From: a virus | Strand: one strand, 5' to 3' | Length of the DNA stretch: 64,000 bases | UHGV virus genome: UHGV-1428848 | Part shown: piece after piece, positions 1-64,000 of the stretch | Position numbering within the stretch: the first letter of the stretch is position 1 | How the letters are laid out: each line of letters begins with the position of its first letter | The notes under the pieces: generated by a model | The model's input: the letters and a program-made list of their open reading frames with translations, nothing else | Databases searched by the model: none | What the model was told of the DNA's origin: nothing | Position numbers and translations under genes: made by a program

Positions 1-364
1 ATCTATAATTACTATATTGGTCAATAAACCCTTGGTCATCATCACAAACTTGTTGAGTAACTAATTGAGGTTTAACTACATCTAAAACTTCTGCCATATC
101 TTTAGAATAATGACGAGCACCTGGAATAATAAGAGTTCGTCCATCTTTTAATTTAAAACGGTTGGCTGCACAGACAATTCGTCGTTGATACTTTTGGTTT
201 TCATCCCAATATGCAGTCTGCCAACAGATTTCAGGAACTTCATCTAAAACATTTTGTTCTGTATATTCACCACCATAAGAAGCTAATTTAGCAGCCAGAC
301 TTTCCGGAGTCTCACGAGATAAAGCTTTATCTAACAGAGCTAAACGTTCTTTAAAAGTTTTCAT
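1..364 (-). CDS. hypothetical protein, 5' portion only (gene runs off the window start)
   Basis: Open minus-strand frame from ATG at 364 to the window edge; begins [21 protein letters not shown]; its ATG overlaps the stop of the upstream ORF (ATGA). Confidence 0.45.
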
Positions 365-690
365 TTAAACCATCCTTTAATACGCTGCCACAAAGTTTTC
401 TGTTGAGCTTTGTTAACACCAATTGAACGAATAACCGGTTGAGATTCCTGGAATTCTTTATAATCGGCAAGGTAAATTTCGTAAGCTGCATCTGTAAAGG
501 AACTTATCGCTGCCATAAAATTATTGCGAATACCTACTGGAGCATCTTTACTTTCACGAATAATCATGTATTTACCAGTCTTAATCTTTACAATAGTTCC
601 AAGATAAGCTCCATGGTACCAAATATCCCAACCCTCTTGAGTAGGTTCTGCACAACGACGAAGTTCATTGACAATTTCTAACTTGTTCAT
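361..690 (-). CDS. hypothetical protein (109 aa)
   Basis: ORF track; immediately downstream of motA; stop overlaps next start. Confidence 0.5.
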
Positions 691-700
691 TATTTATTCC

Positions 701-1336
701 TCACAGTTCAGATGCTACAGTGATTACAGCTTCAATGATTTCTGCCGAGCGTTTAATGTCAAGATACACATTACCGTTTTTAGCGATTTTACATGACATT
801 CCGATATCAGTAAATTTCTGAATATGATGTTCCATCATTTTGTATCCAAAAATTCGCATATTTCCATTGTTGTTAATTTCAAAATTGCGAATTCCATGTG
901 TACGTTTTTCTAAAATGGCAAGATAATTACTACGATAAGTTTCAACCTTTTTAAGAACAAATCCATTTTCATCTAGCAGTTTTAACATGAGATCTTTATC
1001 TTCTTCCATATCGGAAGTAATCTCGCGAGCTTTACGAGTAGCACGTTTTTTCAGAAGTTCTGGAGCATTTTCTTGCGCATATAAAGTTGCTGCGTTTGAA
1101 ATAATATCTTGCGCTTCGCCTGTGATGATTAATCCATCACCTGATTTCTCCACCAGGCCTTTTTTAATCAATACCCCAATATTACTATTAACTACTGCGT
1201 TACCTAAATCTGGATGCACCTCACGAACTTCTGCAGCTGTAATGAAATCTTTCTTAGCAATAGTAATTAAAATCGCAGCAGTTTTTTCATTCAGAACATC
1301 GTTAGAAGCTTTGATGATGTAAGTTACTTTAGACAT
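701..1336 (-). CDS. motA: MotA, middle-mode transcription activator
   Basis: 211 aa, same length as T4 MotA; sits directly downstream of gene 52 as in T4; preceded by an early promoter. Confidence 0.8.
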   Translation of the reverse strand: MSKVTYIIKASNDVLNEKTAAILITIAKKDFITAAEVREVHPDLGNAVVNSNIGVLIKKGLVEKSGDGLIITGEAQDIISNAATLYAQENAPELLKKRATRKAREITSDMEEDKDLMLKLLDENGFVLKKVETYRSNYLAILEKRTHGIRNFEINNNGNMRIFGYKMMEHHIQKFTDIGMSCKIAKNGNVYLDIKRSAEIIEAVITVASEL

Positions 1337-1370
1337 TTTAATCTCCGTTTCAGTTCATTTATTTGATAGT

Positions 1371-1403
1371 TGTATAGTACCACAGTATGCTTTGGTTGTA
1401 AAC
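1371..1403 (-). promoter_or_regulatory. T4-type early promoter
   Basis: On minus strand GTTTACA - 17 bp - TGGTACTATA, ~35 nt upstream of motA ATG. Confidence 0.55.
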
Positions 1404-1422
1404 CGTTTTGTGAAAAAATTTT

Positions 1423-1454
1423 TGAAATAAAAAAGGGAGAGCCGAGGCTCTCCC
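1423..1454 (-). terminator. intrinsic terminator hairpin with U-tract
   Basis: GGGAGAGCC-TCGG-CTCTCCC stem-loop followed by TTTTTTATTTC on minus strand. Confidence 0.5.
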
Positions 1455-1459
1455 TAAAA

Positions 1460-1609
1460 TTACTGCATGACTGTGATAACTATCATGATAACACGTTGAA
1501 TTCCGAACGCAAGAAGACCTCCTGCTACGGCAGGAACAACACCTAAACCCGCCAGTAAAATGCCACCAGATACTAATGCAGCGCTTGTGATACCAATGAA
1601 TGGACTCAT
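1460..1609 (-). CDS. small membrane peptide (49 aa)
   Basis: Hand-translated: MSPFIGITSAALVSGGILLAGLGVVPAVAGGLLAFGIQRVIMIVITVMQ; ATG overlaps gene 52 stop. Confidence 0.4.
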   Translation of the reverse strand: MSPFIGITSAALVSGGILLAGLGVVPAVAGGLLAFGIQRVIMIVITVMQ

Positions 1610-2934
1610 TTGATTTCCTCTAAATCTTTGGTGTATTCTGTAACTACATCAGTAGTTTTCCAATATTCGTTTTCTTCTTTTTTGGCTTTAGCTTCTTCAG
1701 CAAGTTTCTTTGCTTCGTCGGAAGTCATATGAAAAATATTCATTCCGACTAGTTTATCAACATAAGAAGAATACATCTCAATTTTAGAAAGTTCTTCGGT
1801 CAGTTCTTTACGAGTTTTACCCTGCACAACAATTTCACCTGAAATTACTTTCTTAATGAAATGTGCCTTGGCAAAAGCTAAACGAAATGCTGATTCAGTT
1901 TCTTTGATTTTGTTATCAATTCGTTTTTGGACATAAGTTTTACGAACTTCAACGAAGTCTTTGATTAAATCAACTACATTATCGTAAACTTGTAGTTTTC
2001 CTTTCTCATTAATAACCGTAATATTCTGAGAACGACGCTCAATCAACCCGAAGTCTTTCATAATTTTTGCATGGCGTTCTTCTTCGTTATCGCTCAAAGA
2101 GTATTCTTTGCGGAATTTAACTTTGAAGCCAAAGCCATGCTCACCACAAGCATCATCCCATGTAATGAAGCCTTTATCTTCAAGCGGGTCTAAGATTTTA
2201 CTCACATAAGTTTCACGATCATACTTATATGGAATCTCAGTGATATGCATTTGAGTTCGTGAAGTAAACTTATATGTTCCACGAATTTCATATTGCCCAT
2301 CAATTTCAACGACTTCACCACGAAATTCTGGGAATTCTACCTTCGGTTTAGTTACTTTCTTTCCTTGAAGAGCTTGCAGTACAGCTTTCTTGACAGAAGA
2401 AACACTATGAGGAAGAATGTAAGTTGCATAACCAGTTGCAATACCGGAAACGCCATTAAGAAGAACAGTAGGAATAATAGGCAAATAGAAAGCAGGCGGA
2501 ATGTGTTCTTTATCTTGATGTACCGGAGCATATTCAGTATCTTTATATACGTTATAGAAATTTTTACTTACACGAGCAAAAATATAACGACTTGCTGCTG
2601 CCTTTTGGACAGTACGAGAACCAAAGTTTCCTTGACCGTCTAACAGAGGAAAGTTATTATTCCAAGTGTTAGCCATCAAAGCACCTGCGTCTTGCGCAGA
2701 GTTTTCACCATGATGATATCCAAGGTCCGCTACACCGCCTGCGATAGAAGCGAGTTTGTGAAACTTATCTTTATTTCCTCGTGCCAAATCAAGAGCTCGA
2801 GCAATAACAAATCGTTGAACTGGCTTAAATCCGTCAATCATATTTGGAATGGCACGATTTTCAACCGTGTACATAGCATAAGCCAATGCTTCATTATCAA
2901 TGATACTTTTTAAATCACGATTATTCAGTTGCAT
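1606..2934 (-). CDS. 52: DNA topoisomerase II medium subunit (GyrA-like)
   Basis: 442 aa, same as T4 gp52; GyrA N-terminal signature region (PNMIDGFKPVQRF...); position next to motA. Confidence 0.9.
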   Translation of the reverse strand: MQLNNRDLKSIIDNEALAYAMYTVENRAIPNMIDGFKPVQRFVIARALDLARGNKDKFHKLASIAGGVADLGYHHGENSAQDAGALMANTWNNNFPLLDGQGNFGSRTVQKAAASRYIFARVSKNFYNVYKDTEYAPVHQDKEHIPPAFYLPIIPTVLLNGVSGIATGYATYILPHSVSSVKKAVLQALQGKKVTKPKVEFPEFRGEVVEIDGQYEIRGTYKFTSRTQMHITEIPYKYDRETYVSKILDPLEDKGFITWDDACGEHGFGFKVKFRKEYSLSDNEEERHAKIMKDFGLIERRSQNITVINEKGKLQVYDNVVDLIKDFVEVRKTYVQKRIDNKIKETESAFRLAFAKAHFIKKVISGEIVVQGKTRKELTEELSKIEMYSSYVDKLVGMNIFHMTSDEAKKLAEEAKAKKEENEYWKTTDVVTEYTKDLEEIK

Positions 2935-2938
2935 AAAT

Positions 2939-3079
2939 TTACCATACTAGTGAATGTAGTGCCATAATAACATCAGAAATGAAAAGCACGACTTGAATTA
3001 ATCCGAACATTATTCCGTAATATAATGCTATCAATAAAATAACAAGGGCTAATGAATAGCCCAAGATTTTCTTAATCAT
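2939..3079 (-). CDS. small hydrophobic peptide (46 aa)
   Basis: Hand-translated MIKKILGYSLALVILLIALYYGIMFGLIQVVLFISDVIMALHSLVW; overlaps neighbours by a few nt. Confidence 0.35.
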   Translation of the reverse strand: MIKKILGYSLALVILLIALYYGIMFGLIQVVLFISDVIMALHSLVW

Positions 3080-3230
3080 TAGTAGATAACAACACAAATG
3101 TTAAATATGCACACATACCCTGAGCTAAAGCTTGCGAAAACACACTGCTGGCATCAATACAGATAGTTAAAACACATGCTACTATCCAACAAATAAATGA
3201 AATAACTCCTAATAATTTTGCGATATTCAT
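3072..3230 (-). CDS. small membrane peptide (52 aa) at the position of T4 ac
   Basis: Hand-translated MNIAKLLGVISFICWIVACVLTICIDASSVFSQALAQGMCAYLTFVLLSTND; between stp and gene 52. Confidence 0.4.
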   Translation of the reverse strand: MNIAKLLGVISFICWIVACVLTICIDASSVFSQALAQGMCAYLTFVLLSTND

Positions 3231-3237
3231 ATTTTCC

Positions 3238-3318
3238 TCACTGGCGTCCGAAGACGCCTTTAGTTTTAAGATTATTACGATAGAACTGCATCACGTGTTC
3301 GTTGTGGAAATTACTCAT
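3238..3318 (-). CDS. stp: Stp peptide (26 aa), activator of host PrrC anticodon nuclease
   Basis: Hand-translated [26 protein letters not shown], matching my recollection of T4 Stp; ATG overlaps ndd stop (TAATG). Confidence 0.6.
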
Positions 3319-3776
3319 TAATATGCCTGCAAAACGAATTTAAAATTATCAGCCAACATACGGTTCATTTCTTCAAGTGTTTGATACTCAGAATGATGAT
3401 TACGAGTAAACGCTAAAGCTAACTGTCCTTTTCCAAATCCCGTCGTCAGAGGTTTCATCTTAGAAGCAGGCAGATAAAATACTGCGTATGGAACATTGTT
3501 ATTTGCAATAGTACGTGCAAGCTGAGACCGACGTTGACGAATATGACTTAGAACTGCACTGAATCCTTGCTTAGAACGCTGATTACCTACATAAAATCGT
3601 GCAGACACGCATGGATTACTAAATGGACGACCATCTAATTTACTCACTAAAAAGTAAAATCCAGGTTTAGATAAAAAGTCTTTATGCGGAGTTCCCAAAA
3701 ACCATTCACCGTTCTTGATTGTACCAATAACGGTAGCGCCCGCATTATTCAGATCAGTAGCAGTCATATATTTCAT
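3318..3776 (-). CDS. ndd: Ndd, nucleoid disruption protein
   Basis: 152 aa from ATG at 3776 (SD GAGGAAA upstream); T4 Ndd is ~151 aa; same neighbourhood (stp, denB, rIIB). Confidence 0.75.
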
Positions 3777-3836
3777 ATTAATTTCCTCTAAATTATTTTC
3801 TACTCCAAGGCCGCATGAATACACGCGGCCATTAAA

Positions 3837-4052
3837 TTAATCGTCGCAGTCGACGCTCAATTCCCAAAACTCTTCTACGGTATAAGTTTCAGTATCATTT
3901 TCAATACAGAAACGTTCATTACTGTTATTTGCTAAAGTAGCATTAACTGTCGGTTTCTCGCTAGTGCTCTTAAGAGGTGAAATACGAATTAACTGATCAC
4001 CGTTATCTAAACAGAAAATTTCACCAACTTTTACATCTTTAAAGATTTTCAT
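3837..4052 (-). CDS. hypothetical protein (71 aa)
   Basis: ORF track; ndd-proximal small ORF. Confidence 0.45.
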   Translation of the reverse strand: MKIFKDVKVGEIFCLDNGDQLIRISPLKSTSEKPTVNATLANNSNERFCIENDTETYTVEEFWELSVDCDD

Positions 4053-4167
4053 AATTCACCTCAAGGAGTATAAAATCCAAACGCAGTTGTTGACCATCCC
4101 ATCCAATATGGGAAATTTGCGCCAATGTAAAACATAAGAATATAAAACCAACCGCTCAGCAAATTCA

Positions 4168-4386
4168 TCATTTTACACCATTCCAAATTGTTTCAACCAC
4201 GGATTTTAAACCATTTTGATGAATGTCCATTCCAACTACCGCCATCAAATAGATTCCAACTACAACTGAACCTAAGGCAAAAATCAGCATAAAAATGAAT
4301 AAAGCCGGAAAAATATTATCGAAAAACCATTCAATAAATGTAAAAGCACTGCGTTTACGCTTCATATTTTCCTCACATAAATCCAA
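4168..4386 (-). CDS. small membrane protein (72 aa)
   Basis: ORF track; long hydrophobic segment IFPALFIFMLIFALGSVVVGIYLMAVVG. Confidence 0.45.
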   Translation of the reverse strand: MDLCEENMKRKRSAFTFIEWFFDNIFPALFIFMLIFALGSVVVGIYLMAVVGMDIHQNGLKSVVETIWNGVK

Positions 4387-4486
4387 AGTAAGCGTTTAAT
4401 ACATCAATCATTAAAACGATTGGGAATATACTCAAAACTATTAGTATTATAACTACATTCCATATAGCTTTAACAATCTTTTTCAT
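4373..4486 (-). CDS. small membrane peptide (37 aa)
   Basis: Internal ATG of ORF 4373..4621 lying just downstream of an early promoter and GGAGGA SD; MKKIVKAIWNVVIILIVLSIFPIVLMIDVLNAYFGFM. Confidence 0.35.
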   Translation of the reverse strand: MKKIVKAIWNVVIILIVLSIFPIVLMIDVLNAYFGFM

Positions 4487-4511
4487 TTTCTGTTCCTCCG
4501 TAGTTGATAGG

Positions 4512-4544
4512 GTAATAGTACCACGGAAGAACAGTCTTGTAAAC
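4512..4544 (-). promoter_or_regulatory. T4-type early promoter
   Basis: Minus strand GTTTACAAGACTGTTCTTCCGTGGTACTATTACCC then SD GGAGGA. Confidence 0.55.
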
Positions 4545-4729
4545 AACTTTTTTAAAAATATTCGTAATAAATGTGAATACCAATCACTACTGCCGAAACT
4601 TGTGCAACCCACCACGCACAAGCAATAAGTACAGAATTAAAAATTTTCATAATAACCTCATCACAAAAGTAAATGTTAAACAAATTACTGGAATACTAAT
4701 TAACCAAACAAAACACCACCATAGTGAAC

Positions 4730-4993
4730 TCATAACTCAATCTCAGCGATTTTCATTTCATTACTATTAATAGCCGCTTTAAGACTATCTGAAAGAATTA
4801 CATTCCAGTGGTCATTCATATGACCATTAACTAAGCGTGTAATTTCTTCGGGAGTTGAAAAATAAGGCGTATCAGACTCCCAATGCGATAATCCTAAGCG
4901 AGTATAAATCATACCTTCATCATCGCTAGAATATTCAACTGACACAAACTCATCAGTTATTTTATGTTTAGCGTAATAAAATTTAAATTTCAT
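4730..4993 (-). CDS. hypothetical protein (87 aa)
   Basis: Internal ATG of ORF 4730..5053 placed after promoter/SD; the N-terminal extension in the track is the translated promoter sequence. Confidence 0.45.
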   Translation of the reverse strand: MKFKFYYAKHKITDEFVSVEYSSDDEGMIYTRLGLSHWESDTPYFSTPEEITRLVNGHMNDHWNVILSDSLKAAINSNEMKIAEIEL

Positions 4994-5018
4994 TTTCCGC
5001 TCCTCCGCAGTTGATAGG

Positions 5019-5051
5019 GTAATAGTACCACGGTCCTTGTGGTATGTAAAC
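5019..5051 (-). promoter_or_regulatory. T4-type early promoter
   Basis: Minus strand GTTTACATACCACAAGGACCGTGGTACTATTACCC then GGAGGAG SD. Confidence 0.55.
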
Positions 5052-5066
5052 AACTTTGTGAAATTT

Positions 5067-5624
5067 TTAAATGGAAAGATACCATCCGTTGTAGTTGCTT
5101 TTTCTTACAACCTTACGAAGGTCTTCTCTATCACCGATGAACTTCGGAGTGTACTGGATGACACCTGGGTGAATTTCTTTAGTGTTGAATATAATTATAC
5201 AGTCAGCGACCTGATGATTCAGAATGGGCCCTAGATTTATTCCAGAACCGTATGGATACTCTCCGCTGCATCCTGTTGTTACAGAAATCCAACGCGAGTC
5301 AGTTTGATGTGTCTTAACTTCTACACGAAGCCCGCAGTATCTTGGATGCGCCAATACATCCCATGCGTATGTATACGGGTCATTAACATCCTCTTGGCCT
5401 TTGTTAACATACCCGTTTAGCCAATCTGCTACAAAAAACTCTGCGTACACCGCGATACGACATCTTTCAATAACTTCTGCTTTATCCTGGTTCGGGTTTT
5501 GTTTTAAAGAGTATCTTGCTGTATCAGCAATTTTGACCTTCATTTCACTAGTCAAGTCACTGTTCGATAGGGTAAATGTCGGAATCTGAAATAGTCTCTG
5601 TAACCCCGGATTCGTTTTCTGCAT
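5067..5624 (-). CDS. denB: DenB, endonuclease IV
   Basis: 185 aa, same as T4 DenB; position between ndd cluster and rIIB. Confidence 0.75.
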   Translation of the reverse strand: MQKTNPGLQRLFQIPTFTLSNSDLTSEMKVKIADTARYSLKQNPNQDKAEVIERCRIAVYAEFFVADWLNGYVNKGQEDVNDPYTYAWDVLAHPRYCGLRVEVKTHQTDSRWISVTTGCSGEYPYGSGINLGPILNHQVADCIIIFNTKEIHPGVIQYTPKFIGDREDLRKVVRKSNYNGWYLSI

Positions 5625-5886
5625 TTAAACTTTCCTTTTTACCACTAAGATAAGCGTTATACACTTTAAGAGTACCATAGTAAATTCGATCATTTTCATC
5701 TAAAGAATTACGATCAAGTTCATCGAGATTCTTTTTGTCCATGACTATAACATCATTGCAGTAAAGAACTCCAAGTTTTTCATGCCCAAACTCGAATTTA
5801 TTGCAGTACACAATATTAGCGTAATGATTACCATGTAGAGAAATTTCTTTTATGTCGGTGTCACCGATATTCATACAATAAATCAT
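5557..5886 (-). CDS. hypothetical protein (109 aa)
   Basis: ORF track; 3' end overlaps denB start by 68 nt in another frame, so extent is uncertain. Confidence 0.35.
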   Translation of the reverse strand: MIYCMNIGDTDIKEISLHGNHYANIVYCNKFEFGHEKLGVLYCNDVIVMDKKNLDELDRNSLDENDRIYYGTLKVYNAYLSGKKESLNAENESGVTETISDSDIYPIEQ

Positions 5887-5904
5887 AATTTACCTTAAAA
5901 CAAA

Positions 5905-5918
5905 AGGGCCGAAGCCCT
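5905..5918 (-). terminator. GC-rich hairpin with U-rich tail
   Basis: AGGGC-CGAA-GCCCT stem-loop, T-rich 3' on minus strand, directly after the 64-aa ORF. Confidence 0.45.
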
Positions 5919-5921
5919 TAT

Positions 5922-6116
5922 TTATTTGAATTGTTCAATTCTTTTCTCTAAACAGTCAGCATAAGATTTCATTGAGATAAACTGCGAAAGTAACAGTTCT
6001 TGCTCAACTGCACTAACTGTTAGAAACTTTGCGCTTTCTAAAAATTTGCTCAGTGCATTAATTTTGAGCATTAATTGATCGTATTCTTCTTTTACTCGTG
6101 CTTGATAACCTAACAT
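5922..6116 (-). CDS. hypothetical protein (64 aa)
   Basis: ORF track; C-terminus ...EQFK duplicated from rIIB C-terminus. Confidence 0.4.
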   Translation of the reverse strand: MLGYQARVKEEYDQLMLKINALSKFLESAKFLTVSAVEQELLLSQFISMKSYADCLEKRIEQFK

Positions 6117-6144
6117 AATTTTCCTTAGTTAAGGGCCGAAGCCC

Positions 6145-7083
6145 TTATTTAAATTGTTCAGTAACGTCTTCAACTACTTCGTATTGACAGGTACGCATTT
6201 TAGCATCGTTGTAATCAATCGGAATTGATACTACATCACGCGGATGTACTTTAACTTTTACAACTCGGCTGGTTGAACTGCCAAAGTGACGAATATAAGA
6301 TTTAGAACACACATGCAGACCACGAGAACAAGTTTGTGTATCATCGTCATTCACACGAGTACGTGGCATTTTAACTACTTTACCAGGACTGTTATCAAAA
6401 GTATTTGAATGACAGTCAAAGTAATTGCTGCGAACTACTTTCCAAGCATAGAAGTAACCATCTTCTGTAATTTCAATATCATTTGCTACCAAGAAATCAA
6501 AAAGTCGAGATACCGCTTTCTGGCTTGGGTTTTCCAGCAGATTTTCCAAGAACGGAAAATAAAATTCAAAGTTTTCGCCTTTTTCCATCGAGTCAAGAAT
6601 ACGATCAACCAAACCAGATCGCAATTCAATATTTTGATAGAATAAGCTTCCACCTTCAATTCGAACATCGCCGGAAATATATTTTTCAACAGCGCGACGA
6701 ACATTAATTTTTTGTGCCGCTTCTTCTAACTTATCTGCTACGAGCAGATTAAGAATTTCCTGGAAGTTTGAATGAGTATTAGGAGTTGCGTTATAAGTTA
6801 CACCGTCAACAGTAATTGAAATGAATTTTTTAGATGCATTCCAAATAATGTCAGATTTAGCAACTGGAGCAATAACTTCATCGCTATTAACTTTAACTGT
6901 AATATCACCGCTAATAGTAACTTTAGGGCGTTTAGCTTCTTCAGCATTTTTCAAAACACGACGGATTGTGTCAACCGATACATCCTTCCAATAAGCTAAT
7001 TCCTGCTGAGTGTAATTACCGCTTGAATACAGTTTAACAATTTCAGCTTGTTCGTTTTTGGTCAGGCATTTAATATTGTACAT
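6145..7083 (-). CDS. rIIB: rIIB protein
   Basis: 312 aa, same as T4 rIIB; directly downstream of rIIA. Confidence 0.85.
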   Translation of the reverse strand: MYNIKCLTKNEQAEIVKLYSSGNYTQQELAYWKDVSVDTIRRVLKNAEEAKRPKVTISGDITVKVNSDEVIAPVAKSDIIWNASKKFISITVDGVTYNATPNTHSNFQEILNLLVADKLEEAAQKINVRRAVEKYISGDVRIEGGSLFYQNIELRSGLVDRILDSMEKGENFEFYFPFLENLLENPSQKAVSRLFDFLVANDIEITEDGYFYAWKVVRSNYFDCHSNTFDNSPGKVVKMPRTRVNDDDTQTCSRGLHVCSKSYIRHFGSSTSRVVKVKVHPRDVVSIPIDYNDAKMRTCQYEVVEDVTEQFK

Positions 7084-7094
7084 AATTTTCCTTA

Positions 7095-9272
7095 TTAGGC
7101 CGCAAGGGCCTTCATAGTTTTAGCGATTTGGGAAACTTCATCATCACTCAAAGAGTTGCGATAACCGATGAAGTCGGAAACAATACGGAATTTCTTGGTA
7201 AACTCAGCAACCATTTTATCACTGTTTTTTGAAGCATTATTTGATAATACATCAAAAAGATTAGTTACCGTCCAGATGTCATGACCGATGGTATCTTTTC
7301 CACCATTAAAATATACACCGCGCAATGAACTAACTATATTAGCGAGTCGTGTATATTCTTCAGAAACTTCATCTGTACTGAAGTACTTCATCATAAAATC
7401 TAGTTCAGGATACTTGATAATTTTATCAATATATCGTTGAGCTGAACTTGAATAACCTACATACTTATCATAATCTACATCATCAAAAGCATCTACATAT
7501 AAATCACGCAAAGCTTCAAAAATACATTGGCACTGACCAAGCTCTTTTACCTTTTTCTGCAAAAGCGGACGAATAACATAAAATTCATTAATGCCAATAA
7601 GATTAGCCATACGAATCAAAATATTCATAGATGGATGACAAAGCGATGTAGTACCATCCATAGAGAAAATATCAGAACGATGCATATACGCTACATAACC
7701 AGTAATTTCATCTGCTTCTGACGTAAGTGTAAATAATTCCTCTTTTTCCCAACGCCCATCTTTAATTTCAAACTTAAATGCTGTAGCAGCTTTAGGACGA
7801 GGAGCTTTACTTTTAACTACCTTTGGAATATAGCTTTTAACTAAAGCTTCAATTTCTGACAAATAATGAATGTTAACTTCATCACTTTCAAACATCGCCA
7901 TAATATCAGGAAGTAAATCAATCTGCGATTCTACTTCTGGATTAATAAACAAAAGGCGTTCGTTATGATGAATATTCAAAGTGTTATTAAATTCACTATC
8001 ATCTAACGCATGTGCTAATCCACGGACAATATTAACACGATTTTTAATATTATCAATAACGATATTAATTTTTGCTGTATTAATACCAAACAGACGATAA
8101 CTTGATGCAACGGCTGAAGTTTCATGGCTTTGCTTAATGCGTTTCAGTCGAGGGTCAAGATTTACTTCATACACAACTCCTGCATTGCATAACTTACTGT
8201 CAGGTTCAAACATGCTCTGCATTTTCTTATATGACAGATTTTTAGTCGTGAATTTGACTGAATTACTAATCATATAATCTCGAGCAGAATACCCCATCTT
8301 CATCAATTCACGATATGTATGACGGGGAGATGTAGATTCTTTAAATCGTTTTACATCTTCATTAAATGCTTGCTCACTGAGTTCTTTAACTCGCTCAATA
8401 ATATTTTTACGAGTACGATCATCAAGTGAAAGAGCCTCGCGAGATGGAGCAATATCAAGTGAACCCATTGGAAACTTAATGTAATTCACTTCATTGCGAA
8501 TGCTTAACCAGTTACGGTCTCTAATAACACCATCGATAGGATAAACAATACCGCCATAGATAGCATATAATCCACCACGATCAGGCCAGTATCTTTCTGG
8601 ATTTACACCATAATAATCATCAAAATCAGGAAAATAATCAATTTCGCGGTCAAGACCATTAATGATAGCCAAATCTTTGAACGGTCGCATGATATAAGAA
8701 ACTTCATAAGCAAAGTTTCTAAAGTCTTTTTCTTCAACTGGAACTACGATTTCAATACCAGTTTTATCATCTGGACCCATTTCTTTTACGAATGTAGGTT
8801 TAATTTGTGGACCATCGCCATCCATGTAAGCTACATAACCACGAATTTCACCTTTATGATACGAAGTAATACTAAATGTATCAGTATAACTAAACGGAGA
8901 TTTAGAACCTAAACCAAATCCGCCAATGAAATCGTTAGATTCAGCCTTAGATGAACTGAAGTATGAATTATACAAACCAGGAGAATTATCATCACCCTGA
9001 ATATCAAAATCACTCATACCCGGACCAAAATCTCGGCAAACAAATCGTGGATCTAAACGTCCAGGAACTTGAATGATAAATTTTTCAGGATTTCCATTGA
9101 GAGCATGGGCATCAATCATGTTGGTAATCAATTCACGAACAACTGCGCGAATTTTGTTTGTATACAAATCAGATGACAGAATTTTAAATACTTTAGGAGA
9201 TGCTGTGATGCTAAATGCTTTTGATTTAGAACCATTGCCAAGAATAGTTTCTTTTTCAGTGGTGATAATCAT
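7095..9272 (-). CDS. rIIA: rIIA protein (GHKL-type ATPase fold)
   Basis: 725 aa, same as T4 rIIA; ATP-binding Bergerat-fold motifs ([18 protein letters not shown]). Confidence 0.85.
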
Positions 9273-9282
9273 AATTTCCTCA

Positions 9283-9486
9283 TTAATTCATATTACGCTT
9301 AATAACTTCAGCAACTTCTAGTAGTTCATCTTTAGTTGCGGTGTCGGATTGAATTTTATCTCTAATATCTTTAAAGCGGTTTTTAAATTCTTCGGCTTCT
9401 CCCATATCGAAAAAGCGTTGAATGATTCTATATTCTCGATGAACTGCTTTATCAAAAAGTTCTAAATTTACTTTATATGATTTCAT
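9283..9486 (-). CDS. hypothetical protein (67 aa), rIIA.1 position
   Basis: ORF track; between gene 39 and rIIA; preceded by an early promoter. Confidence 0.5.
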
Positions 9487-9509
9487 TTCAATATCCTCAT
9501 TTGCCCAAT

Positions 9510-9541
9510 TAATTATACCACATCCTTGTGGTAAAGTAAAC
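9510..9541 (-). promoter_or_regulatory. T4-type early promoter
   Basis: Minus strand GTTTACTTTACCACAAGGATGTGGTATAATTAATTGG; overlaps the stop of gene 39. Confidence 0.55.
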
Positions 9542-11361
9542 TACTGGCTCATCCATTCTTTACGAAGGTCAGCATTATCTCCCATGAGCATTTCAAAAAG
9601 CTCTTTCCAGTTCTCAGGAAGTTTAACAACATCATATACTGGGTTTTGAATCATCTCACGATATTCAGATTTTTCCAAAGAGCCAAGTCCTTTAATATAA
9701 CGGATGCTATGTTTAGGTAGAGCATCTTTGGCACTCTCATATTCAGCGACTGTATAAAACCATTCTTGTTTTTTACCGACCTGAGCGATGATTACAGGAG
9801 TTTTGACAAAGCGAATTCGTCCTTGCTCAAACAATTCTGGCCAATTACTAAAAAACCCGAGCAGAGAAGGATAAATGCTTCCTAGACCATCATGGTCAGC
9901 ATCAGTCATAATAGCAATATTATGATAATTCAAGTTTTCAGCTTTTTCACCGAGAACTAATCCAGTGATTGCGCAAATATCAAACAGTTCTTTGTTTTTA
10001 AGCATATCAGCATATGACATACCCCAACTGTTGAGAACTTTACCACGCAATGGATAACCACCATGAAGTTCTTTATCACGAACATCAATAAGATATCCGA
10101 TAGCAGAATCACCCTCAGTCAAGAACAATGTAGTATCAGCATCTTTACCACAAAGATTCGCTTTGATATGTTTATGAACTTTAGCTTTAGAAGCCTTTTT
10201 AGCTGCTTTAGTTTCAGCTGCTTTTTCTGCCGCCAATTTACGAGCCAAAGCAGCTTCAATAATTGGCATCAGAATTGCTTCATTATTTAAAATAGCACGT
10301 GAAATCTTTTTAGCGTCAAGTTGAATATGACTACGAATTTCGCCAAATGGAGAAGTCAAACGCTCTTTAGTTTGAGAATCAAATCGCATGTTTTTCATAT
10401 CACGAACAAACATAACGATAGTCAAACATTCTTTGACACGTGCTTTAGTTACATCAATTTTGAACTTACGTTTGATTTGTGGAATAAGGTCTTCACAAAT
10501 ATCATCCATAACACAGTCAATGTGATGGCCACCATTCTTAGTGTGAATGTTATTCACGTAAGTTAATTGACGAAATCCATCCGGCGAACGACCAACCGCA
10601 ATAGAACAATTTTCTTGTTCTTGAACAATAGCATGTTCATCATACTGTCGTGCATATTTCTTAAAATTGCCCTGAACCTTTTTACCATTAAAGGTAAATT
10701 GAATATCAGGATAAACAACAGCAAGTGTCTGGAGACGATCTAGTGTAATATCAAGATAAACTTGGGACAGCTCATTAGTTTCAAATGACATAAAATCAGG
10801 AATGAAAGTAACACGAGTTCCTTTCCATTTTCCAGGAATAGTTTCCCAGGATTTATTTTCCATGCCGTTTGAACAACGAACTACAATATTATTTTGACCA
10901 TCGCCAGTTTCACCGACAAACATCACAGAAAAAATGTTTGTCAAACTAGAACCAACACCATTCATACCACCGGTGACACGTTCTTTATCATCACCAAAGT
11001 TACCACCTGCTTTTGGAATAGTCCACGCAGCAACAGGACCAGGAATTTCTTCACCGGTAGGTGTTTTAACCATCGCTTGTGGAATACCGCGACCATTATC
11101 TTCAACTGTTACTTGATTGTTTTTAATAGTAACATTAATTTTATTTGCGAATTTAAACTTAGTACGAATACCTTCATCTACTGAGTTATCGATAATTTCA
11201 TCAATAAGCTTAACAAGACCAGGTACATACTGAACACTTTCCCATTTACCAAACAGAAAGCGCTCATGCATTTCATTAGCAGAAGAGCCAATATACATGC
11301 CGCTACGCTTTTTGATATGTTCAATATCGCTCAGAATTTTAATTTCATTCTTAATCATCAC
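9541..11361 (-). CDS. 39: DNA topoisomerase II large subunit (GyrB-like ATPase), uninterrupted
   Basis: 606 aa single ORF with GHKL ATPase N-terminus and Toprim region; no gene 60 split or bypass element. Confidence 0.9.
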   Translation of the reverse strand: MMIKNEIKILSDIEHIKKRSGMYIGSSANEMHERFLFGKWESVQYVPGLVKLIDEIIDNSVDEGIRTKFKFANKINVTIKNNQVTVEDNGRGIPQAMVKTPTGEEIPGPVAAWTIPKAGGNFGDDKERVTGGMNGVGSSLTNIFSVMFVGETGDGQNNIVVRCSNGMENKSWETIPGKWKGTRVTFIPDFMSFETNELSQVYLDITLDRLQTLAVVYPDIQFTFNGKKVQGNFKKYARQYDEHAIVQEQENCSIAVGRSPDGFRQLTYVNNIHTKNGGHHIDCVMDDICEDLIPQIKRKFKIDVTKARVKECLTIVMFVRDMKNMRFDSQTKERLTSPFGEIRSHIQLDAKKISRAILNNEAILMPIIEAALARKLAAEKAAETKAAKKASKAKVHKHIKANLCGKDADTTLFLTEGDSAIGYLIDVRDKELHGGYPLRGKVLNSWGMSYADMLKNKELFDICAITGLVLGEKAENLNYHNIAIMTDADHDGLGSIYPSLLGFFSNWPELFEQGRIRFVKTPVIIAQVGKKQEWFYTVAEYESAKDALPKHSIRYIKGLGSLEKSEYREMIQNPVYDVVKLPENWKELFEMLMGDNADLRKEWMSQ

Positions 11362-11374
11362 TTATCCTCGTTTG

Positions 11375-11426
11375 GTTTCGGGAATATTATACTCCGGTAA
11401 TCATAAAGCTAAAGGCCCGAAGGCCT
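11375..11426 (-). promoter_or_regulatory. hairpin plus candidate MotA-dependent middle promoter for gene 39
   Basis: AGGCC-TTCG-GGCCT hairpin followed on minus strand by TTTAGCTTTA (MotA-box-like) - 12 nt - TATAAT. Confidence 0.35.
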
Positions 11427-11427
11427 T

Positions 11428-11700
11428 TTATTTAAAACGGATAGTCGAATCTTTGAAGAATAGACCAGAACATACTGTTCCTTCTACTTTCTGCCCGGTA
11501 GGTCCAACAGCACGAAATCCAGTATGTTGGAAATCATTTTCAGAACAACCGAACCAATTATATCCAGTGATTTCAATATTAGTAAAACCGCTTGATGACA
11601 AAATTTTGGTTGCATTATCAGTATCAGTACATCCTGCTAAAGACACTGCTAATACTAATGCTGCGATAGAACGATTAATATATTTCATAATTTCACTCAA
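11428..11700 (-). CDS. putative lipoprotein (90 aa)
   Basis: Signal peptide with lipobox: ...ALVLAVSLAGC. Confidence 0.5.
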   Translation of the reverse strand: MSEIMKYINRSIAALVLAVSLAGCTDTDNATKILSSSGFTNIEITGYNWFGCSENDFQHTGFRAVGPTGQKVEGTVCSGLFFKDSTIRFK

Positions 11701-12070
11701 ATTTAATGGCTTGAAGGAGACTAATAACTCTCAAACGACTTCTTTCATCTTTAACTGTAAAAGAAAGAGGGTCACCAGATTTCATAGTAATAGTACATTC
11801 AAAATCAAAATCTTCGGAAACTTCTTTGAAGAAGTCAAATTCTTCATCATAAATTAGAACATTACTCTGACAACTATGAAGAATTTTTCCATCATTTCCA
11901 GATGCTGTACTAATCATTGTAACATTATGACCTTTCATATCTTCAACGATAAATTCACTAGTCAATATTACAGCATTAATAGAACCATTCCTATAAATAG
12001 CAGACATTAGATATTTCTTTTCTTCGCCTTCGCGAATACGATATTTCTTACCGATTTTAAACATAATCAC
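11693..12070 (-). CDS. hypothetical protein (125 aa)
   Basis: ORF track. Confidence 0.5.
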   Translation of the reverse strand: MIMFKIGKKYRIREGEEKKYLMSAIYRNGSINAVILTSEFIVEDMKGHNVTMISTASGNDGKILHSCQSNVLIYDEEFDFFKEVSEDFDFECTITMKSGDPLSFTVKDERSRLRVISLLQAIKFE

Positions 12071-12098
12071 CCTTTAAGTAAGTCGTAAAATCCGCCAT

Positions 12099-12242
12099 TC
12101 ACATGCTTAGGAGCAGAAGCCCGACGAGTAGACAGACGATGACATTTAGGGCAAACATCATTTTCTCGTTCAGAAATCTTTTTAATTTTTTCATATTCAT
12201 GCCCGCAATCTTCGGATTGGCATTTATAATCATACATTGGCA
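12099..12242 (-). CDS. small protein (47 aa) with Cys pair and C-terminal TM helix
   Basis: Hand-translated MPMYDYKCQSEDCGHEYEKLKRFLNEKMMFALNVIVCLLVGLLLLSM. Confidence 0.3.
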   Translation of the reverse strand, partial: CQCMIINANPKIAGMNMKKLKRFLNEKMMFALNVIVCLLVGLLLLSM

Positions 12243-12245
12243 TAA

Positions 12246-12671
12246 TTATTCCTTAAAATGAGCTTTCAGCATCTGATACAAGGACCATGCCTGTTCATTA
12301 TTTTCAATAGTAACTTTCATGACAGGAAATTCTGTGAAATCTTCTATTTGTTCTTGCTCTTGCTCTTCCTGCTCTTGCTCTTCAGCTGCCTGATATGGAT
12401 TTTCCACTTCATCAAAGAACTCAGCTTCGTTAGTAGAGAGCCAGATAAAGTTTTCGTCAAGGATATCACCATGTGTTGCATATCCAATTGTGCCAGTAAA
12501 TGACATAATTTTAGTAGGACGACCAAGATGGTCAACATCTAAAATTTTAAAAGGATGCATACCTAAACGTCGTGCATAAATTCCGTTATCAGTATGGTCT
12601 TTAATAAAAGCTTCTTGAGCTTGTTTATTTTTAAATTGATACCATTTATTAACTTCAAATTTAATAGCCAT
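12246..12671 (-). CDS. acidic protein (141 aa), GoF (comC-alpha) position and size
   Basis: 141 aa; [12 protein letters not shown] acidic tract; location between 39 and dexA. Confidence 0.45.
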
Positions 12672-12886
12672 TAATAAATTTCCTTCCAGTAAGTTGTGCC
12701 ATCTTCAGTAATTTCACGAAATACACCGTAAATTGGTTGTTTATCACCAACCTTTTCATACACATAAACCGAAGTCAAGTGAGTAAACTTAACGGTATGT
12801 TCCTTTTGAACTACTACCAAATCTGGATCGAATAATACATCTTCAAATTCGTCATTAGTGCAGTTCTGAACAATTTTACGTTTCAT
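12671..12886 (-). CDS. hypothetical protein (71 aa), Cef position and size
   Basis: 71 aa; ATGA overlap with downstream gene. Confidence 0.4.
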
Positions 12887-13058
12887 TACAATTTCCTCAT
12901 TAATTGAACATTGGAGCGATGCGTTTCAGAAGAGTAGCAGCACCTTTGGCAAATTTTCCATTTTATTCTCCAAATTATTTTCTATATCAGTAGTTGATAT
13001 TGATATAGTACCATAATCAACTACTGATGTATATAGTTTTATGAAAAAATTTTAAACT

Positions 13059-13550
13059 TTATGCATAGCGAGCTTTGCTATAGTGTTTAATCCAACTTTC
13101 AGGAATGACTTTGTATGTTCCTAAAAATACCGCGTTGTATAACTTAACGCCATCTTCTACCCATTGATCAGTAATGTATGCACACATAGCGCGAGTACGC
13201 CGAGGAAGTGGTTGTCCACCTTCGGTAAATTCAAACTCATAAGGAGCAATGAACTTGATAGCTTGACCAAGTTTCCACTTAAAGTCTACACCTACATGCG
13301 AAGTATCAATCGTTTCAATTCCTTTAGCAGGAACAGCTTTCAAAAACGCAGGCTCAAGAAATTTCGCACGAACATAGCCAAACTGGGGTTTAGACTTTCC
13401 ATCTTTAGGAATGATACGCACTTTTACTTCAGAATCTTCATCTTTAACACCGTGTTTAAGCTGAATGCTTACAACTTCAACCAATTTTCCTGCTGCTTTA
13501 GAACGGGATTTATCAGATACACGAGCAATTTCACCGATATTAATAATCAT
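13059..13550 (-). CDS. hypothetical protein (163 aa), paralog of 13627..14169; MotB position and size
   Basis: Shares C-terminal motif TDQWVEDGVKLYNAVF with the upstream 180-aa ORF. Confidence 0.5.
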   Translation of the reverse strand: MIINIGEIARVSDKSRSKAAGKLVEVVSIQLKHGVKDEDSEVKVRIIPKDGKSKPQFGYVRAKFLEPAFLKAVPAKGIETIDTSHVGVDFKWKLGQAIKFIAPYEFEFTEGGQPLPRRTRAMCAYITDQWVEDGVKLYNAVFLGTYKVIPESWIKHYSKARYA

Positions 13551-13594
13551 AGTTATCTCTCACTTGTTAAAAAGATTTTATACTCCACGGGACC

Positions 13595-13624
13595 ATTATA
13601 CTCTGGTCCCAAGAGTTTGTAAAC
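13595..13624 (-). promoter_or_regulatory. T4-type early promoter
   Basis: Minus strand GTTTACAAACTCTTGGGACCAGAGTATAAT. Confidence 0.55.
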
Positions 13625-13626
13625 TA

Positions 13627-14169
13627 TTAATTCAAAATAGCTACCACTGCACTACGAGGTACTACGCTAAAATCACCTGCATGAACAACGTTCAGAAGTT
13701 CAACACCATCTTCAATCCACTGGTCTGTTACCCAACCACAGACCGAAATAAATGGGGTCTTGATAGCTACTGCACGAGTCAAAAGGTCAGTAGGATCAAC
13801 TTCTTGGAAGAGGATAATCTCTGCTTCAAAGACTATAGTTTTAATTACTTCATCATTATCTAAGCGATGTGCTCGAATCACGTAAGCTTTATTCTTATCA
13901 TGCCAATTACTTTTTGAAAAACTTTTAACCACAAACTCACCTTCACCAAAAACACTGGTCAATGCTTTATAACCCAAATTTAGTTCAGTAGTTTTAATTT
14001 CAGTTTCAACCAGTTTGTAGGTTTTGCCAGTTTCGATGGTCCGAGCAGTCATAAATGTTTCCTTAATTTCTAATGGTTTAACAAGAGTGCCGTACATGCT
14101 TGCTATATCCATATCAAACGGTTTATCTACAGGATTCGGTGTGTATTCAGGATTATAATTAAATTTCAT
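13627..14169 (-). CDS. hypothetical protein (180 aa), paralog of 13059..13550
   Basis: C-terminal motif TDQWIEDGVELLNVVH. Confidence 0.5.
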   Translation of the reverse strand: MKFNYNPEYTPNPVDKPFDMDIASMYGTLVKPLEIKETFMTARTIETGKTYKLVETEIKTTELNLGYKALTSVFGEGEFVVKSFSKSNWHDKNKAYVIRAHRLDNDEVIKTIVFEAEIILFQEVDPTDLLTRAVAIKTPFISVCGWVTDQWIEDGVELLNVVHAGDFSVVPRSAVVAILN

Positions 14170-14171
14170 AA

Positions 14172-14723
14172 TTATCTCATTTCAATAAAATCTACAAGTT
14201 CAGCATGGGATTTACGGAACATTACTTGATGCCCACCAATGATAACTTGGTCATCTGGCACTTCATAAATCGCAATGTACATTCCACGATCTTTTAAGTC
14301 TTCACGCTCTTCTCGGGTGAACCATCTCATCATATCATATTCAGTAGCGAAAGCAAAATGATATAATGCAATAAACCACAATGGAATATAATTTTCAATT
14401 CGTGAATAATCTTTATTCCATTTAGTTTTAATAGCATCATTAGCATTTTCAACTAATAACTTATCATCGTGCGGAATAGGAATACTTTCATGACTTTCAT
14501 AATTATCGCTATGATGATGAAATGACGATGAATTAATACCGCAAAATTTTAGCCAAGTTCGAGTTTTCATAGAATCAAATCCACGATAAGGAGTTGATTG
14601 AACGCATAACTCTTGCCTAATTTTCATTATACCACTATCATCATTTAATGCGCTAAACGATGATTCAACACGATAAATTTTCATTTTATTATCCTCAGTA
14701 GCTATGGTGTTATAATACCACAA
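14172..14723 (-). CDS. hypothetical protein (183 aa)
   Basis: ORF track; preceded by early promoter. Confidence 0.5.
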   Translation of the reverse strand: MWYYNTIATEDNKMKIYRVESSFSALNDDSGIMKIRQELCVQSTPYRGFDSMKTRTWLKFCGINSSSFHHHSDNYESHESIPIPHDDKLLVENANDAIKTKWNKDYSRIENYIPLWFIALYHFAFATEYDMMRWFTREEREDLKDRGMYIAIYEVPDDQVIIGGHQVMFRKSHAELVDFIEMR

Positions 14724-14741
14724 CTAACCGAGGAAGTAAAC
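14708..14741 (-). promoter_or_regulatory. T4-type early promoter
   Basis: Minus strand GTTTAC...TGGTATTATAAC. Confidence 0.5.
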
Positions 14742-14747
14742 AACTTT

Positions 14748-15431
14748 TTATCGTTTTGTTGGAAGAGACAGAGGATCGCACTCTTCCTCTGACGGAGCAT
14801 CTTCAAGACCCATAGCGTATCGCAAAGCATACTTCATCATCAGGATGTCTTTCGCACAGTCATGAATGGAATCATGCGCAACGAATCCATCTAAAGTTCC
14901 TTTTGGAAGAGGACACGTAGTCATATCACGAACAAGGAGAAGTGCTTCAATTCTAGTACGAATGTCGCGTTGATTCCAGAATTTACACGGTTCTAACTTA
15001 AATGTATCAAGCTCATTCTCGGAAACGCCGTTAAGACGTTGAATATCGCGAATGAGATCGACTAAAATTGGAAAATCAAATGACATTCCACGACACCAGC
15101 CTTGAGATTTCCAAGGATCGATATTATGTGCATTAATGTAATCATTAAATTTTGCAATACCATCGATAGTGATTACATCTTCATCGGATGGTGCAATATT
15201 TTTTCTAGCTTCAGGAGATTGATTCTTCCACCATTCGATAGTGCTTTTAGTAAAAAGACGATGTCCTTTTTGGCTTTTTAAATCAAATTTGATTTTAATG
15301 CCACGTGAAACTAATTCATCAAATGTTTCAACTACTTCTGGGTTAGGGTCAAAAGCAATTACAGCCAAATCAATAACCGCTGCTTTTTCACCGCTTCCCA
15401 TTGTTTCAAAATCTATAATAAAATCAAACAT
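14748..15431 (-). CDS. dexA: DexA, 3'-5' exonuclease A (DEDD family)
   Basis: 227 aa as in T4; N-terminal FDFETMG exonuclease motif. Confidence 0.8.
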   Translation of the reverse strand: MFDFIIDFETMGSGEKAAVIDLAVIAFDPNPEVVETFDELVSRGIKIKFDLKSQKGHRLFTKSTIEWWKNQSPEARKNIAPSDEDVITIDGIAKFNDYINAHNIDPWKSQGWCRGMSFDFPILVDLIRDIQRLNGVSENELDTFKLEPCKFWNQRDIRTRIEALLLVRDMTTCPLPKGTLDGFVAHDSIHDCAKDILMMKYALRYAMGLEDAPSEEECDPLSLPTKR

Positions 15432-15673
15432 TAAATTTTCCTCGCTAAATCACGAATTTGACCTACAGTATAGTCTTGAATATAAACTTTATTGATAGGC
15501 TCATCAATAAATTTTGCCATAGATTCAATATCTTTTTGTATTTCTTCAAGACTGTATACTATCTTTAAAGCTTTTTCGCGAATAGTAATATTTTCAGGAC
15601 CCGGATTTTCTTCAATGACAGCTTTAACATTTGTCATAAGAGATTTAAATTGGTACCAACTTAATTCAATCAT
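15431..15673 (-). CDS. hypothetical protein (80 aa)
   Basis: ORF track; ATGA coupling. Confidence 0.45.
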   Translation of the reverse strand: MIELSWYQFKSLMTNVKAVIEENPGPENITIREKALKIVYSLEEIQKDIESMAKFIDEPINKVYIQDYTVGQIRDLARKI

Positions 15674-15926
15674 TAATAATCGCCTTATAAAGATAGCTAA
15701 TTTCGCCTAAAACGTAATCACTGATTGTGACAGTTTTCACTTCACCACAAAAGAATTCTAACGCAATTAAATCTCGTTCAATTTCTTCTAATTGAAGCAT
15801 CAACTTACTAGATTCAATTTTTACAGTTTCACGATTTTTACCATGAGCAATTTCATAAATTTCGCTAACTTTATCCTGAAGAAGATAAAACTGATCTTTA
15901 GTTATTTCCACGAATAGCTTCCTCAA
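15666..15926 (-). CDS. hypothetical protein (86 aa)
   Basis: ORF track. Confidence 0.45.
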   Translation of the reverse strand: MRKLFVEITKDQFYLLQDKVSEIYEIAHGKNRETVKIESSKLMLQLEEIERDLIALEFFCGEVKTVTISDYVLGEISYLYKAIIND

Positions 15927-16158
15927 ATTTAATTAGTAATTTACAGACACTTTCATCTAGTGTAATTACCGTATCTGTATTACTGTGATATGATTGTTTT
16001 TCAATTCGTTTAATTGCTAATATAGTATCACTTATAAGATAAAGCTTGTGAAGGAGCTCAGCTCCTGTTACCATAACATCGAGATTATCTTGCTTATTAG
16101 TATGCTTCCTTATACCATCTATTAGACGATTTAAATATTTTGAATTGATGTTAATCAT
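15898..16158 (-). CDS. hypothetical protein (86 aa)
   Basis: ORF track. Confidence 0.45.
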   Translation of the reverse strand: MININSKYLNRLIDGIRKHTNKQDNLDVMVTGAELLHKLYLISDTILAIKRIEKQSYHSNTDTVITLDESVCKLLIKFEEAIRGNN

Positions 16159-16164
16159 ATAGCC

Positions 16165-17487
16165 TCACACATAAAACACATCATAACGACCACGGGTAAC
16201 ACCAACATAAAGAAGTTGTTGGGCCAATTCAGCATCTGCATAATGAATACAAGGCGTATAAATGAAAGCACGGTCTACAGACATACCCTGAGCTTTATGG
16301 AATGTTGATGCAGGAAGTGCTTTCACTTTACTAAACTGTGATTTAGCATCCCAAAAATCACTCCACGGAGCTTTTCCGCCTTTGTTCCAATTTTTATAAG
16401 TTTCTGCTGTTTTACCTAAAAACAGGTTAAACTTATATAGCTCTTCATCAGATGAAATTATTTTAATCTTTTCACGATAATATTCATCATCGCCGTAAGT
16501 TTCTACTGTTAAATCCCAATGACGAATTAAGTATTCTCCAGGAACACCACGGGCTTTAACAAACGTTGATGTATACTCTGCTTCTATAATACGAACTAAT
16601 TGTCCGTTATTAAAAATAATTTCTGACACAGGCTTTCTATCAATTTTATATGTTTTAATTAATGGTTCCTGCATTACAATAATTTCACCGACAATAAAAT
16701 CTTTATCAGTTTCAAAAATCTTTTTACGAATAATGCTATTTAACTTATCAACAGATTTATTCGTAAATGCCATCACACGATTTTCAAACAAATCATCTAA
16801 TGATTTAACAATTGAAAAATAATTTACCATAAAATCGCGTAAAGCGGTATCACCAGTAAATCCACGTACTCCATGCCCGTCAACAACTTTATCATAAATC
16901 CACTTACCGTTACGAACGTCAGTAGCTACATCAATAATAGGAGCATTACTGCGTTTAACTTCAGTGAGTTCACACTGATAAAAATCTTTATGTGTAAAGA
17001 ATGGACTGATATAAGCAGTATTTTCTCCTGGGGGGTCAACAGGTCTAATTTGCTTATTATCCCCTATTCCAATTATAGTACACCACGGCGGGATAGTTGA
17101 AAGCAGAATTTTAAATAGCTTTCTATCATACATTGACACTTCATCGCAGATTAATACCCTGCATTTAGCTAAATCTGGTACTTCTTTTTGTTCAAAAAGA
17201 ACGTTTTCTTCATATGTTACCGGGTTAATTTTAAGAATACTGTGAATAGTACTCGCTTCTTTCCCCGACAGTTTTGAAAGAATCTTTTTAGCTGCATGAG
17301 TAGGAGCTGCTAAAATAATACCAGTTTCACCCGTAGATATTAAAGCTTCAATGATGAACTTAGTAAGAGTAGTCTTACCAGTACCAGCAGGTCCATTAAT
17401 AGTTACATGATGTTTCTTTTCTTTAATAGCCCTCATAACGATGTTAAAGGCATTTTTCTGGCCTTCTGTCAAATCATCAAATGTCAT
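16165..17487 (-). CDS. dda: Dda, SF1B DNA helicase
   Basis: 440 aa (T4 Dda 439); Walker A GPAGTGKT; RecD-like motifs. Confidence 0.9.
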   Translation of the reverse strand: MTFDDLTEGQKNAFNIVMRAIKEKKHHVTINGPAGTGKTTLTKFIIEALISTGETGIILAAPTHAAKKILSKLSGKEASTIHSILKINPVTYEENVLFEQKEVPDLAKCRVLICDEVSMYDRKLFKILLSTIPPWCTIIGIGDNKQIRPVDPPGENTAYISPFFTHKDFYQCELTEVKRSNAPIIDVATDVRNGKWIYDKVVDGHGVRGFTGDTALRDFMVNYFSIVKSLDDLFENRVMAFTNKSVDKLNSIIRKKIFETDKDFIVGEIIVMQEPLIKTYKIDRKPVSEIIFNNGQLVRIIEAEYTSTFVKARGVPGEYLIRHWDLTVETYGDDEYYREKIKIISSDEELYKFNLFLGKTAETYKNWNKGGKAPWSDFWDAKSQFSKVKALPASTFHKAQGMSVDRAFIYTPCIHYADAELAQQLLYVGVTRGRYDVFYV

Positions 17488-17795
17488 CGGAAAGTCCCTG
17501 CAATTGGAATACTAACAATACGCCCAGTATCTAGAATTCGTTGATATAATCTTTGTGTATCTACATCAGGCTTAACATGTTTAACTTCTATTTTATTAAA
17601 CCAAAACTTGCGTGGAGTCTCAACTAGTCTTGGAATTCCCATACCTAAAGCTAGTTTATATTGGTCTTTGAGAGTAGTAAAAACTCTATCAGCAATCTCT
17701 CTTTCAAAAAACACAGCAGGACGATGTTCATCAAGTGGAACTGGCGCCGTAAATCCGTCTTTGTCTCGGTAAACTATCGCATATACATAAACCAT
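17484..17795 (-). CDS. hypothetical protein (103 aa), dda.1 position
   Basis: ORF track; ATGA coupling to dda. Confidence 0.5.
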   Translation of the reverse strand: MVYVYAIVYRDKDGFTAPVPLDEHRPAVFFEREIADRVFTTLKDQYKLALGMGIPRLVETPRKFWFNKIEVKHVKPDVDTQRLYQRILDTGRIVSIPIAGTFR

Positions 17796-17796
17796 A

Positions 17797-18543
17797 TTAT
17801 CCTCGGATAAGTTTAAAAATTGAACAATTTAGCGGGTATCCTCTTTTCAGTTTAAGTTTATCAATAAAAGACAAGTTTTGATACCGCTCTACACCTTGAA
17901 TAATTTTATCACACATGTCATATTGCATTTCTGCTTCTGACAACTTTTTCACAGTTTTCCAATCCGAGCCTTTAAGAAGAACGTTCAATTTAACAACTTC
18001 AGCGCCTTCTGCTATGCGAGAACCATCAATACGAGCTTTAAGTGCTATAATCGTTAGCTTAACGTCAGAAGTTTGTTTTGATTTAGAAAGCTGAGAAATG
18101 TGTTCAATTCGATTTTCACGTTTTTTCTGTATAGCTTTAATTTGATTATAAGTCTTTTTGATTTTAGCCCATTTCTTTTCATCTAAATTTAGTTTATGAA
18201 CTTTTTTCGCAGATGAACGACCAATTCGCAAAGCAAATAAATCACGCTTTTCAATCAACTCTTCTAAAGTATAATCAGAACGAAATGTATTATACTTTTT
18301 CTTTACTGCAATAACATTCCCTTTAATGTATCCAACGTTATTATCAAAACGTTCTAATGATAATTTCTCTCCTTCAATACGATTATCAAAAGGTTCTCCT
18401 GAGTAAGCGCAAACTTTCTGATCTAAAATGTTCTTAATGTAATTGAAGTCTAAGTTAAAATCTTTAGAACGTCTTTTAGCAGATGCCTGAGTGTGCTCTA
18501 GACGACGTGTAATTTTACGAATTTGATTTTTAGACAGTTTCAT
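17797..18543 (-). CDS. basic protein (248 aa), Srd position
   Basis: Position between dda and modA; similar size to T4 Srd; assignment by synteny only. Confidence 0.4.
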   Translation of the reverse strand: MKLSKNQIRKITRRLEHTQASAKRRSKDFNLDFNYIKNILDQKVCAYSGEPFDNRIEGEKLSLERFDNNVGYIKGNVIAVKKKYNTFRSDYTLEELIEKRDLFALRIGRSSAKKVHKLNLDEKKWAKIKKTYNQIKAIQKKRENRIEHISQLSKSKQTSDVKLTIIALKARIDGSRIAEGAEVVKLNVLLKGSDWKTVKKLSEAEMQYDMCDKIIQGVERYQNLSFIDKLKLKRGYPLNCSIFKLIRG

Positions 18544-18570
18544 ATTTTTCTCACGGACGGGTTAACTACT

Positions 18571-18603
18571 TATACTATAACATTTTTACCTTGGCTTGTA
18601 AAC
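18571..18603 (-). promoter_or_regulatory. T4-type early promoter
   Basis: Minus strand GTTTACAAGCCAAGGTAAAAATGTTATAGTATA. Confidence 0.5.
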
Positions 18604-18659
18604 AATTTTATGAAAAATGCTTTAAAAATTTCATGGTATAATGAATCTAAGTCCTTCCA

Positions 18660-19262
18660 TTATAGATTAAATCCTTCAAAATCAAGAGTATAGATAGTGT
18701 ATGTTGAATACTTTTTGTACTCATATCTATCTGCAATTCTAAATACACTTCCAGCTGGTATCATTACTTCTTGTTCATCTGAAACTAATTCCATATTACG
18801 ATAACGATGGCTATCCGGAAACTTAAAGTTTGGATTGTATTCTTTACAGCGTAGAGCTTTTATAGCATACTCCTGGAAATTGAATACCATAGGAGCTTTG
18901 AATTCAAAAATAACCTGTGTGTTATACTCTAAACCGGAAGCAAAATGTAGAGCTATATTTTTATCATATGAAGCTGATACGACTTTATCAAATGTAATAA
19001 TATCAATTCCTTGATTTAACACCTGCTTAGTCTCGACTGGAACACCTCTCCAAAGAGGTTTATCGTTTGGAACCAAACGAGATTTGATTATTTCATTTAA
19101 CCACGTATGGTCATCTGGTTTATTAGTAATACAATGAATTAAAAGTTCAATTTCAGATAAATTAAACCCTTCAGAAAGCAATTCTTCACGAATAGAAGCA
19201 CGCACCGATGCATCCATTGATTTTATTTTAAAATCTTTTAGTTGCATTACTGAGTATTTCAT
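18660..19262 (-). CDS. modA: ModA, mono-ADP-ribosyltransferase
   Basis: 200 aa as in T4 ModA; paralog of the adjacent 207-aa ORF; R...S-T...E arrangement. Confidence 0.6.
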   Translation of the reverse strand: MKYSVMQLKDFKIKSMDASVRASIREELLSEGFNLSEIELLIHCITNKPDDHTWLNEIIKSRLVPNDKPLWRGVPVETKQVLNQGIDIITFDKVVSASYDKNIALHFASGLEYNTQVIFEFKAPMVFNFQEYAIKALRCKEYNPNFKFPDSHRYRNMELVSDEQEVMIPAGSVFRIADRYEYKKYSTYTIYTLDFEGFNL

Positions 19263-19882
19263 TCAACTACCTCAATATCATAAACTTTAAATGTTCCAAA
19301 TGAATCGTGTAATTTTTCTTTTGAAATAGAAGTTATTTTATACTTTCCAATTGGAATCATCCATTCTTGTTCATGCACAATCATCATTAAGTTATCAGTT
19401 CTTTCTGAATCTAACCCATCAGTATCTTCATACGTGTACTTAAACTCAGTATTAGGAGAAGAAAGTATAATATCGCTGATATGGTCAGAATAATTAAAAG
19501 CTTTATCAGTTTTTAAACGAAGTATTGTTTCAGTGAAATATTCAGCATAAGAAAAAGAACATGCTGTATGCAAACTAGTAGTAAATGAATCTACCCTGTT
19601 CGTTGAAAACACTTCTCCAACCTGTAAATCTTTAATAAGTTCTTTTGTCGATTTTGATATACCACGATATAATTGATAAGGCGATTTAGTTAAATGCTTT
19701 TTAATGATTTTATTCAACTGTCTGTGAAGAGCTTCATTCTTTTTGGCTTCCATACATTGCCAAAGAACAGACTGCTCAAAGTCAGTAAATTTTTCACAGA
19801 CTTTTTTATACATATCATATTGAAAATCAACGCTTTCAGCTTTTATAGATAACTGTTCAACATCTGCAGGATTAATAATCAT
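19259..19882 (-). CDS. modB: ModB, mono-ADP-ribosyltransferase
   Basis: 207 aa as in T4 ModB; ATGA-coupled to modA; shares YRG.S.STKEL / EQEWMIP-type motifs with modA. Confidence 0.6.
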   Translation of the reverse strand: MIINPADVEQLSIKAESVDFQYDMYKKVCEKFTDFEQSVLWQCMEAKKNEALHRQLNKIIKKHLTKSPYQLYRGISKSTKELIKDLQVGEVFSTNRVDSFTTSLHTACSFSYAEYFTETILRLKTDKAFNYSDHISDIILSSPNTEFKYTYEDTDGLDSERTDNLMMIVHEQEWMIPIGKYKITSISKEKLHDSFGTFKVYDIEVVE

Positions 19883-19904
19883 GATAGCCTCCGTATACTT
19901 CAGA

Positions 19905-19938
19905 AGCTATCATATCATCGTTAGAAAGGAAAGTAAAC
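19905..19938 (-). promoter_or_regulatory. T4-type early promoter
   Basis: Minus strand GTTTAC - 17 - GATATGATA. Confidence 0.45.
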
Positions 19939-19949
19939 AACTTTTTGAA

Positions 19950-20132
19950 TTATTTTGCCCAGGGAGCCCAAGGCGGAGGGTCAAGATGGTATGAAGCTAG
20001 TTCTTCTAGAAGAGCATCTGGGGCTTCAATTCCATAATTCTGTAATACTATACGGTATTCTTTCTTATAATCACTAGAATCATTCTGGATATTCGTAGAA
20101 TGATTATCTTCTAACATCTCAAATAAATCCAT
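19950..20132 (-). CDS. hypothetical protein (60 aa)
   Basis: ORF track. Confidence 0.4.
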   Translation of the reverse strand: MDLFEMLEDNHSTNIQNDSSDYKKEYRIVLQNYGIEAPDALLEELASYHLDPPPWAPWAK

Positions 20133-20140
20133 ACTAATTC

Positions 20141-20611
20141 CTAGCGATAAAAACCAAATTGACGATTAGCTTCAATAATCTTTCTTTCTTCTTCGGACAT
20201 TCTCCAGCGTAGTCCAACATCAAAATGAGCCCAGACCATCTTAACAAATGCATTTATATCTTTAATATCTTCAATAATGAATGTTTTACTTTTAGAAGGT
20301 TGACTCGCTAATTTAACTTTATCGTCTTCAAACATGTCAAAAAGACCATATTCATGAGCTCTTTTATAGCCTTTAATAGTTAAAGCTTCGGAAGAAGAAA
20401 ACGGCGAATCAGTATTCTGCAAAATATCTTCAGTATGCTTTATAATTAGAATAACATTTTCTGGATATTTTCTTTCTTTTATATCTTTAATTAAAAAATC
20501 CGGATTTTCTGCTAAAGGAATAATTAACGAGCATTTTTTATCAAGTGTATTTACTGATTTACCTTCTTTAGACATAAATTCTATTGAATATAATTTTGCT
20601 ACTTCAATCAT
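20141..20611 (-). CDS. hypothetical protein (156 aa)
   Basis: ORF track. Confidence 0.5.
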
Positions 20612-20768
20612 GTGATTTCCTTTTGCCTACTAATGGACCGTCAGGAATTTTGTTTTCCTGAATGTATTTCTCATTTTCTTCCATCATTTTACTACCGATT
20701 TTAAGAAGCAAATCCATTGCTTCATTTGCTTTAGCCTTTGCCTCTTCTAACGTCATATCTTTGGTCAT
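20607..20768 (-). CDS. hypothetical protein (53 aa)
   Basis: Hand-translated [54 protein letters not shown]; ATGA overlaps on both sides. Confidence 0.35.
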
Positions 20769-20968
20769 GATTTATCACCATAGATGTCTCTCATCAATTT
20801 AAGCGCTGAGCGTTCTAATTTCTTTTCTTTCTCAGCACTAATCATTGATTTCATCCATTCTTCTGACTCGTTCTGCATTTCTTTATTTGCTTGTTCAACC
20901 CAACCATCATCAATATACATTGAGTTTGGTCTATTGAACCATTCAAGCATTTTCTTCAGAACTTTCAT
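20765..20968 (-). CDS. hypothetical protein (67 aa)
   Basis: ORF track. Confidence 0.45.
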
Positions 20969-21440
20969 TTGTTTTACCTAAAACGATAGTATGGACACCG
21001 TCAAATTCATGAATTTTTAGCAAATTTGGATTTAAATTATTCCATAAAGAGGTAATAAAATATGATAGCGCACTTTCGTCCGTAATTATAAATTTATTTC
21101 CTTTATCTATTTTCCAATCATATATTGAATCGTATGAATAGAAGGATAACGGTTTATTATTATAGTATGCTTCAGCAACATCAATATAGTTAGATTTAGT
21201 AAATGCTTGAATTGCCATAAATGGAGAATTTTGTACAGTTTCAATAATTCCGATCTTTTTAAGTTTTATTTCAACATCTTCTGGAACTGGCATTGAAATA
21301 AAATCTTCTACTAGATACATGTCATTGTCATATCTTTTATCAATCATTACTGCTACTGTAATTGGAACATCCTTGACAAACGCCATACTAATACTATTGA
21401 TAGACATTTCAAACAAAATCGCTTCCATAATTTTCCTCAA
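20943..21440 (-). CDS. hypothetical protein (165 aa; 161 aa from second Met)
   Basis: ORF track; falls in the mrh/modA.x region of T4. Confidence 0.45.
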
Positions 21441-21778
21441 TCACAAGATGTAGATGAACAACTAGAATCACAAGAACTTCCACATGAATCGCCCGTCCAT
21501 ACATGAACAGGAACATTAGTATCATATGAATCAGAACTAGACTGTGTATTCTGTGCATTAGATGATGTAGTAGGTACTGACCAGCGCCAAGGATTTTTAT
21601 AATATTCTTGGGCTTCTTCATAAGTCATAGTAACTGCTTCTACTGTTCCATCTCCCATATAAACATACTCAACTACAGTTAAAGGAAGATAGTCATTTGA
21701 AATAGGAACTACACCTTCCCCCGGAGTTGTAGAGAAAAAATCTGTAAAGAAATTTTTAAACCAATTAAAGATAAACAT
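21437..21778 (-). CDS. hypothetical protein (113 aa) with Cys/Ser-rich C-terminal tail
   Basis: C-terminus [18 protein letters not shown]. Confidence 0.45.
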
Positions 21779-21984
21779 TACAAAAAGCCTCTTTTGAATT
21801 CGACTTGCTTCTCACCATAATCATACCTAATCTCTGCATTAAATTCAACAGAACCATCTGCGTACATCATAAATGAATGCACAACAACTTCTGTAGACCA
21901 TGGCTGTAGTTCATATTTCTTCATTACATGTCGTGAAATGATAATATCTAAATCTTCATTTGGTTTAATCCAACGATTTAACAT
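21778..21984 (-). CDS. hypothetical protein (68 aa)
   Basis: ORF track. Confidence 0.45.
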   Translation of the reverse strand: MLNRWIKPNEDLDIIISRHVMKKYELQPWSTEVVVHSFMMYADGSVEFNAEIRYDYGEKQVEFKRGFL

Positions 21985-22010
21985 AGTGCTCTCCTCTATA
22001 AGATAATTCT

Positions 22011-22040
22011 ATTATACCATACTCATTTTGATATGTAAAC
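22011..22040 (-). promoter_or_regulatory. T4-type early promoter
   Basis: Minus strand GTTTACATATCAAAATGAGTATGGTATAAT. Confidence 0.5.
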
Positions 22041-22081
22041 CGGTAAAATGAAAAAAGGAACCCCGAAGGATTCCTTAAATT

Positions 22082-22339
22082 TTAACCACCAATACCTGGA
22101 GTTGGCGTAACAGTCCAAAGACCTTCATTAGCAGTGATCCATTCAGTACGCTGATTTTCTTCATATACTGTAGAATATGCTGCTTTTTCAGAAGGGAATG
22201 TCTGATAATGAGCACCAGAAATTTTGTGAACATCAGAATAAAGAGGGAAAGCTACAGAAATTTCTTTACCCTGAATTGTACCACCATCAACTGCTTGGTC
22301 AAATGTTTTGATATTAACATAACCGCGAGTACTAGCCAT
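22082..22339 (-). CDS. soc: Soc, small outer capsid protein
   Basis: 85 aa; MASTRGYVNIKTF... and EISVAFPLYSDVHKISGAHYQTFPSEKAAYSTVYEENQRTEW match recalled T4 Soc. Confidence 0.8.
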   Translation of the reverse strand: MASTRGYVNIKTFDQAVDGGTIQGKEISVAFPLYSDVHKISGAHYQTFPSEKAAYSTVYEENQRTEWITANEGLWTVTPTPGIGG

Positions 22340-22355
22340 GTAATTCTCCTTTTAT

Positions 22356-22565
22356 TTAAATTACATGATTATTTATAATAAATTCTCGCGGAACGTTAAA
22401 ATATCCGATTTTAGTTAATATAACAACATCACCGTTAATAATTACCGGAGAATAATCTTCTGGAGCATTAAACTTCCAATGGGCTCTAATATTATATCCA
22501 TCAGAACCAAATGCTCGACTAGCCGGTCTCCCGGCTTTTTGCCATGCATAAAAATCAAATTTCAT
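22356..22565 (-). CDS. hypothetical protein (69 aa)
   Basis: ORF track. Confidence 0.45.
   Translation of the reverse strand: MKFDFYAWQKAGRPASRAFGSDGYNIRAHWKFNAPEDYSPVIINGDVVILTKIGYFNVPREFIINNHVI
22372..22379 (-). promoter_or_regulatory. T4 late promoter (TATAAATA) upstream of soc
   Basis: Minus-strand TATAAATA ~35 nt upstream of soc ATG; soc is a late gene. Confidence 0.5.
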
Positions 22566-22762
22566 TTTGAATGCTCTATAATTAATTTTAAGGCTTCTTC
22601 GCTGACAAAAATTTCGTCAGGACCTTCTTCTATAACCCAATCAACCATACGAAGTTGATTAGTTAAGAGCTCACATACGAGCTCCTTGTTATAATCTTTA
22701 AATAGCTGGTCAATACGTTTCTTATGGGCTTTCTTAAGCTGACGCTTATTTAAACGAGCCAT
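22562..22762 (-). CDS. hypothetical protein (66 aa)
   Basis: ORF track; ATGA coupling. Confidence 0.45.
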   Translation of the reverse strand: MARLNKRQLKKAHKKRIDQLFKDYNKELVCELLTNQLRMVDWVIEEGPDEIFVSEEALKLIIEHSK

Positions 22763-23280
22763 TAATAACCTCGGTCTTGACGAGCGAAGTTTTCAGCATT
22801 TTTCAGGTAATAAAGTTTAAAGATTTCTTCAGCTGACATTCCAAGAGCAATAAATTTATTCATGAAAAAGTGAAATTGGTCAATCAGTTCAAATTTAATT
22901 TCAAGCTGATCTTCAGGAGATAAATCTTGAATTTTCTTGGATTGCATTTCAGAATAACGTTTCTTCCAAGGTTTCCATACAGCAGAAGCTTCTTTTTCAC
23001 CATTACTCATACCACCAAGAGAAGTATATAGTTCGCGAGTTTCATCTGCGATATAATCGTCTTGGTTTCGCAACCAAGCAAGAACTTCTCCTGCGGTTTC
23101 AAGTGAATCAGGATGACGATTTGTTTCTGGTTTATCATTAGCCAAACGAATCTGTAAATGCCGCTGCATATCAAGCATAACCTGCAGTGGGTCAATATTG
23201 TGCATAATATTCTCAGCATATGCACGATTTGCTTTATCAACACCTTCGATCAAATGAGCACATTCATTAAAGTAAGCCAT
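22762..23280 (-). CDS. 56: dCTP pyrophosphatase (MazG-like dCTPase)
   Basis: 172 aa from ATG at 23280 (MAYFNE...), matching T4 gp56 length; the longer track ORF uses a non-ATG start. Confidence 0.8.
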   Translation of the reverse strand: MAYFNECAHLIEGVDKANRAYAENIMHNIDPLQVMLDMQRHLQIRLANDKPETNRHPDSLETAGEVLAWLRNQDDYIADETRELYTSLGGMSNGEKEASAVWKPWKKRYSEMQSKKIQDLSPEDQLEIKFELIDQFHFFMNKFIALGMSAEEIFKLYYLKNAENFARQDRGY

Positions 23281-23351
23281 TATTTTTCCTTTCAATTCAT
23301 GGGTTAGTAGATTAATTATACAATAAATATATAAAGCAATAAGGAGGACAT

Positions 23352-23406
23352 ATGGTACAAAAATTAATGGCACTTGTTAATGCCATAAAAGGTAATAAAA
23401 ACGTAT
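23352..23406 (+). CDS. micro-ORF (18 aa) with perfect SD, plus strand
   Basis: AAGGAGGA - 6 nt - ATG; MVQKLMALVNAIKGNKNV; only SD-led plus-strand ORF in an otherwise gene-free gap. Confidence 0.25.
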
Positions 23407-23425
23407 AGCTTTTACTATTTCTGCT

Positions 23426-23550
23426 ATGGTAGGAATTTTACTCTGGAACTTTATTTTATCACCAATTGCAATTGCGCATGGTGTTAATATTCCAGTAGTT
23501 ACTCTTGATACATTCGTAGATCTAGCATTTGCTTTAGTTGGGTTAATTTA
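23426..23550 (+). CDS. hydrophobic peptide ORF (41 aa), plus strand
   Basis: MVGILLWNFILSPIAIAHGVNIPVVTLDTFVDLAFALVGLI; no clear SD; frame overlaps the upstream micro-ORF. Confidence 0.2.
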
Positions 23551-24582
23551 AATCTTAGCATATTTAGATAGCCGCATTTTAGCCATCAACCCCTGGGCAA
23601 TATTATTTTTCATATATTCCATAATTTGTTCAGGGGTTGCACCTTCCTTTCTAATCATATCATTGACATCTTTTGATTTCCAGGGAGATTTATCCCAAAA
23701 CATAACCCTTTCTCCTGCATCAACTAATTTAGTCATTCGCTTAATAGTGTCAGGATGACGAGGTTCATTATCTAAAACCCACACACGTCTATCTTTAAAT
23801 GGAACAACTTCTAGGTCTAATTGACCACCTGTAATAGCTATACCATTTTCAATAAAAAGTGAATCTATAGGTCCTTCTAGAACATATACATCACCATCTT
23901 TAACTCGTTCAACACCGTAAATTTTTGTTGCCTCAGGATAAGCTTTAATGGTGATATATTTTTGAGGAGCATCTTTCTTTAATGCACGTCCTTGAAAAGA
24001 CTCAGCTTTTCCATTAGCATTATAAATTGGAATAACAAGACGAGGCTCAGAAATTTCCTTTTTGTATGTTCCCGGTGCTATGCTATTAACTAATTTAGGC
24101 CATTCAGTTGTAAACCAAAGATATTTCCATTTATCCTTTGGAATACAACGAGCTTTTACATATTTTATAATTGGATGGTCTTCCGCCAGTTTATCTAATC
24201 TAACACATGACGGAAGAGATTTAATTATTTTCTTCTCAGGTTGTTTAGGAAGTTCTTTAGGTTTTTCTACTGGACGACTTTTACCTTTTTCTTTTTCTTT
24301 TCTTATTTCAAAGATATACTCACGATATAAATCAGGTTCAAACTCCTTTAAATATATTCCGATTGGTGCATGATAGTTACAGTTATAACAATGAATATTT
24401 CCTTCATTATTATCGCCATAATACCATCCACGGGCTTTATTTTGATCGGTTTTTGAATCTCCACAAACGGGACATCTAAACCGTAATTTAAAAGTTGAAC
24501 TATTATTTACTTGTGCGAATTTAGGTAAATGAGCCAATGCACGGTATGCAAACTCATTATCAATCCAAGGTATTGATGACAT
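23548..24582 (-). CDS. 61: DNA primase
   Basis: 344 aa (T4 gp61 342); zinc-ribbon CPVCGDS...CYNC plus Toprim region. Confidence 0.9.
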   Translation of the reverse strand: MSSIPWIDNEFAYRALAHLPKFAQVNNSSTFKLRFRCPVCGDSKTDQNKARGWYYGDNNEGNIHCYNCNYHAPIGIYLKEFEPDLYREYIFEIRKEKEKGKSRPVEKPKELPKQPEKKIIKSLPSCVRLDKLAEDHPIIKYVKARCIPKDKWKYLWFTTEWPKLVNSIAPGTYKKEISEPRLVIPIYNANGKAESFQGRALKKDAPQKYITIKAYPEATKIYGVERVKDGDVYVLEGPIDSLFIENGIAITGGQLDLEVVPFKDRRVWVLDNEPRHPDTIKRMTKLVDAGERVMFWDKSPWKSKDVNDMIRKEGATPEQIMEYMKNNIAQGLMAKMRLSKYAKI

Positions 24583-24584
24583 TT

Positions 24585-24749
24585 TTACTCTTCTTTTTCT
24601 TTAGATTCCTCTTTTTTCTTTTTAGGAATCTGTTCAGGACCTTTATTTACTACAGCACCTGACGTTGTTCCAGTGGAGATATTTTCAGGATTACCACCTG
24701 AATCTCCAGCTACCATATCTTCTTTAATAAATTCTTTATATGTTTTCAT
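24585..24749 (-). CDS. hypothetical protein (54 aa)
   Basis: Hand-translated MKTYKEFIKEDMVAGDSGGNPENISTGTTSGAVVNKGPEQIPKKKKEESKEKEE. Confidence 0.4.
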   Translation of the reverse strand: MKTYKEFIKEDMVAGDSGGNPENISTGTTSGAVVNKGPEQIPKKKKEESKEKEE

Positions 24750-24750
24750 A

Positions 24751-25377
24751 TTAACCTCTATTCATAAAAGCATTAAAAATTTGGTCATCAATAGAAACAT
24801 CTACTTTAGACTGTTTTTCTGATGGTAATTCATATCCACATATTACAATTTTGTGATCAATATCAAAATACACAGAAGCAATATGATTAATGATGTTTTC
24901 AGTAAAGTCTAAATCAACATCAATATCTTTTTGACCACAGCCCAAAGGATAAATAATGCGAGTAATTCGATTATCTTTAACAAAGATTCCACCGACATAC
25001 TCTGTGCTGCGTTTAAAGTCTACACGCCAACGAAATGAAAAATATTCAGGCTCTTTATGAGCTCTGCTCATAGGACACAACGAGTAACTAGAATAAGAGA
25101 TGTCAAATCCTACGCCTTCAATATGAGCCAAAGTATCATGATTAAACCAATTATAATCGTACGCCAAATCCATTAGATTATAATATGTAAAAGGCACCGG
25201 ATTAACGTCATTAATCACAAGCATGTAATTAGCAACTGCTATAATTTCATTGTTTTTAACGAATACAAACCGTGATTGATGCGAATGACCTGGACCCGCG
25301 TTTTCACGATTAATGATATAACACTGGGCACCTTTATATTTGTATGTATCTTTGCACTTGTGCATTTGATAGAGCAT
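24751..25377 (-). CDS. hypothetical protein (208 aa), gene 61.2 position (candidate AdfA-like anti-DarT factor)
   Basis: Size and position between primase and spackle; functional label is by recalled synteny only. Confidence 0.4.
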   Translation of the reverse strand: MLYQMHKCKDTYKYKGAQCYIINRENAGPGHSHQSRFVFVKNNEIIAVANYMLVINDVNPVPFTYYNLMDLAYDYNWFNHDTLAHIEGVGFDISYSSYSLCPMSRAHKEPEYFSFRWRVDFKRSTEYVGGIFVKDNRITRIIYPLGCGQKDIDVDLDFTENIINHIASVYFDIDHKIVICGYELPSEKQSKVDVSIDDQIFNAFMNRG

Positions 25378-25670
25378 TATTCACCTACCACTTCAGCGAT
25401 GATATTTTTATTATTAAAGTTTTTATCGCAATACAGAACATAATTATACTGCATTACACCACCAGACTTAAGTTGTTTTTGCACTTCAGCTTTCATTTCA
25501 GGACGATCACGCTCAACGATATTCATAATATCCGCTTCAATTTGAGTTTCAACTTCAGTCTGATCCGCAGTCATAGACCATTCGCACAAATCTTTATCAT
25601 AACCTGCCATAACAGGCTGAGCAGCGCAAGAAGCTAAAGCAAAAATTGTAGCAAAGATAAATTTTTTCAT
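25377..25670 (-). CDS. sp: Spackle, periplasmic lysozyme inhibitor / superinfection exclusion
   Basis: 97 aa with cleavable signal peptide MKKFIFATIFALASCAAQPVMA; T4 Sp is 97 aa at this position. Confidence 0.65.
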   Translation of the reverse strand: MKKFIFATIFALASCAAQPVMAGYDKDLCEWSMTADQTEVETQIEADIMNIVERDRPEMKAEVQKQLKSGGVMQYNYVLYCDKNFNNKNIIAEVVGE

Positions 25671-25730
25671 GATAATCTCCTCAGTAGTTTATGTTTATAT
25701 AGTATCTCAATTTCCAACAAAAGTAAACAG

Positions 25731-25988
25731 TTATTTTAAAATTTCTGCGTAATCACATGTTACAAACTGTTTCTCTAGCTTGACGATTTTACGAAAGTAT
25801 CTTTTGCATTGGCGAATCTGCCTCTTCGTAGGGCGAACAGCAAACTTAATAAATTCCACTCGACCAAATGGAGGACTTTCTTCTGCTGGAATATCTAACA
25901 CCAATTCCCACGTATCTGCAATAAGTGCTTTGAATTGCGTATTTTTCCTGACGTTATACGGAGTAGGTTTAAATAAAACAATATGCAT
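25731..25988 (-). CDS. hypothetical protein (85 aa), gene 61.4 position (candidate TifA-like)
   Basis: ATG at 25988 with GAGGA SD, directly after dmd stop; basic protein. Confidence 0.4.
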   Translation of the reverse strand: MHIVLFKPTPYNVRKNTQFKALIADTWELVLDIPAEESPPFGRVEFIKFAVRPTKRQIRQCKRYFRKIVKLEKQFVTCDYAEILK

Positions 25989-25989
25989 A

Positions 25990-26172
25990 TTATCCTCGGC
26001 AATCCACTTCACATACTTTCTTGTCATCAATGAAAGCTTTAACTAATGCTTTATTAACTTCAGCATATTGAGTAGTAGCCCATTGAACGTCATCTTTCAT
26101 CATTGTGATTTCTTTAGTAAACATACTTTCGTTCTTAAACCACCCCATAAAAACTACTTTTACCAATTCCAT
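25990..26172 (-). CDS. dmd: Dmd, inhibitor of host RnlA/LsoA toxins
   Basis: 60 aa as in T4 Dmd; first gene after gene 41. Confidence 0.7.
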   Translation of the reverse strand: MELVKVVFMGWFKNESMFTKEITMMKDDVQWATTQYAEVNKALVKAFIDDKKVCEVDCRG

Positions 26173-26197
26173 AACAATCTCCTCATTTAACCAACAA

Positions 26198-26223
26198 GAC
26201 TACTATACCATAGTCTTGTCAGC
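26198..26223 (-). promoter_or_regulatory. T4-type early promoter
   Basis: Minus strand GTTTACAAGCTGACAAGACTATGGTATAGTAG. Confidence 0.5.
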
Positions 26224-26230
26224 TTGTAAA

Positions 26231-27658
26231 CTAAAATTTTAATTCATTTGCCAAAGCATCTAACTGAGCTCGAGTGGATTCATTTCTTTGATAGCGATTC
26301 TGCTCAGCTTGTATCTGTTGTGAACCTGCTACCTCACTCACTTCAGTTGGAGTAGAATCTTGTTCAATTTCTACCCATTTCTGATTTCCTTTTTGAACAC
26401 CCATCAAAAACTTATTCCATTTGTTCTTATCGCCATATCGTGATTTGATTTGCTTAATGAGTTGTTGTTCAGCAGCTGCTAGCTCCTCGGTTTCAATGAC
26501 CGCAAGCATAAAATCGGCTGTTGCTGGAAGACCGGCAGATTCTGCAATATCGCTCATGTTAACATCAGAAGAATCCCAAGCTTGTTTACCAACCTGTGCT
26601 GCAGTCCAAAGAACAGTTTCGGTTTCAACAGCAAGAGCACGCAATTCCTCTGCAATAGCTTTAACAGTTGTGTAACTATTTTCTGAATAAACTCTAATGC
26701 GGCAAGATTTACAAATACCTAGATAGTCGACAATAATGATTGTTGGAACAAAATTCTTCTTGAGCTTTAATTCATTTAAAAGTGATCGAAATGTATTAGC
26801 GTCTGCTCCACCAGTAGGATATTGCTTAACGATTAAACGACCGAGAGTAGATTTCTCACGCCATTTTTCCATTTTTCCTTTATACTCGGCGTAAGAAATA
26901 TGTCCATCATCAATATCGTCAAGAGAAACATCGAGCATATTAGCATCAATACGTTTAGCGCAGACTTCTTCTGCCATTTCCATGGAGATATAAAGAACGT
27001 TATGACCAAGCTGCAAATAATCTGCTGCTAATGAACAAAGTCCTAATGATTTACCAACGTTAACGCCAGCCATTAAAACGTTCAGTGTTCCAGTCTCAGC
27101 TCCGCCTTTAGTAATTTTGTTCAGAATTCTGAGTTTAAATGGAACCTTACGAGCTTTATTCATATAAGATAGCCAACGTGCTTCGTAGTCATCCATCCAA
27201 TCATGACCAACGTAACTATCAAATGAAATTGATAATGCTTGACGCATGATGTCAGGAATAGCACCAACATCCGGCATTTTCTTATTTCGTTTTTCCGGAG
27301 GAAGCTCAGCATTAGTTTGAATTTCGATTATTTTAGACGTAGCATTAAACATCGCCCTTTGCTGAACATATTTTTCTGTTTCTTTTACTAACCAGCTGTG
27401 GTCTTCCGGAGAATCAGCTAGTTTTGAAATAAGTGTTTTTACACCAGAATATTCCGTTTCAGTAAATGAACTATTTTCTAATGCAACATTTAACGCATTA
27501 ATAGATGGAACGCTATGATACTCATTAACATGAGATTTAATTAATTTGAACGTATTTTTAGCTGGACCACTTTCAAAATATTCTGAATCCATATATGGCC
27601 AAACTTTTGAAAAATAAGCTTGATCAAATATAAGATGAGAAAGAATAATTTCTACCAC
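26231..27658 (-). CDS. 41: replicative DNA helicase (DnaB-like)
   Basis: 475 aa as in T4 gp41; Walker A GVNVGKS and RecA-fold motifs. Confidence 0.9.
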   Translation of the reverse strand: MVEIILSHLIFDQAYFSKVWPYMDSEYFESGPAKNTFKLIKSHVNEYHSVPSINALNVALENSSFTETEYSGVKTLISKLADSPEDHSWLVKETEKYVQQRAMFNATSKIIEIQTNAELPPEKRNKKMPDVGAIPDIMRQALSISFDSYVGHDWMDDYEARWLSYMNKARKVPFKLRILNKITKGGAETGTLNVLMAGVNVGKSLGLCSLAADYLQLGHNVLYISMEMAEEVCAKRIDANMLDVSLDDIDDGHISYAEYKGKMEKWREKSTLGRLIVKQYPTGGADANTFRSLLNELKLKKNFVPTIIIVDYLGICKSCRIRVYSENSYTTVKAIAEELRALAVETETVLWTAAQVGKQAWDSSDVNMSDIAESAGLPATADFMLAVIETEELAAAEQQLIKQIKSRYGDKNKWNKFLMGVQKGNQKWVEIEQDSTPTEVSEVAGSQQIQAEQNRYQRNESTRAQLDALANELKF

Positions 27659-27667
27659 ACTTACTCC

Positions 27668-28030
27668 TTAAAAGAATTTAAACTTTTTCTTTGACCTTTT
27701 ATTAAATGCATCTTGTAGTTGCATTGTAATACATTTTTCTACATGAGGAGCTAACTCAGCTTTTCTTTCTTGGTCAAGAACAGCAAAGTCCATTACAACC
27801 TTTCCATCAACCCAATTTAATTTTGTCACATACACAATGTGTGTAGAACCATCTTCTAGTTTAATGACAATCTCCTGGATAACATTTTCCATGGCAGATT
27901 TAATTATCTTAAGAGATTCATTAAAAAGACGTTCTTTTCTTTCTTCTTCCCCCTCCGAAGAGGGGGATTCATCGATAATTTCTAGATCTAAATCTAAATC
28001 ATCTTTATTCATTAAATTCTTCCATATCAC
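27668..28030 (-). CDS. acidic protein (120 aa), gene 40 position
   Basis: Between uvsX and 41; assignment by synteny only. Confidence 0.4.
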   Translation of the reverse strand: MIWKNLMNKDDLDLDLEIIDESPSSEGEEERKERLFNESLKIIKSAMENVIQEIVIKLEDGSTHIVYVTKLNWVDGKVVMDFAVLDQERKAELAPHVEKCITMQLQDAFNKRSKKKFKFF

Positions 28031-29186
28031 TTAACTGCTCGAGGTCAGTTTCTAAATCAGCTGCTGATTTACTTTTACTTTCTGAGGATTTAAATTTTTC
28101 AACCTTTGAGTTAATTAATTCATCAACTTCCGCTTCAACAATTTCATTACTATCAATAGCACCTAACTGATAAGCACGCTTAATAGCATCTCGGAATGGT
28201 TGATGCTTAAATAAAGGACCCCAGAATGTAGTGCAGTTGGTATCTTTTGCACGCCAAGATTTTTCTTCGCGAATCATCTCGCCGGTTTCTTCATCAAGAA
28301 ATTCACGAGCATACCAACCATTCTTAGGTTTTACTACAAATCCTAATTCAAGAGCCATATCTAGCAATCCAGAATAAGGATCGATACCACCGTCAAATTT
28401 AACATCAATAAAGAATTTACTTTTTTCTTTAACGGTACGAGATTTTTCTACATTTAGAACAAATTGATACCCTTGAAGATCAGAACCATCTTTAATCTGA
28501 CGTTTACCGATAATGAATACGGTATCAGCCGAATACATTACGCCTGTACCACCTGTCATCACGGTTTTACTAAACATTTCAATTGTTTCAATTGTATGGT
28601 TAACCGCAACACATGGAATATTTTTAATGCTAAAGTAAGGAGTAACAATACGGAATAATGACTTCAGTGATTTAGCACGAGTCATATCTGCCACAGATTT
28701 TTCATTCAAGGCATCTTCCGTTTCTTTCTTAGAAGCCATATTACCAATTGAGTCGATGAATACAATAACTTTTTCACCACGCTCAATAGCTTCAAGCTGG
28801 TTCACCATATCAATTTTCAGCTGTTCAACTGACTGGATTGGCGTATGAATTACTCGTTCCGGGTCAACTCCCATGGATCGCAAATAAGCTGGAGTAATAC
28901 CAAATTCGCTATCATAGAATAGACAAACCGCGTCAGGATATTTGTTCAAATACGCCGCAACCATAGTCAAAGACATATTTGATTTAAAGTGTTTAGAAGG
29001 CCCTGCGAAAATAGTTAAACCAGACTGCATACCACCATCAATCGCACCAGAAATAGCAATATTAAGCATTGGAATTTTTGTACGAATTACATCCTTTTCA
29101 TTAAAGAATTTAGATGTAGTCAGTTCAGCAGTCATTTTAGAAGTGGAAGCTTTAATCAAACGGGATTTTAAATCTGCAATAGACAT
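28005..29186 (-). CDS. uvsX: UvsX recombinase (RecA family)
   Basis: 393 aa; RecA-like core with Walker A GPSKHFKS. Confidence 0.9.
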   Translation of the reverse strand: MSIADLKSRLIKASTSKMTAELTTSKFFNEKDVIRTKIPMLNIAISGAIDGGMQSGLTIFAGPSKHFKSNMSLTMVAAYLNKYPDAVCLFYDSEFGITPAYLRSMGVDPERVIHTPIQSVEQLKIDMVNQLEAIERGEKVIVFIDSIGNMASKKETEDALNEKSVADMTRAKSLKSLFRIVTPYFSIKNIPCVAVNHTIETIEMFSKTVMTGGTGVMYSADTVFIIGKRQIKDGSDLQGYQFVLNVEKSRTVKEKSKFFIDVKFDGGIDPYSGLLDMALELGFVVKPKNGWYAREFLDEETGEMIREEKSWRAKDTNCTTFWGPLFKHQPFRDAIKRAYQLGAIDSNEIVEAEVDELINSKVEKFKSSESKSKSAADLETDLEQLSDMEEFNE

Positions 29187-29263
29187 TCATTTTTTCCATA
29201 GGCATCATTATATTTTCCTCACTGGTTAAAGATAGAGTAATTATAACACAATAAATTTAGGCA

Positions 29264-30112
29264 TTAATCAACTGCTATTGGATGAATAGCATTAAACTTA
29301 TGAAATGCTTCTGATTTTTCTTTACGAGAAACACACATGCGAAGAACCTTTAATGGCTCGTCTTCTTCACCCAACGATTTTCGTTTTTCAATATTAGAAG
29401 TTTTCCAACGAGCTTGCTCTGGAAACTCTCTATTGATTTGCTCAAGCGCTCTATTATGTTTAGAATTACTACGAATTGAACTGCACCCGCCAGGAGCTTG
29501 TGCTTTTCCAGATACAACCAGATATTTGAACAAGGCCAAATGCGGATAACCTTGATTAATTAAATTGAGAAATGCATACATATCTTCGCACAAATCAATT
29601 TTTCCATACCCAATTTGTTCTGTCGTAAGTTTTCCAAGGTCATACCATGTATTCGTGAATCCATATGAATTTTCACGATAATTACCCCAAGATGAAGTAA
29701 TTTTAAAAATTGGTAGGCGAACATGACCGTGATAATACCCGCAATCCATGGCATCTTCGACGTATTGAATCAATTCATAGAACTGTTCATGAGTCAATTG
29801 ATTGACTTTATCTACACATCGGCGATCATCTCTTTTTCGCATTGAACTCATACGAATAGTAGTATCATCGTCAATCATCCAGATTCGTTGACCTGCATAC
29901 ATATCAGTAATTGCTTTACGAGTACCGGCAATTCCGTTTACATCATCAGGAATAGTTATAATTTTAGCTCTAGACCCATAAGCATCATAATAAGCTTTTT
30001 CTTCGTGTTCACGCACTACAATATGGGGTTCATAATCAGTCGGAAACATATCAAGGGCAGAAACTGCCCCAACACGCTGATAGCTTGGAATTACGAATTG
30101 AATCATTTCCAC
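29264..30112 (-). CDS. GT-A fold glycosyltransferase (282 aa), candidate DNA glucosyltransferase
   Basis: DxD-type motif IWMIDDDTTI; occupies the slot between uvsX and gene 42 where T4 has the 351-aa beta-gt. Confidence 0.5.
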   Translation of the reverse strand: MEMIQFVIPSYQRVGAVSALDMFPTDYEPHIVVREHEEKAYYDAYGSRAKIITIPDDVNGIAGTRKAITDMYAGQRIWMIDDDTTIRMSSMRKRDDRRCVDKVNQLTHEQFYELIQYVEDAMDCGYYHGHVRLPIFKITSSWGNYRENSYGFTNTWYDLGKLTTEQIGYGKIDLCEDMYAFLNLINQGYPHLALFKYLVVSGKAQAPGGCSSIRSNSKHNRALEQINREFPEQARWKTSNIEKRKSLGEEDEPLKVLRMCVSRKEKSEAFHKFNAIHPIAVD

Positions 30113-30843
30113 TCACCGTTATAGTCTTTTTTCACAATATGAGTTTCGCCAGTATTCCACCAATGATCAACCAAGTAAAAATGACGAGAATATACATGAA
30201 GACTTCCAACATTCCATATAATAGAACCTGCTTTATACTGACGAGTTGAATCGCCTGCATTCAAATCAGATACTAATTTATCTAGTACGTATTTTTGCCA
30301 TGCGTAATCATTACGGAATCCGAAGACCACGTCATTTGAGCGCATGCTTACTACTGCATTGACTTTCTTATCACGAATCAGGTACTGTACTGTATTAGTA
30401 CACATGAAATCTGACATACCGTCTTTATTGTAATCAAATTGCATGGATGGACGAGTATAAATCATGATACCACGTCGAGAATCAGGATTTTGACCAAGTT
30501 CAGCTAAACACATATCATACTGGGCATAGTTATCTTCTGACCAAATAGCCCAACCATAATTCGAGTTAATTTCGCCTTTAGAAGATGCTACCTGCTGCCA
30601 AATCTTTGGTGTTTCACCTGGAATATCTTTAACAAACAGACTTTGAGACTTGTACCATTCAAGTTCACGCTGAATGTATTCATCATTAAGAGCGCCAAAA
30701 ATAAACGGTTCATCTGCTACAAATGATGCGCCAATAATTTCAATAGTTTTAACACCAGTTTTATCAACTACGAAATCTTTTTCTTTTAATGCAAGCCCCA
30801 AATGAAGACGGATTTCTTCAACTGTCATAGAGTCACTAATCAT
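30103..30843 (-). CDS. 42: dCMP hydroxymethylase (thymidylate synthase family)
   Basis: 246 aa as in T4 gp42; ThyA-like fold. Confidence 0.85.
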   Translation of the reverse strand: MISDSMTVEEIRLHLGLALKEKDFVVDKTGVKTIEIIGASFVADEPFIFGALNDEYIQRELEWYKSQSLFVKDIPGETPKIWQQVASSKGEINSNYGWAIWSEDNYAQYDMCLAELGQNPDSRRGIMIYTRPSMQFDYNKDGMSDFMCTNTVQYLIRDKKVNAVVSMRSNDVVFGFRNDYAWQKYVLDKLVSDLNAGDSTRQYKAGSIIWNVGSLHVYSRHFYLVDHWWNTGETHIVKKDYNGEWK

Positions 30844-30847
30844 TTAA

Positions 30848-31000
30848 ACCTCAATTGATACATTCATATTTAACTTGTAACAGTAATAAACCCCAACCTA
30901 AAATAATAGTTGGAATCATAAGAGGAACCGTTACACTATAGTATATACTTATTATAACCATCAAGATTAAAAGCAACACTGTTATAATTTTGCTTTTCAT
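30848..31000 (-). CDS. small membrane peptide (50 aa)
   Basis: Hand-translated MKSKIITVLLLILMVIISIYYSVTVPLMIPTIILGWGLLLLQVKYECIN; ATGA overlap with imm. Confidence 0.35.
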
Positions 31001-31248
31001 TCCTTCTCTCTGATGATAATTACCTGATTTGGTTGTGCAGACTTTTTAGTTTCACCCGCAATTGACCAAATAAATGTAATAAACCAACCAATAATTGACC
31101 AGTTAAACAGTAAAGATGTGAAAAAGATTCCTACTGTCGATTTTGACCCACGCATCAAGGCGATAAACCATGGAAGCATGTATATAATAATAGCCAACAC
31201 ACCTGAAACTAAAACCATAAAAATTGAACCTGCTACTAAAGTTTCCAT
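30997..31248 (-). CDS. imm: Imm, superinfection immunity membrane protein
   Basis: 83 aa as in T4 Imm; two TM helices; position between 42 and 43. Confidence 0.65.
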   Translation of the reverse strand: METLVAGSIFMVLVSGVLAIIIYMLPWFIALMRGSKSTVGIFFTSLLFNWSIIGWFITFIWSIAGETKKSAQPNQVIIIREKE

Positions 31249-31255
31249 ATTTTCC

Positions 31256-31648
31256 TCACTTAGTCAAATTTTTTACGCATGAATTATAAGAATTCACTAC
31301 ATACTCCATCGGAGCATTTTTACCAGTACGCCATTGGTAATTATTGGCCCAATTAGCCCAAAGCTCGGCGCAGTAGTTTTCAATTTTTTCTTCGCGTGTA
31401 ATTACATCCGAATTACGATATGCTTGAGCAGATTCATCTGGACGAATAGCTTCGTCAAAATTCGCCTGCATTTGTTCGACTGTTTGCTTTGGAGCTTCTT
31501 TATAACACTTAACATTAGGATTATAAAATTTGCTTGAACAGTTTACAATTTTTCCTGCATCAGACTGATTTACTACCGGTCCTTGAGCTACACAACCAGT
31601 AAGACCTAATGCAATAACTAAAATAGCGATTTTCATTTCATTCTCCAA
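31256..31648 (-). CDS. putative lipoprotein (130 aa)
   Basis: Signal peptide with lipobox LTGC. Confidence 0.5.
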   Translation of the reverse strand: MENEMKIAILVIALGLTGCVAQGPVVNQSDAGKIVNCSSKFYNPNVKCYKEAPKQTVEQMQANFDEAIRPDESAQAYRNSDVITREEKIENYCAELWANWANNYQWRTGKNAPMEYVVNSYNSCVKNLTK

Positions 31649-31670
31649 ATCCGTATCGGTAGTTGATATT

Positions 31671-31703
31671 GATATAGTACCATGGAAGAACAGGGATGTA
31701 AAC
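31671..31703 (-). promoter_or_regulatory. T4-type early promoter
   Basis: Minus strand GTTTACATCCCTGTTCTTCCATGGTACTATATC. Confidence 0.55.
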
Positions 31704-31791
31704 AGTTTTGTGAAAAAATTTTTAATGAATTCAAAGGGTCCAGAATCATCTGTTTTTCATAAGTATAGATTTATATTACTTGTATGAAAAA

Positions 31792-31807
31792 GGGACCCGG
31801 AGGTCCC
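31792..31807 (-). terminator. intrinsic terminator after gene 43
   Basis: GGGACC-TCCG-GGTCCC hairpin then TTTTTCAT on minus strand. Confidence 0.5.
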
Positions 31808-31820
31808 TAGATTTATTCTA

Positions 31821-34517
31821 TCAGCCAAACAGGAAGTCTAACGAAGCTTTTTCTTCATAGTCCATACCAGCCGATTCACACATGCCTGCAAGCGGTTTAA
31901 CAAACGATTTTTGGAACAAAGTCGAGTAGTCAATCCAAGACAATACGTCAGAACGAATTTCTTTTGGAAGTTCTGTACCCGACGGCCAAGCAATGCATTT
32001 GTCACCAAATGGATTTCCCTCACGTAATGGAAGAACCATTACCTTATTTCCATCCAAAATTGGAGCTACACCTAGACCACTAACAGCTCGACGATAAGTT
32101 AGCACACCACGAATATGGAACGGGCATTTAAATCCTGGCCAACCTTTATCATCATATTTCGCTATATCGTTCGCAGTTTTTACTTCAGCAATAACTTTAT
32201 AGTCAAGTTGACGATATTCTTTCTCAAAGTTCTTATAATATTCTTGAACAGACTCTTCGCCTTCTTGAAGAATACGACGGATACTTTCTTCAAGAGCTTC
32301 TTGGACCGCTTTAGGCGTTGAACTCTGCTGAGTTTCCATACCCATGATTTTTAGATGCGGTTCAGCAAATCGCTTATCTTCCATATCATATACGTTCAGA
32401 GCATAGCGCTTTTTCGCTTTCCAAAATCCACCAACGCCCTTTGAACCAAGTGGAGGGCAAGAAATAGCTTCACGGTCCATATGCATCAGATGCTCGCGGT
32501 TATTCATATAATCACATAACTCACGATATGCAACATCAATCATAGGTTCCATCTTTTTCTTACCGAACTGATTCATGAATTCAACTAAATCGTTCTGCTC
32601 TTTGAATCGGTCAAGACCAACTTTTTCAATAACTTTATCTACACAAACATATACCGAATCAGTATCACCTGCTGCAATGAAATCTTCATCATTAGTTCCG
32701 CATACTTTATTCAGATATTCATTAATTTTACGAGCAATCCACTGAATACCAACTTGGCCGAAAATTGTGATAGCAGTAGCATTTCGCAAATCATAGTAAC
32801 GGAAATGAATATTACCAAGAGCACCATAAAGACTGTTAATAAGAATTTTACGGTTCAGCTGATTTGTGTTAGCAAGTGTAGCTGCTTTTTCACACTCTTC
32901 GATCAAATTATTAAGAACAGATTCGGTGTAATTCGATAATTCATTTAAGAAATCATCACTGAACTTAACATATCGTTCAACTTCAGGTTTAGTTGAACAG
33001 GACCCTGCGCCTTTCATAATAATCTTTTTAATAGCTTCGGCATTCATTTCTTCAGCGAACATTTTCTTTTTCCAATCTTTACGCTGGAAAAATACTTTAG
33101 CGATTTCCTTTGGAATGATACCTTCTTGATGCTTATCATACATCCATCCATTCGGAGAACAAGAATATTCATCACTTGGTTTAGGAGCTGTTCCTGCGAT
33201 ATATTCATGAATTGGATGAACTTTAAACTGACCACGAATAGTCTCAGGACTAATGTTAACCTGACGAATAATGCTCGGATACAGAGACGTCAAGTCAAAA
33301 CTCATAATATATCGACGAGCAATTGGTTTAGGTTCAAATACAAATGCACCCGGAAAACTTTGTTTAACGTGCGAACCTTGTTGAGGAATAACCTTATGTT
33401 CACCTTTCAATGAGTTAAAAATAATAGCATCCCAAGTTTTAATAGGACTCATTACACCAGAAAAAGGCATTTTAGCATAATAAGACATACTTAAAACTAG
33501 ATCGATAAACCCGCGAATTTTATCAATTGCTTGAACTGATTCTACGTCAATGATGTTATAACTAATGTATCGTTGATGATTAGTCTCACGAAGTTTATTA
33601 ATAGGACCGTCGTATGGTAATTTACCTTTTTTGGTTTCATGCTGAGCAACTGATTCCAAAGAGAATGACGGCAAATTAGTAAAAGCGAATTTCTTGTACA
33701 AATCTAAATAATCAAGAATAGATACGCCATCAATAGAATAAATTTCTTTGCTACCGTACATATTTTGGATAAGTTTAGATTTTACTCGACCGATTGGAGA
33801 GAAACGTTTCATACTGCGTTCACCGAGAACCATTTTAACGCGATTCATGATATACGGAACGTCAAATCCCTCAATATTCCAACCAGTAAAAATAGCAGGT
33901 CGTTTCTGTTCCCAAAGATTGATATATTCCATGAGCATATCGCGCTCATTATCGAATGGCATATAAATTACTCGGTCAAGAATTTCTTGAGGAACTTCAT
34001 CACCACCTTCACAGTCAAGCTTAGCAGCTAACTTTGCATCCCATTTTGATACTGAACCGTACATTGAATTCAAAAGGTCGAAAACATAAAAACGATCATC
34101 AATTGAATCGTAATGAGTGATAGCATCAATTTCATATTCAGCTTTCATTGGGTCAGGAAATTTATCACCAGTAACCTCAATGTCACAGTTAGCTACACGA
34201 ACAAATTTTCGGTCATAAACAATTTCTGAACCATATGTATCACTGATATAAGCGAGTTTAAAATCGTTCATACCGAGAGCTTCGAGACCGATGTCTTCCA
34301 TTCGTTTCATCCAATCTCGAGCATCTTTCATTGATGGAAATTTTTGAGGAGCGCAGTTTTTACCATAGATGTCTTTGTACTTTGACTCTTCCTTACAATG
34401 CCTAAACATAGTTGGAAGATATTCTACTTCACGAGTACGTTCCTTTCCGTTTTCATCAATATAACGTTCAACAATGTTATTTCCGACTGTTTCAATAGAG
34501 ATATAAAATTCTTTCAT
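31821..34517 (-). CDS. 43: DNA polymerase (family B) with 3'-5' exonuclease
   Basis: 898 aa as in T4 gp43; Exo motifs (FDIE), polymerase motifs (DTDS). Confidence 0.95.
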   Translation of the reverse strand: MKEFYISIETVGNNIVERYIDENGKERTREVEYLPTMFRHCKEESKYKDIYGKNCAPQKFPSMKDARDWMKRMEDIGLEALGMNDFKLAYISDTYGSEIVYDRKFVRVANCDIEVTGDKFPDPMKAEYEIDAITHYDSIDDRFYVFDLLNSMYGSVSKWDAKLAAKLDCEGGDEVPQEILDRVIYMPFDNERDMLMEYINLWEQKRPAIFTGWNIEGFDVPYIMNRVKMVLGERSMKRFSPIGRVKSKLIQNMYGSKEIYSIDGVSILDYLDLYKKFAFTNLPSFSLESVAQHETKKGKLPYDGPINKLRETNHQRYISYNIIDVESVQAIDKIRGFIDLVLSMSYYAKMPFSGVMSPIKTWDAIIFNSLKGEHKVIPQQGSHVKQSFPGAFVFEPKPIARRYIMSFDLTSLYPSIIRQVNISPETIRGQFKVHPIHEYIAGTAPKPSDEYSCSPNGWMYDKHQEGIIPKEIAKVFFQRKDWKKKMFAEEMNAEAIKKIIMKGAGSCSTKPEVERYVKFSDDFLNELSNYTESVLNNLIEECEKAATLANTNQLNRKILINSLYGALGNIHFRYYDLRNATAITIFGQVGIQWIARKINEYLNKVCGTNDEDFIAAGDTDSVYVCVDKVIEKVGLDRFKEQNDLVEFMNQFGKKKMEPMIDVAYRELCDYMNNREHLMHMDREAISCPPLGSKGVGGFWKAKKRYALNVYDMEDKRFAEPHLKIMGMETQQSSTPKAVQEALEESIRRILQEGEESVQEYYKNFEKEYRQLDYKVIAEVKTANDIAKYDDKGWPGFKCPFHIRGVLTYRRAVSGLGVAPILDGNKVMVLPLREGNPFGDKCIAWPSGTELPKEIRSDVLSWIDYSTLFQKSFVKPLAGMCESAGMDYEEKASLDFLFG

Positions 34518-34518
34518 A

Positions 34519-34560
34519 GATATTCCTTAGTTTATAGCCCGAGTTATTAGGCTCTTGATA
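34519..34560 (-). promoter_or_regulatory. gene 43 translational operator hairpin overlapping RBS
   Basis: Minus strand GAGCCUAAUAACUCGGGCUAUAAACUAAGGAAUAUCUAUG, which I recall as the gp43 autoregulatory operator. Confidence 0.6.
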
Positions 34561-34575
34561 TATTATACTCCAAAT

Positions 34576-34595
34576 AAGGGGGCCGAAGCCCCTTT
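34576..34595 (-). terminator. GC hairpin with U-tract
   Basis: GGGGC-TTCG-GCCCC then CTTATTT on minus strand. Confidence 0.45.
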
Positions 34596-34598
34596 GCT

Positions 34599-34835
34599 TT
34601 AAATTTCTATTGTACGACGCGATATAACGGACTTGCCATCTGTATTTGTGGTTTTGATAATCGCATGAAATGCGCGTTGGCGTGGGTAAACTAATCGTTG
34701 GAATTCTTTTTGGAATTCTATTTGTTTATCTTCCGGGAGGTCAAAAACCAGTTGGGTAGAAGACAGACCATATGTTTGTTTTAGATTTTCGAATATTAGA
34801 AAAGCTTCGGTAAACTGAATCTCTGATTGTGTCAT
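34599..34835 (-). CDS. hypothetical protein (78 aa) between regA and gene 43
   Basis: ATG at 34835 (AAGGTAAA SD) just after regA stop; the 95-aa track ORF would overlap regA by 41 nt. Confidence 0.4.
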   Translation of the reverse strand: MTQSEIQFTEAFLIFENLKQTYGLSSTQLVFDLPEDKQIEFQKEFQRLVYPRQRAFHAIIKTTNTDGKSVISRRTIEI

Positions 34836-34845
34836 ATAATTTACC

Positions 34846-35214
34846 TTAATTACCAATCGTATATTTAGGAACGAGTTTCCATTCATGTTTTTGTTTAAAA
34901 GAAATAACTCGGAAGTTATTAGTTAAATCTTTCATAAAAGTTCTTTGACCAGGAACGATTTCAATCAATCCCCAATCTTCTAACAACCATGCAATCGAAT
35001 CACGACGAACTTCATCTTCTTCTGTCATTTCAACTTGACGACCATCCATACGAAGCATTTCTTTAAAATGAACGATATAGTATAGTCCTTTTTTCTGAAG
35101 AATATGACAGGACTGATACAGAACTTTATCTTTATTATTAGCAATTCCCATACGAGTCAAAGTTTCTTTTACTTTCAGAAAATCTTCAGGTTTTTTAAGA
35201 GTAATTTCAATCAT
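34846..35214 (-). CDS. regA: RegA translational repressor
   Basis: 122 aa as in T4 RegA; downstream of gene 62. Confidence 0.8.
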   Translation of the reverse strand: MIEITLKKPEDFLKVKETLTRMGIANNKDKVLYQSCHILQKKGLYYIVHFKEMLRMDGRQVEMTEEDEVRRDSIAWLLEDWGLIEIVPGQRTFMKDLTNNFRVISFKQKHEWKLVPKYTIGN

Positions 35215-35215
35215 T

Positions 35216-35779
35216 TTACCATTCCAATGCTAGTTTTTTGAGTTGTTTCTGTTCTTTTACGTTCTTAGTCACTTCTTTCAAAAAATCATCCGTGACTAAA
35301 CCTTTTAGTTCTTTTAATACTAAAGGAAGTTTTCCATTTTTAGTAAGAATTGATTTATAGTTAATTGCATCATTTGTATTAACTTGATACCGCTTAGCAA
35401 TTAACTTAATAATCAATACTTCGGTGGAATCTTCAACTAGTTTTGCCCATTTACCATATCTTTTACCACGAGGAACTGCAGCCATTAGATAATTAAAATG
35501 AGCTTCATCACTTAAGCCTGATCCAATTAAATTCATAGCATATACAGCTGGCATGCACTCTGGAAATTGTGATAATGCATTTTCAACCATGAATTTTGAA
35601 TAATCTTTTTGAGCAATAGAGCATTTAGTTTTATTATTAATAGCTCCAATTATTTCAAAAAACTCATTTTCAGCTTTTTCTTTAAAAGAATCAGCAGCGG
35701 ATTGGACAGCTGTCCAATCTTTTGAATACCAAGCAACTTGATGCTCGTTTAATTGAATATCATCTTCAAATAAGCTCAT
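35216..35779 (-). CDS. 62: clamp loader small subunit
   Basis: 187 aa from MSLFEDD..., as in T4 gp62. Confidence 0.8.
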
Positions 35780-35780
35780 A

Positions 35781-36740
35781 TCACTTCCACTGCATTTCAC
35801 ATGCTAACTGAATGAAAAGATAAGCTAAATGCAATTCAGTATTAGCTGCAATACCATGATACTGATTATTTTCGCCGACAATTTCGTACATACGAATAAT
35901 ACTCTGTGGAGTTACACGTGAATAGATTTCTTCGGCAAGTTTACCCACGAACCACGAATAATCAGCTGCATATTTTGGTGCTAAAGCTCTGAGTTGTTTA
36001 ACATCTTTATTTTTGAGAGACTCAAGAACATCATCAATAGCACCACGATCGTTAGTAACCAGTGATAAAATACCAGCATCCAAAACACCTTTAGATGAAT
36101 AACTATCGAGCTCGCCAATAGTTTTACGAAAATCAGGAAAATTCTTTTTAACCAAAGCTGCTACAACTTTCATATCAGCTATAGCAATTCCTTCATGCTT
36201 GCAGATTTCAGTCAATCGACGAATCATCTGCTTCATCATTTCAATTTTATCTTCATCGGTCGGTTGACCGAACGTAATAACTCGGCAGCGTGACTGAAGC
36301 GGTTTAATAATACCATCAATATTGTTAGCAGTAATAATAATACTACAGTTTGAACTATAAGCTTCCATAAAGGAACGAAGATGTCGCTGAGACTCTGCTA
36401 ATCCTGAGCGATCAAATTCATCAATAACGATTACTTTTTGACGACCATCAAATGAAGCGGCGCTGGCAAAATTAGTCAAAGGACCACGAACGAAATCAAT
36501 TTTACAATCTGATCCATTCACAAACATCATATCAGCATTTACATCATGACACAATGCTTTTGCTACAGTTGTTTTACCTGTTCCTGGAGAAGGAGAATGA
36601 AGAATAATATGTGGAATCTTACCTTTACTTGTAATAGATTTAAAGGTTTCTTTATCAAAGGCGGGAAGAATACATTCATCGATAGTAGATGGACGATATT
36701 TCTGTTCAAGAATGTGTTCTTTTTCATTTATGGTAATCAT
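35781..36740 (-). CDS. 44: clamp loader ATPase subunit (RFC-like AAA+)
   Basis: 319 aa from MITINEKE...; Walker [11 protein letters not shown], Walker B VIVIDEFD. Confidence 0.9.
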
Positions 36741-36774
36741 AATTTCCTCATTCAAGTTTTAGTGTAAATTATAA

Positions 36775-36788
36775 AGGGCCGAAGCCCT
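36775..36788 (-). terminator. GC tetraloop hairpin after gene 45
   Basis: AGGGC-TTCG-GCCCT immediately after gene 45 stop. Confidence 0.4.
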
Positions 36789-36791
36789 CTA

Positions 36792-37478
36792 TTAAAAATC
36801 GTGGGTAGAATCAGCTTCAAGAGCTACTACATAATTTGCGTGTTCACCTTCAAATTTAGCAGCACCTTGTTTACCTTTTGCCCAGAGTAGAAGTTTATAA
36901 TTTCCTGGTTGCATTTTCATATTTGCCATATTGATAATGAAATTAAATGTATTTTCACCATCATAATCACCAAGAGTCAAAGAATATTTAACACGGGTCA
37001 GAGCAGAATCTTCTACTTTATTAAAACCGTTAATTACGATTTTACCTTCTTTTACCGTGATAGCAATTGTATCAATTTGCAGACCACGAGATACACGCAA
37101 CAGCTGTTGAAGGTCTTCAGCTTTAATTTCAGTAACAACAGATGCTACCGGGAATGGAATTGGTTTATTAGGAGCAACTACTGTACTCGGATCGGCTGCT
37201 GGCCAAAAAATTGTTGAACGAGCATCAGCAATTTTAATATTTCCATCTTCTGACTGGGAAATTTCTGCATCATCATTAACTAAAGACAGAATACCGAGAA
37301 AACCGTTCAAATCGTAAATTGCTACATCAAAATCAATAACGTCAGAAATATTTGCTTCCGCATAAGTTGTACCATTAACTGCGCGAGTCATAATAAATTG
37401 ACCGGATTTAAGCATAATACCAGAGTTAATAGTAGCGAAATTTTTAAGCAGAGCAGTAGTATCTTTAGACAGTTTCAT
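36792..37478 (-). CDS. 45: sliding clamp
   Basis: 228 aa as in T4 gp45; position upstream of 44/62. Confidence 0.85.
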   Translation of the reverse strand: MKLSKDTTALLKNFATINSGIMLKSGQFIMTRAVNGTTYAEANISDVIDFDVAIYDLNGFLGILSLVNDDAEISQSEDGNIKIADARSTIFWPAADPSTVVAPNKPIPFPVASVVTEIKAEDLQQLLRVSRGLQIDTIAITVKEGKIVINGFNKVEDSALTRVKYSLTLGDYDGENTFNFIINMANMKMQPGNYKLLLWAKGKQGAAKFEGEHANYVVALEADSTHDF

Positions 37479-37533
37479 GTAATTTCCTTCAATTCAAATG
37501 AGATTTAATTTTATAACTAATTTAATAAAGCAA

Positions 37534-37923
37534 TTAACGATTAAAATCAGCAGCAATTGTTTCCGCAACAATTTGAGCAGCAACAATTAGACGTTCATCT
37601 GCATTACCGCAATAATCATCTTCAAGACGTTCACCGCATGAAGTCATAATAAATTTAGCACCAGCATTTAGAGATTCTGTAGTATGTTTGCGCATTAGTT
37701 CAATCCATTTATTACTTACTTCACGATCGATAGCTTCATAATACGCATGACGAGCAGGTGCAGATTTAATTTTGTTCTGAATAACTTCCATTGCGTTATC
37801 AGAAAGAGACAAAACCCATGCTCGACGAATTTTATTTTGGTTTTGTGGATTTGATTCAGAACGCACGTGTTTTGGCTGAATATCTTTTACATCAACAGTA
37901 TAATTCACAGTAATTTTAGTCAT
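37534..37923 (-). CDS. rpbA: RpbA, RNA polymerase-binding protein
   Basis: 129 aa as in T4 RpbA; between 45 and 46. Confidence 0.6.
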
Positions 37924-37932
37924 AATACACCT

Positions 37933-38121
37933 TTAGTCATAATAATCAGTAACAGTCCAAGCTTCATTTCTATTGGACATTATTTTTGTATATTCTGCTT
38001 TAAATGCATTCCTAAGCATAGATTCAGTAACTATATGCTCTTCATTAGAAAAATTATTTCTCAGAATATATCGTTTTATTTCAGGAATAGTTAATAGATG
38101 CTGTCCAGTTGAATATTCCAT
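37933..38121 (-). CDS. hypothetical protein (62 aa)
   Basis: ORF track; 45.2 position. Confidence 0.45.
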   Translation of the reverse strand: MEYSTGQHLLTIPEIKRYILRNNFSNEEHIVTESMLRNAFKAEYTKIMSNRNEAWTVTDYYD

Positions 38122-38176
38122 GTTTTTCCTCCATAGAGATTATACTCTAATAAATTAAAGCATAATCTCTTATAAA

Positions 38177-39859
38177 TTAAACCATTACAGTAAATCGACC
38201 AACTTTCTTCATTTGAAGATGCTGACCGTATGCTTGCGGGTCATGGTCTCTATGTGAAATAACAAAAACATTAGTATTTTTTAAACTATCTAAAATAGTT
38301 GAAATAGCTTTTACACCTTCAACGTCGGTCGCTGAATCAAAAACTTCATCAAGAATTAGTGTGTTTATTTTAACACCTGAAACTTTTTCAGCAATATCAC
38401 GCCAAGTAAATAAAAGAGCAATATCAATTCGTGCTTTTTCACCTTGACTGAATGAAGCATAACTAAAATCTTCACGACCACGGGATTTAATTGTCTCATT
38501 AAATTCTTCATCTAATGTAAACACATAATCCGCTTCCATTATTTTAAGATAATGGTTAATCTGCTTATTAAATAATGGAATGTACTTTTTAATAATAGCA
38601 CCTTTAATACCAGAATCTTTGAGCATATCAGTCAAAATTCCTCGGTGGTATTTTTCCATTACTAAATTAGTTTTTGTCTTAACAATTTTATCAAGTTCTT
38701 CTTGAAGCAGTGCTATTTCATCGGCATGGTCAATAAACTCAGAAGATGCTTTTTCTATAGCTGCTTTAACTTTTTTAGCTTTATCTACTGTCGTGATTAG
38801 AGATTGCTTTTTATTGCGAATATCATTTGCCAACGTCTGCTGGGTTTTAATATTATCTCGGTATTCATCAACAAGAACTTTTAAATTATCACGATGTGTT
38901 GAAAGCTGTTCAAACGAATGCGTACATTCAGAAACTTTATCTTTAATTTTAGAAACAACTTTATCACCTGAACTTAATTGTGACAAGCAGGTTGGACATA
39001 ATCCGCCTTCGTGATACATATTAATGACTTTATTATACGAGTCAATTTTTGATTTAATTAAAACTGCTTCTTGACCGATTTTATTAAATGCATCAGTCGG
39101 GTCTTCATCTAAAACAATATTAACTAATCTTTCATTAGCTTCTTCTATTTCCGATTTTAGCGTTCTAGCTTCTTTTGCCAAATCATCATACATATTTTGT
39201 AGACGAGTAAGGTTGTCACCCGTTAATTTTTTCTGGCGTTCAACGTTATCATTATATATTTTAATTTGTTGGATAATACTATCTTTTTTAACATCAAGCA
39301 CTTGGTTTTGTGAATTTAATTCACGTATTAGCGCTTTATTAAGCTTATCCATTTCAGCTAATGTTCCTACCTCAAGCAGGTCTTCCACAAGCTTTCTTCG
39401 TGCAGGGGTCGACAAACCCATGAAAGGGGTATACCCTGCTGTACCAAGGACAACAATCTGCTTGAAACTGGCATATGACATTCCGATAAGCTGTTCAAAT
39501 TCTGCTTGGAAATCTTTACTGCTGGCAGATTCATTAAGACGTGTACCGTTAACGGTGATTTCGAAAACGTTTGGTTTTTGTCCTCTTTTGATATAGTACT
39601 TTTTCTCATCATATTCCATCCACAGTTCAACTAAAAGTTCTTTCTTATTTGTGCTGTTTATTAATTGACCTTTCTTTACATCACGAAATGGCTTGCCAAA
39701 AAGCCCAAACGTGATGGCTTCTAACATAGTAGACTTACCACCGCCATTTCGTCCAGTAATAAGAGTTTTTTGAACCTTATCTAATTGAATGTCAATAGGA
39801 TTTCCACCTACTGACATTATATTTTGATACCTAACTCGGTTTAGTTTAAAATTCTTCAC
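38177..39859 (-). CDS. 46: recombination nuclease subunit (SbcC/Rad50-like ATPase)
   Basis: 560 aa as in T4 gp46; Walker A GRNGGGKST, coiled-coil with CPTC zinc hook, signature and Walker B at C-terminus. Confidence 0.9.
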   Translation of the reverse strand: MKNFKLNRVRYQNIMSVGGNPIDIQLDKVQKTLITGRNGGGKSTMLEAITFGLFGKPFRDVKKGQLINSTNKKELLVELWMEYDEKKYYIKRGQKPNVFEITVNGTRLNESASSKDFQAEFEQLIGMSYASFKQIVVLGTAGYTPFMGLSTPARRKLVEDLLEVGTLAEMDKLNKALIRELNSQNQVLDVKKDSIIQQIKIYNDNVERQKKLTGDNLTRLQNMYDDLAKEARTLKSEIEEANERLVNIVLDEDPTDAFNKIGQEAVLIKSKIDSYNKVINMYHEGGLCPTCLSQLSSGDKVVSKIKDKVSECTHSFEQLSTHRDNLKVLVDEYRDNIKTQQTLANDIRNKKQSLITTVDKAKKVKAAIEKASSEFIDHADEIALLQEELDKIVKTKTNLVMEKYHRGILTDMLKDSGIKGAIIKKYIPLFNKQINHYLKIMEADYVFTLDEEFNETIKSRGREDFSYASFSQGEKARIDIALLFTWRDIAEKVSGVKINTLILDEVFDSATDVEGVKAISTILDSLKNTNVFVISHRDHDPQAYGQHLQMKKVGRFTVMV

Positions 39860-40071
39860 AAAAGATTCCTTTTAATGTATCTTTTAGACCATTCTATCAT
39901 ATCATCATAATCTAAAAAGTATTCATCAAATTCAGCCACGCAAACAACACCTTGTGCTGTTTTTGATGTAATATAAATTATTCCAACATATCTAGAATCT
40001 TCTTCGGTATAATCAATATTTGCTATGAATTCATCATTAATGTCAAATGTCGAAAACTTCACAGTATGCAT
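39856..40071 (-). CDS. hypothetical protein (71 aa)
   Basis: Internal ATG with AAGG SD; the longer track ORF overlaps the upstream ORF. Confidence 0.4.
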   Translation of the reverse strand: MHTVKFSTFDINDEFIANIDYTEEDSRYVGIIYITSKTAQGVVCVAEFDEYFLDYDDMIEWSKRYIKRNLL

Positions 40072-40306
40072 CCTTAATACAAGATACAGCCATATCTTGT
40101 AATGATTTAGGTGTGTCATTATCTAAAATGTTGAAGTTAAAAGATACAGCCCAGTCAGTGCAGACCGTAACCTTTTTAATACAATTATCTTCAACCTCTA
40201 GCGGTTCAAACCAATATTCAATAATTTCTTTATGACCAATATCATCTTTTACTTCGCATTCAAAATGCTGACTCATCATAACATTTTTAAATTCATCAAA
40301 AGTCAT
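40043..40306 (-). CDS. hypothetical protein (87 aa)
   Basis: ORF track; 46.2 position. Confidence 0.45.
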   Translation of the reverse strand: MTFDEFKNVMMSQHFECEVKDDIGHKEIIEYWFEPLEVEDNCIKKVTVCTDWAVSFNFNILDNDTPKSLQDMAVSCIKDAYCEVFDI

Positions 40307-41322
40307 TGTGTTGCCTCTACATATAACTGATTTGCATATTGAATAAGTGCTTCACGATCAGAATCAGTGATGTCTGGAATTGCATTAATGTATTCTTCCA
40401 TCAACGTCTGAAGAGATTGAACTTCAACTTCTTCACTGTCATCTGACTCGACAGAGTTATCAATCTTTGACACAACTCGTAATGAATGCACAACTTTTTC
40501 TAGTTCAGATTCGAACTTCGTCAGATTTTTGTCTACTTCAGTTACTATAACACGTACTGATAGATTTGTAAAATCTTTATAGTCAATTTTTCCTTTAAAT
40601 GGATAATGAATTCTACGGTGCCAGGTAGTATTGTTTGGAATAAATTCCATTCGTTCTGTTTCTGTATCAAACATCCAGAACCCACGAGAGTCATTCTCGT
40701 CACCTGCAGTTAGTGTCCATGGTGTCCCAATATATCTGACGTTTGCAGCCTCAGAAATAGTATGGAAGTGACCAGACCACACTTCTTTATAAGTCTTAAG
40801 GAAATCGGGTTCAAGACCGTGAGATTTCATTCCTTTATAAAAATAAAATCCATTCAGTTCCCAGTGACCAACACAAAAAGAAGCAGAAGAAGTTTTTATG
40901 TGCTCGAGAATTTCACCAGTATTTTCTTCACACATCCAAGGAATCAAATCAATTAAACATCCGTCAAAATCTACTGTAGTAGGCTTATCATATACTTTAA
41001 CATTAGGATATTTAGCCAAAAGCTCAGTAGAGGCATTTGGATGCATTACATTTTTGTAGTGGAGATCGTGATTTCCTACAATAGTATGTAATGTGATTCC
41101 AGCATCATCAAGCATTTGAACTATTTCACGAGCAAACTCCATAGTTTTATGCGTGATTGCTTTTCGCACATCAAAAATATCACCGTATTGAATCCAGGTA
41201 GTAATTCCATTTTTCTTAGAATATTCTATCGCTTGTTTAATTCCATCAATTTGAATACCGCGAATCCACTCATCATCAGCTTTAACGCCTAAATGCCAAT
41301 CACCCAAGTTTAGTATTTTCAT
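40303..41322 (-). CDS. 47: recombination nuclease subunit (SbcD/Mre11-like phosphoesterase)
   Basis: 339 aa as in T4 gp47; calcineurin-like motifs (DWHLG, GNHD). Confidence 0.9.
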   Translation of the reverse strand: MKILNLGDWHLGVKADDEWIRGIQIDGIKQAIEYSKKNGITTWIQYGDIFDVRKAITHKTMEFAREIVQMLDDAGITLHTIVGNHDLHYKNVMHPNASTELLAKYPNVKVYDKPTTVDFDGCLIDLIPWMCEENTGEILEHIKTSSASFCVGHWELNGFYFYKGMKSHGLEPDFLKTYKEVWSGHFHTISEAANVRYIGTPWTLTAGDENDSRGFWMFDTETERMEFIPNNTTWHRRIHYPFKGKIDYKDFTNLSVRVIVTEVDKNLTKFESELEKVVHSLRVVSKIDNSVESDDSEEVEVQSLQTLMEEYINAIPDITDSDREALIQYANQLYVEATQ

Positions 41323-41923
41323 GGTGTCTTTTCCATCCTAATTTAGCTGCTTTTGAAACCAGTTCTTTAATTTTTCCTTTTGTCCATTCAGGACCAGGAG
41401 GTTCATGACATAACATTTGCTTAACTCCGTTATTATACCATTTTTTACCTTTATTATGTGATGAAGCTTTAAATTTATTTGACCTTCCTTTTACATAACC
41501 TTCTGGAATATAAGGTAAAAATGCAGATTTTCCTGTTAATGGATCATGTGAATGTATATTTCCTTTACAATTATGAGAACCATATAATGGATGATTTTTT
41601 CCTTTAATATCTCTTCCAAATGAACCTTTTGGAGCAGCATATGACATATTAAAGAATAATGGATTTTTAACTGCATCATGCAATCGTTGATAATATAACT
41701 CGCATTTAATAGCTTCTTCACGCGTATCAAATTCAGCTAAAATGCATGAATCAAATAAGTGAGGATTATCTGAAAGCTCTTTATTATAAATTTTCTTATA
41801 CTTTTTAGATAAAACTGAACCATGATATCCAGCTAAATGCCTATCTAAAGACGTAGATCCAATATAAAAAGGAGGAAGTTTATCTCCACTATATATTGTT
41901 AAATAAGTTATATATTTTTTCAT
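41300..41923 (-). CDS. GIY-YIG family homing endonuclease-like protein (207 aa)
   Basis: N-terminal YITYLTIYSGDKLPPFYIGSTS (GIY...YIG), downstream Arg/Glu, basic C-terminal repeats (GKNHPLYGSHN, HNKGKKWYNNG); 3' end overlaps gene 47 start by 23 nt. Confidence 0.55.
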   Translation of the reverse strand: MKKYITYLTIYSGDKLPPFYIGSTSLDRHLAGYHGSVLSKKYKKIYNKELSDNPHLFDSCILAEFDTREEAIKCELYYQRLHDAVKNPLFFNMSYAAPKGSFGRDIKGKNHPLYGSHNCKGNIHSHDPLTGKSAFLPYIPEGYVKGRSNKFKASSHNKGKKWYNNGVKQMLCHEPPGPEWTKGKIKELVSKAAKLGWKRHHENTKLG

Positions 41924-42060
41924 ATATCAAGAACCGTCATTGAAATGCAAAATAAAATTATTGAAATAAACCCATCTGGTGTGCTAAAGAACCCAATCCA
42001 ACATGCTCTAGTGAATAGATAAAATGCAAGAAAAAGTATCACATATCCAAGAAATATCAT
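41920..42060 (-). CDS. small membrane peptide (46 aa)
   Basis: Hand-translated MIFLGYVILFLAFYLFTRACWIGFFSTPDGFISIILFCISMTVLDI; ATG overlaps a TATAAT, so translation is uncertain. Confidence 0.3.
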   Translation of the reverse strand: MIFLGYVILFLAFYLFTRACWIGFFSTPDGFISIILFCISMTVLDI

Positions 42061-42061
42061 T

Positions 42062-42099
42062 ATATCAAACTCCGTATAAAGCTAAAGGGCCGAAGCCCT
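42062..42099 (-). promoter_or_regulatory. hairpin plus candidate MotA-dependent middle promoter
   Basis: AGGGC-TTCG-GCCCT after a-gt stop, then TTTAGCTTTA - 12 nt - TATAAT on minus strand; same module as upstream of gene 39. Confidence 0.35.
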
Positions 42100-43302
42100 T
42101 TATTTTGTAATAATGTCAAACTGTTCTTTAAAGCAGAAGCTTGAATCTTGGTGCTGATACAAAAATTCATATGCTTTTTCTCGCTCACGGTCATAAAGAG
42201 CTCGGTCAGATGACAGTTCTTTAATACGTTCAAATGTTGATTCCATATCATTTTCATCAAACCAAATGATACCGCTATCATGCGAGGTCAAAGGAGTATT
42301 ATCAACACGGAATTTTAAATTTTCGCCAGTAGATTTCCAAAATACCGGAATTGTTCCACATGCACCAAGCTCGAGATGAGTATATTCTAAAGAGCGCTGT
42401 AGATATTTTTTATCCAACTTACTCAACTGATAACCAAAACCGGATTTACTCATACGTTCAAGCATTTCGCTATTTACATAACGGTCAAGAATTTGCGTTG
42501 GCAAATTAGGAGCAATTTTAATTTGGTCTACTTGATGAAGACGATAATACTCGTATGGAATTCCTTTTTCTTTAATAGGAATGAACGCTGGAGAACGTTC
42601 CAGACCTTCCATAATAGTACTTAGTCCTGCAGGTTTAAGATGTTTTTCATGAAAATCAAACATCTGATAAAAACCTTTCCATGTAGTCGTACGACCAATC
42701 CAACGGTTGATATTCATGTTAATTTCAGAAACATCTTTCCAGTAGGTTGATCGAACCTTCGCAATATCCATAGGAGGCTGAAAGTTATATACGGTCGGTG
42801 CTTCTTCAATATCATCAAACAGAGAAACAGTTTCTGGATACCACTCTTTCATCAGAACTTTATTAAAATCACCATTATCAGAATGGCTAAAAATAACATC
42901 AGCTCGACGAACAGTTTCTTCTAATCCCAAATTTCGACGCAAAGAAAGAGAAGAATGGTCATGCTGATAAACTACAACACGAACAGAAGGTTTAATGTTA
43001 TCAATAATTTTTTTATAGTTATTAATAGTGTCTTCTTCAACCGAAGTAGCAGGAACTGAATTGATAATTAGAATATCACAATCATTTACCAGCTTAAGTG
43101 TTTTATCGTATTCTTTTGCCAATAAAACCGGAATTGAAAATGATTTATAATCATGCGCGCAATTACGAGTAAATGATTTATCTTTAGCATAAACCAAAGT
43201 TACTTCATGACCATTTTTAATAAACCAATCACGTTGCTCGAGTGAGAATTTTGTTACACCACAACCTTCAAGACCTCGAGCCATAAAAATACATACTTTC
43301 AT
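42100..43302 (-). CDS. a-gt: DNA alpha-glucosyltransferase
   Basis: 400 aa as in T4 alpha-gt; position between 47 and 55. Confidence 0.7.
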   Translation of the reverse strand: MKVCIFMARGLEGCGVTKFSLEQRDWFIKNGHEVTLVYAKDKSFTRNCAHDYKSFSIPVLLAKEYDKTLKLVNDCDILIINSVPATSVEEDTINNYKKIIDNIKPSVRVVVYQHDHSSLSLRRNLGLEETVRRADVIFSHSDNGDFNKVLMKEWYPETVSLFDDIEEAPTVYNFQPPMDIAKVRSTYWKDVSEINMNINRWIGRTTTWKGFYQMFDFHEKHLKPAGLSTIMEGLERSPAFIPIKEKGIPYEYYRLHQVDQIKIAPNLPTQILDRYVNSEMLERMSKSGFGYQLSKLDKKYLQRSLEYTHLELGACGTIPVFWKSTGENLKFRVDNTPLTSHDSGIIWFDENDMESTFERIKELSSDRALYDREREKAYEFLYQHQDSSFCFKEQFDIITK

Positions 43303-43545
43303 TTAATATCCTCATTGTTTTGGTTTATTTTACCAAAAATTTATAAAGCAATATAGGAGCCGAAGCTCCTATCCGCATAATACACCGTATAGAGGCTCAT
43401 TAGAGCTTCTAAATTTTATACGCTTATATGTTATAGTTCCTTCTGCTTTAGCTTTATCATGAGACTCTTTAAAGCGTCTCATCATTTCCTCTTTAGAGGA
43501 ACGAATTTTATTATAATCTATTTCAGAAGTCTGGGTGTTCATCTT

Positions 43546-43752
43546 TCATAGTTGCCACCATTTTTTGACTTGATAGGAATCAACCCACACTTTCATATTA
43601 GGGTCTGCTCTTACAATAGGAGGATTAACTTCTTTAATTGAACTATCATGGTATTCTTTTTCAGAAATTTTCACACAAAGATGACCATTCAAAGATTCAG
43701 TAAATCCTGCATTAATTTTAAGACGCTTGAATTTTACGTGTGTAAGCATCAA
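43546..43752 (-). CDS. hypothetical protein (68 aa)
   Basis: ORF track. Confidence 0.4.
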   Translation of the reverse strand: MMLTHVKFKRLKINAGFTESLNGHLCVKISEKEYHDSSIKEVNPPIVRADPNMKVWVDSYQVKKWWQL

Positions 43753-44035
43753 TCATATCCTCAATCTGCGATCTAGTAGTCTTCCAAAGAATACTGATAA
43801 GTTCATCGTTATATGGCTGTTTTAGAATATCCCGACTTTTCTTGATAGCATATTCGTATTGAGCAAAATTATTATTTTCAGCCGCAATCTGAGCATGCTT
43901 ATAAAGACGATTCAGTTCGCGTTTGTTTTTAGACAATAACTTATTTGCTTTTCTTTCTGCTTCAAGACGGTTCTTTTCTTCAATAGAAGAAATAAGCTTT
44001 TCCACTTCATCATTAATTTCGGGTTTATCAGTCAT
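43718..44035 (-). CDS. hypothetical protein (105 aa)
   Basis: ORF track. Confidence 0.45.
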   Translation of the reverse strand: MTDKPEINDEVEKLISSIEEKNRLEAERKANKLLSKNKRELNRLYKHAQIAAENNNFAQYEYAIKKSRDILKQPYNDELISILWKTTRSQIEDMIDAYTRKIQAS

Positions 44036-44036
44036 A

Positions 44037-44255
44037 TTATTTCTCTAATATAAAATAAAAATCATCATCTGTTAAATGATACCGATAGTTTAATTCTACA
44101 CCATTAGATTTAAAAGCGGTATCATACGGATTTTCTGGATCAATATCAATGTCAAGAGCTAAAACTTCCCTGAGATACATTTTAAGTAAATAGGGAATAG
44201 CTTCAACTTCAGGTATTTCTTCCAAGAATCCGGAGAGGTTAATCGTTAGCCTCAT
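44037..44255 (-). CDS. hypothetical protein (72 aa)
   Basis: ORF track. Confidence 0.45.
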
Positions 44256-44796
44256 ATAAAAAATCCAAACTAGGAGAATCGTCTACAACACTTTTCTTTT
44301 CAGCCCCTGGTGTTCTATAGGTTGATTCTTCGTAATGCGTCATTTTATCATAGATGTCTTGAATAAAAGTTTCATCTACTAACGCAACCATATCGTCGTC
44401 ACGGCTGTCATAGACATTGTGAACGAAGTAACTATATTTCTTTGCAACTTCCTTACGTTCTTTTTTAATACGTTGGACGAATGCATTAAAACAAGCTTGA
44501 GTTATATATGCATGTGGGTTTTTATATTTCGTTTCATCAAAATTATGAAGCCCCTTAATAGAAGCTTCTATACCATCTGCAATCATTTCTTGTTTCCAAG
44601 ACTGGGTGTATCCTGAAAAGTTGAAACGCTTAGATAAGCCTTCTGCAATAAGCATAATGGCTAATCCGATAGTATCATTCTGACGAACTACTTTATTTGG
44701 GTCTTTATTATTTGCTAATTCTGTTTTCCAATCAATAATAGCTTGTAAAAGCTCTTTATTGTTTACGTAATTATATTTAGGCTTAGTTTCTGACAT
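44239..44796 (-). CDS. 55: late-transcription sigma factor
   Basis: 185 aa from MSETKPKY..., as in T4 gp55; position upstream of a-gt. Confidence 0.75.
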
Positions 44797-44874
44797 TTTC
44801 ACCTCTTAGCTCAATTCATAGATCTATTATATCATAATATTTGAAGATCTATCTTAAAGCATAGAGGATATCAG

Positions 44875-45144
44875 TTATCTAAGTAAACAGTATGCTTGGA
44901 ATACTTTCTCCATCATCTTTTTAAATTCATGAATATCTATATAATGACTAGTTAGATCAGCATGATATAAAAAGTCTAAAAACTTTTCATGTGTACTAAC
45001 ATATTCACTTTCATTTAATTCAGAAACATGGCTTTCCCAATATCCAACACCAGTCTTATTTGGGAAAAATGAAATTTTCATGTATTGGTCAACATAGAAA
45101 ATGCCATAATTTTCAATAGTAATAGAAATATTAATAAATTTCAT
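44875..45144 (-). CDS. hypothetical protein (89 aa)
   Basis: ORF track. Confidence 0.45.
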   Translation of the reverse strand: MKFINISITIENYGIFYVDQYMKISFFPNKTGVGYWESHVSELNESEYVSTHEKFLDFLYHADLTSHYIDIHEFKKMMEKVFQAYCLLR

Positions 45145-45356
45145 ACATTCATCAACTTAGCCGCTTCAAGAGCTGCATCTAGTGAATCAAATTGATCAAC
45201 ATATTCAATCAATTCGCCGTAATTAGCGTATAACCACCATTGGCTAAATTCATACTCAAGGATGAATCCATTTCCTTCAATTTGAGTTAAACCAATGCCA
45301 TTTGTATTTACTTCATACCCAGCAAGACGTAAATCGTTAATAAGAGCTTCGTTCAT
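45141..45356 (-). CDS. hypothetical protein (71 aa)
   Basis: ORF track; ATGA coupling. Confidence 0.45.
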   Translation of the reverse strand: MNEALINDLRLAGYEVNTNGIGLTQIEGNGFILEYEFSQWWLYANYGELIEYVDQFDSLDAALEAAKLMNV

Positions 45357-45358
45357 AA

Positions 45359-45685
45359 TTATACCTTAGTAATTTTCAGGTCTGCAAATTTTTTCTTGCG
45401 TTGATTTTTCATGCGACGAATAGTTTTATCGGAAATTTCATGCTTTTGATAAGCTTTAGATTCTACGCCAAAAGCTTTAACATCAAATTCTGACAAGATA
45501 TATTGAACCAACAATTCACGGACAGTATTGCGTCCAATCTTCTGATCATTCTGTTTCATCGTTTGATGAAGCTCTTTTTCCCATTTATCCAAAATTTGAG
45601 GAGTTACAATATCGCCTTTTTCTAGCAAAGAAACTACTTTATCATATGCGTAAGAATTGATGGCGTTTTTAATTTGAATAGTCAT
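45359..45685 (-). CDS. hypothetical protein (108 aa)
   Basis: ORF track. Confidence 0.45.
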   Translation of the reverse strand: MTIQIKNAINSYAYDKVVSLLEKGDIVTPQILDKWEKELHQTMKQNDQKIGRNTVRELLVQYILSEFDVKAFGVESKAYQKHEISDKTIRRMKNQRKKKFADLKITKV

Positions 45686-45736
45686 ACATTATCCTCAATT
45701 GCATTAAAATTTTATTATCCAAAAGGGCCGAAGCCC

Positions 45737-45937
45737 TTAGCTAAACTTTTTGGCACCCTTCCAGCCTTCGTACATCATTGCGGCTGATATTAATATTGCT
45801 CCTGAGCAACTTGAATATTTGTGATTCCAAAACCAGTTTAGAAAAACTTCATCATCAATACCTTGGGCTATCATATTTTCAAAGAACTGACGACGAGATT
45901 CGGCAATTCGTTGTGATAATTTAGATTCAGGATTCAT
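45737..45937 (-). CDS. hypothetical protein (66 aa)
   Basis: ORF track; GC hairpin (45722..45737) upstream. Confidence 0.4.
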   Translation of the reverse strand: MNPESKLSQRIAESRRQFFENMIAQGIDDEVFLNWFWNHKYSSCSGAILISAAMMYEGWKGAKKFS

Positions 45938-46069
45938 TTAAATTTTCCAGTTACCATTTTCATCAATAAATTTAATCCAGTCATTTACTGACCACTTAGT
46001 TGTATCGCCTTTTGGAGTAACATTTAAAGTATATAGCCCTTGCTTAAAAAGCATTCGTTTGATATTCAT
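45938..46069 (-). CDS. hypothetical protein (43 aa)
   Basis: Internal ATG with GAGGAAAA SD; MNIKRMLFKQG...; the longer track ORF overlaps its neighbour. Confidence 0.35.
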   Translation of the reverse strand: MNIKRMLFKQGLYTLNVTPKGDTTKWSVNDWIKFIDENGNWKI

Positions 46070-46076
46070 ATTTTCC

Positions 46077-46370
46077 TCAGCTGTAACGATAACACTCGTT
46101 TGATTTACGTTTAGCAACTCGTTGAGAAGTATTATAATCAAAATCATCGTCAATGTAAACTGATTTTTTCAACTTTCTTACTTCACCACGTAATTGGCGA
46201 TTTAGCTCATCTTTAACTTCTGAATCAATACCTTTCATTCTACGCCATTTATCTGAGCGAAAAATGTTTTCAACCATATCTTTATGACTTACCCCATCAG
46301 GAGCTTTACGCTTTCCGAAATAGTCATAATCACGAACTTTCAAGTCTTTACGACGATACGTTTTACCCAT
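46077..46370 (-). CDS. basic protein (97 aa)
   Basis: ATG at 46370 with AAGGAAA SD; Lys/Arg-rich. Confidence 0.4.
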   Translation of the reverse strand: MGKTYRRKDLKVRDYDYFGKRKAPDGVSHKDMVENIFRSDKWRRMKGIDSEVKDELNRQLRGEVRKLKKSVYIDDDFDYNTSQRVAKRKSNECYRYS

Positions 46371-46545
46371 GGAGTTTAATTTCCTTAGCAACTGAACTAA
46401 ATACAGCACGATCACAAATCATGTGTTTATGTAACTTGAGTATAATATAGCAAACTTCAAAACTATTTACATGAGTAACACGAACAGCATTACCATTAAT
46501 GAGATAATACTGTCCCTTTTTAATTTCTTTATCAACCACAACCAT
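46363..46545 (-). CDS. hypothetical protein (60 aa)
   Basis: ORF track; directly after early promoter. Confidence 0.4.
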   Translation of the reverse strand: MVVVDKEIKKGQYYLINGNAVRVTHVNSFEVCYIILKLHKHMICDRAVFSSVAKEIKLHG

Positions 46546-46574
46546 ATCAATTCCTCAAAGGTAATTCATGTGTT

Positions 46575-46605
46575 AATAATACCACAGTTTGAGCTCGTTG
46601 TAAAC
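46575..46605 (-). promoter_or_regulatory. T4-type early promoter
   Basis: Minus strand GTTTACAACGAGCTCAAACTGTGGTATTATTAACAC. Confidence 0.5.
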
Positions 46606-46685
46606 AACTTTGTGAAAATTATTTTAGGGAATGATAAGAAGGGAACGATAGCTTAGAATGGTAATATACAGAATGTAAGAAAGAA

Positions 46686-46703
46686 AGGCCCAGAGGGCCC
46701 GTC
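46686..46703 (-). terminator. GC hairpin after nrdH
   Basis: GGCCC-AGAG-GGCC(C) stem-loop immediately after nrdH stop. Confidence 0.4.
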
Positions 46704-47012
46704 TCAGTCTTCTATGATATCTCTATCATATCCAAGTGAAATGAGAGTTTCTTTGAAGTGTTTAATGTTCTTTTGTCTAGAATCATTAATGAAAATGACT
46801 GGATAACGAATGTTAAGAGATGTGAATCCAGCGCGTTTAGCAAGAGATACAATCAGCGGACGATCATACTCAATCTTACCATTATTTGTAAGAACTTTAT
46901 AGAAAGTAAAAGGAGCATTGAGCTCCTTTAGAAGTTTTGTAACTGATTGACATCCAGGACAACGACCTACTTCATCTGGAATTCCATAGACTTCAATCTT
47001 ATTTTGTTTCAC
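46704..47012 (-). CDS. nrdH: NrdH-like glutaredoxin
   Basis: 102 aa; CPGC redox motif; adjacent to nrdG/nrdD. Confidence 0.65.
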   Translation of the reverse strand: MKQNKIEVYGIPDEVGRCPGCQSVTKLLKELNAPFTFYKVLTNNGKIEYDRPLIVSLAKRAGFTSLNIRYPVIFINDSRQKNIKHFKETLISLGYDRDIIED

Positions 47013-47014
47013 AA

Positions 47015-47227
47015 CTATTCCTTACTAAGAGCAGCATTCAACTTGTTAGTAATTTTATCCAGACGCTTATTGAACTCGCTAGAAGATAAGCCCTTTTCTG
47101 GAGAAATTAAACTAATAACGAAAAATACAACAATAAAAGGAATAAGGAAAATAGCTCCAACTGCCATAAACAGAAAGAATGTTACAGTTGTAAGAAAATC
47201 AGCTAAACCTTTACGAAATTTATACAT
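47015..47227 (-). CDS. small membrane protein (70 aa)
   Basis: ORF track; TM segment FLFMAVGAIFLIPFIVVFFVISLI. Confidence 0.45.
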   Translation of the reverse strand: MYKFRKGLADFLTTVTFFLFMAVGAIFLIPFIVVFFVISLISPEKGLSSSEFNKRLDKITNKLNAALSKE

Positions 47228-47342
47228 ATTTTACCCTTAATTGATTAACCAAGCATTGATAAGCACTAAACTATATTGCGAATAAAATTCTGGACCAAAA
47301 TGAAAAATCATATCATTTATAGTATCCATAATGTAATTCAAT

Positions 47343-47813
47343 TTAATCATGTGTCCACACCCCATCGGTATTTGACCAAAGTCGCTGATTATCTGATCCT
47401 CGCCACAGCTTTTTGGTCGGAAGATTTTTCTCATACTTCCCATCAATAATAACATCAACATATTTAAGCATTTCTAGTTGTTTAATATCTTCAAACTTAT
47501 ATCCTGTCCACAACCAAATGCTTTTACTGGGATAAAGATTTTTTACTGTTTGAACAATGCAATGAATCACGTCTCTGTTATCAGGATAAAGAGGGTCACC
47601 TCCGGTTATAGTTAATCCTTCTATATAATCATTATTCAAACATTCAATTAATTGCTCTAGTGTCTCTCCAGTGAATGGAATACCATTTCTAGCATTCCAT
47701 GTTGATTTATTATAACACCCTTCGCATTTATGCAAACAACCTGTAACGAAAAGAACGACCCTGCATCCAGGGCCATTCACAAAATCACAGGGATAAAATC
47801 TATCGTAATTCAT
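47343..47813 (-). CDS. nrdG: anaerobic ribonucleotide reductase activating protein (radical SAM)
   Basis: 156 aa as in T4 NrdG; Cys cluster CRVVLFVTGCLHKCEGC. Confidence 0.85.
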   Translation of the reverse strand: MNYDRFYPCDFVNGPGCRVVLFVTGCLHKCEGCYNKSTWNARNGIPFTGETLEQLIECLNNDYIEGLTITGGDPLYPDNRDVIHCIVQTVKNLYPSKSIWLWTGYKFEDIKQLEMLKYVDVIIDGKYEKNLPTKKLWRGSDNQRLWSNTDGVWTHD

Positions 47814-49089
47814 TGGTGTTTAACCCTATGCATGATTTCTTTATTTTTACCGAGATTAAATCCGCGCTCGTTCGGATTTCCCAAATAACCACATGTTCTT
47901 CTTATGGTATTCATCTTTTTAGGATCAGTTTCTCCACAAATAGAACAAACAAATCCGTTTTCAGTAGGAGTCATTTCATGGGTGCTTCCGCATGTAAAAC
48001 ATTTATCTACTGGCATATTAACACCAAAATAATCTAAATGCTGTGCAGCATAATCCCATACAGACTCAAGACCTTTTAGGTTATTTTTCATATCAGGAAG
48101 TTCAACATAAGAAATGTGACCGCCTGTCGCAATGAAATGATATGGCGCTTCACGAGAAATCTTTTCAAACGGAGTAATATTTTCTTCTACTGAAACATGG
48201 AAACTATTAGTGTACCAGCCTTTATCAGTAACATCTTTTACACTTCCATATTTTTCAGTATCAAGTTTACAGAAGCGATAACAAAGGTTTTCAGCGGGAG
48301 TAGAATACAAGCTAAAAGCAAAACCGGTTCTTTCAGTCCACTGTTTAAGACGAGCATTCATTTTAGTTAAAATTTCCTGTCCAATATCACGACCGACAAG
48401 AATATTCAATTCGTGAATACCAATGTATCCTAGGGACACTGAACTTCTACCGTTTTTAAATAACTCAATTATGTCGTCATCAGGTTTAAGACGAACCCCG
48501 AATGCACCTTCTTGGTAAAGAATAGGAGCAACAGTCGCTTTAACTCCTTTTAAGGAACTAATTCTACACATCAAAGCTTCAAAACATAAATCCATTCGCT
48601 CATTGAACAATTCGATAAATTTCTGTTCATTGAACTGTGTTCCAATATAAGAATCTAATGCGATACGAGGAAGATTCAGTGTTACAACACCAAGATTATT
48701 ACGTCCATCAAGAATTTCATTACCAGTCGAATCTTTCCATACGCTCAAGAAACTACGGCAACCCATTGGAGAAACAGGAATAGATGAGCCAGTGATAGCT
48801 TTATTGTTCTTAGCCGAAATGATGTCAGGATACATTCTTTTGCTTGCGCACTCTAGAGCAAGCTGTTTAATATCATAGTTCGGATCGTCTTTGTAAAGAT
48901 TAACACCTTCTTCAACGAACATAACAAGCTTAGGGAAAATAGGAGTTATCCCATCACGACCAAGACCTTTAATACGATTTTTCAGAATTGCTTTCTGAAT
49001 CATTCGTTCAGTCCAGTCAGTTCCTGTACCAAATGTTATAGTAACAAAAGGCGTTTGCCCGTTTGAACTGAAAAGTGTATTTACTTCAT
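47810..49089 (-). CDS. nrdD: anaerobic ribonucleotide reductase (class III), exon 2
   Basis: Glycyl-radical RNR C-terminal region; exon 2 begins AT-GAA-GTA (..Y)EVNTLFSSNGQ after intron 3'-terminal G at 49090; joined product is 605 aa. Confidence 0.7.
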
Positions 49090-50134
49090 CATTATATTCA
49101 GCATGAGTCGCAAATTCATGCCCGTTTATATGAAACAACAAAATTTGGATAGTCCATAGATATGCAACGTTCTTTTATAGTGCTAGGATGAAAATTTAGC
49201 GCTTTAGCTGCTTCTATATAAGACGTATACTTAATACCGTCAACAACCACATATTCAGGAACTTTATGAATAGTAGTCTTAATACTCAAAACAAGAGGAT
49301 GAGTTTCGACTTCACTTTCAGTGCAATTTAAATATTCCGCTGCTTTTTTAAAACTTCTAAAAGTTTTATTTTTAAGCTTTATCGATACTTGTTTTTTACT
49401 TTTTCGACTATTGATATTATTTTGCACATGTTCCTTAGATCTTCTGTTTTTAGCATAATATTCAGCCACAGAAGATTTTATATTGTTTTTATGAGATTCG
49501 GATAACACTTTACCCTTATGAGCATCTCTTAATTTTTGAATATGTTCTTCAGTATCCGGATGCTTATAAAACTTTTTACCGCCTATGGATTTATTTAAAC
49601 ATTTTTTGCTATAAAAATATTTACGTATGACCTCTTCTTCATGTTTTAATGCATCTTTATAACTATCAAATGTTTTTAAAATTATCCATTTAGTAGGTGT
49701 ATCAGTTTTTAAGCGTTCATTTATATACTTAGATGACGTTGTGTAAGTTTTCCAGTTTGTGGGCTTGTTTTTAATTGTTCTAAATTTTTTATAACCGATA
49801 TAAATGTCGCCATTAGAAAACTTAACTAAGTATGTAAATGTGTCTTTATCTTTTATTTTAGTACAACGTCTTTTTATCCATTTCATTGTTTCACCTCGTA
49901 TTCATAAGATAATCTTATTTATACAAGATGACTGCTGCATGTCGCCATGCAGATTAGACTATATCTTCATCTTTCGATGCCGGCCGTTTCGAATAGCATT
50001 AGCTTCTATTCTACACCGCTACATTCATCACGGTTAGTCGTTAGGCATTTAGTTCAAAAGAACATTTAGCACGGGATTGTCTACTAGAGAGGTTCCCCGT
50101 TTAGACCGGTTTTACATGAGCCTGAATTAAATTA
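49090..50134 (-). mobile_element. group I self-splicing intron in nrdD (sunY-type), 1045 nt
   Basis: Starts UAAUUUAAUUCAGG after exon U; contains conserved core AACGGGGAACCUCUCUAGUAGACAAUCCCGUGCUAAAU (as in the T4 td intron); ends ...AAUG; endonuclease ORF occupies its 3' part. Confidence 0.75.
49116..49886 (-). CDS. intron-encoded GIY-YIG homing endonuclease (I-TevII-like)
   Basis: 256 aa entirely inside the intron; N-terminal GIY-YIG-like FTYLVKFSNGDIYIGY; C-terminal helix-turn-helix DNA-binding motif GIKYTSYIEAAKALNFHPSTIKERC. Confidence 0.75.
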   Translation of the reverse strand: MKWIKRRCTKIKDKDTFTYLVKFSNGDIYIGYKKFRTIKNKPTNWKTYTTSSKYINERLKTDTPTKWIILKTFDSYKDALKHEEEVIRKYFYSKKCLNKSIGGKKFYKHPDTEEHIQKLRDAHKGKVLSESHKNNIKSSVAEYYAKNRRSKEHVQNNINSRKSKKQVSIKLKNKTFRSFKKAAEYLNCTESEVETHPLVLSIKTTIHKVPEYVVVDGIKYTSYIEAAKALNFHPSTIKERCISMDYPNFVVSYKRA

Positions 50135-50672
50135 ACTCATAAGCTTGGAATGCATCGTATACATCTTTTTCTGTTTTAGATTGAGCATAATTTAACGCAT
50201 CAGCGATTTGCCATTTTTCTGCGTCCTCAATATGTTTTGCATAGGTGCGTTTAACATAAGGAGAAAGTACTTTATCTACATTAGCAAAAGTCGTTCCGCC
50301 GTATTGATGGGAAGCAACCTGTGCAGTAATTTGTGCCATAATTGCAGTAGCAACTCCAATTGATTTAGGAGTTTCAATCTGTGCATTACCAAGCTTAAAT
50401 CCGTTCTCAAGCATTCCTTTTAAATCTACTAAACAGCAATTAGTAAATGGAAGAGCAGGGGAATAATCAATATCATGGAAATGGATAATTCCGCTTTCAT
50501 GCGCTTTCATAATAAAAGACGGGACCATATTTTTGGCAATGTGTTTAGACACAATACCAGCCATAAGGTCCCGTTGAGTTGGAAAAACACGAGAATCTTT
50601 ATTAGCATTCTCGTTTAAAAGGTCTTTATTAGTTTTATGAATCAATCCTTCAATTTCTTTTTCAATTGTCAT
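50135..50672 (-). CDS. nrdD: anaerobic ribonucleotide reductase (class III), exon 1
   Basis: Exon ends ...GCT TAT GAG T (..QAYE + first nt of Tyr codon); the track ORF continues 2 codons into the intron before a stop. Confidence 0.7.
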
Positions 50673-51142
50673 TTTAAACTCTTTCTAAGCTGCTTCTTAA
50701 ATGAAGCTATTAATTGTGTTTTAGTGTCAGATTCATTATATTCAAATCCTCTTTGAAGCATCTCAGCCATCATTTCCTCTTTTCCTAAACGAGAAAATTC
50801 CTTTGATTTATCTCCAACAAAGTTAGGGTGAATATTATTTTGGGTGTAATCGGATTTTAAATAAGTAAGTAAATTTTCTAACCATTCAAGATAATCAACA
50901 CCTTGCCCCTTTAAGCCAGAACGATTAAATTTATGTTTCATTTGACCTTCTGCGGCATTGCAGAGATTACAAAGCAATCCACGTACCTTTCCTGCTTTTG
51001 GTCCATTTAATTCATGGTCATGGTCGAGGTGATTAGCTTGAACATCAGGATTTAGTTCTCGTTGGCAAATTAAGCATTTACCGTTTTGTGCATCATAAAA
51101 TTTCTGTTTTTCTTCTTTGTATAATTTGCCAGTCAATAGCAT
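50669..51142 (-). CDS. 49: endonuclease VII (Holliday junction resolvase)
   Basis: 157 aa as in T4 gp49; zinc-binding CLICQ...; HLDHDH nuclease motif. Confidence 0.8.
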   Translation of the reverse strand: MLLTGKLYKEEKQKFYDAQNGKCLICQRELNPDVQANHLDHDHELNGPKAGKVRGLLCNLCNAAEGQMKHKFNRSGLKGQGVDYLEWLENLLTYLKSDYTQNNIHPNFVGDKSKEFSRLGKEEMMAEMLQRGFEYNESDTKTQLIASFKKQLRKSLK

Positions 51143-51183
51143 AATAAACCCTTACCTTAAATAGATAAGGGTATTTATTATTT

Positions 51184-51669
51184 TCAAGTATTGTAAAACA
51201 TTTGATTCAATCGCTTATATTGCCGAATCTTTTGGTCAGAAAAAGAAATTTGGGTTTCAAGCCATTCAATATATTCTGCCGCAGCTTGCATCAAATTTCC
51301 TTCATAGCCATCGTTATTTTCTTGTGCAGCTAATTTAGCTAATGCGTATGAAATACGTTCACCTTGAAAATCAGCTTTAGGCTTCTGAACAACTTGATTA
51401 GTTCTATCTACAACTTCTTCAATTTCGCCATTTTCTACTGATTCAGTATTCCACAAGCACCAATACGTAATTGGCTTATCGTAGATGTTAATAATCTTTC
51501 CATCAGAAAGTTCAATTTCAATAATTCCAGTATCAGGCTCTATATCATCTTCACATTCTATTGCAAGTTCACGAACTTTAAAGACAGTACCTGCACTAAG
51601 TTCCGGCCAGTAATTACACAGCCCTGTATCAGCACGATTAATTCTAAACCACTTATCTACTGTAATCAT
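51184..51669 (-). CDS. pin: Pin, inhibitor of host Lon protease
   Basis: 161 aa from MITVDKWF..., same as T4 PinA; position after gene 49. Confidence 0.55.
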   Translation of the reverse strand: MITVDKWFRINRADTGLCNYWPELSAGTVFKVRELAIECEDDIEPDTGIIEIELSDGKIINIYDKPITYWCLWNTESVENGEIEEVVDRTNQVVQKPKADFQGERISYALAKLAAQENNDGYEGNLMQAAAEYIEWLETQISFSDQKIRQYKRLNQMFYNT

Positions 51670-51964
51670 GTCCCATCTCCATATCAATTAAGTCATTTAT
51701 CGTTGGTTCATTATATATTGTTTCTTCATCAGTGTAAACCGGTTCTTCCGGATCTGGCTCTACAGTTTCCCATCTAGCCGCCCACCAAGGTTTAACCCCG
51801 AAGCTTATTAAGTTCTTCATAATCAATCCAGGATTCTAATCCTGATGGCAAATCAGATTCAATTTCCCAAAGAAGCTCTTCAATTTTCTGAAGACGATCT
51901 AGTTCTTCGGCTGGAATAGTAACCATTGACGGAGCTCGTGATACATTAATATCGTAAATCATAT

Positions 51965-52180
51965 TTACCCCAATTTAACCATACAATCGCCGTATTTCCA
52001 CTTAGAAATAGACTTTTCACCATTAGAATAATAAACTTCGAGTTTAGCACGATTATTTTTAATTTGAATAACCTTGGCTGTCATCAAAGTTCCATACCCA
52101 TAATAAACTGCAACTTCATCACCTACATATACCGCGCTTCCGCGGTAATCATGAATATAGTCAGTTCCTTCGAGCATCAT
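51965..52180 (-). CDS. hypothetical protein (71 aa)
   Basis: ORF track. Confidence 0.45.
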   Translation of the reverse strand: MMLEGTDYIHDYRGSAVYVGDEVAVYYGYGTLMTAKVIQIKNNRAKLEVYYSNGEKSISKWKYGDCMVKLG

Positions 52181-52440
52181 TTAAAATATTCTCGCAGTTG
52201 GTCAAATCCACCAATATGACTTCCATCAGGAGCAAATACCTGAGGCATTGTCAAGCCGATTTGAGTATCACGACCTAGTTTAGTCAGAAGCTCAGCGATT
52301 TTCTCATCATCAAAAACACCTTTTTCCGGCATAATGTTGATAAATTCAAACGGCTGTTTCTTCACGGTCAAAAGACGTTTTGCATTATCGCAATACACGC
52401 ATTTATGGATGTTGCTATCATAACCATATACTTTAAACAT
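52177..52440 (-). CDS. nrdC: NrdC thioredoxin/glutaredoxin
   Basis: 87 aa as in T4 NrdC; CVYC active site. Confidence 0.8.
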   Translation of the reverse strand: MFKVYGYDSNIHKCVYCDNAKRLLTVKKQPFEFINIMPEKGVFDDEKIAELLTKLGRDTQIGLTMPQVFAPDGSHIGGFDQLREYFK

Positions 52441-52441
52441 A

Positions 52442-52684
52442 TTATTCCTTAATTCCTAGTACTTGTTTAAAAGTCTCGTCGTAATCAAGACTTTGGCCCG
52501 TTTGTTCTTTATGTTTGTATATAATATCACTTACTTCTGATAGCATATTTTTATATGAACGAGTTAAAGCAGATTTAAGCACGCTGTATCTATCAGGAAA
52601 TTTACCATGTTCATTATAATAAGCTATTGCTAATTCACGGACTGCCCTTTCAGCAGTCTCCATATATTCTTTACGCTTTGTCAT
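52442..52684 (-). CDS. hypothetical protein (80 aa)
   Basis: Internal ATG of ORF 52442..52825; the long form would overlap the zinc-ribbon ORF by 155 nt. Confidence 0.35.
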
Positions 52685-52985
52685 TTTCTTCTCGGTTAAA
52701 TCGGTGTTTACAACGACGACATTTATAACGAAGATTATTAGTCTGCCAATGGACCAATTGCACCTGTTCAGTTCCACATTCAGGGCAATTAGGAACGTTT
52801 TTAGAAGCACGTTCGCGGCGTTCAACCATGACCATTACAGAATCCCAATTAATAGGGCTGCTATAATCATCACAACCATGAATCTTTCCACGCATTTCCA
52901 AATCGTCTTCTTCACCGGCCATAATAATTTTAATTAAACTGGAATTACTTGAAGCTGCAATGTCTTCTAATAGACGCTTTTTCAT
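52671..52985 (-). CDS. zinc-ribbon protein (104 aa)
   Basis: CPECG...CRRCKH four-Cys ribbon. Confidence 0.5.
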
Positions 52986-53911
52986 TTCAATACCTCAATA
53001 GCATTACGTAAACCATTTGCTTTTGCATTAAGAGCTTTTAACAATTTGGTGTGTTCTGCAATTTGGGCTTCAACTTCAATCAAACGAGCATTGAGATATT
53101 CGCGTTCTTCACTCAGATTATCAGCCTTTTCTGCTTTAGGTTCTTTTACAACTTGCTTATATGTATTAGGGTTCTTCAGTTTAATTAGAATGCGTGAACT
53201 GTACAGCATTGAACCATTATCTTCGGTTTCGTCATACATTTCCACTACGTCCATCATCTCCACCATCGTGCAGAGTTTATAAGACAACGAACGAATAATT
53301 TTGTTGTGCTTATTAATTTCTCTAGCTGTCATGGTGCCGAGATTACGTGAGTAATAATAAGGAACCTGGATATTAATTAATACTGATGAACCACCTGGCT
53401 TGTGTGTTACTTCATCAGCAATAACCCAATCCTTAACATGAACTGTATTTGTACGGTCATCGCCCGCGGTAAATAGTTTACGAGCATGCTTAAAAAGCAT
53501 ATTCACTTGGTCATTGAATTGACAAGCGAATTTATCAGCAAATTTAGTTTCGGGAATGGTAGATAACCAATCAGCCAAATGAGTCTTTTTAACATCGTTA
53601 ACAATAGTAAATTCAACCAAATCGGTTATAGATGTCTCAGATTTAATGAAGCTCGGCTTCATAAAGTTTTTAATGTTATCGCGAGCTACAGTAGAAGATA
53701 ACATACGAGAACGTTTAAACCATTCAAGCAAATTGCCTAACGAATGAGAATAAGCGTTTTGAGTATCTTTACAGATATGATTTTCCTGGCCAACATATTG
53801 AAGGAAATCACGAAGAATATTATTGATTACTGCTCTGTGTCCTATCTGATAATTACGATGTTTAGTAATAAGACTGTCAAAATAATCAATATAATGTTTA
53901 CGAGTTTTCAT
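52982..53911 (-). CDS. coiled-coil paralog family member 1 (309 aa)
   Basis: N-terminus MKTRKHY..., central LFKHARKLFTAGDD motif, C-terminal heptad coiled coil. Confidence 0.55.
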   Translation of the reverse strand: MKTRKHYIDYFDSLITKHRNYQIGHRAVINNILRDFLQYVGQENHICKDTQNAYSHSLGNLLEWFKRSRMLSSTVARDNIKNFMKPSFIKSETSITDLVEFTIVNDVKKTHLADWLSTIPETKFADKFACQFNDQVNMLFKHARKLFTAGDDRTNTVHVKDWVIADEVTHKPGGSSVLINIQVPYYYSRNLGTMTAREINKHNKIIRSLSYKLCTMVEMMDVVEMYDETEDNGSMLYSSRILIKLKNPNTYKQVVKEPKAEKADNLSEEREYLNARLIEVEAQIAEHTKLLKALNAKANGLRNAIEVLK

Positions 53912-53963
53912 GTTCTTCTCACTTGGTTAATGATTTATACTCCGAGCCATCCTTGGCTTTAAA

Positions 53964-54965
53964 TTACTTAATTAACTGTAAAGCTTGTTCAAGACGATCC
54001 AGGCGATTAACAGATTCTTCCCAAATCCTTTTAGCCTGCTCATATTCTTTCTGCGCTTTATTAGAAATTTCTAGAACTTCTTTATAAGCTTTTTCTAGTG
54101 CAATAACTTCTGGACGAATTTCTACCGGTTCAGGTGAATCATCAAGACATTCCATTAGTTCCTCAAGGGTAGTTTCTTCTTTAGGAGTATTCACAATTTC
54201 ATCACATTTTTGTTGGTAAATTTCTTTACTAGTAGGTGAATAAGTACATTTCACTTCACGAAGACTAACTACAATTTTATATCCTTCCCAACCGCATATA
54301 TTCTTAAAAGGATATGTATGAATATTTTCTACTGTTTCCATACAAAGTAATGCGGTCTCTAATTGACGAGTTATAGTGCTAGCAATTGAGAAAAATTTAT
54401 TAATGTTCTTTTGGTTAGTTTCTGGTGTAAAAAATCCATAATTCACAAAAATAGCTACTTTATTTTTATCAAGTTCATATTCTTTTATGATAATCATATC
54501 AGAAGCCAAAGGATGAATTTGACGATAATCGCCATAACATAATTTAGAAGCTGATTTTAGAATTTGCTTCTTGAAAAGTCTGAAATTACTAATCCAACGA
54601 CGAGTAAAAATATTCTCAGGGTCTTCTTTATTATTGAGATGATAAGAATTAACATCACCGAACCAATTATATCCTACTACATCTTTAGTTCGTTTAATTT
54701 CTTTCCCAAAATTACCAAGAATATCCCGATTAACCAAATATGAAAGAAGACGAGACTCTTTAAAGGTTTTCTTGATAACATCTTTATCTACACGGCTAGA
54801 AATTTTACGAATTTCATGAATAAATTTAGTAGAAGAAACAATACTTGCATCAACACTATTGAGCCATTGATTGATAATAGAAAGAACGATATTTTGACCA
54901 AACATCGGTATAGCTTTATCATCAATAACGCTATTGAATGATTTGATATATTCGTTACGAGTCAT
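53964..54965 (-). CDS. coiled-coil paralog family member 2 (333 aa)
   Basis: ATG at 54965 after GAGGAG SD; MTRNEY..., central FRLFKKQILKSASKLCYGD, C-terminal coiled coil. Confidence 0.55.
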   Translation of the reverse strand: MTRNEYIKSFNSVIDDKAIPMFGQNIVLSIINQWLNSVDASIVSSTKFIHEIRKISSRVDKDVIKKTFKESRLLSYLVNRDILGNFGKEIKRTKDVVGYNWFGDVNSYHLNNKEDPENIFTRRWISNFRLFKKQILKSASKLCYGDYRQIHPLASDMIIIKEYELDKNKVAIFVNYGFFTPETNQKNINKFFSIASTITRQLETALLCMETVENIHTYPFKNICGWEGYKIVVSLREVKCTYSPTSKEIYQQKCDEIVNTPKEETTLEELMECLDDSPEPVEIRPEVIALEKAYKEVLEISNKAQKEYEQAKRIWEESVNRLDRLEQALQLIK

Positions 54966-54994
54966 AATAATCTCCTCAGTAGAAAGTAAGAACA

Positions 54995-55023
54995 TTATAC
55001 CACATCCTTGTGGTAAAGTAAAC
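54995..55023 (-). promoter_or_regulatory. T4-type early promoter
   Basis: Minus strand GTTTACTTTACCACAAGGATGTGGTATAATG (near-identical to promoter at 9510..9541). Confidence 0.55.
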
Positions 55024-56042
55024 TAGTTCAGTGCATTTAATGCATTGTTCAGTTTAGAACGTTGCTTTGTCAGATTTTTGACTTTTTCTTGAGCTTTTTC
55101 CAACATCTTTTCAGCTTCTAGCACTTCATTGGTCGCTTTAACGAGTTCATCATCTACTGCCTTAAGGGACTTCTCAATCGCATCCGCGTGCCATTTTTCA
55201 ACAGGTTTAAGACTCGGATTTTCAATAGGAAGAAAATTCACTTTATTGAATTTCCATGCATCTTTATTACCTGAACTATACATCCAAAATTTAGGATCAT
55301 TTGACGAGTAATTAGATAAATTTAAGGTATCTTGTACTTCCTGCTTTTTCTCTTGTGTAACTTCGTCCTTTCTCAAAAAATCGTATTTAAATGAAACGAT
55401 CATATCAAGTTCATATGTTGTTGTGTCTAATTTAAATCGTTCGAAATGCTGTGAAATCTTAGACTGAACTGCAGCAACAACATCCATATACTTAAATGCT
55501 TCTGTCAGCTGTGATTTAAGGCATTCACAAATTGAAAGAGAATTTTTTGTATTAGGTTTAAAGCTAATTCGTGCAGTTCTATTATTTTCTTTTAATGGTC
55601 TTACTTCCATCTGAAGAGTATAACCATCAAATTTCAGATTCTTTAAGTTAATATCAGAGCCTTTTAATCGACTAGCCGTCGACAAAATTTGCTTTAATTG
55701 TTTACGGAATAGAGCAATAAATCTCCACTCAAGACGATAATGATTTGGATTAAAAAATCCAGATGATAAATCGACCTTACTCTGACCAACACCTTGAACA
55801 AACAGAGGATTTTTATAATCAATAGTTTTACAGAAATCGGTGAGCTGCTCACGAGCAGTCATTTGTGTAATATACCCCGCTTTACTAAAATGACGTAACC
55901 ATTCACTGCTATTCATATATTTAAAGTGAATATCACGATTAACTTTATCAGGGTCTAAATTATTTTGGCACAAAAATGTCATAACATCACGAGTATAGCT
56001 GGCATTACGAACCATATCTTCAATTTGAGAACGAGTTTTCAT
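55023..56042 (-). CDS. coiled-coil paralog family member 3 (339 aa)
   Basis: MKTRSQI..., central FRKQLKQILSTASRLKGSD, C-terminal coiled coil. Confidence 0.55.
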   Translation of the reverse strand: MKTRSQIEDMVRNASYTRDVMTFLCQNNLDPDKVNRDIHFKYMNSSEWLRHFSKAGYITQMTAREQLTDFCKTIDYKNPLFVQGVGQSKVDLSSGFFNPNHYRLEWRFIALFRKQLKQILSTASRLKGSDINLKNLKFDGYTLQMEVRPLKENNRTARISFKPNTKNSLSICECLKSQLTEAFKYMDVVAAVQSKISQHFERFKLDTTTYELDMIVSFKYDFLRKDEVTQEKKQEVQDTLNLSNYSSNDPKFWMYSSGNKDAWKFNKVNFLPIENPSLKPVEKWHADAIEKSLKAVDDELVKATNEVLEAEKMLEKAQEKVKNLTKQRSKLNNALNALN

Positions 56043-56050
56043 GGTGTTCC

Positions 56051-56959
56051 TTAAGATTTAAGTAAATCAACAATTTTAATTAACTTTTCACGCTCAGATT
56101 TAGCTTTACTACTCAATCCAGATAGTCTGAAAATTTCATCATCATATTGTTGAATAGAAATATTCAGCTCTTCAATTTGCTCATTAAAATAATCAATTTG
56201 CTCAGAATGTTTTTCGTTACTACGAACTGGTACAGGTTTTGTAGGTAATTTAGATGAACTGGATTCATCCGGGCGATAAATTAAAATACAACTTGAACCA
56301 ATTGGACATTTTGCACCAGATGAATATTCTAACGTTCCAGCTTCTTTTAAAACTTCAAAAGCTAAACAGAGATGATGCCCCATATTAACATAATCTGTAG
56401 AGCGAGCTCTGATATAATAATCATCGCCGCGAATACTAAATTTAAAGCATTTAAGGTCTTCTGTATTATTGGTCTTAAAAATCATTTGTTTATCTAGACC
56501 TTTAGCTAATCGAGCGCCTAATGCTAATAATCGTCGTTGATTTTCCCACAAATCTGCGATCATTTGGTCAAATGATAATTTCGGCATTAATCGACCATAA
56601 AGGTCATATCCTTTATTATAATTGCGAAGGATTTCACTCGCATTAATACGAGACAACGCTCCAATTTTATTAAGGGCTTTCATGATGCGATTAGATAAAC
56701 CCATTCCAGACCCGTTTGTTCGTTGTAAATGTTTATCTAATCCAAACCCAATATCAACTTTAAATTTATCTAAAATTTCAGCATGAACATCTCTGTCAAT
56801 AACATTCAAATCCAAAGTTGGGTTAAATCTATGAAAAAATTTATCTGGCTCTCCACGACGAAGTACAGTCCATTCATTCAATTTTTTATTAACTAAAGAT
56901 TTAATTACTGCATTGACATTATTAATTACTACTGACATATTTTCCTCACTCAATTTCAA
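56051..56959 (-). CDS. coiled-coil paralog family member 4 (302 aa)
   Basis: Central LWENQRRLLALGARLAKGLD, C-terminal coiled coil. Confidence 0.55.
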   Translation of the reverse strand: MKLSEENMSVVINNVNAVIKSLVNKKLNEWTVLRRGEPDKFFHRFNPTLDLNVIDRDVHAEILDKFKVDIGFGLDKHLQRTNGSGMGLSNRIMKALNKIGALSRINASEILRNYNKGYDLYGRLMPKLSFDQMIADLWENQRRLLALGARLAKGLDKQMIFKTNNTEDLKCFKFSIRGDDYYIRARSTDYVNMGHHLCLAFEVLKEAGTLEYSSGAKCPIGSSCILIYRPDESSSSKLPTKPVPVRSNEKHSEQIDYFNEQIEELNISIQQYDDEIFRLSGLSSKAKSEREKLIKIVDLLKS

Positions 56960-57353
56960 TTTTACTAAATATACAGAATAAGATGGAACAGACTATATAA
57001 GCACCACACACAGATTGAACTAATACCATTCCAAAGAACCAAACAATATTATCAAACAATGTCTGTTTTACGTCGAAAGGACGTAAACTTACAGTAATAT
57101 TATCGCCTTTTTCTATTGATGAATACATCTCTGGTGAAATATATTCGCTAAATCTATAACCGTCTTTGAGTTCATATACAGCAATAAACGATAAACTAGA
57201 CCCCTTTCCTTGAGTTCCTGTAAAGGTATTAACTACAGTAACATCATAATCTTTATAATGCATATAATCATTAATTGCGTAATAACCATATGCAATTACT
57301 ATACATAAACAACATATCAATAAATTCAATCTTTTAATTATCAACTGTTTCAT
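56946..57353 (-). CDS. membrane protein (135 aa), N- and C-terminal TM helices
   Basis: ORF track; hydrophobic termini. Confidence 0.5.
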   Translation of the reverse strand: MKQLIIKRLNLLICCLCIVIAYGYYAINDYMHYKDYDVTVVNTFTGTQGKGSSLSFIAVYELKDGYRFSEYISPEMYSSIEKGDNITVSLRPFDVKQTLFDNIVWFFGMVLVQSVCGAYIVCSILFCIFSKIEIE

Positions 57354-57380
57354 AATAATCTCAATTAAAAGGGCTTAGAA

Positions 57381-57410
57381 CCATTATACCATCCTTGGTA
57401 TAAAGCGGTT
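57381..57410 (-). promoter_or_regulatory. early promoter (variant -35)
   Basis: Minus strand CGCTTTATACCAAGGATGGTATAATGG. Confidence 0.4.
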
Positions 57411-57936
57411 ATGCGAGTACCGTCTTTAACCGTTCTTCAAACTTCCGAAGAGTATTCTGGCGTTCAGCTCTTTGCTTTTTGTAAGTTTCAATACGCTCTG
57501 AAATGAGAGTGTATCGTTCATTTACTGATTCTTTCATAAAATCAGGAATTTCACGAGAAGCTTTAATCTCGTCAAATTTATCAATAACAGCTTGCTCTTC
57601 AGCAATTAAGTTATCATACATCAAAATATCTTTCTTGATGAACTCAATATCTTCTTGAGTTACACGAGATAATTTAGATGCTTTATCCTTTTTGTACTGT
57701 TCGTTAGTATCACGAGACCAGTGTAATGTACGATTTTTATTCGTATTCTTGTAAATTTCTACAATACCAATCTCATCGATAATAACGATCCAATTCCAAC
57801 GAGATTTGTAAATTTGTCCTCCGTCAACCGTGATTTCACCTCCAATTGAGATGTCATTAAAGAACTTACTTTGTGCTTCAGATTTAAATTTACCATCGTT
57901 GTAATTTACCAGGTTGAAAATATCTTTAGCGTTCAT
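57409..57936 (-). CDS. hypothetical coiled-coil protein (175 aa)
   Basis: ORF track; C-terminal coiled coil. Confidence 0.5.
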   Translation of the reverse strand: MNAKDIFNLVNYNDGKFKSEAQSKFFNDISIGGEITVDGGQIYKSRWNWIVIIDEIGIVEIYKNTNKNRTLHWSRDTNEQYKKDKASKLSRVTQEDIEFIKKDILMYDNLIAEEQAVIDKFDEIKASREIPDFMKESVNERYTLISERIETYKKQRAERQNTLRKFEERLKTVLA

Positions 57937-57962
57937 TTTGTGTTCCTCCGTAGTTGATAGTT

Positions 57963-57994
57963 GTATAGTACCACAGAGGAACAGTCTTGTAAAC
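57963..57994 (-). promoter_or_regulatory. T4-type early promoter
   Basis: Minus strand GTTTACAAGACTGTTCCTCTGTGGTACTATACAAC then GGAGGA SD. Confidence 0.55.
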
Positions 57995-57996
57995 CA

Positions 57997-58311
57997 CTAA
58001 AAGAAACTTCTTTCACAATTTTTTCCACTGAACCATGCGCTTACCGCTTTCTTAGTCTCAGGAGCAGTGTTATCCATAAACCATTCAAAAGCAGCCTTTT
58101 TATGATTCTGGAGGGCTTCTCGGGCTTTAATCTGCTCACGGTCTATTAACACTAATATATGAGCCTTTCTTGTCACCAAGGGCTTCTTATGATTCTTGGA
58201 GTATTCCCAGTCATTTGTCCAACGCATTGTCGTTGCGAACTGATGAACCGCGTCTTTAATTTTAGTTTCGTAAATTTCACGAGCTTTTGAGTATAACATC
58301 TTTACCTCCAT
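57997..58311 (-). CDS. hypothetical protein (104 aa)
   Basis: ORF track. Confidence 0.45.
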   Translation of the reverse strand: MEVKMLYSKAREIYETKIKDAVHQFATTMRWTNDWEYSKNHKKPLVTRKAHILVLIDREQIKAREALQNHKKAAFEWFMDNTAPETKKAVSAWFSGKNCERSFF

Positions 58312-58380
58312 TTACCAGTTTAATTCTAGTCATCTTTTTAATGGCAGTCCATATAATCTATTTCTGAACTGCCTTTTGTC

Positions 58381-59100
58381 TTAGGATTCTTCTAAATGTC
58401 TTTTCTGAAAAGTTGATACCATACTACGATACGGTTCATTTGGATACCCGTGTTTTATAGCTTCCTTTGTAAATTTTCTCCATCCATATTTAGTTTCTTT
58501 CCAAAGCTCGAATAATTCATCTTCATATTGCCATATAGTTAAATGAGAACGCTTTGCAGCTTTAATTCCATTAATATGCTTTTCTTTTACTACAGGATTG
58601 CTTAGTTTCTTTTTAATAATATTACTAACTTTTCTAACAAAAACTGGGTCCTTATATCGTTGCGAAGTTTTTATTGAAGTGTTTAATTTAGCTTCCGGCG
58701 TGGATGTGACCTCTTTCATCTTTTTCTTCATATGCTGTATATGATTAGGATTTTTCCATAAATTTATAGAATGCTTTTTGCATTTTATCCTAGTTTCATC
58801 TGCAACCTTTCCTCCTTCACCCCCGTATGACAGGTTAACACAGTTTTTTCCATATTTCAATTTACCTGCCATGATATATAATATTTCAGCTTGTACCATT
58901 TTATCATAATTATCAAAAACTTCTAAAACCGTTTTTGATAATATGTGGTCATTTGACACTTTTACACGTTCTATATAATTTCCACTACCAACATACGAAT
59001 CATTGATGTTATTAGTTATATGTCGACCATAATAGTATTTCTTAATACCTGTCTTTAAATTTAATATTTCAGTTTTATAGATAGTAAAATATTTTTTCAT
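58381..59100 (-). CDS. GIY-YIG family homing endonuclease-like protein (239 aa)
   Basis: N-terminal YFTIYKTEILNLKTGIKKYYYGRH...YVGSG; Lys-rich C-terminal half typical of HEG DNA-binding domains; ATG overlaps AAA+ gene stop. Confidence 0.55.
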   Translation of the reverse strand: MKKYFTIYKTEILNLKTGIKKYYYGRHITNNINDSYVGSGNYIERVKVSNDHILSKTVLEVFDNYDKMVQAEILYIMAGKLKYGKNCVNLSYGGEGGKVADETRIKCKKHSINLWKNPNHIQHMKKKMKEVTSTPEAKLNTSIKTSQRYKDPVFVRKVSNIIKKKLSNPVVKEKHINGIKAAKRSHLTIWQYEDELFELWKETKYGWRKFTKEAIKHGYPNEPYRSMVSTFQKRHLEES

Positions 59101-60077
59101 TTTAATAATACCGTTTCAGCGATTTCTTCCCAACCGTTTTTGTCGGTCATAATAAAGTCAGCAAGATAAAGAGCAGTACGCAGTGAAACATTGCGTAAAC
59201 GATTAACATTGACTTTCATCCATGATAATGCTTTATAAGTTTCTTCATCAGAAAGACCGCGCTTTTGCATCATGTCAGTTGAAAGAATAACATCTTCAAC
59301 CCTGACCATAATTTCTTCATTAGTGTGAACACCCAAATCCAAATAAACTGAGCGGGACACTAATGCTTGTAAATGTGGAGCAAGTTTAGTACCACGGTCT
59401 AATTCGCGGTCAATGTCAACGTTTGTGATAAAAACAATAGTTCCTTTAAATTCAAACTCACGCTCAATGCCTTTTTCTTCTAAGTAAGAAGATGCGGTGC
59501 TCCAGCAGACTTTACGGGTCTCTCCAGTGTCCAGAGCAGCTTTCAGAAGATTAAGAATGTCCATATCAGAGAAAACATCCACATCATCAATCAAAAGGAC
59601 AGAATTCTCTTCACGATTATTCCAAAGCTGTTCATAAAGACCGATACCGGAGATTTTACCGTTAATGCTTTTATATTCAATGTATCCAATATCATTTGCT
59701 TTATTTAAAGCTTTATCTAAAGAATACGTTTTACCAATACCCGCCGCACCAGAGATAATTAATGAACGAATATTTCCATTAATAATACCATTCGTCATCA
59801 TTCCCATAACATTAAATCTTTTATTAATGCGGGTTTTCATATCTTCATACGATTCTTTAACTTCTTCAACTTTTACACCATCATATGAAATGTCTGATTT
59901 GTAAACCCAAACACCGCGACGTTTACCGTCAATTTCAACAAAAACTTTACCATCTCCTTGTGCATCTACCGGAGCATTATCAGGGAACCACTCACCTAAG
60001 AGTTCAAAAGTTCCAGAGATTTCTTTACCGAAGTAGATACCCTTATTAATAGTTACAGTTTTCATTTTATTCTCCAA
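59097..60077 (-). CDS. AAA+ ATPase (326 aa)
   Basis: Walker A GAAGIGKT, Walker B LLIDDVD, sensor FITN; N-terminal ~100-aa extra domain. Confidence 0.6.
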   Translation of the reverse strand: MENKMKTVTINKGIYFGKEISGTFELLGEWFPDNAPVDAQGDGKVFVEIDGKRRGVWVYKSDISYDGVKVEEVKESYEDMKTRINKRFNVMGMMTNGIINGNIRSLIISGAAGIGKTYSLDKALNKANDIGYIEYKSINGKISGIGLYEQLWNNREENSVLLIDDVDVFSDMDILNLLKAALDTGETRKVCWSTASSYLEEKGIEREFEFKGTIVFITNVDIDRELDRGTKLAPHLQALVSRSVYLDLGVHTNEEIMVRVEDVILSTDMMQKRGLSDEETYKALSWMKVNVNRLRNVSLRTALYLADFIMTDKNGWEEIAETVLLK

Positions 60078-60098
60078 ATCCGTATCAGTTAATAGTTG

Positions 60099-60129
60099 TA
60101 TAGTACCATAAAGCTTTATGCTTGTAAAC
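60099..60129 (-). promoter_or_regulatory. T4-type early promoter
   Basis: Minus strand GTTTACAAGCATAAAGCTTTATGGTACTATACAAC. Confidence 0.55.
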
Positions 60130-60158
60130 CGTTTTGTGAAAAATTTTTGAAATAAAAA

Positions 60159-60178
60159 AGGGAGCCCGAAGGCTCCCT
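60159..60178 (-). terminator. intrinsic terminator after nucleotidyltransferase gene
   Basis: GGGAGCC-TTCG-GGCTCCC then TTTTTTATTTC on minus strand. Confidence 0.5.
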
Positions 60179-60179
60179 A

Positions 60180-61193
60180 TCATTTATAATAACTTCGGTG
60201 GTTTTCAAGATAGACCTTCTCAAGGAAGTCATCCCAGAAACTCATGTCTACTTTTTGCTGCATACCGTTCTTAGAAGCTTCAGTAGATGCTGCTTCTACT
60301 TGATCGACCACATCTTCCAAAAACTCTTGAACTGTTTTAAATGGATGCTTACCCAACTTCACGTCGAGAATAAATGGAGCATCTTGGAGTGGATAAATCA
60401 AGTCGCCAGTTTTGTAAATTTCCAATAGTTGGAGTCCACCACGACAAGCATGGCTCAGAGCTTTCCAGTCAATACCTTCATTAGCTTCGGCTTTACGAGC
60501 ACGTTCACCATATTCAGCATCTAATTTGTTCAGTGACTGCTTAAGCTCAATAAGAGAAAGCGTTGTCTGATATTTACGACCCAATACAGTGTAGAACGTT
60601 TGTGGACCTGTTTTCTCATGATTATGGAACACCCATTCACAGAATTCGTTTTCTGGAAGACGATGCTTAATATCTTCAACTTTAGTGCGACGCTGCTTAA
60701 TAGAACCATCTTCTTGGTAATCAACCCATTGCTCAGGGATTTGATTAACTACTTTCAATACATCGCGTAATGCAGCCAAACGAGAACCCTTGACACCATA
60801 TTTAGAAGCTTGCTTGCGAACATATCCTAAATAGGATTTCATGTTAGTCGTATAAAAACGAGAACGGTTGTCTTGAATAAACTTCCACACGTCAGGCAAA
60901 TCAGATTTAACCACTAGTTCAGGTGGAGTGTGAAGCATATCCAATGCTACAGTTTCACCATCTGCTGCTAATTTAAAGAAATACTTAAGACTATACAATT
61001 CGTGGTCAATATCATCTTTAGTGTTTTTAGATGATGTGTTGTTGGTATTTTTACTCATATGCTCTTTAACATTTCCGATAAGAATATCACGAGCAGGAGG
61101 AACAAAGATTTCTTTAAAATCTACATCAGATTCTGGAGTAGAAGTTCCATAAAGATGGCTACCAAAATAGCTTTTCATTACTGTTTTCATCAT
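60180..61193 (-). CDS. Pol-beta superfamily nucleotidyltransferase (337 aa) with helical C-terminal domain
   Basis: N-terminal GSHLYGTSTPESDVDF (GS-x9-DhD minimal NTase motif) plus downstream DDIDHE acidic site. Confidence 0.55.
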   Translation of the reverse strand: MMKTVMKSYFGSHLYGTSTPESDVDFKEIFVPPARDILIGNVKEHMSKNTNNTSSKNTKDDIDHELYSLKYFFKLAADGETVALDMLHTPPELVVKSDLPDVWKFIQDNRSRFYTTNMKSYLGYVRKQASKYGVKGSRLAALRDVLKVVNQIPEQWVDYQEDGSIKQRRTKVEDIKHRLPENEFCEWVFHNHEKTGPQTFYTVLGRKYQTTLSLIELKQSLNKLDAEYGERARKAEANEGIDWKALSHACRGGLQLLEIYKTGDLIYPLQDAPFILDVKLGKHPFKTVQEFLEDVVDQVEAASTEASKNGMQQKVDMSFWDDFLEKVYLENHRSYYK

Positions 61194-61651
61194 TCAGCCT
61201 TATATTCAATAACAGGACATACTTTAGCTTTACGCGCTTTTAAAAATTCAACGATAACCGATTTCTTGGGTTGAATAGGAGGTAAACCTTTATACGCCCT
61301 ATCAATATTTTCTACGTGTAAAGCATAATCCTTTTTCCATTTATAATCTTTATATTTTTCATGCAAATGTGCAGGAATAACAAATGAACCGATAATAAGT
61401 AAAACAACCAAAAGCGCAAGTATAAATGCTGATGGAAGAAGAGTCCATAAACTACCGAAAATAAGCCAACGTTGTAGGCTTTCTGCACAAATAATTGTTA
61501 GCCCTACGAGTATAGCACATCCAAAAATAGAAACGAAAAATGTAGGAATGGCAATAGACCAAAAATATGCGCATAGTGTCTTAGGTCGTTGCCATTCATC
61601 GTTAAACAATTTGAATAATTTATAGTGCCAAGAGTTTTCATTAATAATCAT
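61190..61651 (-). CDS. membrane protein (153 aa), 3-4 TM helices
   Basis: Stop overlaps nucleotidyltransferase ATG (ATGA). Confidence 0.5.
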   Translation of the reverse strand: MIINENSWHYKLFKLFNDEWQRPKTLCAYFWSIAIPTFFVSIFGCAILVGLTIICAESLQRWLIFGSLWTLLPSAFILALLVVLLIIGSFVIPAHLHEKYKDYKWKKDYALHVENIDRAYKGLPPIQPKKSVIVEFLKARKAKVCPVIEYKAE

Positions 61652-61653
61652 AA

Positions 61654-62175
61654 TTATCCTTTCATTGAAGGCGTAACAGTTGTTAAATACTTAATCATAG
61701 CTTCAGCTTCTGATTTTGATAATGAAATTTCTCCATTGTTTTGACGAATAGAAATAAAATCCGGATGACGGTCACCACCAGCTTTTAAAACACACATATA
61801 AGTATCAACTTCATCTTCAATATTTGAAATGATTGAAGCAGTTCCACATGAATGCGGTTTTTGATAAATCAATGCAGCTTTTCTTCCGCCATTTGACTGT
61901 TCATAAACTTTTAATACATCAAACAAATCACTTCTTTTATCAATAGCTAAAATGTTATTTTCATCTTCAATGTTAAATCCTTCGGATACTTCATAAAGTG
62001 TCACCCATAAATCGCCAATATCAATAACAGCGTTCACTTTTCCATGACTTTCAAGAGCATGACAAATTTTCTTGATTTCGTCATAACTCATTTTAATAAT
62101 ATCATCTCCTTGAATAAGGAAAATATCATTTTTAAATTCAACACGAATTAAACCACTTCCACTTGAAATAAACAT
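61654..62175 (-). CDS. hypothetical protein (173 aa), paralog of 62182..62736
   Basis: C-terminus SEAEAMIKYLTTVTPSM. Confidence 0.5.
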   Translation of the reverse strand: MFISSGSGLIRVEFKNDIFLIQGDDIIKMSYDEIKKICHALESHGKVNAVIDIGDLWVTLYEVSEGFNIEDENNILAIDKRSDLFDVLKVYEQSNGGRKAALIYQKPHSCGTASIISNIEDEVDTYMCVLKAGGDRHPDFISIRQNNGEISLSKSEAEAMIKYLTTVTPSMKG

Positions 62176-62181
62176 ATTTCC

Positions 62182-62736
62182 TCACTTTGAAATCATAGTT
62201 GGAATGACAGAATCAAGATAAGTCTTTAGCGCAATAGCTTCGTCTTTGGTAAATGTGACAATATGTGCTCGAGAATCATCATTTTGGCGAACAAGTACGA
62301 CATCGCCATCTTCATAAGAAGTCTTGACATCCAAAGTCGTAGTATAATTTGCAGCTACTGGATTAATAATGTTAGCACCGCGATCTTTAGCCCATTGAAG
62401 TTTAGCCTTTTCGGGTGTTTCGACTGTTTCAGATTCTAAGAATTCTTTCACCTTGGCAACGAATGTTGCCCAATTGTTGATAGAAAGACACATAAATTCA
62501 GTTTCAATATTACCGCCGTAAAGGCCACGATAAAAACGAACTTGGAGGTCGTCTGTAATATTAGTTACACCGGTAACTCCTGAGGGAGCATAAGATAAAA
62601 TCGCAGCCAGTTCCATAGGAAGAATAGTAATACTATCGTCTTCCTGCGTCAGAACGTATACATTACCGCGTTTTTCGATAACTAGGTCACCGAACAAATC
62701 AGTTGTTTCAATTACAGCTTTCATATTATTTACCAA
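62182..62736 (-). CDS. hypothetical protein (184 aa), paralog of 61654..62175
   Basis: C-terminus DEAIALKTYLDSVIPTM. Confidence 0.5.
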   Translation of the reverse strand: MVNNMKAVIETTDLFGDLVIEKRGNVYVLTQEDDSITILPMELAAILSYAPSGVTGVTNITDDLQVRFYRGLYGGNIETEFMCLSINNWATFVAKVKEFLESETVETPEKAKLQWAKDRGANIINPVAANYTTTLDVKTSYEDGDVVLVRQNDDSRAHIVTFTKDEAIALKTYLDSVIPTMISK

Positions 62737-62911
62737 TTAAAGTTTCAATATAAGAATCAAGATTTACTTTAGCTTCTTCCATAAGAGTTTTGTATTTAAT
62801 CTTGTTGGCATGTCCGGAGAAAGCTGATTCATCAATAATTGTTGATGTATGAACAGCTTTACTATACGTCTCAATTAATTCTCTTAATTTAAAAGCCTGC
62901 TCACTTGTCAT
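62726..62911 (-). CDS. small helical protein (61 aa), tandem family member
   Basis: MTSEQAFKLRELIETYSKAV... Confidence 0.45.
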   Translation of the reverse strand: MTSEQAFKLRELIETYSKAVHTSTIIDESAFSGHANKIKYKTLMEEAKVNLDSYIETLIGK

Positions 62912-63040
62912 TACATACTCCTCTGAATCATATCAATAATATTGTTCACCAGATTATAAGTAAACATTGGGTAATTATATTGAATCATCACATACACAAC
63001 AAACAAAACTTTCATTCTCTTCTCCTTGGAAGTTGACAAG

Positions 63041-63072
63041 ATTACTATACCATAACCTTGCCAACTTGTAAA
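63041..63072 (-). promoter_or_regulatory. T4-type early promoter
   Basis: Minus strand GTTTACAAGTTGGCAAGGTTATGGTATAGTAA. Confidence 0.5.
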
Positions 63073-63249
63073 CCATTAAATGACGTTTTCAATAAAATTT
63101 TGAAGCTTTGTGTGAGCATCAACCATGATTTTCATTTCTTCTTTGGCGAAAGCTGTACCTCTTTCCCGAGAAGAACATTCATAGTCAGAAACTGCATTAG
63201 CATATTCTTCAATTAGTTTCATTAAAAACATCTGCTTTTCAGTTTTCAT
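63073..63249 (-). CDS. small helical protein (58 aa), tandem family member
   Basis: Hand-translated MKTEKQMFLMKLIEEYANAV...; not in ORF track (<60 aa). Confidence 0.35.
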
Positions 63250-63433
63250 TATTCCACCTAATCATTTCAAGATATTGAACTAACTTAACTTTAGATTTAT
63301 CCAAATCCTTTTTAGCTGCTTCTATACCGTCGTATGAATATCCTTCACAATGCTCAACTGCTAATTGATATGAATCTATTTCAATATCACGTGCTAATTT
63401 AATGATTTTTTCAAACTGTTCGCGTGTTAGCAT
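63239..63433 (-). CDS. small helical protein (64 aa), tandem family member
   Basis: MLTREQFEKIIKLARDIEID... Confidence 0.45.
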   Translation of the reverse strand: MLTREQFEKIIKLARDIEIDSYQLAVEHCEGYSYDGIEAAKKDLDKSKVKLVQYLEMIRWNNEN

Positions 63434-63435
63434 AC

Positions 63436-63675
63436 TTAAACTCTCGTATTATGATCGATAATTTCATCAAGAAACATATCTAACGCTTCTAAAGCATTAT
63501 CAACTTTAGCTTCAAGTTCATCAATACCTTTATTTGCAATGCCTGACGAAAACCAAGCAAAGTCACTAAGTTCCTCATCTGCTTTGCAAATTAAAGCTAC
63601 CAATTCTTTAATTTTATCTGCTTGTTCAATTCTAGTCATTATTCCACCACATATGAAAGAGAGAATATTGCACAC
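63436..63675 (-). CDS. small helical protein (79 aa; 67 aa from MTRIEQ...), tandem family member
   Basis: [21 protein letters not shown]... Confidence 0.45.
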
Positions 63676-63827
63676 GCCATATGAGTTGCAGCTTCATCAC
63701 ACATATCATAACGTTTCTTAAGAAGTTCTACAAGTTCTTCACTAGTAACTTCATCCATGTCGACGAAAAAATCACCATTAATGATGACGTAGATATTTCC
63801 TTCTTGATTGAGTGCTTCAATTTTCAT
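63639..63827 (-). CDS. hypothetical protein (62 aa)
   Basis: ATG at 63827 after GAGGAG SD and early promoter; the longer track ORF reads through the promoter. Confidence 0.4.
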
Positions 63828-63851
63828 GATGTTCTCCTCTTTATCCGATGG

Positions 63852-63885
63852 TTGTATAGTATCACAGCTCAAATTGAAAGTAAAC
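63852..63885 (-). promoter_or_regulatory. T4-type early promoter
   Basis: Minus strand GTTTACTTTCAATTTGAGCTGTGATACTATACAAC. Confidence 0.5.
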
Positions 63886-64000
63886 TGGTAAAATGAAAAA
63901 GTCTCCCAAAGGAGACTAATGTTATTCGAGGGAAAGAAGATATTTGCTCTGGTAAAACATCCCAGTAATATCATCTATCGTGCTTTGAATGGCTGGAGGC

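Follow-up and report, generated by a model that had tools for sequence, protein, structure and literature searches.

Evidence for a T2/T6-type ba-gt (TAGT family) between uvsX and gene 42 of a Tequatrovirus genome

The gene lying between uvsX and gene 42 in the 64-kb stretch of DNA analyzed here (the window) is very probably a ba-gt of the T2/T6 type (beta-glucosyl-HMC-alpha-glucosyltransferase, Pfam family TAGT; 29264..30106, minus strand, 280 aa plus stop), carried by a Tequatrovirus genome whose closest relatives are T-even phages of the BASEL collection; we put the probability of this reading at roughly 0.93. The encoded protein is identical to T2 ba-gt at 276 of 280 residues and to T6 ba-gt at equally many (98.6% each). 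It matches PHROG 842, "beta-glucosyl-HMC-alpha-glucosyltransferase" (E = 2.1e-89), and scores 38.9 bits against Pfam PF20691 (TAGT, TET-associated glycosyltransferase; curated gathering cut-off, 27.5 bits), covering profile positions 2 to 205 of 205. At the nucleotide level, the full-length gene recurs at 90% identity or above in 475 phage records (megablast), most of them annotated with the same enzyme name and nearly all belonging to T-even-like phages of Escherichia, Shigella, Yersinia, Salmonella, and Citrobacter. In the window, T2 (MH751506), T6 (MH550421, NC_054907), and MLF4 alike, the genes run uvsX, ba-gt, 42, imm, and the surrounding 25 kb of the window shares 97 to 98% identity with Tequatrovirus phages of the BASEL collection, AndreasVesalius among them. 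The likeness to the ba-gt of T2 and T6 ("ggt," 280 aa, PHROG 842) takes in protein length, genomic slot, the ATGA coupling to gene 42, and the accompanying alpha-gt, gp42, and gp56.

The present analysis shows identity, synteny, the completeness of the pathway, the GT-A fold, and conservation of the DDD motif; for donor, acceptor, linkage, and defense phenotype we rely on published work on the T2 and T6 enzymes, to which the window protein is 98.6% identical. By orthology, the window protein would use UDP-glucose to add a beta-1,6-linked glucose to alpha-glucosyl-hmC in DNA. Published work already covers the gene and what it makes, the fold of the enzyme, the synteny with T4 beta-gt, and the counter-defense role, and the assignment is of value for annotation only: it places this phage with the common alpha-gt plus ba-gt type (T2, T6) and not with the rare alpha-gt plus beta-gt type of T4.

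The open reading frame is uninterrupted on the minus strand from 30112 to 29264 and would encode 282 aa from a GTG at 30112, the length given, with no strand, in the initial annotation. The intact frame stands, and its recurrence in 475 phage records goes well beyond chance, but the length is better given as 280 aa. Two codons past the GTG, an ATG at 30106 forms an ATGA overlap with the TGA stop of gene 42, and the MLF4, T2, and T6 orthologues (843-nt CDSs, 280 aa) are annotated from the corresponding ATG. The ATG at 30106 is the likely start, with 282 aa representing a mechanical maximum. Such ATGA stop/start overlaps are the usual arrangement in translational coupling and, judging from this junction, gene 42 and ba-gt are translationally coupled.

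Both neighbors named in the initial annotation were recovered with Pfam and PHROGs. Downstream, uvsX (28005..29186, minus strand; Pfam T4_UVSX_C, E = 4.6e-39, and PHROG 97; Pfam T4_UVSX_C/RecA) borders the slot at a spacing of 77 nt (29187..29263) and lies outside the modification pathway. Upstream, gene 42 (30103..30843, minus strand) encodes a dCMP hydroxymethylase of the thymidylate-synthase type (Pfam Thymidylat_synt, E = 1.3e-15; PHROG 160, E = 4.9e-67) and is annotated as dCMP hydroxymethylase in MLF4, T2, T4, and T6. A promoter and terminator scan of 28900..31100, which excludes T4 middle and late promoters, returned 11 promoter-like sites where 9.8 were expected and 1 terminator-like site where 0.9 was expected, an uninformative outcome. 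Between imm and gene 42 there is also a 49-aa, strongly hydrophobic ORF (MKSKIITVLLLILMVIISIYY...; 30851..31000, minus strand) with a start that overlaps the stop of imm. In T4, T2, T6, and MLF4 this ORF is intact and 88 to 96% conserved, but it has been left unannotated in all four records.

The same slot in T4 holds a different enzyme. The T4 interval between uvsX and gene 42 contains segA, a GIY-YIG homing endonuclease gene, together with the 351-aa beta-gt, whereas the window, T2, and T6 have no segA there. BLASTP between the window protein and T4 beta-gt gave chance-level matches only (lowest E, 0.28, spanning 10 residues), and tblastn with T4 beta-gt across all 64 kb of the window found no homologue (lowest E, 1.4). 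These searches, along with the fold search described below, bear out the earlier view that the gene is not the 351-aa GT-B beta-gt of T4. The two enzymes are alike in slot, in UDP-glucose as donor, in the beta linkage, and in their role in glucosylating hmC DNA, but T4 beta-gt (PDB 1JG7 as cited in PMC13216743) is a GT-B enzyme acting on bare hmC, whereas the window protein has a GT-A fold and ba-gt of the T2/T6 type acts on alpha-glucosyl-hmC. A TAGT in the position syntenic with T4 beta-gt, with a GT-A fold, has been described previously (PMC13216743, PMC13390438). In the phage collection, T4-type beta-gt is found in only 29 records at the megablast level compared with the 475 for ba-gt, and the window therefore represents the common configuration and T4 the exception. 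Within the phage GT-A family defined by PF20691, to which the window protein belongs by its above-cut-off match over the full profile and by structural neighbors that include TAGT-domain proteins, the present case differs in lacking a TET/JBP dioxygenase partner: gp42 would produce hmC as a nucleotide, and the enzyme would act on the sugar that hmC already carries, not on hmC itself.

The DxD-type motif IWMIDDDTTI noted in the initial annotation is present at residues 75 to 84 (280-aa numbering; 29855..29884), with the DDD itself at residues 79 to 81 (29864..29872, minus strand). A homologue search returned 11 proteins, and in an alignment of the window protein with eight of these (9 sequences; 32 to 77% identity) D79, D80, and D81 are invariant. 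We predict that the DDD holds a divalent metal and the diphosphate of UDP, and the invariant D175 (of an E174-D175 pair) could act as the catalytic base. A search of PDB sequences for a family member gave chance matches only (E = 1.5 to 2), with no solved structure for the family. An AlphaFold2 model built from the 9-sequence alignment is of moderate confidence (mean pLDDT, 72.5; pTM, 0.75), with poorly defined loops (pLDDT < 50) at residues 131 to 138 and 192 to 211, but suffices to assign the fold without ambiguity. It forms a single Rossmann-like alpha/beta/alpha nucleotide-diphospho-sugar transferase domain, and the DDD begins where the strand at residues 74 to 79 ends, as the DxD does after the fourth beta-strand in GT-A enzymes.

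Fold searches with this model retrieved GT-A enzymes, including mannosylglycerate synthase, GalNAc-T1, GnT-I, TarP, TarS, SpsA, and chondroitin and hyaluronan synthases, as well as same-fold sugar nucleotidyltransferases; GT-B enzymes were absent from the matches, in agreement with the fold class first proposed from the motif. Against predicted viral structures (BFVD), the top Foldseek match was a Klebsiella phage ba-gt (E = 1.8e-34), and lower matches were TAGT-domain or GT2-like glycosyltransferases by name, with several unnamed. Published AF3 modeling likewise makes the T6 enzyme GT-A, sister to GT2 (PMC13216743). Inverting GT-A enzymes of the GT2 type (BcsA, TarP/TarS, SpsA, mannosylglycerate synthase, and others) share 7 to 16% identity with the window protein in structural alignments; they differ from it in that its acceptor would be borne on DNA and in that its C-terminal ~70 residues have no counterpart in these matches.

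The window carries a complete hmC pathway, comprising gene 56, gene 42, alpha-gt, and ba-gt. Gene 56, encoding dCTPase/dUTPase, was located at 22765..23280 on the minus strand by tblastn with T6 gp56 (98.3% identity over 172 aa, E = 1e-116). The alpha-gt, encoding DNA alpha-glucosyltransferase, lies at 42100..43302 on the minus strand, where the initial annotation had placed it, and is supported by both Pfam (PF11440 AGT, E = 1.8e-237) and PHROGs (PHROG 2888, E = 7e-223). It is a T2-type allele, 99.5% identical to that of T2 and 91.8% to that of T6; as ba-gt is equidistant from T2 and T6, the glucosylation genes are mosaic relative to the classical phages. Together, gp56 and gp42 would exchange the dCTP pool for hydroxymethyl-dCTP, with gp56 clearing dCTP such that only hmC is incorporated, and the phage polymerase would place hmC in the DNA. 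The alpha-gt would then use host UDP-glucose to place an alpha-linked glucose on hmC, and ba-gt, as a single-domain GT-A enzyme with its DDD, would draw on UDP-glucose again to join a second glucose to the first at its 6-OH. Anomeric inversion by ba-gt would make this a beta-1,6 bond and the product gentiobiosyl-hmC; with UDP-alpha-glucose as donor, formation of a beta bond implies inversion, the typical mechanism of GT2-like GT-A enzymes.

This scheme follows what is known of T2 and T6, in which gentiobiosyl-hmC is the product of ba-gt, the second glucose being added in beta-1,6 linkage after alpha-gt has acted (PMC6024577, PMC13216743). Natural Tequatrovirus isolates with alpha-gt and TAGT contain 5-hmdC and its alpha-glucosyl and alpha-gentiobiosyl nucleosides by HPLC/MS (PMC13390438). 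Given a 98.6%-identical ba-gt in the T2/T6 slot and an alpha-gt that would make its acceptor, a capacity for gentiobiosyl-hmC, raised in the initial annotation as a T2/T6-like pattern, is the right inference, and the DNA of this phage should carry alpha-glucosyl-hmC and gentiobiosyl-hmC without beta-glucosyl-hmC. The type of modification bears on attack by type IV restriction enzymes and DNA glycosylases (GmrSD/BrxU, Brig1) and on cutting in vitro. Deletion of ba-gt from T6 leaves only alpha-glucosyl-hmC and raises sensitivity to the Brig1 glycosylase (PMC11078745), which documents the link to modification-dependent defense that had been proposed for this gene. The bulkier disaccharide would mask alpha-glucosyl-hmC from defenses that recognize it, such as Brig1.

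How much gentiobiosyl-hmC the phage makes is a separate matter. T2 and T6, whose enzymes share ~98% identity, have gentiobiosyl-hmC fractions of 5% and 72%, respectively (PMC6024577), and a 14-fold difference between near-identical enzymes means that the level of diglucosylation is not readable from the gene. Gene content predicts that the phage produces gentiobiosyl-hmC, in an amount that may resemble that of either T2 or T6. The window ba-gt differs from that of T2 at four positions (R11H, H106R, V129A, and P251S, window residue first) and from that of T6 MH550421 also at four (Q10*, Y40N, D55G, and V129A), and it has the consensus residue at every position where T2 and T6 differ from it except V129. 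Alanine occupies this position (codon at 29720..29722) in T2, in T6, in MLF4, and in the seven nearest homologues from the database (P0001 to P0007). A scan of IMG/VR for the codon context of V129 gave only two exact matches, both with alanine, a sample too small to speak to the rarity of V129. The window protein keeps the arginine at position 11, a residue that does not vary among homologues as distant as 32% identity.

The most substantial alternative concerns phenotype and not gene identity: the ba-gt orthologue may contribute little, leaving DNA like that of T2, mostly alpha-monoglucosyl-hmC with ~5% gentiobiosyl-hmC and ~25% bare hmC, so that hypermodification would be marginal. The T2-type allele of alpha-gt points in this direction, as do the low gentiobiosyl-hmC content of T2 despite an intact ba-gt (PMC6024577) and the A129V substitution, which falls in the conserved HGH-A-RLP stretch. 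Against it, T2 has H11 where the window has R11, and the low level in T2 may be a defect particular to that phage; moreover, the gentiobiosyl nucleoside is detectable in natural isolates carrying alpha-gt and TAGT (PMC13390438). On balance we consider such a marginal contribution a serious possibility, if a somewhat doubtful one. Use of another sugar or acceptor, whether hmC directly or the beta-glucosyl-hmC proposed for TAGT homologues that accompany beta-gt, is very improbable. Many phages do have TAGT homologues with beta-gt or alone, and specificity is not uniform across the family (PMC13216743), but the window protein is 98.6% identical to the biochemically and genetically characterized T2 and T6 enzymes, and the window contains alpha-gt while beta-gt was not found. 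Slighter still is the chance that the ORF is an inactive remnant, whether as a pseudogene or through damage to the allele in a laboratory stock: lesions are known in public T6 records (an amber codon 10 in one, a missing Asp of the DDD in another), but here the ORF is full length with a coupled ATG, the DDD is intact, and all columns invariant among the homologues are kept. With the ORF and every invariant residue intact, we rejected the pseudogene reading for the window gene.

The public records of the classical phages show peculiarities of their own at this locus. All eight public T2 records, which are identical in ba-gt, carry R11H (codon 11 in MH751506, at about 8096..8098). In T6 MH550421, a TAG amber occupies ba-gt codon 10 (7951..7953) and the CDS is annotated from a downstream Met, and in T6 NC_054907/AP018814, one Asp of the DDD is absent (WMI-DDTTI; at about 532..537 of the retrieved NC_054907 locus). 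Both public T6 lineages have a lesion in ba-gt, which is odd for a phage reported to contain 72% gentiobiosyl-hmC. The sequences hint that ba-gt activity may differ between laboratory stocks and natural alleles. A speculative extension, which we regard as unlikely, is that allelic variation in ba-gt, and not its presence or absence, sets the ratio of mono- to diglucosylated hmC, in which case R11H of T2 could explain the difference between 5% and 72%. If that were true, the window phage (R11, intact DDD, apart from A129V, and with a T2-type alpha-gt) would be of the high-diglucosylation kind, and sensitivity to Brig1-like defenses would be predictable from sequence.

A further ORF lies near the alpha-gt. 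At 41300..41923 on the minus strand, inserted between gene 47 and alpha-gt where the T2 and T6 loci have no counterpart, a homing-endonuclease-like ORF of 207 aa has a 23-nt overlap with the start of gene 47. The ORF matches PHROG 10820 (E = 2.6e-94) and scores 21.4 bits against Pfam GIY-YIG, just under the cut-off.

Follow-up and report, generated by a model that had tools for sequence, protein, structure and literature searches.

The closest described relatives of the gene studied here are the genes of the T4 Seg endonucleases (SegA to SegG), which are free-standing and encode proteins that have a GIY-YIG domain at the N-terminus and bind DNA through the C-terminal half. The same organization is found in the protein analyzed in this work, where DNA binding by the C-terminal half is presumed. 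Like the T4 seg genes, the gene is optional among close relatives and adjoins an essential conserved gene. However, it is orthologous to none of them, and its insertion site is the ATG of gene 47. Activity has been reported for several Seg enzymes, such as SegA and SegB (table in Edgell et al. 2010, PMC2988022; SegB also in PMC2330249). In contrast to these enzymes, the present endonuclease is known from its sequence and a structural model. I-TevI, the endonuclease of the T4 td intron, is intron-encoded and has 245 aa with a zinc finger and a helix-turn-helix, whereas the ORF described here is free-standing and encodes 207 aa; the sequence identity between the two proteins is 17-21%. A review table of T4 elements contains none at the gene 47 site (PMC2988022), because T4 does not carry the homing endonuclease gene (HEG). 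T4 was also absent among the 60 tblastn matches listed (E ≤ 1e-5), beyond which there were 114 further records. A literature search returned no paper on the endonuclease gene and no cleavage or homing experiment or report of biased inheritance. On the evidence presented below, the ORF is probably a free-standing, Seg-like GIY-YIG homing endonuclease gene capable of intron-less homing at the junction of genes 47.1 and 47.

The window, a stretch of 64,000 nucleotides of viral DNA (UHGV-1428848), is by its sequence a Tequatrovirus genome. It matches Enterobacteria phage GiZh (KT184311) at 99.7% identity over positions 41100..42300 and at 100% in the endonuclease ORF. The genes of the locus lie on the minus strand in the order alpha-gt (42100..43302; Pfam AGT, E=1.8e-237), gene 47.1 (41920..42060; PHROG 6693, 1.5e-31; T4 NP_813808), endonuclease ORF (41300..41923) and gene 47 (40303..41322), which encodes an Mre11/SbcD-like recombination nuclease subunit as judged from a Pfam Metallophos match and the annotations of GiZh and T4. 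The preliminary description, made from the sequence, had reported a 207-aa ORF between alpha-gt and gene 47 with its stop codon 23 nt inside gene 47, and a hydrophobic micro-ORF of 46 aa upstream. The ORF, its overlap and the micro-ORF were all located, the latter being gene 47.1, a predicted membrane protein. The placement next to gene 47 held, but the neighbor on the other side is gene 47.1 and not alpha-gt. The product of the ORF begins MKKYITYLTIYSGDKLPPFYIGSTS. The overlap with gene 47 comprises 41300..41322, and the TGA stop codon of the ORF falls within codons 7-8 of gene 47. At the opposite end, the stop codon of gene 47.1 and the start codon of the ORF overlap as ATGA. Both the endonuclease ORF and gene 47.1 are unannotated in the GiZh record. 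A profile search of the window ORFs of at least 70 aa gave no paralogue of the catalytic domain.

To assign the protein to a family, profile, structure and conservation data were combined, the sequence matches by themselves giving moderate evidence. The Pfam GIY-YIG model (PF01541) matched with 21.4 bits (E=3e-4), just under the gathering cut-off of 22.6, and was the only family detected in the Pfam scan of the protein at E ≤ 1, with neither NUMOD3 nor HNH found. PHROG 10820, labelled 'HNH endonuclease', matched at 2.6e-94 and PHROG 314, 'homing endonuclease', at 1.7e-17. NCBIfam yielded no match, and PDB sequence searches with the single protein and with a 36-sequence profile gave no relevant match. 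In the AlphaFold model, residues 1-90 are predicted with confidence, and the N-terminal ~100 residues form a GIY-YIG fold, with a three-stranded beta-sheet and flanking helices. The best structural matches were I-TevI, followed by UvrC, Eco29kI and T4 EndoII. By hhalign, residues 58-124 aligned with T4 SegG at 94.6% probability. Between the family profile and I-TevI, a short NUMOD3-like stretch alone was aligned, at a probability of 8.8%, so the link to I-TevI rests on structure. We consider that the modelled fold outweighs the near miss in Pfam as regards GIY-YIG membership. The GIY-YIG assignment of the preliminary description was thus borne out by fold and profile evidence, and its proviso that the fold might lack support was checked against the structural matches, the model and the SegG alignment, all of which support the fold. 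The label 'HNH endonuclease' used by RefSeq and PHROG 10820 was rejected as a mis-annotation, since the Pfam match and the structural neighbors are all GIY-YIG.

A database search returned 170 homologues, and conservation was scored on an alignment of 36 of these. Invariant in the 36 sequences were Y7, T9, Y11, Y20-I21-G22-S23, Y33, G35, S39, F57, A71, E75 and N92; R68 was present in 34. The residues of the GIY-YIG motif (Tyr, Tyr-x-Gly, catalytic Glu and Asn) correspond to Y7/Y11, Y20-I21-G22, E75 and N92 and are conserved. A caveat concerns the column that, aligned by eye, probably matches Arg27 of I-TevI: it is R in the present protein but mostly K, R or N in the family. Pfam detected GIY-YIG in 12 of the 36 homologues (E ≤ 0.01) and NUMOD3 in 18. 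Conservation was strong over the N-terminal ~105 residues, while the C-terminal halves were of several types, many of them NUMOD3. From fold and conservation, residues 1-105 are assigned as the catalytic domain. Residues 106-207 form the presumed DNA-binding domain, which is basic, as had been described before (pI 10.0; 20 Lys plus Arg versus 6 Asp plus Glu). For this half, which the preliminary description had called repeat-containing, AlphaFold predicts two similar beta-hairpin units and a helix with moderate confidence. In comparison with orthologues, dN/dS was 0.12-0.16 in the N-terminal half and 0.26-0.42 in the C-terminal half, with dS being saturated. As far as these ratios can tell, both halves are under purifying selection.

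The borders of the element were defined by alignment with HEG-less relatives. Compared with T4, the segment 41316..41916 on the minus strand is additional, amounting to 601 bp. A 7-nt direct repeat, ATGAAAA (41917..41923 and 41316..41322, minus strand), marks its borders, so that the precise end points may lie anywhere in the repeat. In T4, genes 47.1 and 47 overlap at the stop codon of the former and the start of the latter (...GATATATGAAAATTTTAAATTTAGGTGATTGG). Here the same ATG opens the 207-aa ORF, and gene 47 restarts 601 bp downstream (...CACCATGAAAATACTAAACTTGGGTGATTGG). The insert contains the endonuclease ORF and nothing else, and the reconstituted 5' end of gene 47 supplies the last 8 endonuclease codons. 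Alignment thus places an ORF-only insertion exactly at the gene 47 ATG. By the same comparison, the insertion took over the start codon of gene 47, the weak ribosome-binding region upstream and the ATGA overlap with gene 47.1. RNA folding at the ORF start, at the T4 gene 47 start and at the rebuilt gene 47 start gave z values of +0.8 to +1.6 relative to shuffled sequences. With no structure better than the shuffles, sequestration of the ribosome-binding site has no support.

An optional insertion at a conserved gene junction had been proposed, with a comparison of the junction across relatives as the means of checking it. This comparison was performed on INPHARED phage records. The insert was carried by 69 of the 526 records matching the flanks, with identical boundaries in the sampled carriers, which agrees with the proposal and shows that the ORF is not ubiquitous. 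The insert length was 601 in GiZh, G4507, SH-2 and GEP001, 602 in ZCEC15 and 477 in KNP5, whereas it was 0 in 17 HEG-less loci. In IMG/VR, an exact-pattern scan for the 47.1/47 junction found 6 loci only, all HEG-less.

The region upstream of the ORF was compared with the transcription signals of T4. Directly after the alpha-gt stop codon lies a hairpin (AAAGGGC-TTCG-GCCCTTT; 42084..42101, minus strand), a putative alpha-gt terminator that is marked 'dyad symmetry' in the T4 record X01804 and 'putative terminator' in the GiZh record. It is followed by the middle promoter P47 (42052..42086, minus strand), consisting of a MotA box, TTTAGCTTTA (42077..42086), a 12-nt spacer and the -10 element TATAAT (42059..42064). 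This arrangement agrees with the MotA box consensus (a/t)(a/t)(a/t)TGCTTtA, located 12 ± 1 bp from the -10 element (Hinton 2010, PMC2988021). Table 1 of the same review gives T4 start sites at 36576 for P47 and 5349 for P39. The near-identity to a module before gene 39 that had been noticed earlier is real. The look-alike (11386..11425, minus strand) is P39 (PMC2988021), and the 22-nt string of hairpin and MotA box recurs at 11404..11425 on the minus strand with 2 mismatches; the 12-nt spacer and TATAAT come next, as in P47. No match to the 22-nt string was obtained in dinucleotide-preserving shuffles of the window. The gene 39 module is another T4 junction of terminator and middle promoter and is unrelated to the endonuclease gene.

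The view that the endonuclease gene has a middle-promoter module of its own was not upheld. Hairpin, MotA box, spacer and TATAAT are base-for-base identical in HEG-less T4, where the promoter is the published P47. From the alpha-gt stop through gene 47.1 there are 2 differences from T4, both in gene 47.1. The micro-ORF likewise proved to be no part of a cassette, as it is T4 gene 47.1 and is present in the HEG-less phages RB6, SH7 and RB14. T4 gene 47.1 occupies 36444..36584, which places the P47 start 8 nt inside the gene; by homology, the start is expected at ~42052 here. Because P47 transcripts begin inside gene 47.1, they cannot encode it. The first translatable gene on these transcripts would be gene 47 in T4 and the endonuclease gene in the present phage. 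The sequence comparison thus indicates that the element moved in between a resident promoter and the gene served by it.

Five other genera have orthologues that share the C-terminal domain and lie directly upstream of gene 47, either adjoining its start or overlapping it: Jiaodavirus (KP185), Dhakavirus (IME08), Roskildevirus (FBB1), Biquartavirus (L9-6) and Mosigvirus (AV116). The IME08 record has no annotation for the orthologue, and its gp47 is over-extended across the endonuclease gene. The orthologues of related phages belong to the same family, have the same overlap with the gene 47 start and are 59-99% identical, with no substantial difference from the present gene. In the Tequatrovirus, Jiaodavirus and Roskildevirus copies, the protein ends in ...WKR(I/H)(H/N)EN, and this tail shares its bases with Met-Lys-Ile of gp47. 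Several orthologues are annotated, as 'homing endonuclease' in Klebsiella phage KP185 (UNY41130) and as 'putative homing endonuclease' in phages TadeuszReichstein, FriedrichMiescher, PaulHMueller and AndreasVesalius. An orthologous annotated gene is also present in Serratia phage LC53, and the RefSeq orthologue YP_010070438 carries the label 'HNH endonuclease'. The endonuclease is an ordinary, Seg-like enzyme already catalogued in relatives, partly under this wrong name. The family has a modular build, with the N-terminal domain joined to other C-termini elsewhere, while the copies adjacent to gene 47 share their C-terminal domain. In Yersinia phage TG1, a paralogue with the same catalytic domain and a NUMOD3 C-terminus is located upstream of the gene for the topoisomerase II large subunit. 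Judged by sequence, this is in keeping with the common modular plan, where the site is determined by the C-terminal half.

Comparison of the loci further revealed four synonymous substitutions at the start of gene 47 (nt 9, 10, 15 and 18, in codons 3-6; 41305..41314, minus strand). The carrier allele reads ATA CTA AAC TTG and the T4 allele ATT TTA AAT TTA. Every sampled HEG carrier had all four changes, and the T4 allele was present in thirteen non-carriers of diverse backgrounds and in ~426 records database-wide. Four changes in 18 nt far exceed the flank divergence of 1.3-5.9%, with P values of 8e-5 to 0.02 in a post hoc calculation. The perfect association of HEG and allele seen in the first 18 loci was broken in the database-wide search by HEG-less phages with the carrier allele. 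The association is one-way: the sampled carriers all have the allele, but not all holders of the allele carry the HEG. The junction expected after excision, i.e. the end of gene 47.1 joined to a carrier-type gene 47 start, was found exactly in SHFML-26, Ec_YwIITB1, vB_Eco_BCPEco_001 and vB_Sen_BCPSen_003. It was found with 1 or 2 unrelated mismatches in four more phages; in UGKSEcP1 there was one such mismatch. RB14 has one of the four gene 47 changes. These HEG-less genomes with the footprint possibly arose by precise loss through recombination between the ATGAAAA repeats or, alternatively, go back to the allele into which the element originally inserted. The footprint itself is a candidate trace of either cleavage resistance or donor DNA. 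Since any marker within 18 bp of the HEG is linked to it, the four bases could be donor sequence that was carried along rather than a determinant of resistance.

Decayed copies of the gene were also present. KNP1 and KNP5 share an internal deletion of 124 bp, the ZCEC15 copy has a +1 frameshift, the GEP001 copy is truncated, and in ESh34 and ERS-1 the matches are broken into pieces. Some of the frameshifted or decayed copies could be sequencing errors. Taken together, the intact copies, the decayed copies and the HEG-less genomes with the footprint display, at the level of sequence, the life cycle expected of a HEG.

In the homing model, the enzyme would act in a mixed infection with a HEG-less relative, binding DNA through its basic C-terminal domain and cutting the HEG-less genome at or near the 47.1/47 junction, with gene 47 as the presumed target. 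The break would then be repaired by recombination with the HEG-carrying genome as template, so that the HEG and a few bases next to it would be copied in. The HEG-carrying genome would be protected because the insertion splits the site, and perhaps also by the four synonymous changes in gene 47. The anatomy, fold and distribution of the gene and the resident nature of the promoter are established by the data, whereas we infer cleavage, the position of the site, the role of the footprint and any marker exclusion in mixed infections of the kind suggested by the preliminary description.

Three other explanations were weighed against homing. The presence of a promoter-like module and a micro-ORF directly upstream, from which the ORF would be driven, had suggested a self-contained mobile cassette with its own hairpin, MotA-dependent middle promoter and small membrane-protein ORF. 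Comparison with HEG-less genomes refutes this reading. T4 and other HEG-less phages have everything between the alpha-gt stop and the end of gene 47.1 in almost the same sequence, with no differences in the promoter part, and the presence/absence polymorphism measures exactly 601 bp and begins at the ORF ATG. A non-mobile accessory gene, ancestral to T4-like phages, inherited vertically and lost many times, is also very unlikely. Orthologues at the same position in six genera would suit such a history, and the HEG-less genomes with the footprint indicate that precise loss may happen. However, the carriers have several flank haplotypes, which are mosaic like those of non-carriers. Within this one genus, where the haplotypes are unrelated, the ORF copies are still 96-100% identical to each other. 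The HEG-less records with the T4 allele share one junction allele, and repeated independent deletion would not yield four clustered differences. Vertical descent is further opposed by the paralogues with swapped C-terminal domains at other conserved genes and by the GC content of the ORF, which at 29.5% is below the ~35% of the flanking genes.

Somewhat less remote, but still improbable, is a homing endonuclease that has lost its cutting activity and spreads only by ordinary recombination, either as an inactive passenger or as a domesticated DNA-binding protein that, for example, modulates gene 47. Several copies are visibly decaying, and the ORF occupies the translation initiation region of gene 47 and overlaps its start in six genera. 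The column probably equivalent to Arg27 of I-TevI, matched by eye, is variable in the family (K19/R9/N6/Q1/E1 across the 36 homologues). The present endonuclease, however, has R28 in this column, and the Tyr, Tyr, Gly, Glu and Asn positions of the motif are without exception in the alignment. The catalytic domain is also the half with the lower dN/dS, and the patchy distribution with sharp, identical boundaries suits active homing better.

A further idea concerns the conserved tail ...W-K/E-R-x-H-E-N, whose coding bases also specify Met-Lys-Ile of gp47. The endonuclease lineage could be a specialist of the gene 47 5' end across Straboviridae, with a functional 3' overlap through which translation of the endonuclease would be required for, or would tune, that of gp47; we regard this as a long shot. 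gp47 is thought to act in the double-strand-break repair that homing uses (PMC2988022). If the idea is true, a selfish gene would be tied to the control of the recombination machinery that it exploits, and the element would be to some degree 'addictive'.

The locus reveals no new kind of system. For annotation, it permits correction of the gaps in the GiZh record, the 'HNH' label in RefSeq and the over-extension of gp47 in IME08, and it offers a defined allele pair on which the specificity of a new GIY-YIG enzyme can be examined. Insertion is at an essential recombination gene, a site shared by six genera. In public genomes, the complete life cycle of a homing endonuclease, from intact through decayed to apparently precisely lost copies, can be followed at this locus base by base.

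The ATG of gene 47.1 is overlapped by the −10 hexamer of P47, TATAAT (window 42052..42064; T4 36576..36584). The published start site of this middle promoter lies 8 nt within gene 47.1 (PMC2988021). Because P47 transcripts start inside the gene, gene 47.1 is translatable only from transcripts reading through the alpha-gt hairpin and not from P47. The GGGCTTCGGCCC hairpin occurs in a third copy in the window at 5896..5917 (minus strand), followed by TTTTGTTTTA. This copy differs from the 22-nt P47 string at 2 positions and looks like another junction of a terminator and a possible MotA box.

Neither the 207-aa endonuclease gene nor gene 47.1 (together window 41300..42060, corresponding to GiZh 85679..86439) is annotated in the deposited GiZh record KT184311 or its RefSeq copy NC_054903. 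In RefSeq records of close relatives the endonuclease is labeled "HNH endonuclease," although its fold is actually GIY-YIG. An orthologous ORF of 205 aa, likewise without annotation, is present in phage IME08 (NC_014260, 1498..2115 of the locus L022). There, the annotated gp47 (2021..3124) carries an N-terminal extension of ∼28 aa that reaches back into the endonuclease ORF, and the true gp47 start is likely the internal MKILNTGDWHLG. The Tequatrovirus locus of the window was also matched at 98.5% by PV654520.1, recorded as the 142-kb "Pseudomonas phage vB_PSGBLB0006" with the host P. aeruginosa, which suggests a mislabeled or contaminated submission.

In phage RB14 (NC_012638), which lacks the endonuclease gene, the start allele of gene 47 (nt 1–18) is intermediate. 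It reads ATT CTA AAT TTA and thus shares a single one of the four synonymous substitutions seen in carriers; it may have arisen by recombination or as a polymorphism of independent origin.

Yersinia phage TG1 (NC_028820, 1498..2181 of the locus L026) encodes a paralogue that shares the catalytic domain but has a NUMOD3-type C terminus; its gene runs into the 5′ end of the gene for the topoisomerase II large subunit. Similar matches, confined to the N terminus, were observed near coordinates 4.7–6.3 kb in several Klebsiella and Enterobacter phage genomes. The TG1 paralogue and these N-terminal matches suggest domain swapping by which the enzyme acquires a different essential gene as its target.

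Follow-up and report, generated by a model that had tools for sequence, protein, structure and literature searches.

The nrdD locus

The window, that is, the whole stretch of 64,000 nucleotides from the viral genome UHGV-1428848 that was analysed, carries on its minus strand an nrdD gene divided in two by an intervening sequence with an ORF of its own (Table 1). The start of exon 1 overlaps the stop codon of gene 49 (endonuclease VII), and the stop codon of exon 2 overlaps the start of nrdG. What lies between the two exons is very probably a mobile intron of group I and of the T4 nrdD (sunY) type, inserted into the class III ribonucleotide reductase gene within the Tyr180 codon, between its first and second bases.

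Table 1. Features of the nrdD intron locus, in coordinates of the window
Feature	Coordinates	Strand	Description
nrdD exon 1	50672..50135	minus	Codons 1-179 and first base of Tyr180; 3' end ...GCU UAU GAG U
Group I intron	50134..49090	minus	1045 nt; starts UAAUUUAAUUCAGG, ends ...AUAAUG; sunY type
Ribozyme core	49935..50141	minus	P1, P3, P4, P5, P6/P6a, P7, P7.1, P7.2, P8 (GAAA loop) and P9 (GCGA loop)
P3'-P4-P5-P6 segment	50064..50105	minus	42 nt, intron positions 30-71; matches the td intron of T4, and not sunY, with 100% identity
RNA hairpin sequestering the Shine-Dalgarno sequence	49891..49931	minus	GAGG of the endonuclease gene in the 3' arm
Late promoter motif TATAAATA	49916..49923	minus	T4 late-promoter consensus, directly upstream of the endonuclease ORF
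Putative operator-like site UCUUAUGAAUACGAGGUGAA	49890..49909	minus	16/20 bases match the intronless homing site GCTTATGAATATGAAGTAAA
Homing endonuclease ORF	49886..49116	minus	256 aa, UGA stop; I-TevII homologue
3'-terminal hairpin	49101..49121	minus	GCAUGA-AUUUGCGAC-UCAUGC; ORF stop codon inside
P9.0 A-U and terminal G	49090..49092	minus	Pairs with J7/9 A-U at 49953..49954
nrdD exon 2	49089..47810	minus	Remainder of Tyr180 through residue 605

Left unspliced, the frame of exon 1 runs into a stop three codons inside the intron (..YELI*). Joining U to AU GAA GUA restores the reading ...DAFQAYEYEVNTLFSSNG... and yields 605 amino acids followed by a stop, across a predicted ligated exon junction ...GCTTATGAGT|ATGAAGTAAATAC.... 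This product aligns without gaps, residues 1-605 on 1-605 and with 1399 bits, to the T4 NrdD of PDB 1H78 and related entries, all of which represent the G580A mutant. The Pfam family NRDD matches exon 1 (profile positions 1-141), both NRDD and Gly_radical match exon 2, and Gly580 of the glycyl-radical site is present. On these sequence grounds, the spliced product is a class III (anaerobic) ribonucleotide reductase NrdD, with a full-length NRDD and a glycyl-radical domain. The intronless alleles of T2, RB32, G4498, NBG1 and PhAPEC2 fix both splice sites without ambiguity, and the intronless nrdD CDS has 1818 nt, the same as the spliced one; the junction and the 605-aa NrdD that the first-pass annotation had reconstructed from this DNA agree with both comparisons. 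An alternative 3' splice site was ruled out by the same intronless alleles.

Ribozyme core and splice sites

The first-pass annotation had described nrdD as split by a group I intron, had quoted the end of exon 1, the start of the intron and a stretch of its core, all of which are present as given, and had named an Rfam scan as a check. When the segment 48900..50300 is scanned alone, the core is detected by RF00028 (Intron_gpI) at 50170..49935(-), over the full model (positions 1-253), with 72.1 bits (gathering score, 50) and E = 5e-18; together with helices from P1 to P9.2 that carry compensatory changes, this match bears out the description. Rfam scans across the whole 64-kb window did not report the intron, either at the gathering or at an E-value threshold, a miss that we attribute to loss in the speed filter and not to a real absence, so that a negative whole-window scan should not be read as evidence that the intron is missing.

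The intron has no P2 and possesses P7.1, P7.2, P9.0 and a 3' hairpin. In P1 the exon sequence UAUGAGU pairs with the intron sequence GCUCAUG, leaving a U-G wobble at the splice site, which follows this U; the terminal G is the nucleotide at 49090. The core segment AACGGGGAACCUCUCUAGUAGACAAUCCCGUGCUAAAU occupies intron positions 34-71 and P9 reaches to position 200; further downstream follow the ORF (249-1019), the 3' hairpin (1014-1034) and P9.0 (1043-1044), in which A1043/U1044 pair with A181/U182. P10 is short, with only 3-4 bp (UUCA with UGAA). For the P9.0 of sunY we refer to Michel et al. (1990), as it stands in the reference list of PMC11417360.

Comparison with the T4 nrdD intron supports these helices by covariation: pairing is retained in 99.1% of the 114 helix cells, and 13 base pairs have changed on both sides, against 0-2 in slid controls and 0/500 in shuffles. 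The inner pairs of P8 and of the 3' hairpin, which MAFFT left out of register, were excluded from this count and registered by hand in the five-lineage comparison given below. The P9.0 pair is U-A in the window and A-U in T4, a change on both sides.

This structure has to be weighed against a split gene that does not splice at all, in which a free-standing endonuclease gene would divide nrdD and two separately translated pieces would assemble after translation. GenBank records indeed give two nrdD CDSs and a 'homing endonuclease', the exon 2 ORF can open from a TTG at 49141, and T4-like phages are known to have genes that the insertion of an endonuclease has split. However, this TTG lies inside the endonuclease gene, with no Shine-Dalgarno motif noticed upstream on reading the sequence, and a mere insertion clashes with the full group I core with its U-G wobble, terminal G, P9.0 and P10, with the compensatory substitutions that maintain the helices, with the exact in-frame restoration within a codon, and with the self-splicing of the homologous T4 nrdD intron. 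We consider the split gene very improbable and treat the element as a group I intron in what follows.

The endonuclease ORF and its control region

The intronic ORF combines an N-terminal GIY-YIG domain with C-terminal NUMOD-type DNA-binding modules. The first-pass annotation had called it an I-TevII-like GIY-YIG endonuclease, and the protein is 55.6% identical to I-TevII along residues 1-256 and falls in the 50%-identity cluster of I-TevII in a search of 1.84 billion representatives. The Pfam match (PF19835, GIY-YIG) is marginal, with 26.3 bits for a cut-off of 25. Residues Y19, Y29, G31, E83 and N98 are conserved across 26 relatives; conservation of the canonical GIY-YIG arginine is not obvious. 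An AlphaFold model reaches a pLDDT of 89.7, and a Foldseek search against the PDB gave no significant match. Behind the UGA stop there are 26 nt when the terminal G at 49090 is included, and 25 nt between the stop codon and that G; the distance of 26 nt annotated at first pass holds with the terminal G counted, a trivial difference of wording.

Upstream of the ORF lies the motif TATAAATA, which the record of SA20RB (99.6% identical) lists as a late promoter, and an equivalent late-promoter arrangement has been described for I-TevII (Edgell et al. 2010, PMC2988022). The hairpin that holds the Shine-Dalgarno sequence has a folding energy of -17.8 kcal/mol (z = -4.75), which was equalled by 0/200 shuffles. 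With its 5' arm situated at the late promoter or upstream of it, this arm would be missing from late transcripts. The operator-like site is the single best 20-mer match to the homing site in the window, both strands considered, and sits at a position equivalent to that of the operator proposed for I-TevII (PMC2988022). The T2-type intronless nrdD site reads GCTTATGAATATGAAGTAAATACTCTCTTTAG.

Relation to the T4 nrdD intron

The T4 nrdD intron is a self-splicing element long familiar as sunY, the scaffold of early ribozyme engineering, and its I-TevII counts among the three founding homing endonucleases of phages. The gene, the insertion site, the architecture and the neighbours (gene 49 and nrdG) are in the window as they are in T4, and the spliced protein is almost identical to T4 NrdD, all of which would suit a window that is T4, or that carries a copy of the T4 nrdD (sunY) intron with I-TevII itself. 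The T4 intron (NC_000866 43535..46385) interrupts the same host gene at the same nucleotide (..GAGU|AUGAAG..), shares the subgroup features (no P2; P7.1, P7.2, P9.0 and a 3' hairpin), and likewise has its ORF 3' of P9, with the stop codon within the 3' hairpin, and a TATAAATA late promoter plus a Shine-Dalgarno hairpin upstream of that ORF; the two endonucleases are homologous over their full length. Nevertheless, while the nrdD exons are 95.5-97.2% identical (exon 1, 97.2%), the introns are only 65.9% identical overall, with values of 74% for the 5' ribozyme, 63.7% for the DNA of the ORF and 55.6% for its protein. The lengths also differ (1045 nt in the window and 1033 nt in T4 for the intron; 256 and 258 aa for the ORF), the mobC of T4 is absent here, and megablast of the window intron matched T4 genomes only through the td intron. 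With the alignments refuting T4's own intron, we give this identity practically no credence. By its sequence, the element belongs instead to an uncharacterised lineage that is sister to the T4 nrdD intron and deeply diverged from it, and no paper on this specific lineage came up in the literature searched.

The divergence is also visible in the periphery. P6a, P7.2, P8 and the 3' hairpin differ from those of T4 in sequence and sometimes in length, the promoter hairpin is longer in the window, with a gap of 9 columns in that part of the alignment, and the synonymous changes of the window in the flanking exon 2, at +8 to +20, differ from those of T4. P4-P5 is td-like, unlike that of the T4 nrdD intron.

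Other related introns

The T4 td intron, which encodes I-TevI, shares core sequence and the P7.1/P7.2 helices with the window intron, but it occupies another gene and another insertion site, and its ORF lies within the P6 loop and not 3' of P9. Regulation by a late promoter and a hairpin has been reported for td as well (PMC2988022). Two points here go beyond the first-pass annotation: the intron belongs to a sister lineage and is not the T4 one, and the core segment that had been quoted matches td rather than sunY. The nrdD introns of Felixounavirus and Vequintavirus (e.g. JohannRWettstein and vB_EcoM_SYGMH1) reside in the same host gene family, and their P7/P7.1 is 97.6% identical to that of the window over 42 nt; however, they use a different nrdD site (near ..SPMG|C..), encode HNH endonucleases and carry the ORF in the P6 loop. 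The placement of the window ORF downstream of the catalytic core, which had been recognised at first pass as the sunY-type organisation, is thus confirmed and sets the intron apart from both the td and the Felixounavirus/Vequintavirus introns.

Three further lineages at the same site were found in metagenomes (L009, L012-L014 and L015, with endonucleases P0003, P0004 and P0007). They were reached by an exhaustive HMMER search, whereas a word-index protein search gave two clusters only. An IMG/VR scan with the endonuclease protein alone found nothing; in the same resource, a two-sequence profile and a DNA pattern of the P1 region each found one T4-type contig only. All three lineages share the insertion site of the window (..Q[AG]LE|Y|E[VI]NT..) and its order of ribozyme, ORF and 3' hairpin, with endonucleases of the same family that are 27-37% identical to that of the window, and their host NrdD proteins are from T4-like phages more distant. 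Over the five same-site lineages, with helices registered by hand, 30/61 pairs show two-sided changes and 302/305 cells hold standard pairs. P1 covaries with the exon: it is AUGAGU/GCUCAU in the window and T4 and UUGAGU/GCUCAA in L009, L012 and L015, a U-A where the window has A-U. An equivalent 3' hairpin, with GCGA or GCGG as its loop motif, occurs in all five lineages, with two-sided changes at 6/6 of its pairs.

More tentatively, the Tyr180 site might be home to an ancient family comprising at least five intron/endonuclease lineages of the sunY type, whose endonucleases are 27-56% mutually identical. In the same speculative vein, the window lineage may be a natural mosaic of a sunY-type scaffold and a P4-P5 module acquired from td by recombination, and its I-TevII paralogue may prefer a different target and may act as a repressor at its own promoter by way of the operator-like homing-site copy, which overlaps the ribosome-binding site. 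We see this set of proposals as possible but doubtful.

Distribution and mobility

Among GenBank phages the distribution is patchy, with ~45 carrying the window lineage, ~25 the T4 lineage and ~777 intronless. The intron is 99.5-99.9% identical among phages whose exons differ by 2-4%, a near-identity that argues for recent horizontal spread and against an intron that keeps a functional ribozyme but, with an inactive endonuclease, no longer moves and has entered the decay phase of its homing cycle. Such decay does have a precedent in the T4 nrdB intron with its defective I-TevIII (PMC1865063), and traces of it appear among relatives: the ORF is in two pieces in vB_EcoM_F1 and 236Ecol005PP, and in U5 the ORF, which is of the T4 type, is matched from residue 41 onwards only. 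The ORF of the window, in contrast, is intact, as are its promoter, its Shine-Dalgarno sequence and the regulatory hairpin; it has the GIY-YIG residues conserved and 99.2-99.6% identity to those of ~30 other phages. An inactive endonuclease is accordingly unlikely in our view, and a mobile intron is the reading that we prefer.

A co-conversion footprint is found in exon 2, where 11 differences from T4 fall in the first 60 nt and 46 in the other 1220 nt (Fisher p = 3e-5), with lineage-specific synonymous changes at +14, +17 and +20. These changes and the excess divergence beside the intron are consistent with co-conversion that was initiated by cleavage on the exon 2 side. I-TevI cleaves upstream of its insertion site and I-TevII downstream.

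Proposed splicing and homing

Self-splicing, endonuclease activity, the position of cleavage and late expression would all be expected by homology with T4. In the pre-mRNA, the 5' ribozyme core of ~200 nt would fold, the internal guide GCUCAUG and the exon end UAUGAGU would together form P1, with the U-G wobble located at the splice site, and exogenous guanosine would attack after the splice-site U. The 3' end, 800 nt downstream and past the ORF, would be recruited by the 3' hairpin, the 2-bp P9.0 with J7/9 and the short P10; the terminal G would then dock and the exons be ligated, giving the mRNA for the 605-aa NrdD. In T4, nrdD is dispensable during aerobic laboratory growth, so a splicing-impaired intron could persist for some time.

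On early read-through transcripts the endonuclease is probably silent, because its ribosome-binding site would be locked in the hairpin, and it would probably be translated from late-promoter (TATAAATA) transcripts that lack the 5' arm. In a mixed infection, it would be expected to cut an intronless nrdD a few bases into exon 2, and repair of the double-strand break would transfer the intron to the recipient together with the first ~20-60 nt of exon 2. A gp55.1-like site at 45322..45307 may be an ectopic target of the enzyme.

Significance

The element is of an ordinary kind and leaves the current picture of how these introns function unchanged. It constitutes a second natural lineage at the same nucleotide as that of T4, from which it has diverged by 34% at the RNA and by 44% at the protein level. 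In most GenBank records of the variant, nrdD appears as two genes, where a joined CDS is called for. Together with the three metagenomic lineages, the window lineage forms a comparative set that supports P9.0 and the 3' hairpin and reveals variable peripheral elements. The specificity of I-TevII is far less studied than that of I-TevI, and this set supplies natural variants for its study.

Splice junctions and gene layout

Without splicing, the exon 1 frame of nrdD runs into a stop codon three codons inside the intron (..YELI*). Exon 1 ends in GCU UAU GAG U, the intron opens with UAAUUUAAUUCAGG and closes with AUAAUG, and exon 2 begins with AUGAAGUAAAU. The exon end, the intron start and the position of the 256-aa ORF proposed in the first-pass annotation were all recovered on reading the minus strand, with 26 nt left after the ORF stop codon, terminal G included. 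Joining the exons yields a 1818-nt CDS and the 605-aa NrdD that had been anticipated, which aligns at full length and ungapped with the T4 NrdD crystal structures (1-605 to 1-605), the alignment suggested as a check, and which retains the radical glycine, Gly580. The intronless alleles of T2, RB32, G4498, NBG1 and PhAPEC2, whose CDSs are 1818 nt long, read ...GCTTATGA(A/G)T ATGAAGTAAAT... and thus fix both splice sites with no ambiguity.

Layout of the nrdD region
Feature	Coordinates	Strand	Remarks
gene 49 (endonuclease VII)	51142..50669	-	Pfam Endonuclease_7 and T4 dimerisation domain
nrdD exon 1	50672..50135	-	
intron	50134..49090	-	1045 nt
endonuclease ORF	49886..49116	-	256 aa
nrdD exon 2	49089..47810	-	
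nrdG	47813..47343	-	Pfam Fer4_12, Radical_SAM

nrdD and nrdG share an ATGA (47810..47813) in which the stop codon of the first overlaps the start codon of the second, with no homing endonuclease gene between them in the window. T4 carries mobC (633 nt) there, and SA20RB, an otherwise similar phage, an 840-nt 'MobC' gene.

The ribozyme and its covariation

A scan of a 1.4-kb region with the Rfam group I model, another of the checks proposed, detected the core along the full RF00028 model (50170..49935(-), 72.1 bits against a gathering score of 50, E = 5e-18). When all 64 kb of the window were scanned, Rfam reported no group I intron with either the gathering threshold or a cut-off of E <= 0.01, because the speed filters lose the match. 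Had the whole-window scan alone been used to judge whether the model detects the core, as the first-pass annotation would have allowed, the finding would have been wrongly disfavoured, and further structured RNAs in the window could escape such scans likewise.

Read directly, the structure lacks P2 and has a P1 in which exon UAUGAGU pairs with GCUCAUG of the intron, the pair at the splice site being a U-G wobble. It continues with P3, P4, P5, P6/P6a, P7 (GACUA/UAGUC), P7.1 and P7.2, a GAAA loop on P8 and a GCGA loop on P9. A 2-bp P9.0 joins J7/9 to the two bases preceding the terminal G, P10 has 4 bp (UUCA with UGAA), and the endonuclease stop codon lies in a 6-bp hairpin of the 3' tail.

With this structure supplied to the count, the window and T4 introns together show pairing in 99.1% of 114 cells, and 13 of the 57 pairs differ on both sides, which none of 500 shuffles reached; sliding the partners by 1-3 columns as a control left only 0-2 two-sided changes. 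The changes fall in P3, P4, P6a, P7.1, P7.2 and P9.0, and re-registering the 3' hairpin by 1 nt adds four more two-sided pairs (GCAUGA/UCAUGC in the window, GUAGAG/CUCUAC in T4). Across five lineages, two-sided changes affect 30/61 pairs and 302/305 cells are standard pairs, a count biased towards the structure by the manual choice of helix strands. P1 changes in step with the exon (AUGAGU/GCUCAU versus UUGAGU/GCUCAA), the P9 loop is GNRA in all five, and every lineage has a different 3' hairpin stem below a GCGA or GCGG loop motif. Sequence comparison therefore provides strong evidence that selection maintains the intron RNA as a ribozyme, and the covariation independently supports the 3' splice site. 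Two loop motifs conserved among lineages while their stems vary are candidate tertiary contacts: the 9-nt P7.2 loop AAGCNAWUG (49996..50004 (-)), shortened to AAGC in T4, and the GCGA or GCGG of the 3' hairpin (49107..49115 (-)).

Relation to other phage introns

The T4 nrdD intron (NC_000866) is inserted at exactly the same nucleotide. The exons are 97.2% (exon 1) and 95.5% (exon 2) identical between the two phages and the introns 65.9% (74% in the 5' ribozyme, 63.7% in the ORF DNA), with an endonuclease 55.6% identical to I-TevII. These intron and endonuclease identities led us to reject the possibility that the window simply carries the T4 intron; on such comparisons, it is a sister lineage.

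With the intron as megablast query, the only match to T4 genomes was a 42-nt segment at intron positions 30-71 (50064..50105 (-)), covering P4, P5, the P3' strand and the 5' side of P6. The T4 td intron is 100% identical here, whereas the T4 nrdD intron shows several differences, which suggests a domain exchange between nrdD and td introns. In many phages with the window-type intron, the record contains another match as well, probably a td intron. The nrdD introns of Felixounavirus and Vequintavirus (L004, L005) are 97.6% identical over another 42 nt, positions 83-124 (50011..50052 (-); P6', P7 and P7.1), but are inserted elsewhere in nrdD (near ..SPMG|C..), and their ORFs, placed in the P6 loop, encode HNH endonucleases.

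A probable homing footprint in the exons

Compared with the intronless consensus, both intron lineages have G for A at position -2, which creates a G-C pair in P1. They also depart from it at +14, +17 and +20, with different bases in the two lineages at +14 and +17, and T4 is additionally changed at +8, +11 and +15. The changes from +8 to +20 are all synonymous. Exon 2 differences between window and T4 are concentrated in the first 60 nt (11/60, versus 46/1220 in the rest; p = 3e-5), and SA20RB, with a 99.6% identical intron, shares exon 2 from +1 to +22 with the window and diverges beyond. The I-TevII cleavage site lies 13-15 nt downstream of the point of insertion. The exon 2 footprint is what co-conversion from a cut on the exon 2 side would leave. 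A published account states only that I-TevII cuts at a distance from the insertion site (PMC1865063).

The endonuclease and its probable control

The annotation of the ORF as an I-TevII-like GIY-YIG enzyme agrees with its 55.6% identity to I-TevII and with its Pfam domains, SegE_GIY-YIG (26.3 bits, cut-off 25) and NUMOD1; a set of 26 relatives conserves Y19, Y29, G31, E83 and N98. Upstream of the ORF lies TATAAATA (49923..49916), together with a hairpin at 49931..49891 (-17.8 kcal/mol, z = -4.75); the Shine-Dalgarno GAGG is in the 3' arm of this hairpin. According to Edgell et al. (PMC2988022), read-through transcripts hide the ribosome-binding site and late ones start within the hairpin, freeing it; operator sites resembling the homing site have also been proposed in that review. 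The best 20-mer match to the intronless homing site in the entire window (49909..49890, 16/20, unique) falls exactly on the Shine-Dalgarno region.

The 16 nt of the spliced junction from -2 to +14, GTATGAAGTAAATACA, recur without a mismatch 3.8 kb away at 45307..45322 (-), where they encode ..GYEVNT.. in a gp55.1-like 71-aa ORF (45141..45356 (-)); T4 gp55.1 has the same sequence (L002 1405-1420). We estimate a chance expectation of ~2e-4 per window, and the copy could be a coincidence or an ectopic or decoy target for the endonuclease.

To the anatomy, homology, covariation, distribution and co-conversion footprint observed here, T4 adds by analogy a working cycle, in which guanosine-initiated self-splicing would yield NrdD mRNA, the endonuclease would be expressed late and, in mixed infections, would make a double-strand break in intronless alleles, whose repair would copy the intron into them.

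Distribution and significance

In the phage collection, the window lineage occurs in ~45 records at >=95% identity (99.9% for the HY03 intron), the T4 lineage in ~25, including T4 strains, PST, fPS-2, RB55, RB59 and U5, and the uninterrupted junction in ~777. In U5, the T4-type ORF is matched only from residue 41 onward. The endonuclease ORF matches in two pieces in vB_EcoM_F1 (MT682712 / NC_054912) and 236Ecol005PP (PP434423), where it is probably frameshifted, so some copies may be decaying.

When 1.84 billion protein representatives were searched exhaustively with a profile, only three further full-length endonuclease relatives emerged, all on metagenomic contigs at the same nrdD site (L009, L012-L014 and L015), with ribozyme, ORF and 3' hairpin ordered as in the window; these enzymes have 257-267 aa and are 27-37% identical to the window's. 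The exon 2 gene call of L015 (609 aa) is much longer than the 426 aa of T4.

We found no description of the window lineage in the searchable literature. In most of its records, nrdD is entered as two CDSs, accompanied by a 'homing endonuclease'. Elements of this kind are textbook material, and dozens of deposited genomes carry this lineage, usually annotated as a split gene. It is not surprising, but specialists on sunY and I-TevII gain a useful set of natural variants.

Follow-up and report, generated by a model that had tools for sequence, protein, structure and literature searches.

The locus between nrdC.10 and nrdC.9 in the window, by which is meant the whole 64,000-nucleotide stretch of virus DNA that was analysed, raises the question of what its 239-codon open reading frame (ORF) encodes, how it came to lie between two phage genes, and whether it still moves. 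The data described below were considered together, and the ORF is very probably a free-standing homing endonuclease gene of the Seg type, with a GIY-YIG head and a basic helical tail, residing at the nrdC.10/nrdC.9 junction.

Identification of the gene

The earlier note, which was made from the sequence alone, had placed a 239-aa ORF with the N terminus MKKYFTIYKTEILNLKTGIKKYYYGRHITNNINDSYVGSG at positions 58381-59100 and had described it as starting on the stop codon of the upstream gene. Both statements were confirmed. The ORF listing contains this ORF with an ATG start and a protein beginning MKKYFTIYKTEILNLKTGIKKYYYGRHITNNINDSYVGSG, and the strand, left unstated before, is minus. The residues A59100, T59099, G59098 and A59097 of the minus strand form an ATGA in which the ATG of the endonuclease overlaps the TGA stop of nrdC.10. 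The window is from a T-even phage (Tequatrovirus); the 4-kb region around the ORF matched 824 records, nearly all Tequatrovirus, and the best phage matches were RB14, RB32 and RB33 at 97.9%. The predicted protein is 100% identical to the copies in RB14, Ac3 and pSe_SNUABM_01. The features of the locus are collected in Table 1.

Table 1. Features of the nrdC.10/nrdC.9 locus, in coordinates of the window
Feature	Coordinates	Strand	Remarks
Putative seg-like GIY-YIG homing endonuclease gene, free-standing	58381..59100	minus	239 aa + stop; corresponds to RB32ORF093c
N-terminal GIY-YIG catalytic domain, residues 1-96	58813..59100	minus	Y8, Y23-Y24-G25, E72, N89
Five tandem ~17-aa units, residues 100-184	58549..58803	minus	presumed DNA-binding array
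C-terminal three-helix module, residues 187-239	58384..58542	minus	possible helix-turn-helix
Recoded last six nrdC.10 codons + stop	59097..59117	minus	GAA ACG GTA TTA TTA AAA TGA (ETVLLK*)
Occupied-allele cassette, ~731 bp	58385..59115	minus	replaces ~35 bp: nrdC.10 tail + spacer ATTCATAAGAGGCCTT
Backbone hairpin GGCAGTTCAG...GGACTGCC	58343..58373	minus	just downstream of cassette; invariant in 18/18 loci
nrdC.10, P-loop NTPase-like, function unassigned	59097..60077	minus	upstream, co-oriented; presumed homing target at 3' end
nrdC.9 (DUF7203), downstream flank	57997..58311	minus	
Sigma-70/T4-early-like promoter, TTTACA-17-TACTAT with TG	60100..60128	minus	consensus match only, upstream of nrdC.10
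Intrinsic-terminator-like hairpin after nrdC.11	60159..60178	minus	8-bp stem, 6 GC pairs, then T run

The gene order in RB32 is nrdC.8, nrdC.9, RB32ORF093c, nrdC.10, nrdC.11, and RB32ORF093c has been labelled since 2006 as a 'putative site-specific intron-like DNA endonuclease; similar to seg'. Both the annotation and the kind of element were known before, and there is little in it that is new in kind, free-standing Seg endonucleases being textbook T4 biology. Seg-like GIY-YIG genes were tallied in RB14, RB32, RB51, T6 and RB3 by Petrov et al. 2010 (PMC2993671, Table 5); the table counts the genes without itemising them, and RB32ORF093c is presumably part of this tally. A literature search on RB32ORF093c, nrdC.9 and nrdC.10 together with homing endonuclease found no paper naming or studying the gene. 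A review of T4 mobile elements lists no endonuclease at the nrdC.10/nrdC.9 site, which follows from T4 being without the gene (PMC2988022).

That the ORF is more than a chance frame was deduced from its 1,419 related representatives at E<=1e-3 in an exhaustive HMMER search, from the near-identical copies in 67 records, and from the mainly synonymous variation among copies described below. The family became visible only through the exhaustive search, as a word-indexed protein search gave just 2 clusters.

Catalytic domain and C-terminal tail

Membership of the product in the GIY-YIG superfamily, which the earlier note had proposed from the motifs, is supported by conserved residues and by profile and translated searches. 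PHROG 314 ('homing endonuclease') matched the query at E 1.8e-30, and tblastn from the query gave SegH of T6 (2e-5) and SegB of T4 (1e-5) at 27-31% identity and also reached genes annotated as segA and segD. In the alignment of 78 relatives, Y8, G25, E72 and N89 were present in 78/78 and Y23 in 77/78; Y36, G38 and G40 were also invariant, and H27, D34 and S39 were nearly so. Profile alignment placed Y8, Y23-x-G25, E72 and N89 on Y6, Y17-V-G19, E75 and N90 of I-TevI (1LN0), the catalytic domain of which was the only PDB match of the profile, and a weak one (E=0.3). The canonical GIY-YIG arginine (R27 of I-TevI) is not clearly conserved. R45, located on helix 41-48, matches the clade consensus 'r' in a column where 31 of the 78 sequences have R and 12 have K, and its equivalence to R27 is uncertain.

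In the AF2 model (pLDDT 95.8) the catalytic domain has strands at residues 4-14, 20-29 and 52-62 and helices at 41-48 and 65-86. These correspond to a three-stranded antiparallel sheet with flanking helices (a beta-beta-alpha-beta-alpha core), and the GIY and YIG motifs, T-I-Y8 and Y23-Y24-G25, lie on the first two strands. The fold prediction, which had been named earlier as a check on the assignment, therefore gave the GIY-YIG core, but Foldseek found no significant structural match for either the full model or the separately predicted domain model. The silence of Foldseek is a discrepancy between methods.

Nothing was obtained for the query from Pfam, even at E<=10, from NCBIfam, or from phmmer against the PDB. 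Among the 78 relatives, 31 matched SegE_GIY-YIG (PF19835) and 22 matched GIY-YIG (PF01541), both counted at E<=0.01, and NUMOD3 was matched by 28, whereas Pfam gave no NUMOD match in the query. The missing Pfam match reflects the limited sensitivity of the models for a divergent member and is not evidence against the fold. It is useful for annotation to know that this divergent clade of Seg proteins goes unrecognised by the curated models of Pfam and NCBIfam.

The Lys-rich character ascribed to the C-terminal half was borne out, residues 97-186 containing 22% Lys with a pI of 10.5. Each of the ~17-aa units consists of (N/T/D)P followed by a basic helix, and the helices of the tail were found in the AF2 model at residues 101-116, 118-132, 135-150, 152-166 and 169-185. 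This five-unit basic helical tail is presumed from the model to bind DNA. Residues 133-231 align to residues 131-246 of T4 MobD (E 8e-06), and the shared stretch includes the motif W-x-x-x-D/E-L-x-x-L-W ... G-Y-P.

Occupied and empty alleles

Presence of the gene at the identical position in all relatives, which the earlier note had set against its own reading, was not what was found. The DNA of the gene was found in 67 phage records, all 97.6-100% identical, and an uninterrupted empty site was found in ~434 Tequatrovirus records, the counts including GenBank/RefSeq duplicates and laboratory derivatives. Carriers amount to ~13% of Tequatrovirus records, or about one in eight. The empty site was identified with a 401-bp probe across the T4 nrdC.9/nrdC.10 junction, where 94 bp separate the two genes in T4; in occupied records the match to the probe is interrupted at its position 186. 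Both nrdC.10 and nrdC.9 are complete in occupied and empty alleles, and the ORF is free-standing and lies in no intron or intein.

Some copies have decayed. The RB3 copy is frameshifted by expansion of a G5 run to G12 and the AR1 copy by a 1-nt deletion, while the G157lw copy, at 719 nt, was split in two by tblastn and has an apparent frameshift. In eight intact copies, 19 variable codons were synonymous only versus 8 that changed an amino acid. By rough arithmetic this is a several-fold deficit of replacements, from which it was concluded that the ORF is under purifying selection.

The junction and its counterparts in other lineages

Junction alignments were made for 10 occupied and 8 empty loci. 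Homology between the two alleles stops at ...GAAGAAATYGCTGA and restarts at CTAAGAC, and the junctions were identical in all 10 occupied loci. The recoded nrdC.10 tail was present in 10/10 occupied loci (with one substitution in BF15) and in 0/8 empty loci. The typical empty tail, seen in T2, teqhad, fPS-90, PhiZZ23 and ACG-C40, is GAG GTT ACT CTT CTG AAA TAA (EVTLLK*) followed by ATTCATAAGAGGCCTT; ECML-134 and PE37 have ACG GTT... (TVTLLK*), and in T4 an extra G causes a frameshift to TGYSSEINS*. The occupied tail differs from the typical empty tail at 12 of 21 nt and encodes nearly the same peptide (ETVLLK for EVTLLK), and the ATG of the endonuclease is embedded in its AAATGA. The 3' end of the gene showed ~39% identity to the replaced sequence over 36 nt by hand count, which was taken as the chance level for AT-rich DNA. 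The backbone hairpin is present in occupied and empty alleles alike and is therefore outside the mobile unit. Since the cassette replaces the last nrdC.10 codons with a recoded tail, the 3' end of nrdC.10 is likely to be the target of the endonuclease.

Related genes were found at the same site in more distant phages. Klebsiella phage Merci (Jiaodavirus) encodes a 46% identical protein 8 nt after the stop of a 74%-identical NrdC.10 orthologue, and Serratia phage 92A1 has a ~45% identical decayed copy, with an in-frame stop, directly after nrdC.10. A metagenomic T4-like contig has a 44% identical copy between nrdC.10 (77% identical) and nrdC.9; this copy, the start of which had been shortened by the gene caller, shares with the window both the ...IAETVLLK* tail and the ATGA overlap. 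Jiaodavirus is likewise polymorphic, with ~7 occupied versus ~140 empty records (~5% carriers). The tail of the empty Jiaodavirus JD18 is GAA GTA ACA ATG CTG AAA TAA with a hairpin spacer, and that of the occupied Merci is GAA GTA ACC CAA CTC CGT GGA TAA. In Tequatrovirus and Jiaodavirus alike the break in homology falls within the last nrdC.10 codons, and the sequence ...GCTGArGTwAC...CTGAAATAA shared by the empty alleles of both genera is lost when the site is occupied. One endonuclease lineage has thus stayed with the same orthologous site in at least two genera, even as its members diverged to 44-46% identity; relatives of ~30% identity occupy other sites, for example next to tk. The suggestion that the flanking gene is a general insertion hotspot was not upheld, as the 3' end of nrdC.10 appears instead to be the dedicated homing site of one endonuclease lineage.

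A divergent T4-like lineage also has the gene coupled to nrdC.10 and the ETVLLK tail, which indicates that the arrangement is old, and it could accordingly be argued that the gene is ancestral and has been lost repeatedly by deletion rather than gained by homing. This was judged highly improbable. The sampled empty alleles share a junction with a different, intact tail and spacer (the T4 frameshift and small variants aside), a sequence that would not be restored by merely deleting the cassette. Moreover, the carriers do not form a clade for the flanking genes (18 loci), and the gene is compositionally foreign, its GC content being 29.6% versus 36-40% in the flanks.

Diversity of the flanks

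For nrdC.10 the nucleotide diversity (pi) was 0.021 within the occupied group, 0.017 within the empty group and 0.019 between the two, and the corresponding values for the 500 bp downstream were 0.033, 0.033 and 0.031. At least three nrdC.9 haplotypes were each common to occupied and empty phages. No presence-linked SNPs or co-conversion tracts were detected in nrdC.10 and the 500 bp downstream of the 10 occupied and 8 empty loci outside the recoded tail, and no long co-conversion tract survives around the gene. Cleavage-site polymorphism in the flanking genes, which the earlier note had proposed to look for, was therefore not spread through the flanks but was concentrated in the last six nrdC.10 codons. 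The presence of the gene on many backgrounds is what its mobility, or frequent recombination in its surroundings, would be expected to produce.

General recombination frequent enough to erase linkage to flanking SNPs would also suit an inactive or no-longer-homing relic that is carried passively and spread by ordinary recombination between co-infecting phages. The broken copies in RB3, AR1 and 92A1 and the lack of conservation of the canonical arginine point in the same direction, and a precedent is T4 SegD, a seg gene without self-mobilisation according to the title of a reference listed in PMC10448857. A relic was nevertheless deemed unlikely because the remaining catalytic residues are intact and invariant, the variable codons of the intact copies are mostly synonymous, and the gene (pi 0.013) is less diverse than its flanks (0.021 and 0.033). 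Furthermore, persistence at the same site down to 44-46% identity would scarcely be expected unless homing or selection had continued.

Neighbouring genes and expression

The upstream gene nrdC.10 had been described as an AAA+ ATPase gene. It does carry the Walker A motif GAAGIGKT, but all of its AAA-type matches were below the cut-offs: 23.5 bits for AAA_14 (27), 21.2 for AAA_22 (27) and 16.5 for AAA (21.2) in Pfam, and in NCBIfam Hda only, at 14.6 bits (194.8). The description P-loop NTPase-like is safer. In the annotation of relatives, nrdC.10 starts at an ATG four codons downstream.

The promoter match upstream of nrdC.10 is the probable source of a transcript covering nrdC.10 and the endonuclease gene, and the equivalent site in fPS-90 is annotated as a 'predicted early promoter'. 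The terminator-like hairpin, which is an annotated terminator in fPS-90, sets nrdC.11 apart from this unit. The T4 late motif TATAAATA was not found near the endonuclease gene, and a consensus scan for a promoter of its own gave only generic sigma-70-like matches inside the ORF. No Shine-Dalgarno sequence precedes the ATG, and no stable RNA structure was predicted over the start codon (z = -0.29). From the ATGA overlap and the missing Shine-Dalgarno sequence we infer translational coupling; co-transcription with nrdC.10 followed by termination-reinitiation at the ATGA would be the simplest reading.

Other endonuclease ORFs in the window

The earlier note had inferred active endonuclease traffic from two unrelated free-standing GIY-YIG genes and an intron-borne one. 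Two further ORFs were indeed matched when the window was scanned with the profile from the 78 relatives, one free-standing and one resembling I-TevII, but the term unrelated does not hold, as both are distant relatives of the nrdC.10-linked gene and all three belong to one superfamily. The I-TevII-like ORF, at 49116-49886, matches SegE_GIY-YIG and NUMOD1 and has a TATAAATA motif just upstream; it lies between ORFs of 181 and 443 aa, which, from the T4 gene order, are presumably the two halves of nrdD. The free-standing ORF, at 41300-41923, scored 21.4 bits against GIY-YIG, just under the cut-off. It lies between ORFs of 400 and 339 aa, presumably alpha-gt and gene 47 by their size, and is just upstream of the presumed gene 47.

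Proposed homing cycle and possible benefit

According to the mechanism that we propose, the endonuclease would be transcribed together with nrdC.10 from the early-type promoter and ribosomes finishing nrdC.10 would reinitiate at the ATGA overlap, giving weak translation of the endonuclease. During mixed infection the enzyme would recognise the nrdC.10 3' end in a genome lacking the gene and make a double-strand break there. The target is predicted to lie around ...GCTGAGGTTACTCTTCTGAAATAA and to include the spacer (in all, ~20 nt at the end of nrdC.10 and the 16-nt spacer of the empty alleles), with the cut predicted near ...CTTCTGAAATAA. The cassette would then be copied in by recombinational repair from the carrier genome, and the carrier would itself be immune, its target having been overwritten by the near-synonymous recoded tail. 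The recoded tail could, however, be foreign sequence from a donor lineage with a native ETVLLK rather than an adaptation for immunity, and the two readings are compatible. The predictions added by this analysis are a specific target, a six-codon immunity determinant, and natural donor/recipient pairs (T6 or RB32 versus T2 or T4).

Homing might also be only part of the story, the nuclease being kept because the phage benefits through exclusion of markers of competitors or through break-induced recombination and segmental amplification of accessory or anti-defence genes nearby. In T6, SegB causes anti-defence loci, gp49.1-nrdC.1 among them, to be amplified, and whether other T-even endonucleases act likewise was left open in the same work (PMC13096335). 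A benefit would be in keeping with the age of the nrdC.10 association and ATGA arrangement and with the purifying selection on the ORF. The gp49.1-nrdC.1 locus is presumably a few kb from the endonuclease gene, going by the T4 gene order. Retention for such a benefit was considered quite improbable, as the low proportions of carriers in Tequatrovirus and Jiaodavirus show the gene to be clearly dispensable and nothing in the sequence tells a benefit from plain homing.

A related and speculative proposal, to which we would give little credence, is that this Seg lineage is a long-term, obligate resident coupled to nrdC.10, the breaks of which may, by analogy with SegB, stimulate recombination or amplification in the nrdC region and so confer a conditional benefit. 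Long-term residence is suggested by the conservation of the ATGA overlap and ETVLLK tail between lineages that are 44% identical. If this were true, the nrdC accessory region with anti-defence genes such as gp49.2 would be affected, and the endonuclease would not be a pure parasite.

Comparison with known systems

Homing of a free-standing Seg-type gene into the nrdC.10/nrdC.9 junction, the reading preferred here, has its closest counterparts in SegB (T4) and SegH (T6/U5), which resemble the window gene over the catalytic domain and part of the tail and are likewise free-standing between phage genes and sporadic among T-even phages. They differ in site, which is the tRNA cluster or nrdG/nrdD rather than nrdC.10/nrdC.9, and in being characterised enzymes, whereas the window gene is known from sequence and is unmatched by curated Pfam models. 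I-TevI is intron-encoded and has a zinc-finger linker followed by a helix-turn-helix, in place of which the window protein has the five-unit helical array and the three-helix module. The first beta hairpin of the window protein is also longer, with 15 residues between the two Tyr compared with 11 in I-TevI.

SegF and SegG of T4 cleave at a distance of hundreds of bp from where they are inserted, and long co-conversion tracts accompany their transfer. The window gene is unlike them in that no presence-linked polymorphism was found beyond the last six nrdC.10 codons, which suggests that cleavage is at the junction itself or else that an earlier linkage was later lost. In genetic logic they agree with the window gene: SegF and SegG are free-standing genes beside the gene that they target, and they spread in mixed infection through repair of the break, by 'intronless homing' and with marker exclusion (PMC2988022). 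MobD of T4, encoded by a free-standing gene two genes away in that phage, differs from the window protein in its catalytic domain (HNH versus GIY-YIG) and in its insertion site, while its C-terminal half is homologous. From this alignment, the MobD-like tail appears to be one more case of the well-known exchange of DNA-binding modules among families of nucleases.

Variable positions around nrdC.10

The position held in T4 by the HNH endonuclease gene mobD is filled in the window by a 153-aa ORF, whose counterpart RB32ORF096c is annotated as "replaces mobD" and whose sequence looks like that of a membrane protein. This difference is the second polymorphism at an endonuclease site within 2 kb. 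The nrdC.10/nrdC.11 spacer (60078-60179), compared between the window and relatives (loci L005-L011), is another variable cargo slot. It holds a 486-nt ModB-like/T2_95 gene in T2 and ACG-C40, a DUF4031 gene and a 150-nt ORF in ACG-C40, ECML-134, and fPS-90, and a 201-nt ORF in PhiZZ23, and the early promoter is duplicated with every insert. None of these inserts is present in the window, in T4, or in any occupied locus examined.

At the other end of nrdC.10, alignment of the junction alleles (A3) showed an extra G in T4 (locus L002, about 7344-7373), which reads GCTACGGGTTAC versus GCTACGGTTAC or GCTGAGGTTAC in the other empty alleles. The final codons are thereby frameshifted to TGYSSEINS*; most relatives end in (E/T)VTLLK*. 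The extra G could have arisen by mutation in the laboratory strain, or it could be a variant with an altered predicted endonuclease target. The hairpin between the endonuclease cassette and nrdC.9 was invariant in all 18 loci compared, both occupied and empty. Since no T run follows on its 3' side, it is not an obvious terminator; a role in RNA processing or stability is possible.

Features of the window discussed in this part
Feature	Coordinates	Strand	Description
Hairpin	58343-58373	-	GGCAGTTCAG-loop-GGACTGCC; between cassette and nrdC.9
I-TevII-like ORF	49116-49886	-	256 aa; SegE_GIY-YIG and NUMOD1
T4 late-promoter motif	49916-49923	-	TATAAATA; just upstream of I-TevII-like ORF
Second free-standing GIY-YIG ORF	41300-41923	-	207 aa; Seg-profile match, Pfam GIY-YIG match slightly below cut-off
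153-aa ORF	61190-61651	-	At T4 mobD position; corresponds to RB32ORF096c

Other GIY-YIG genes in the window

The I-TevII-like ORF is flanked by ORFs of 181 aa (50127-50672) and 443 aa (47810-49141), presumably the two halves of nrdD. The window contains only three T4 late-promoter motifs, one of which precedes this ORF. The second free-standing GIY-YIG ORF (29.5% GC) scored 21.4 bits against Pfam GIY-YIG, slightly below the cut-off of 22.6, and gave an E value of 6.8e-07 with the Seg profile, built from 78 relatives of the nrdC.10-linked endonuclease. It lies between ORFs of 400 aa (42100-43302) and 339 aa (40303-41322), which, judged by size only, are taken to be alpha-gt and gene 47, respectively, and it shares 23 nt with the start of the 339-aa ORF. 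On the T4 map, this region carries 47.1 and mobB.

Errors in public records

Mislabelled records include the T6 RefSeq entry (NC_054907), L008 (a comparison locus), and many others. The label "thioredoxin" is widespread on nrdC.x genes, and in the T6 entry nrdC.9 is labelled "HNH homing endonuclease" and nrdC.8 "tail sheath protein." In AR1 and RB68 the nrdC.10-linked endonuclease gene is named "segE," but the T4 gene of that name is located elsewhere (inh/uvsW). In a metagenomic T4-like contig, the gene caller placed the endonuclease start 129 nt too late.

Relationship to MobD

Several database matches to the nrdC.10-linked endonuclease were confined to residues 172-234, and its last ~50 residues form a module that is found in other database proteins, either on its own or repeated. 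Its presumed DNA-binding half (residues 133-239; 58384-58702, minus strand) shares homology with the C-terminal half of T4 MobD (E value, 8e-06), which belongs to the HNH rather than the GIY-YIG family.
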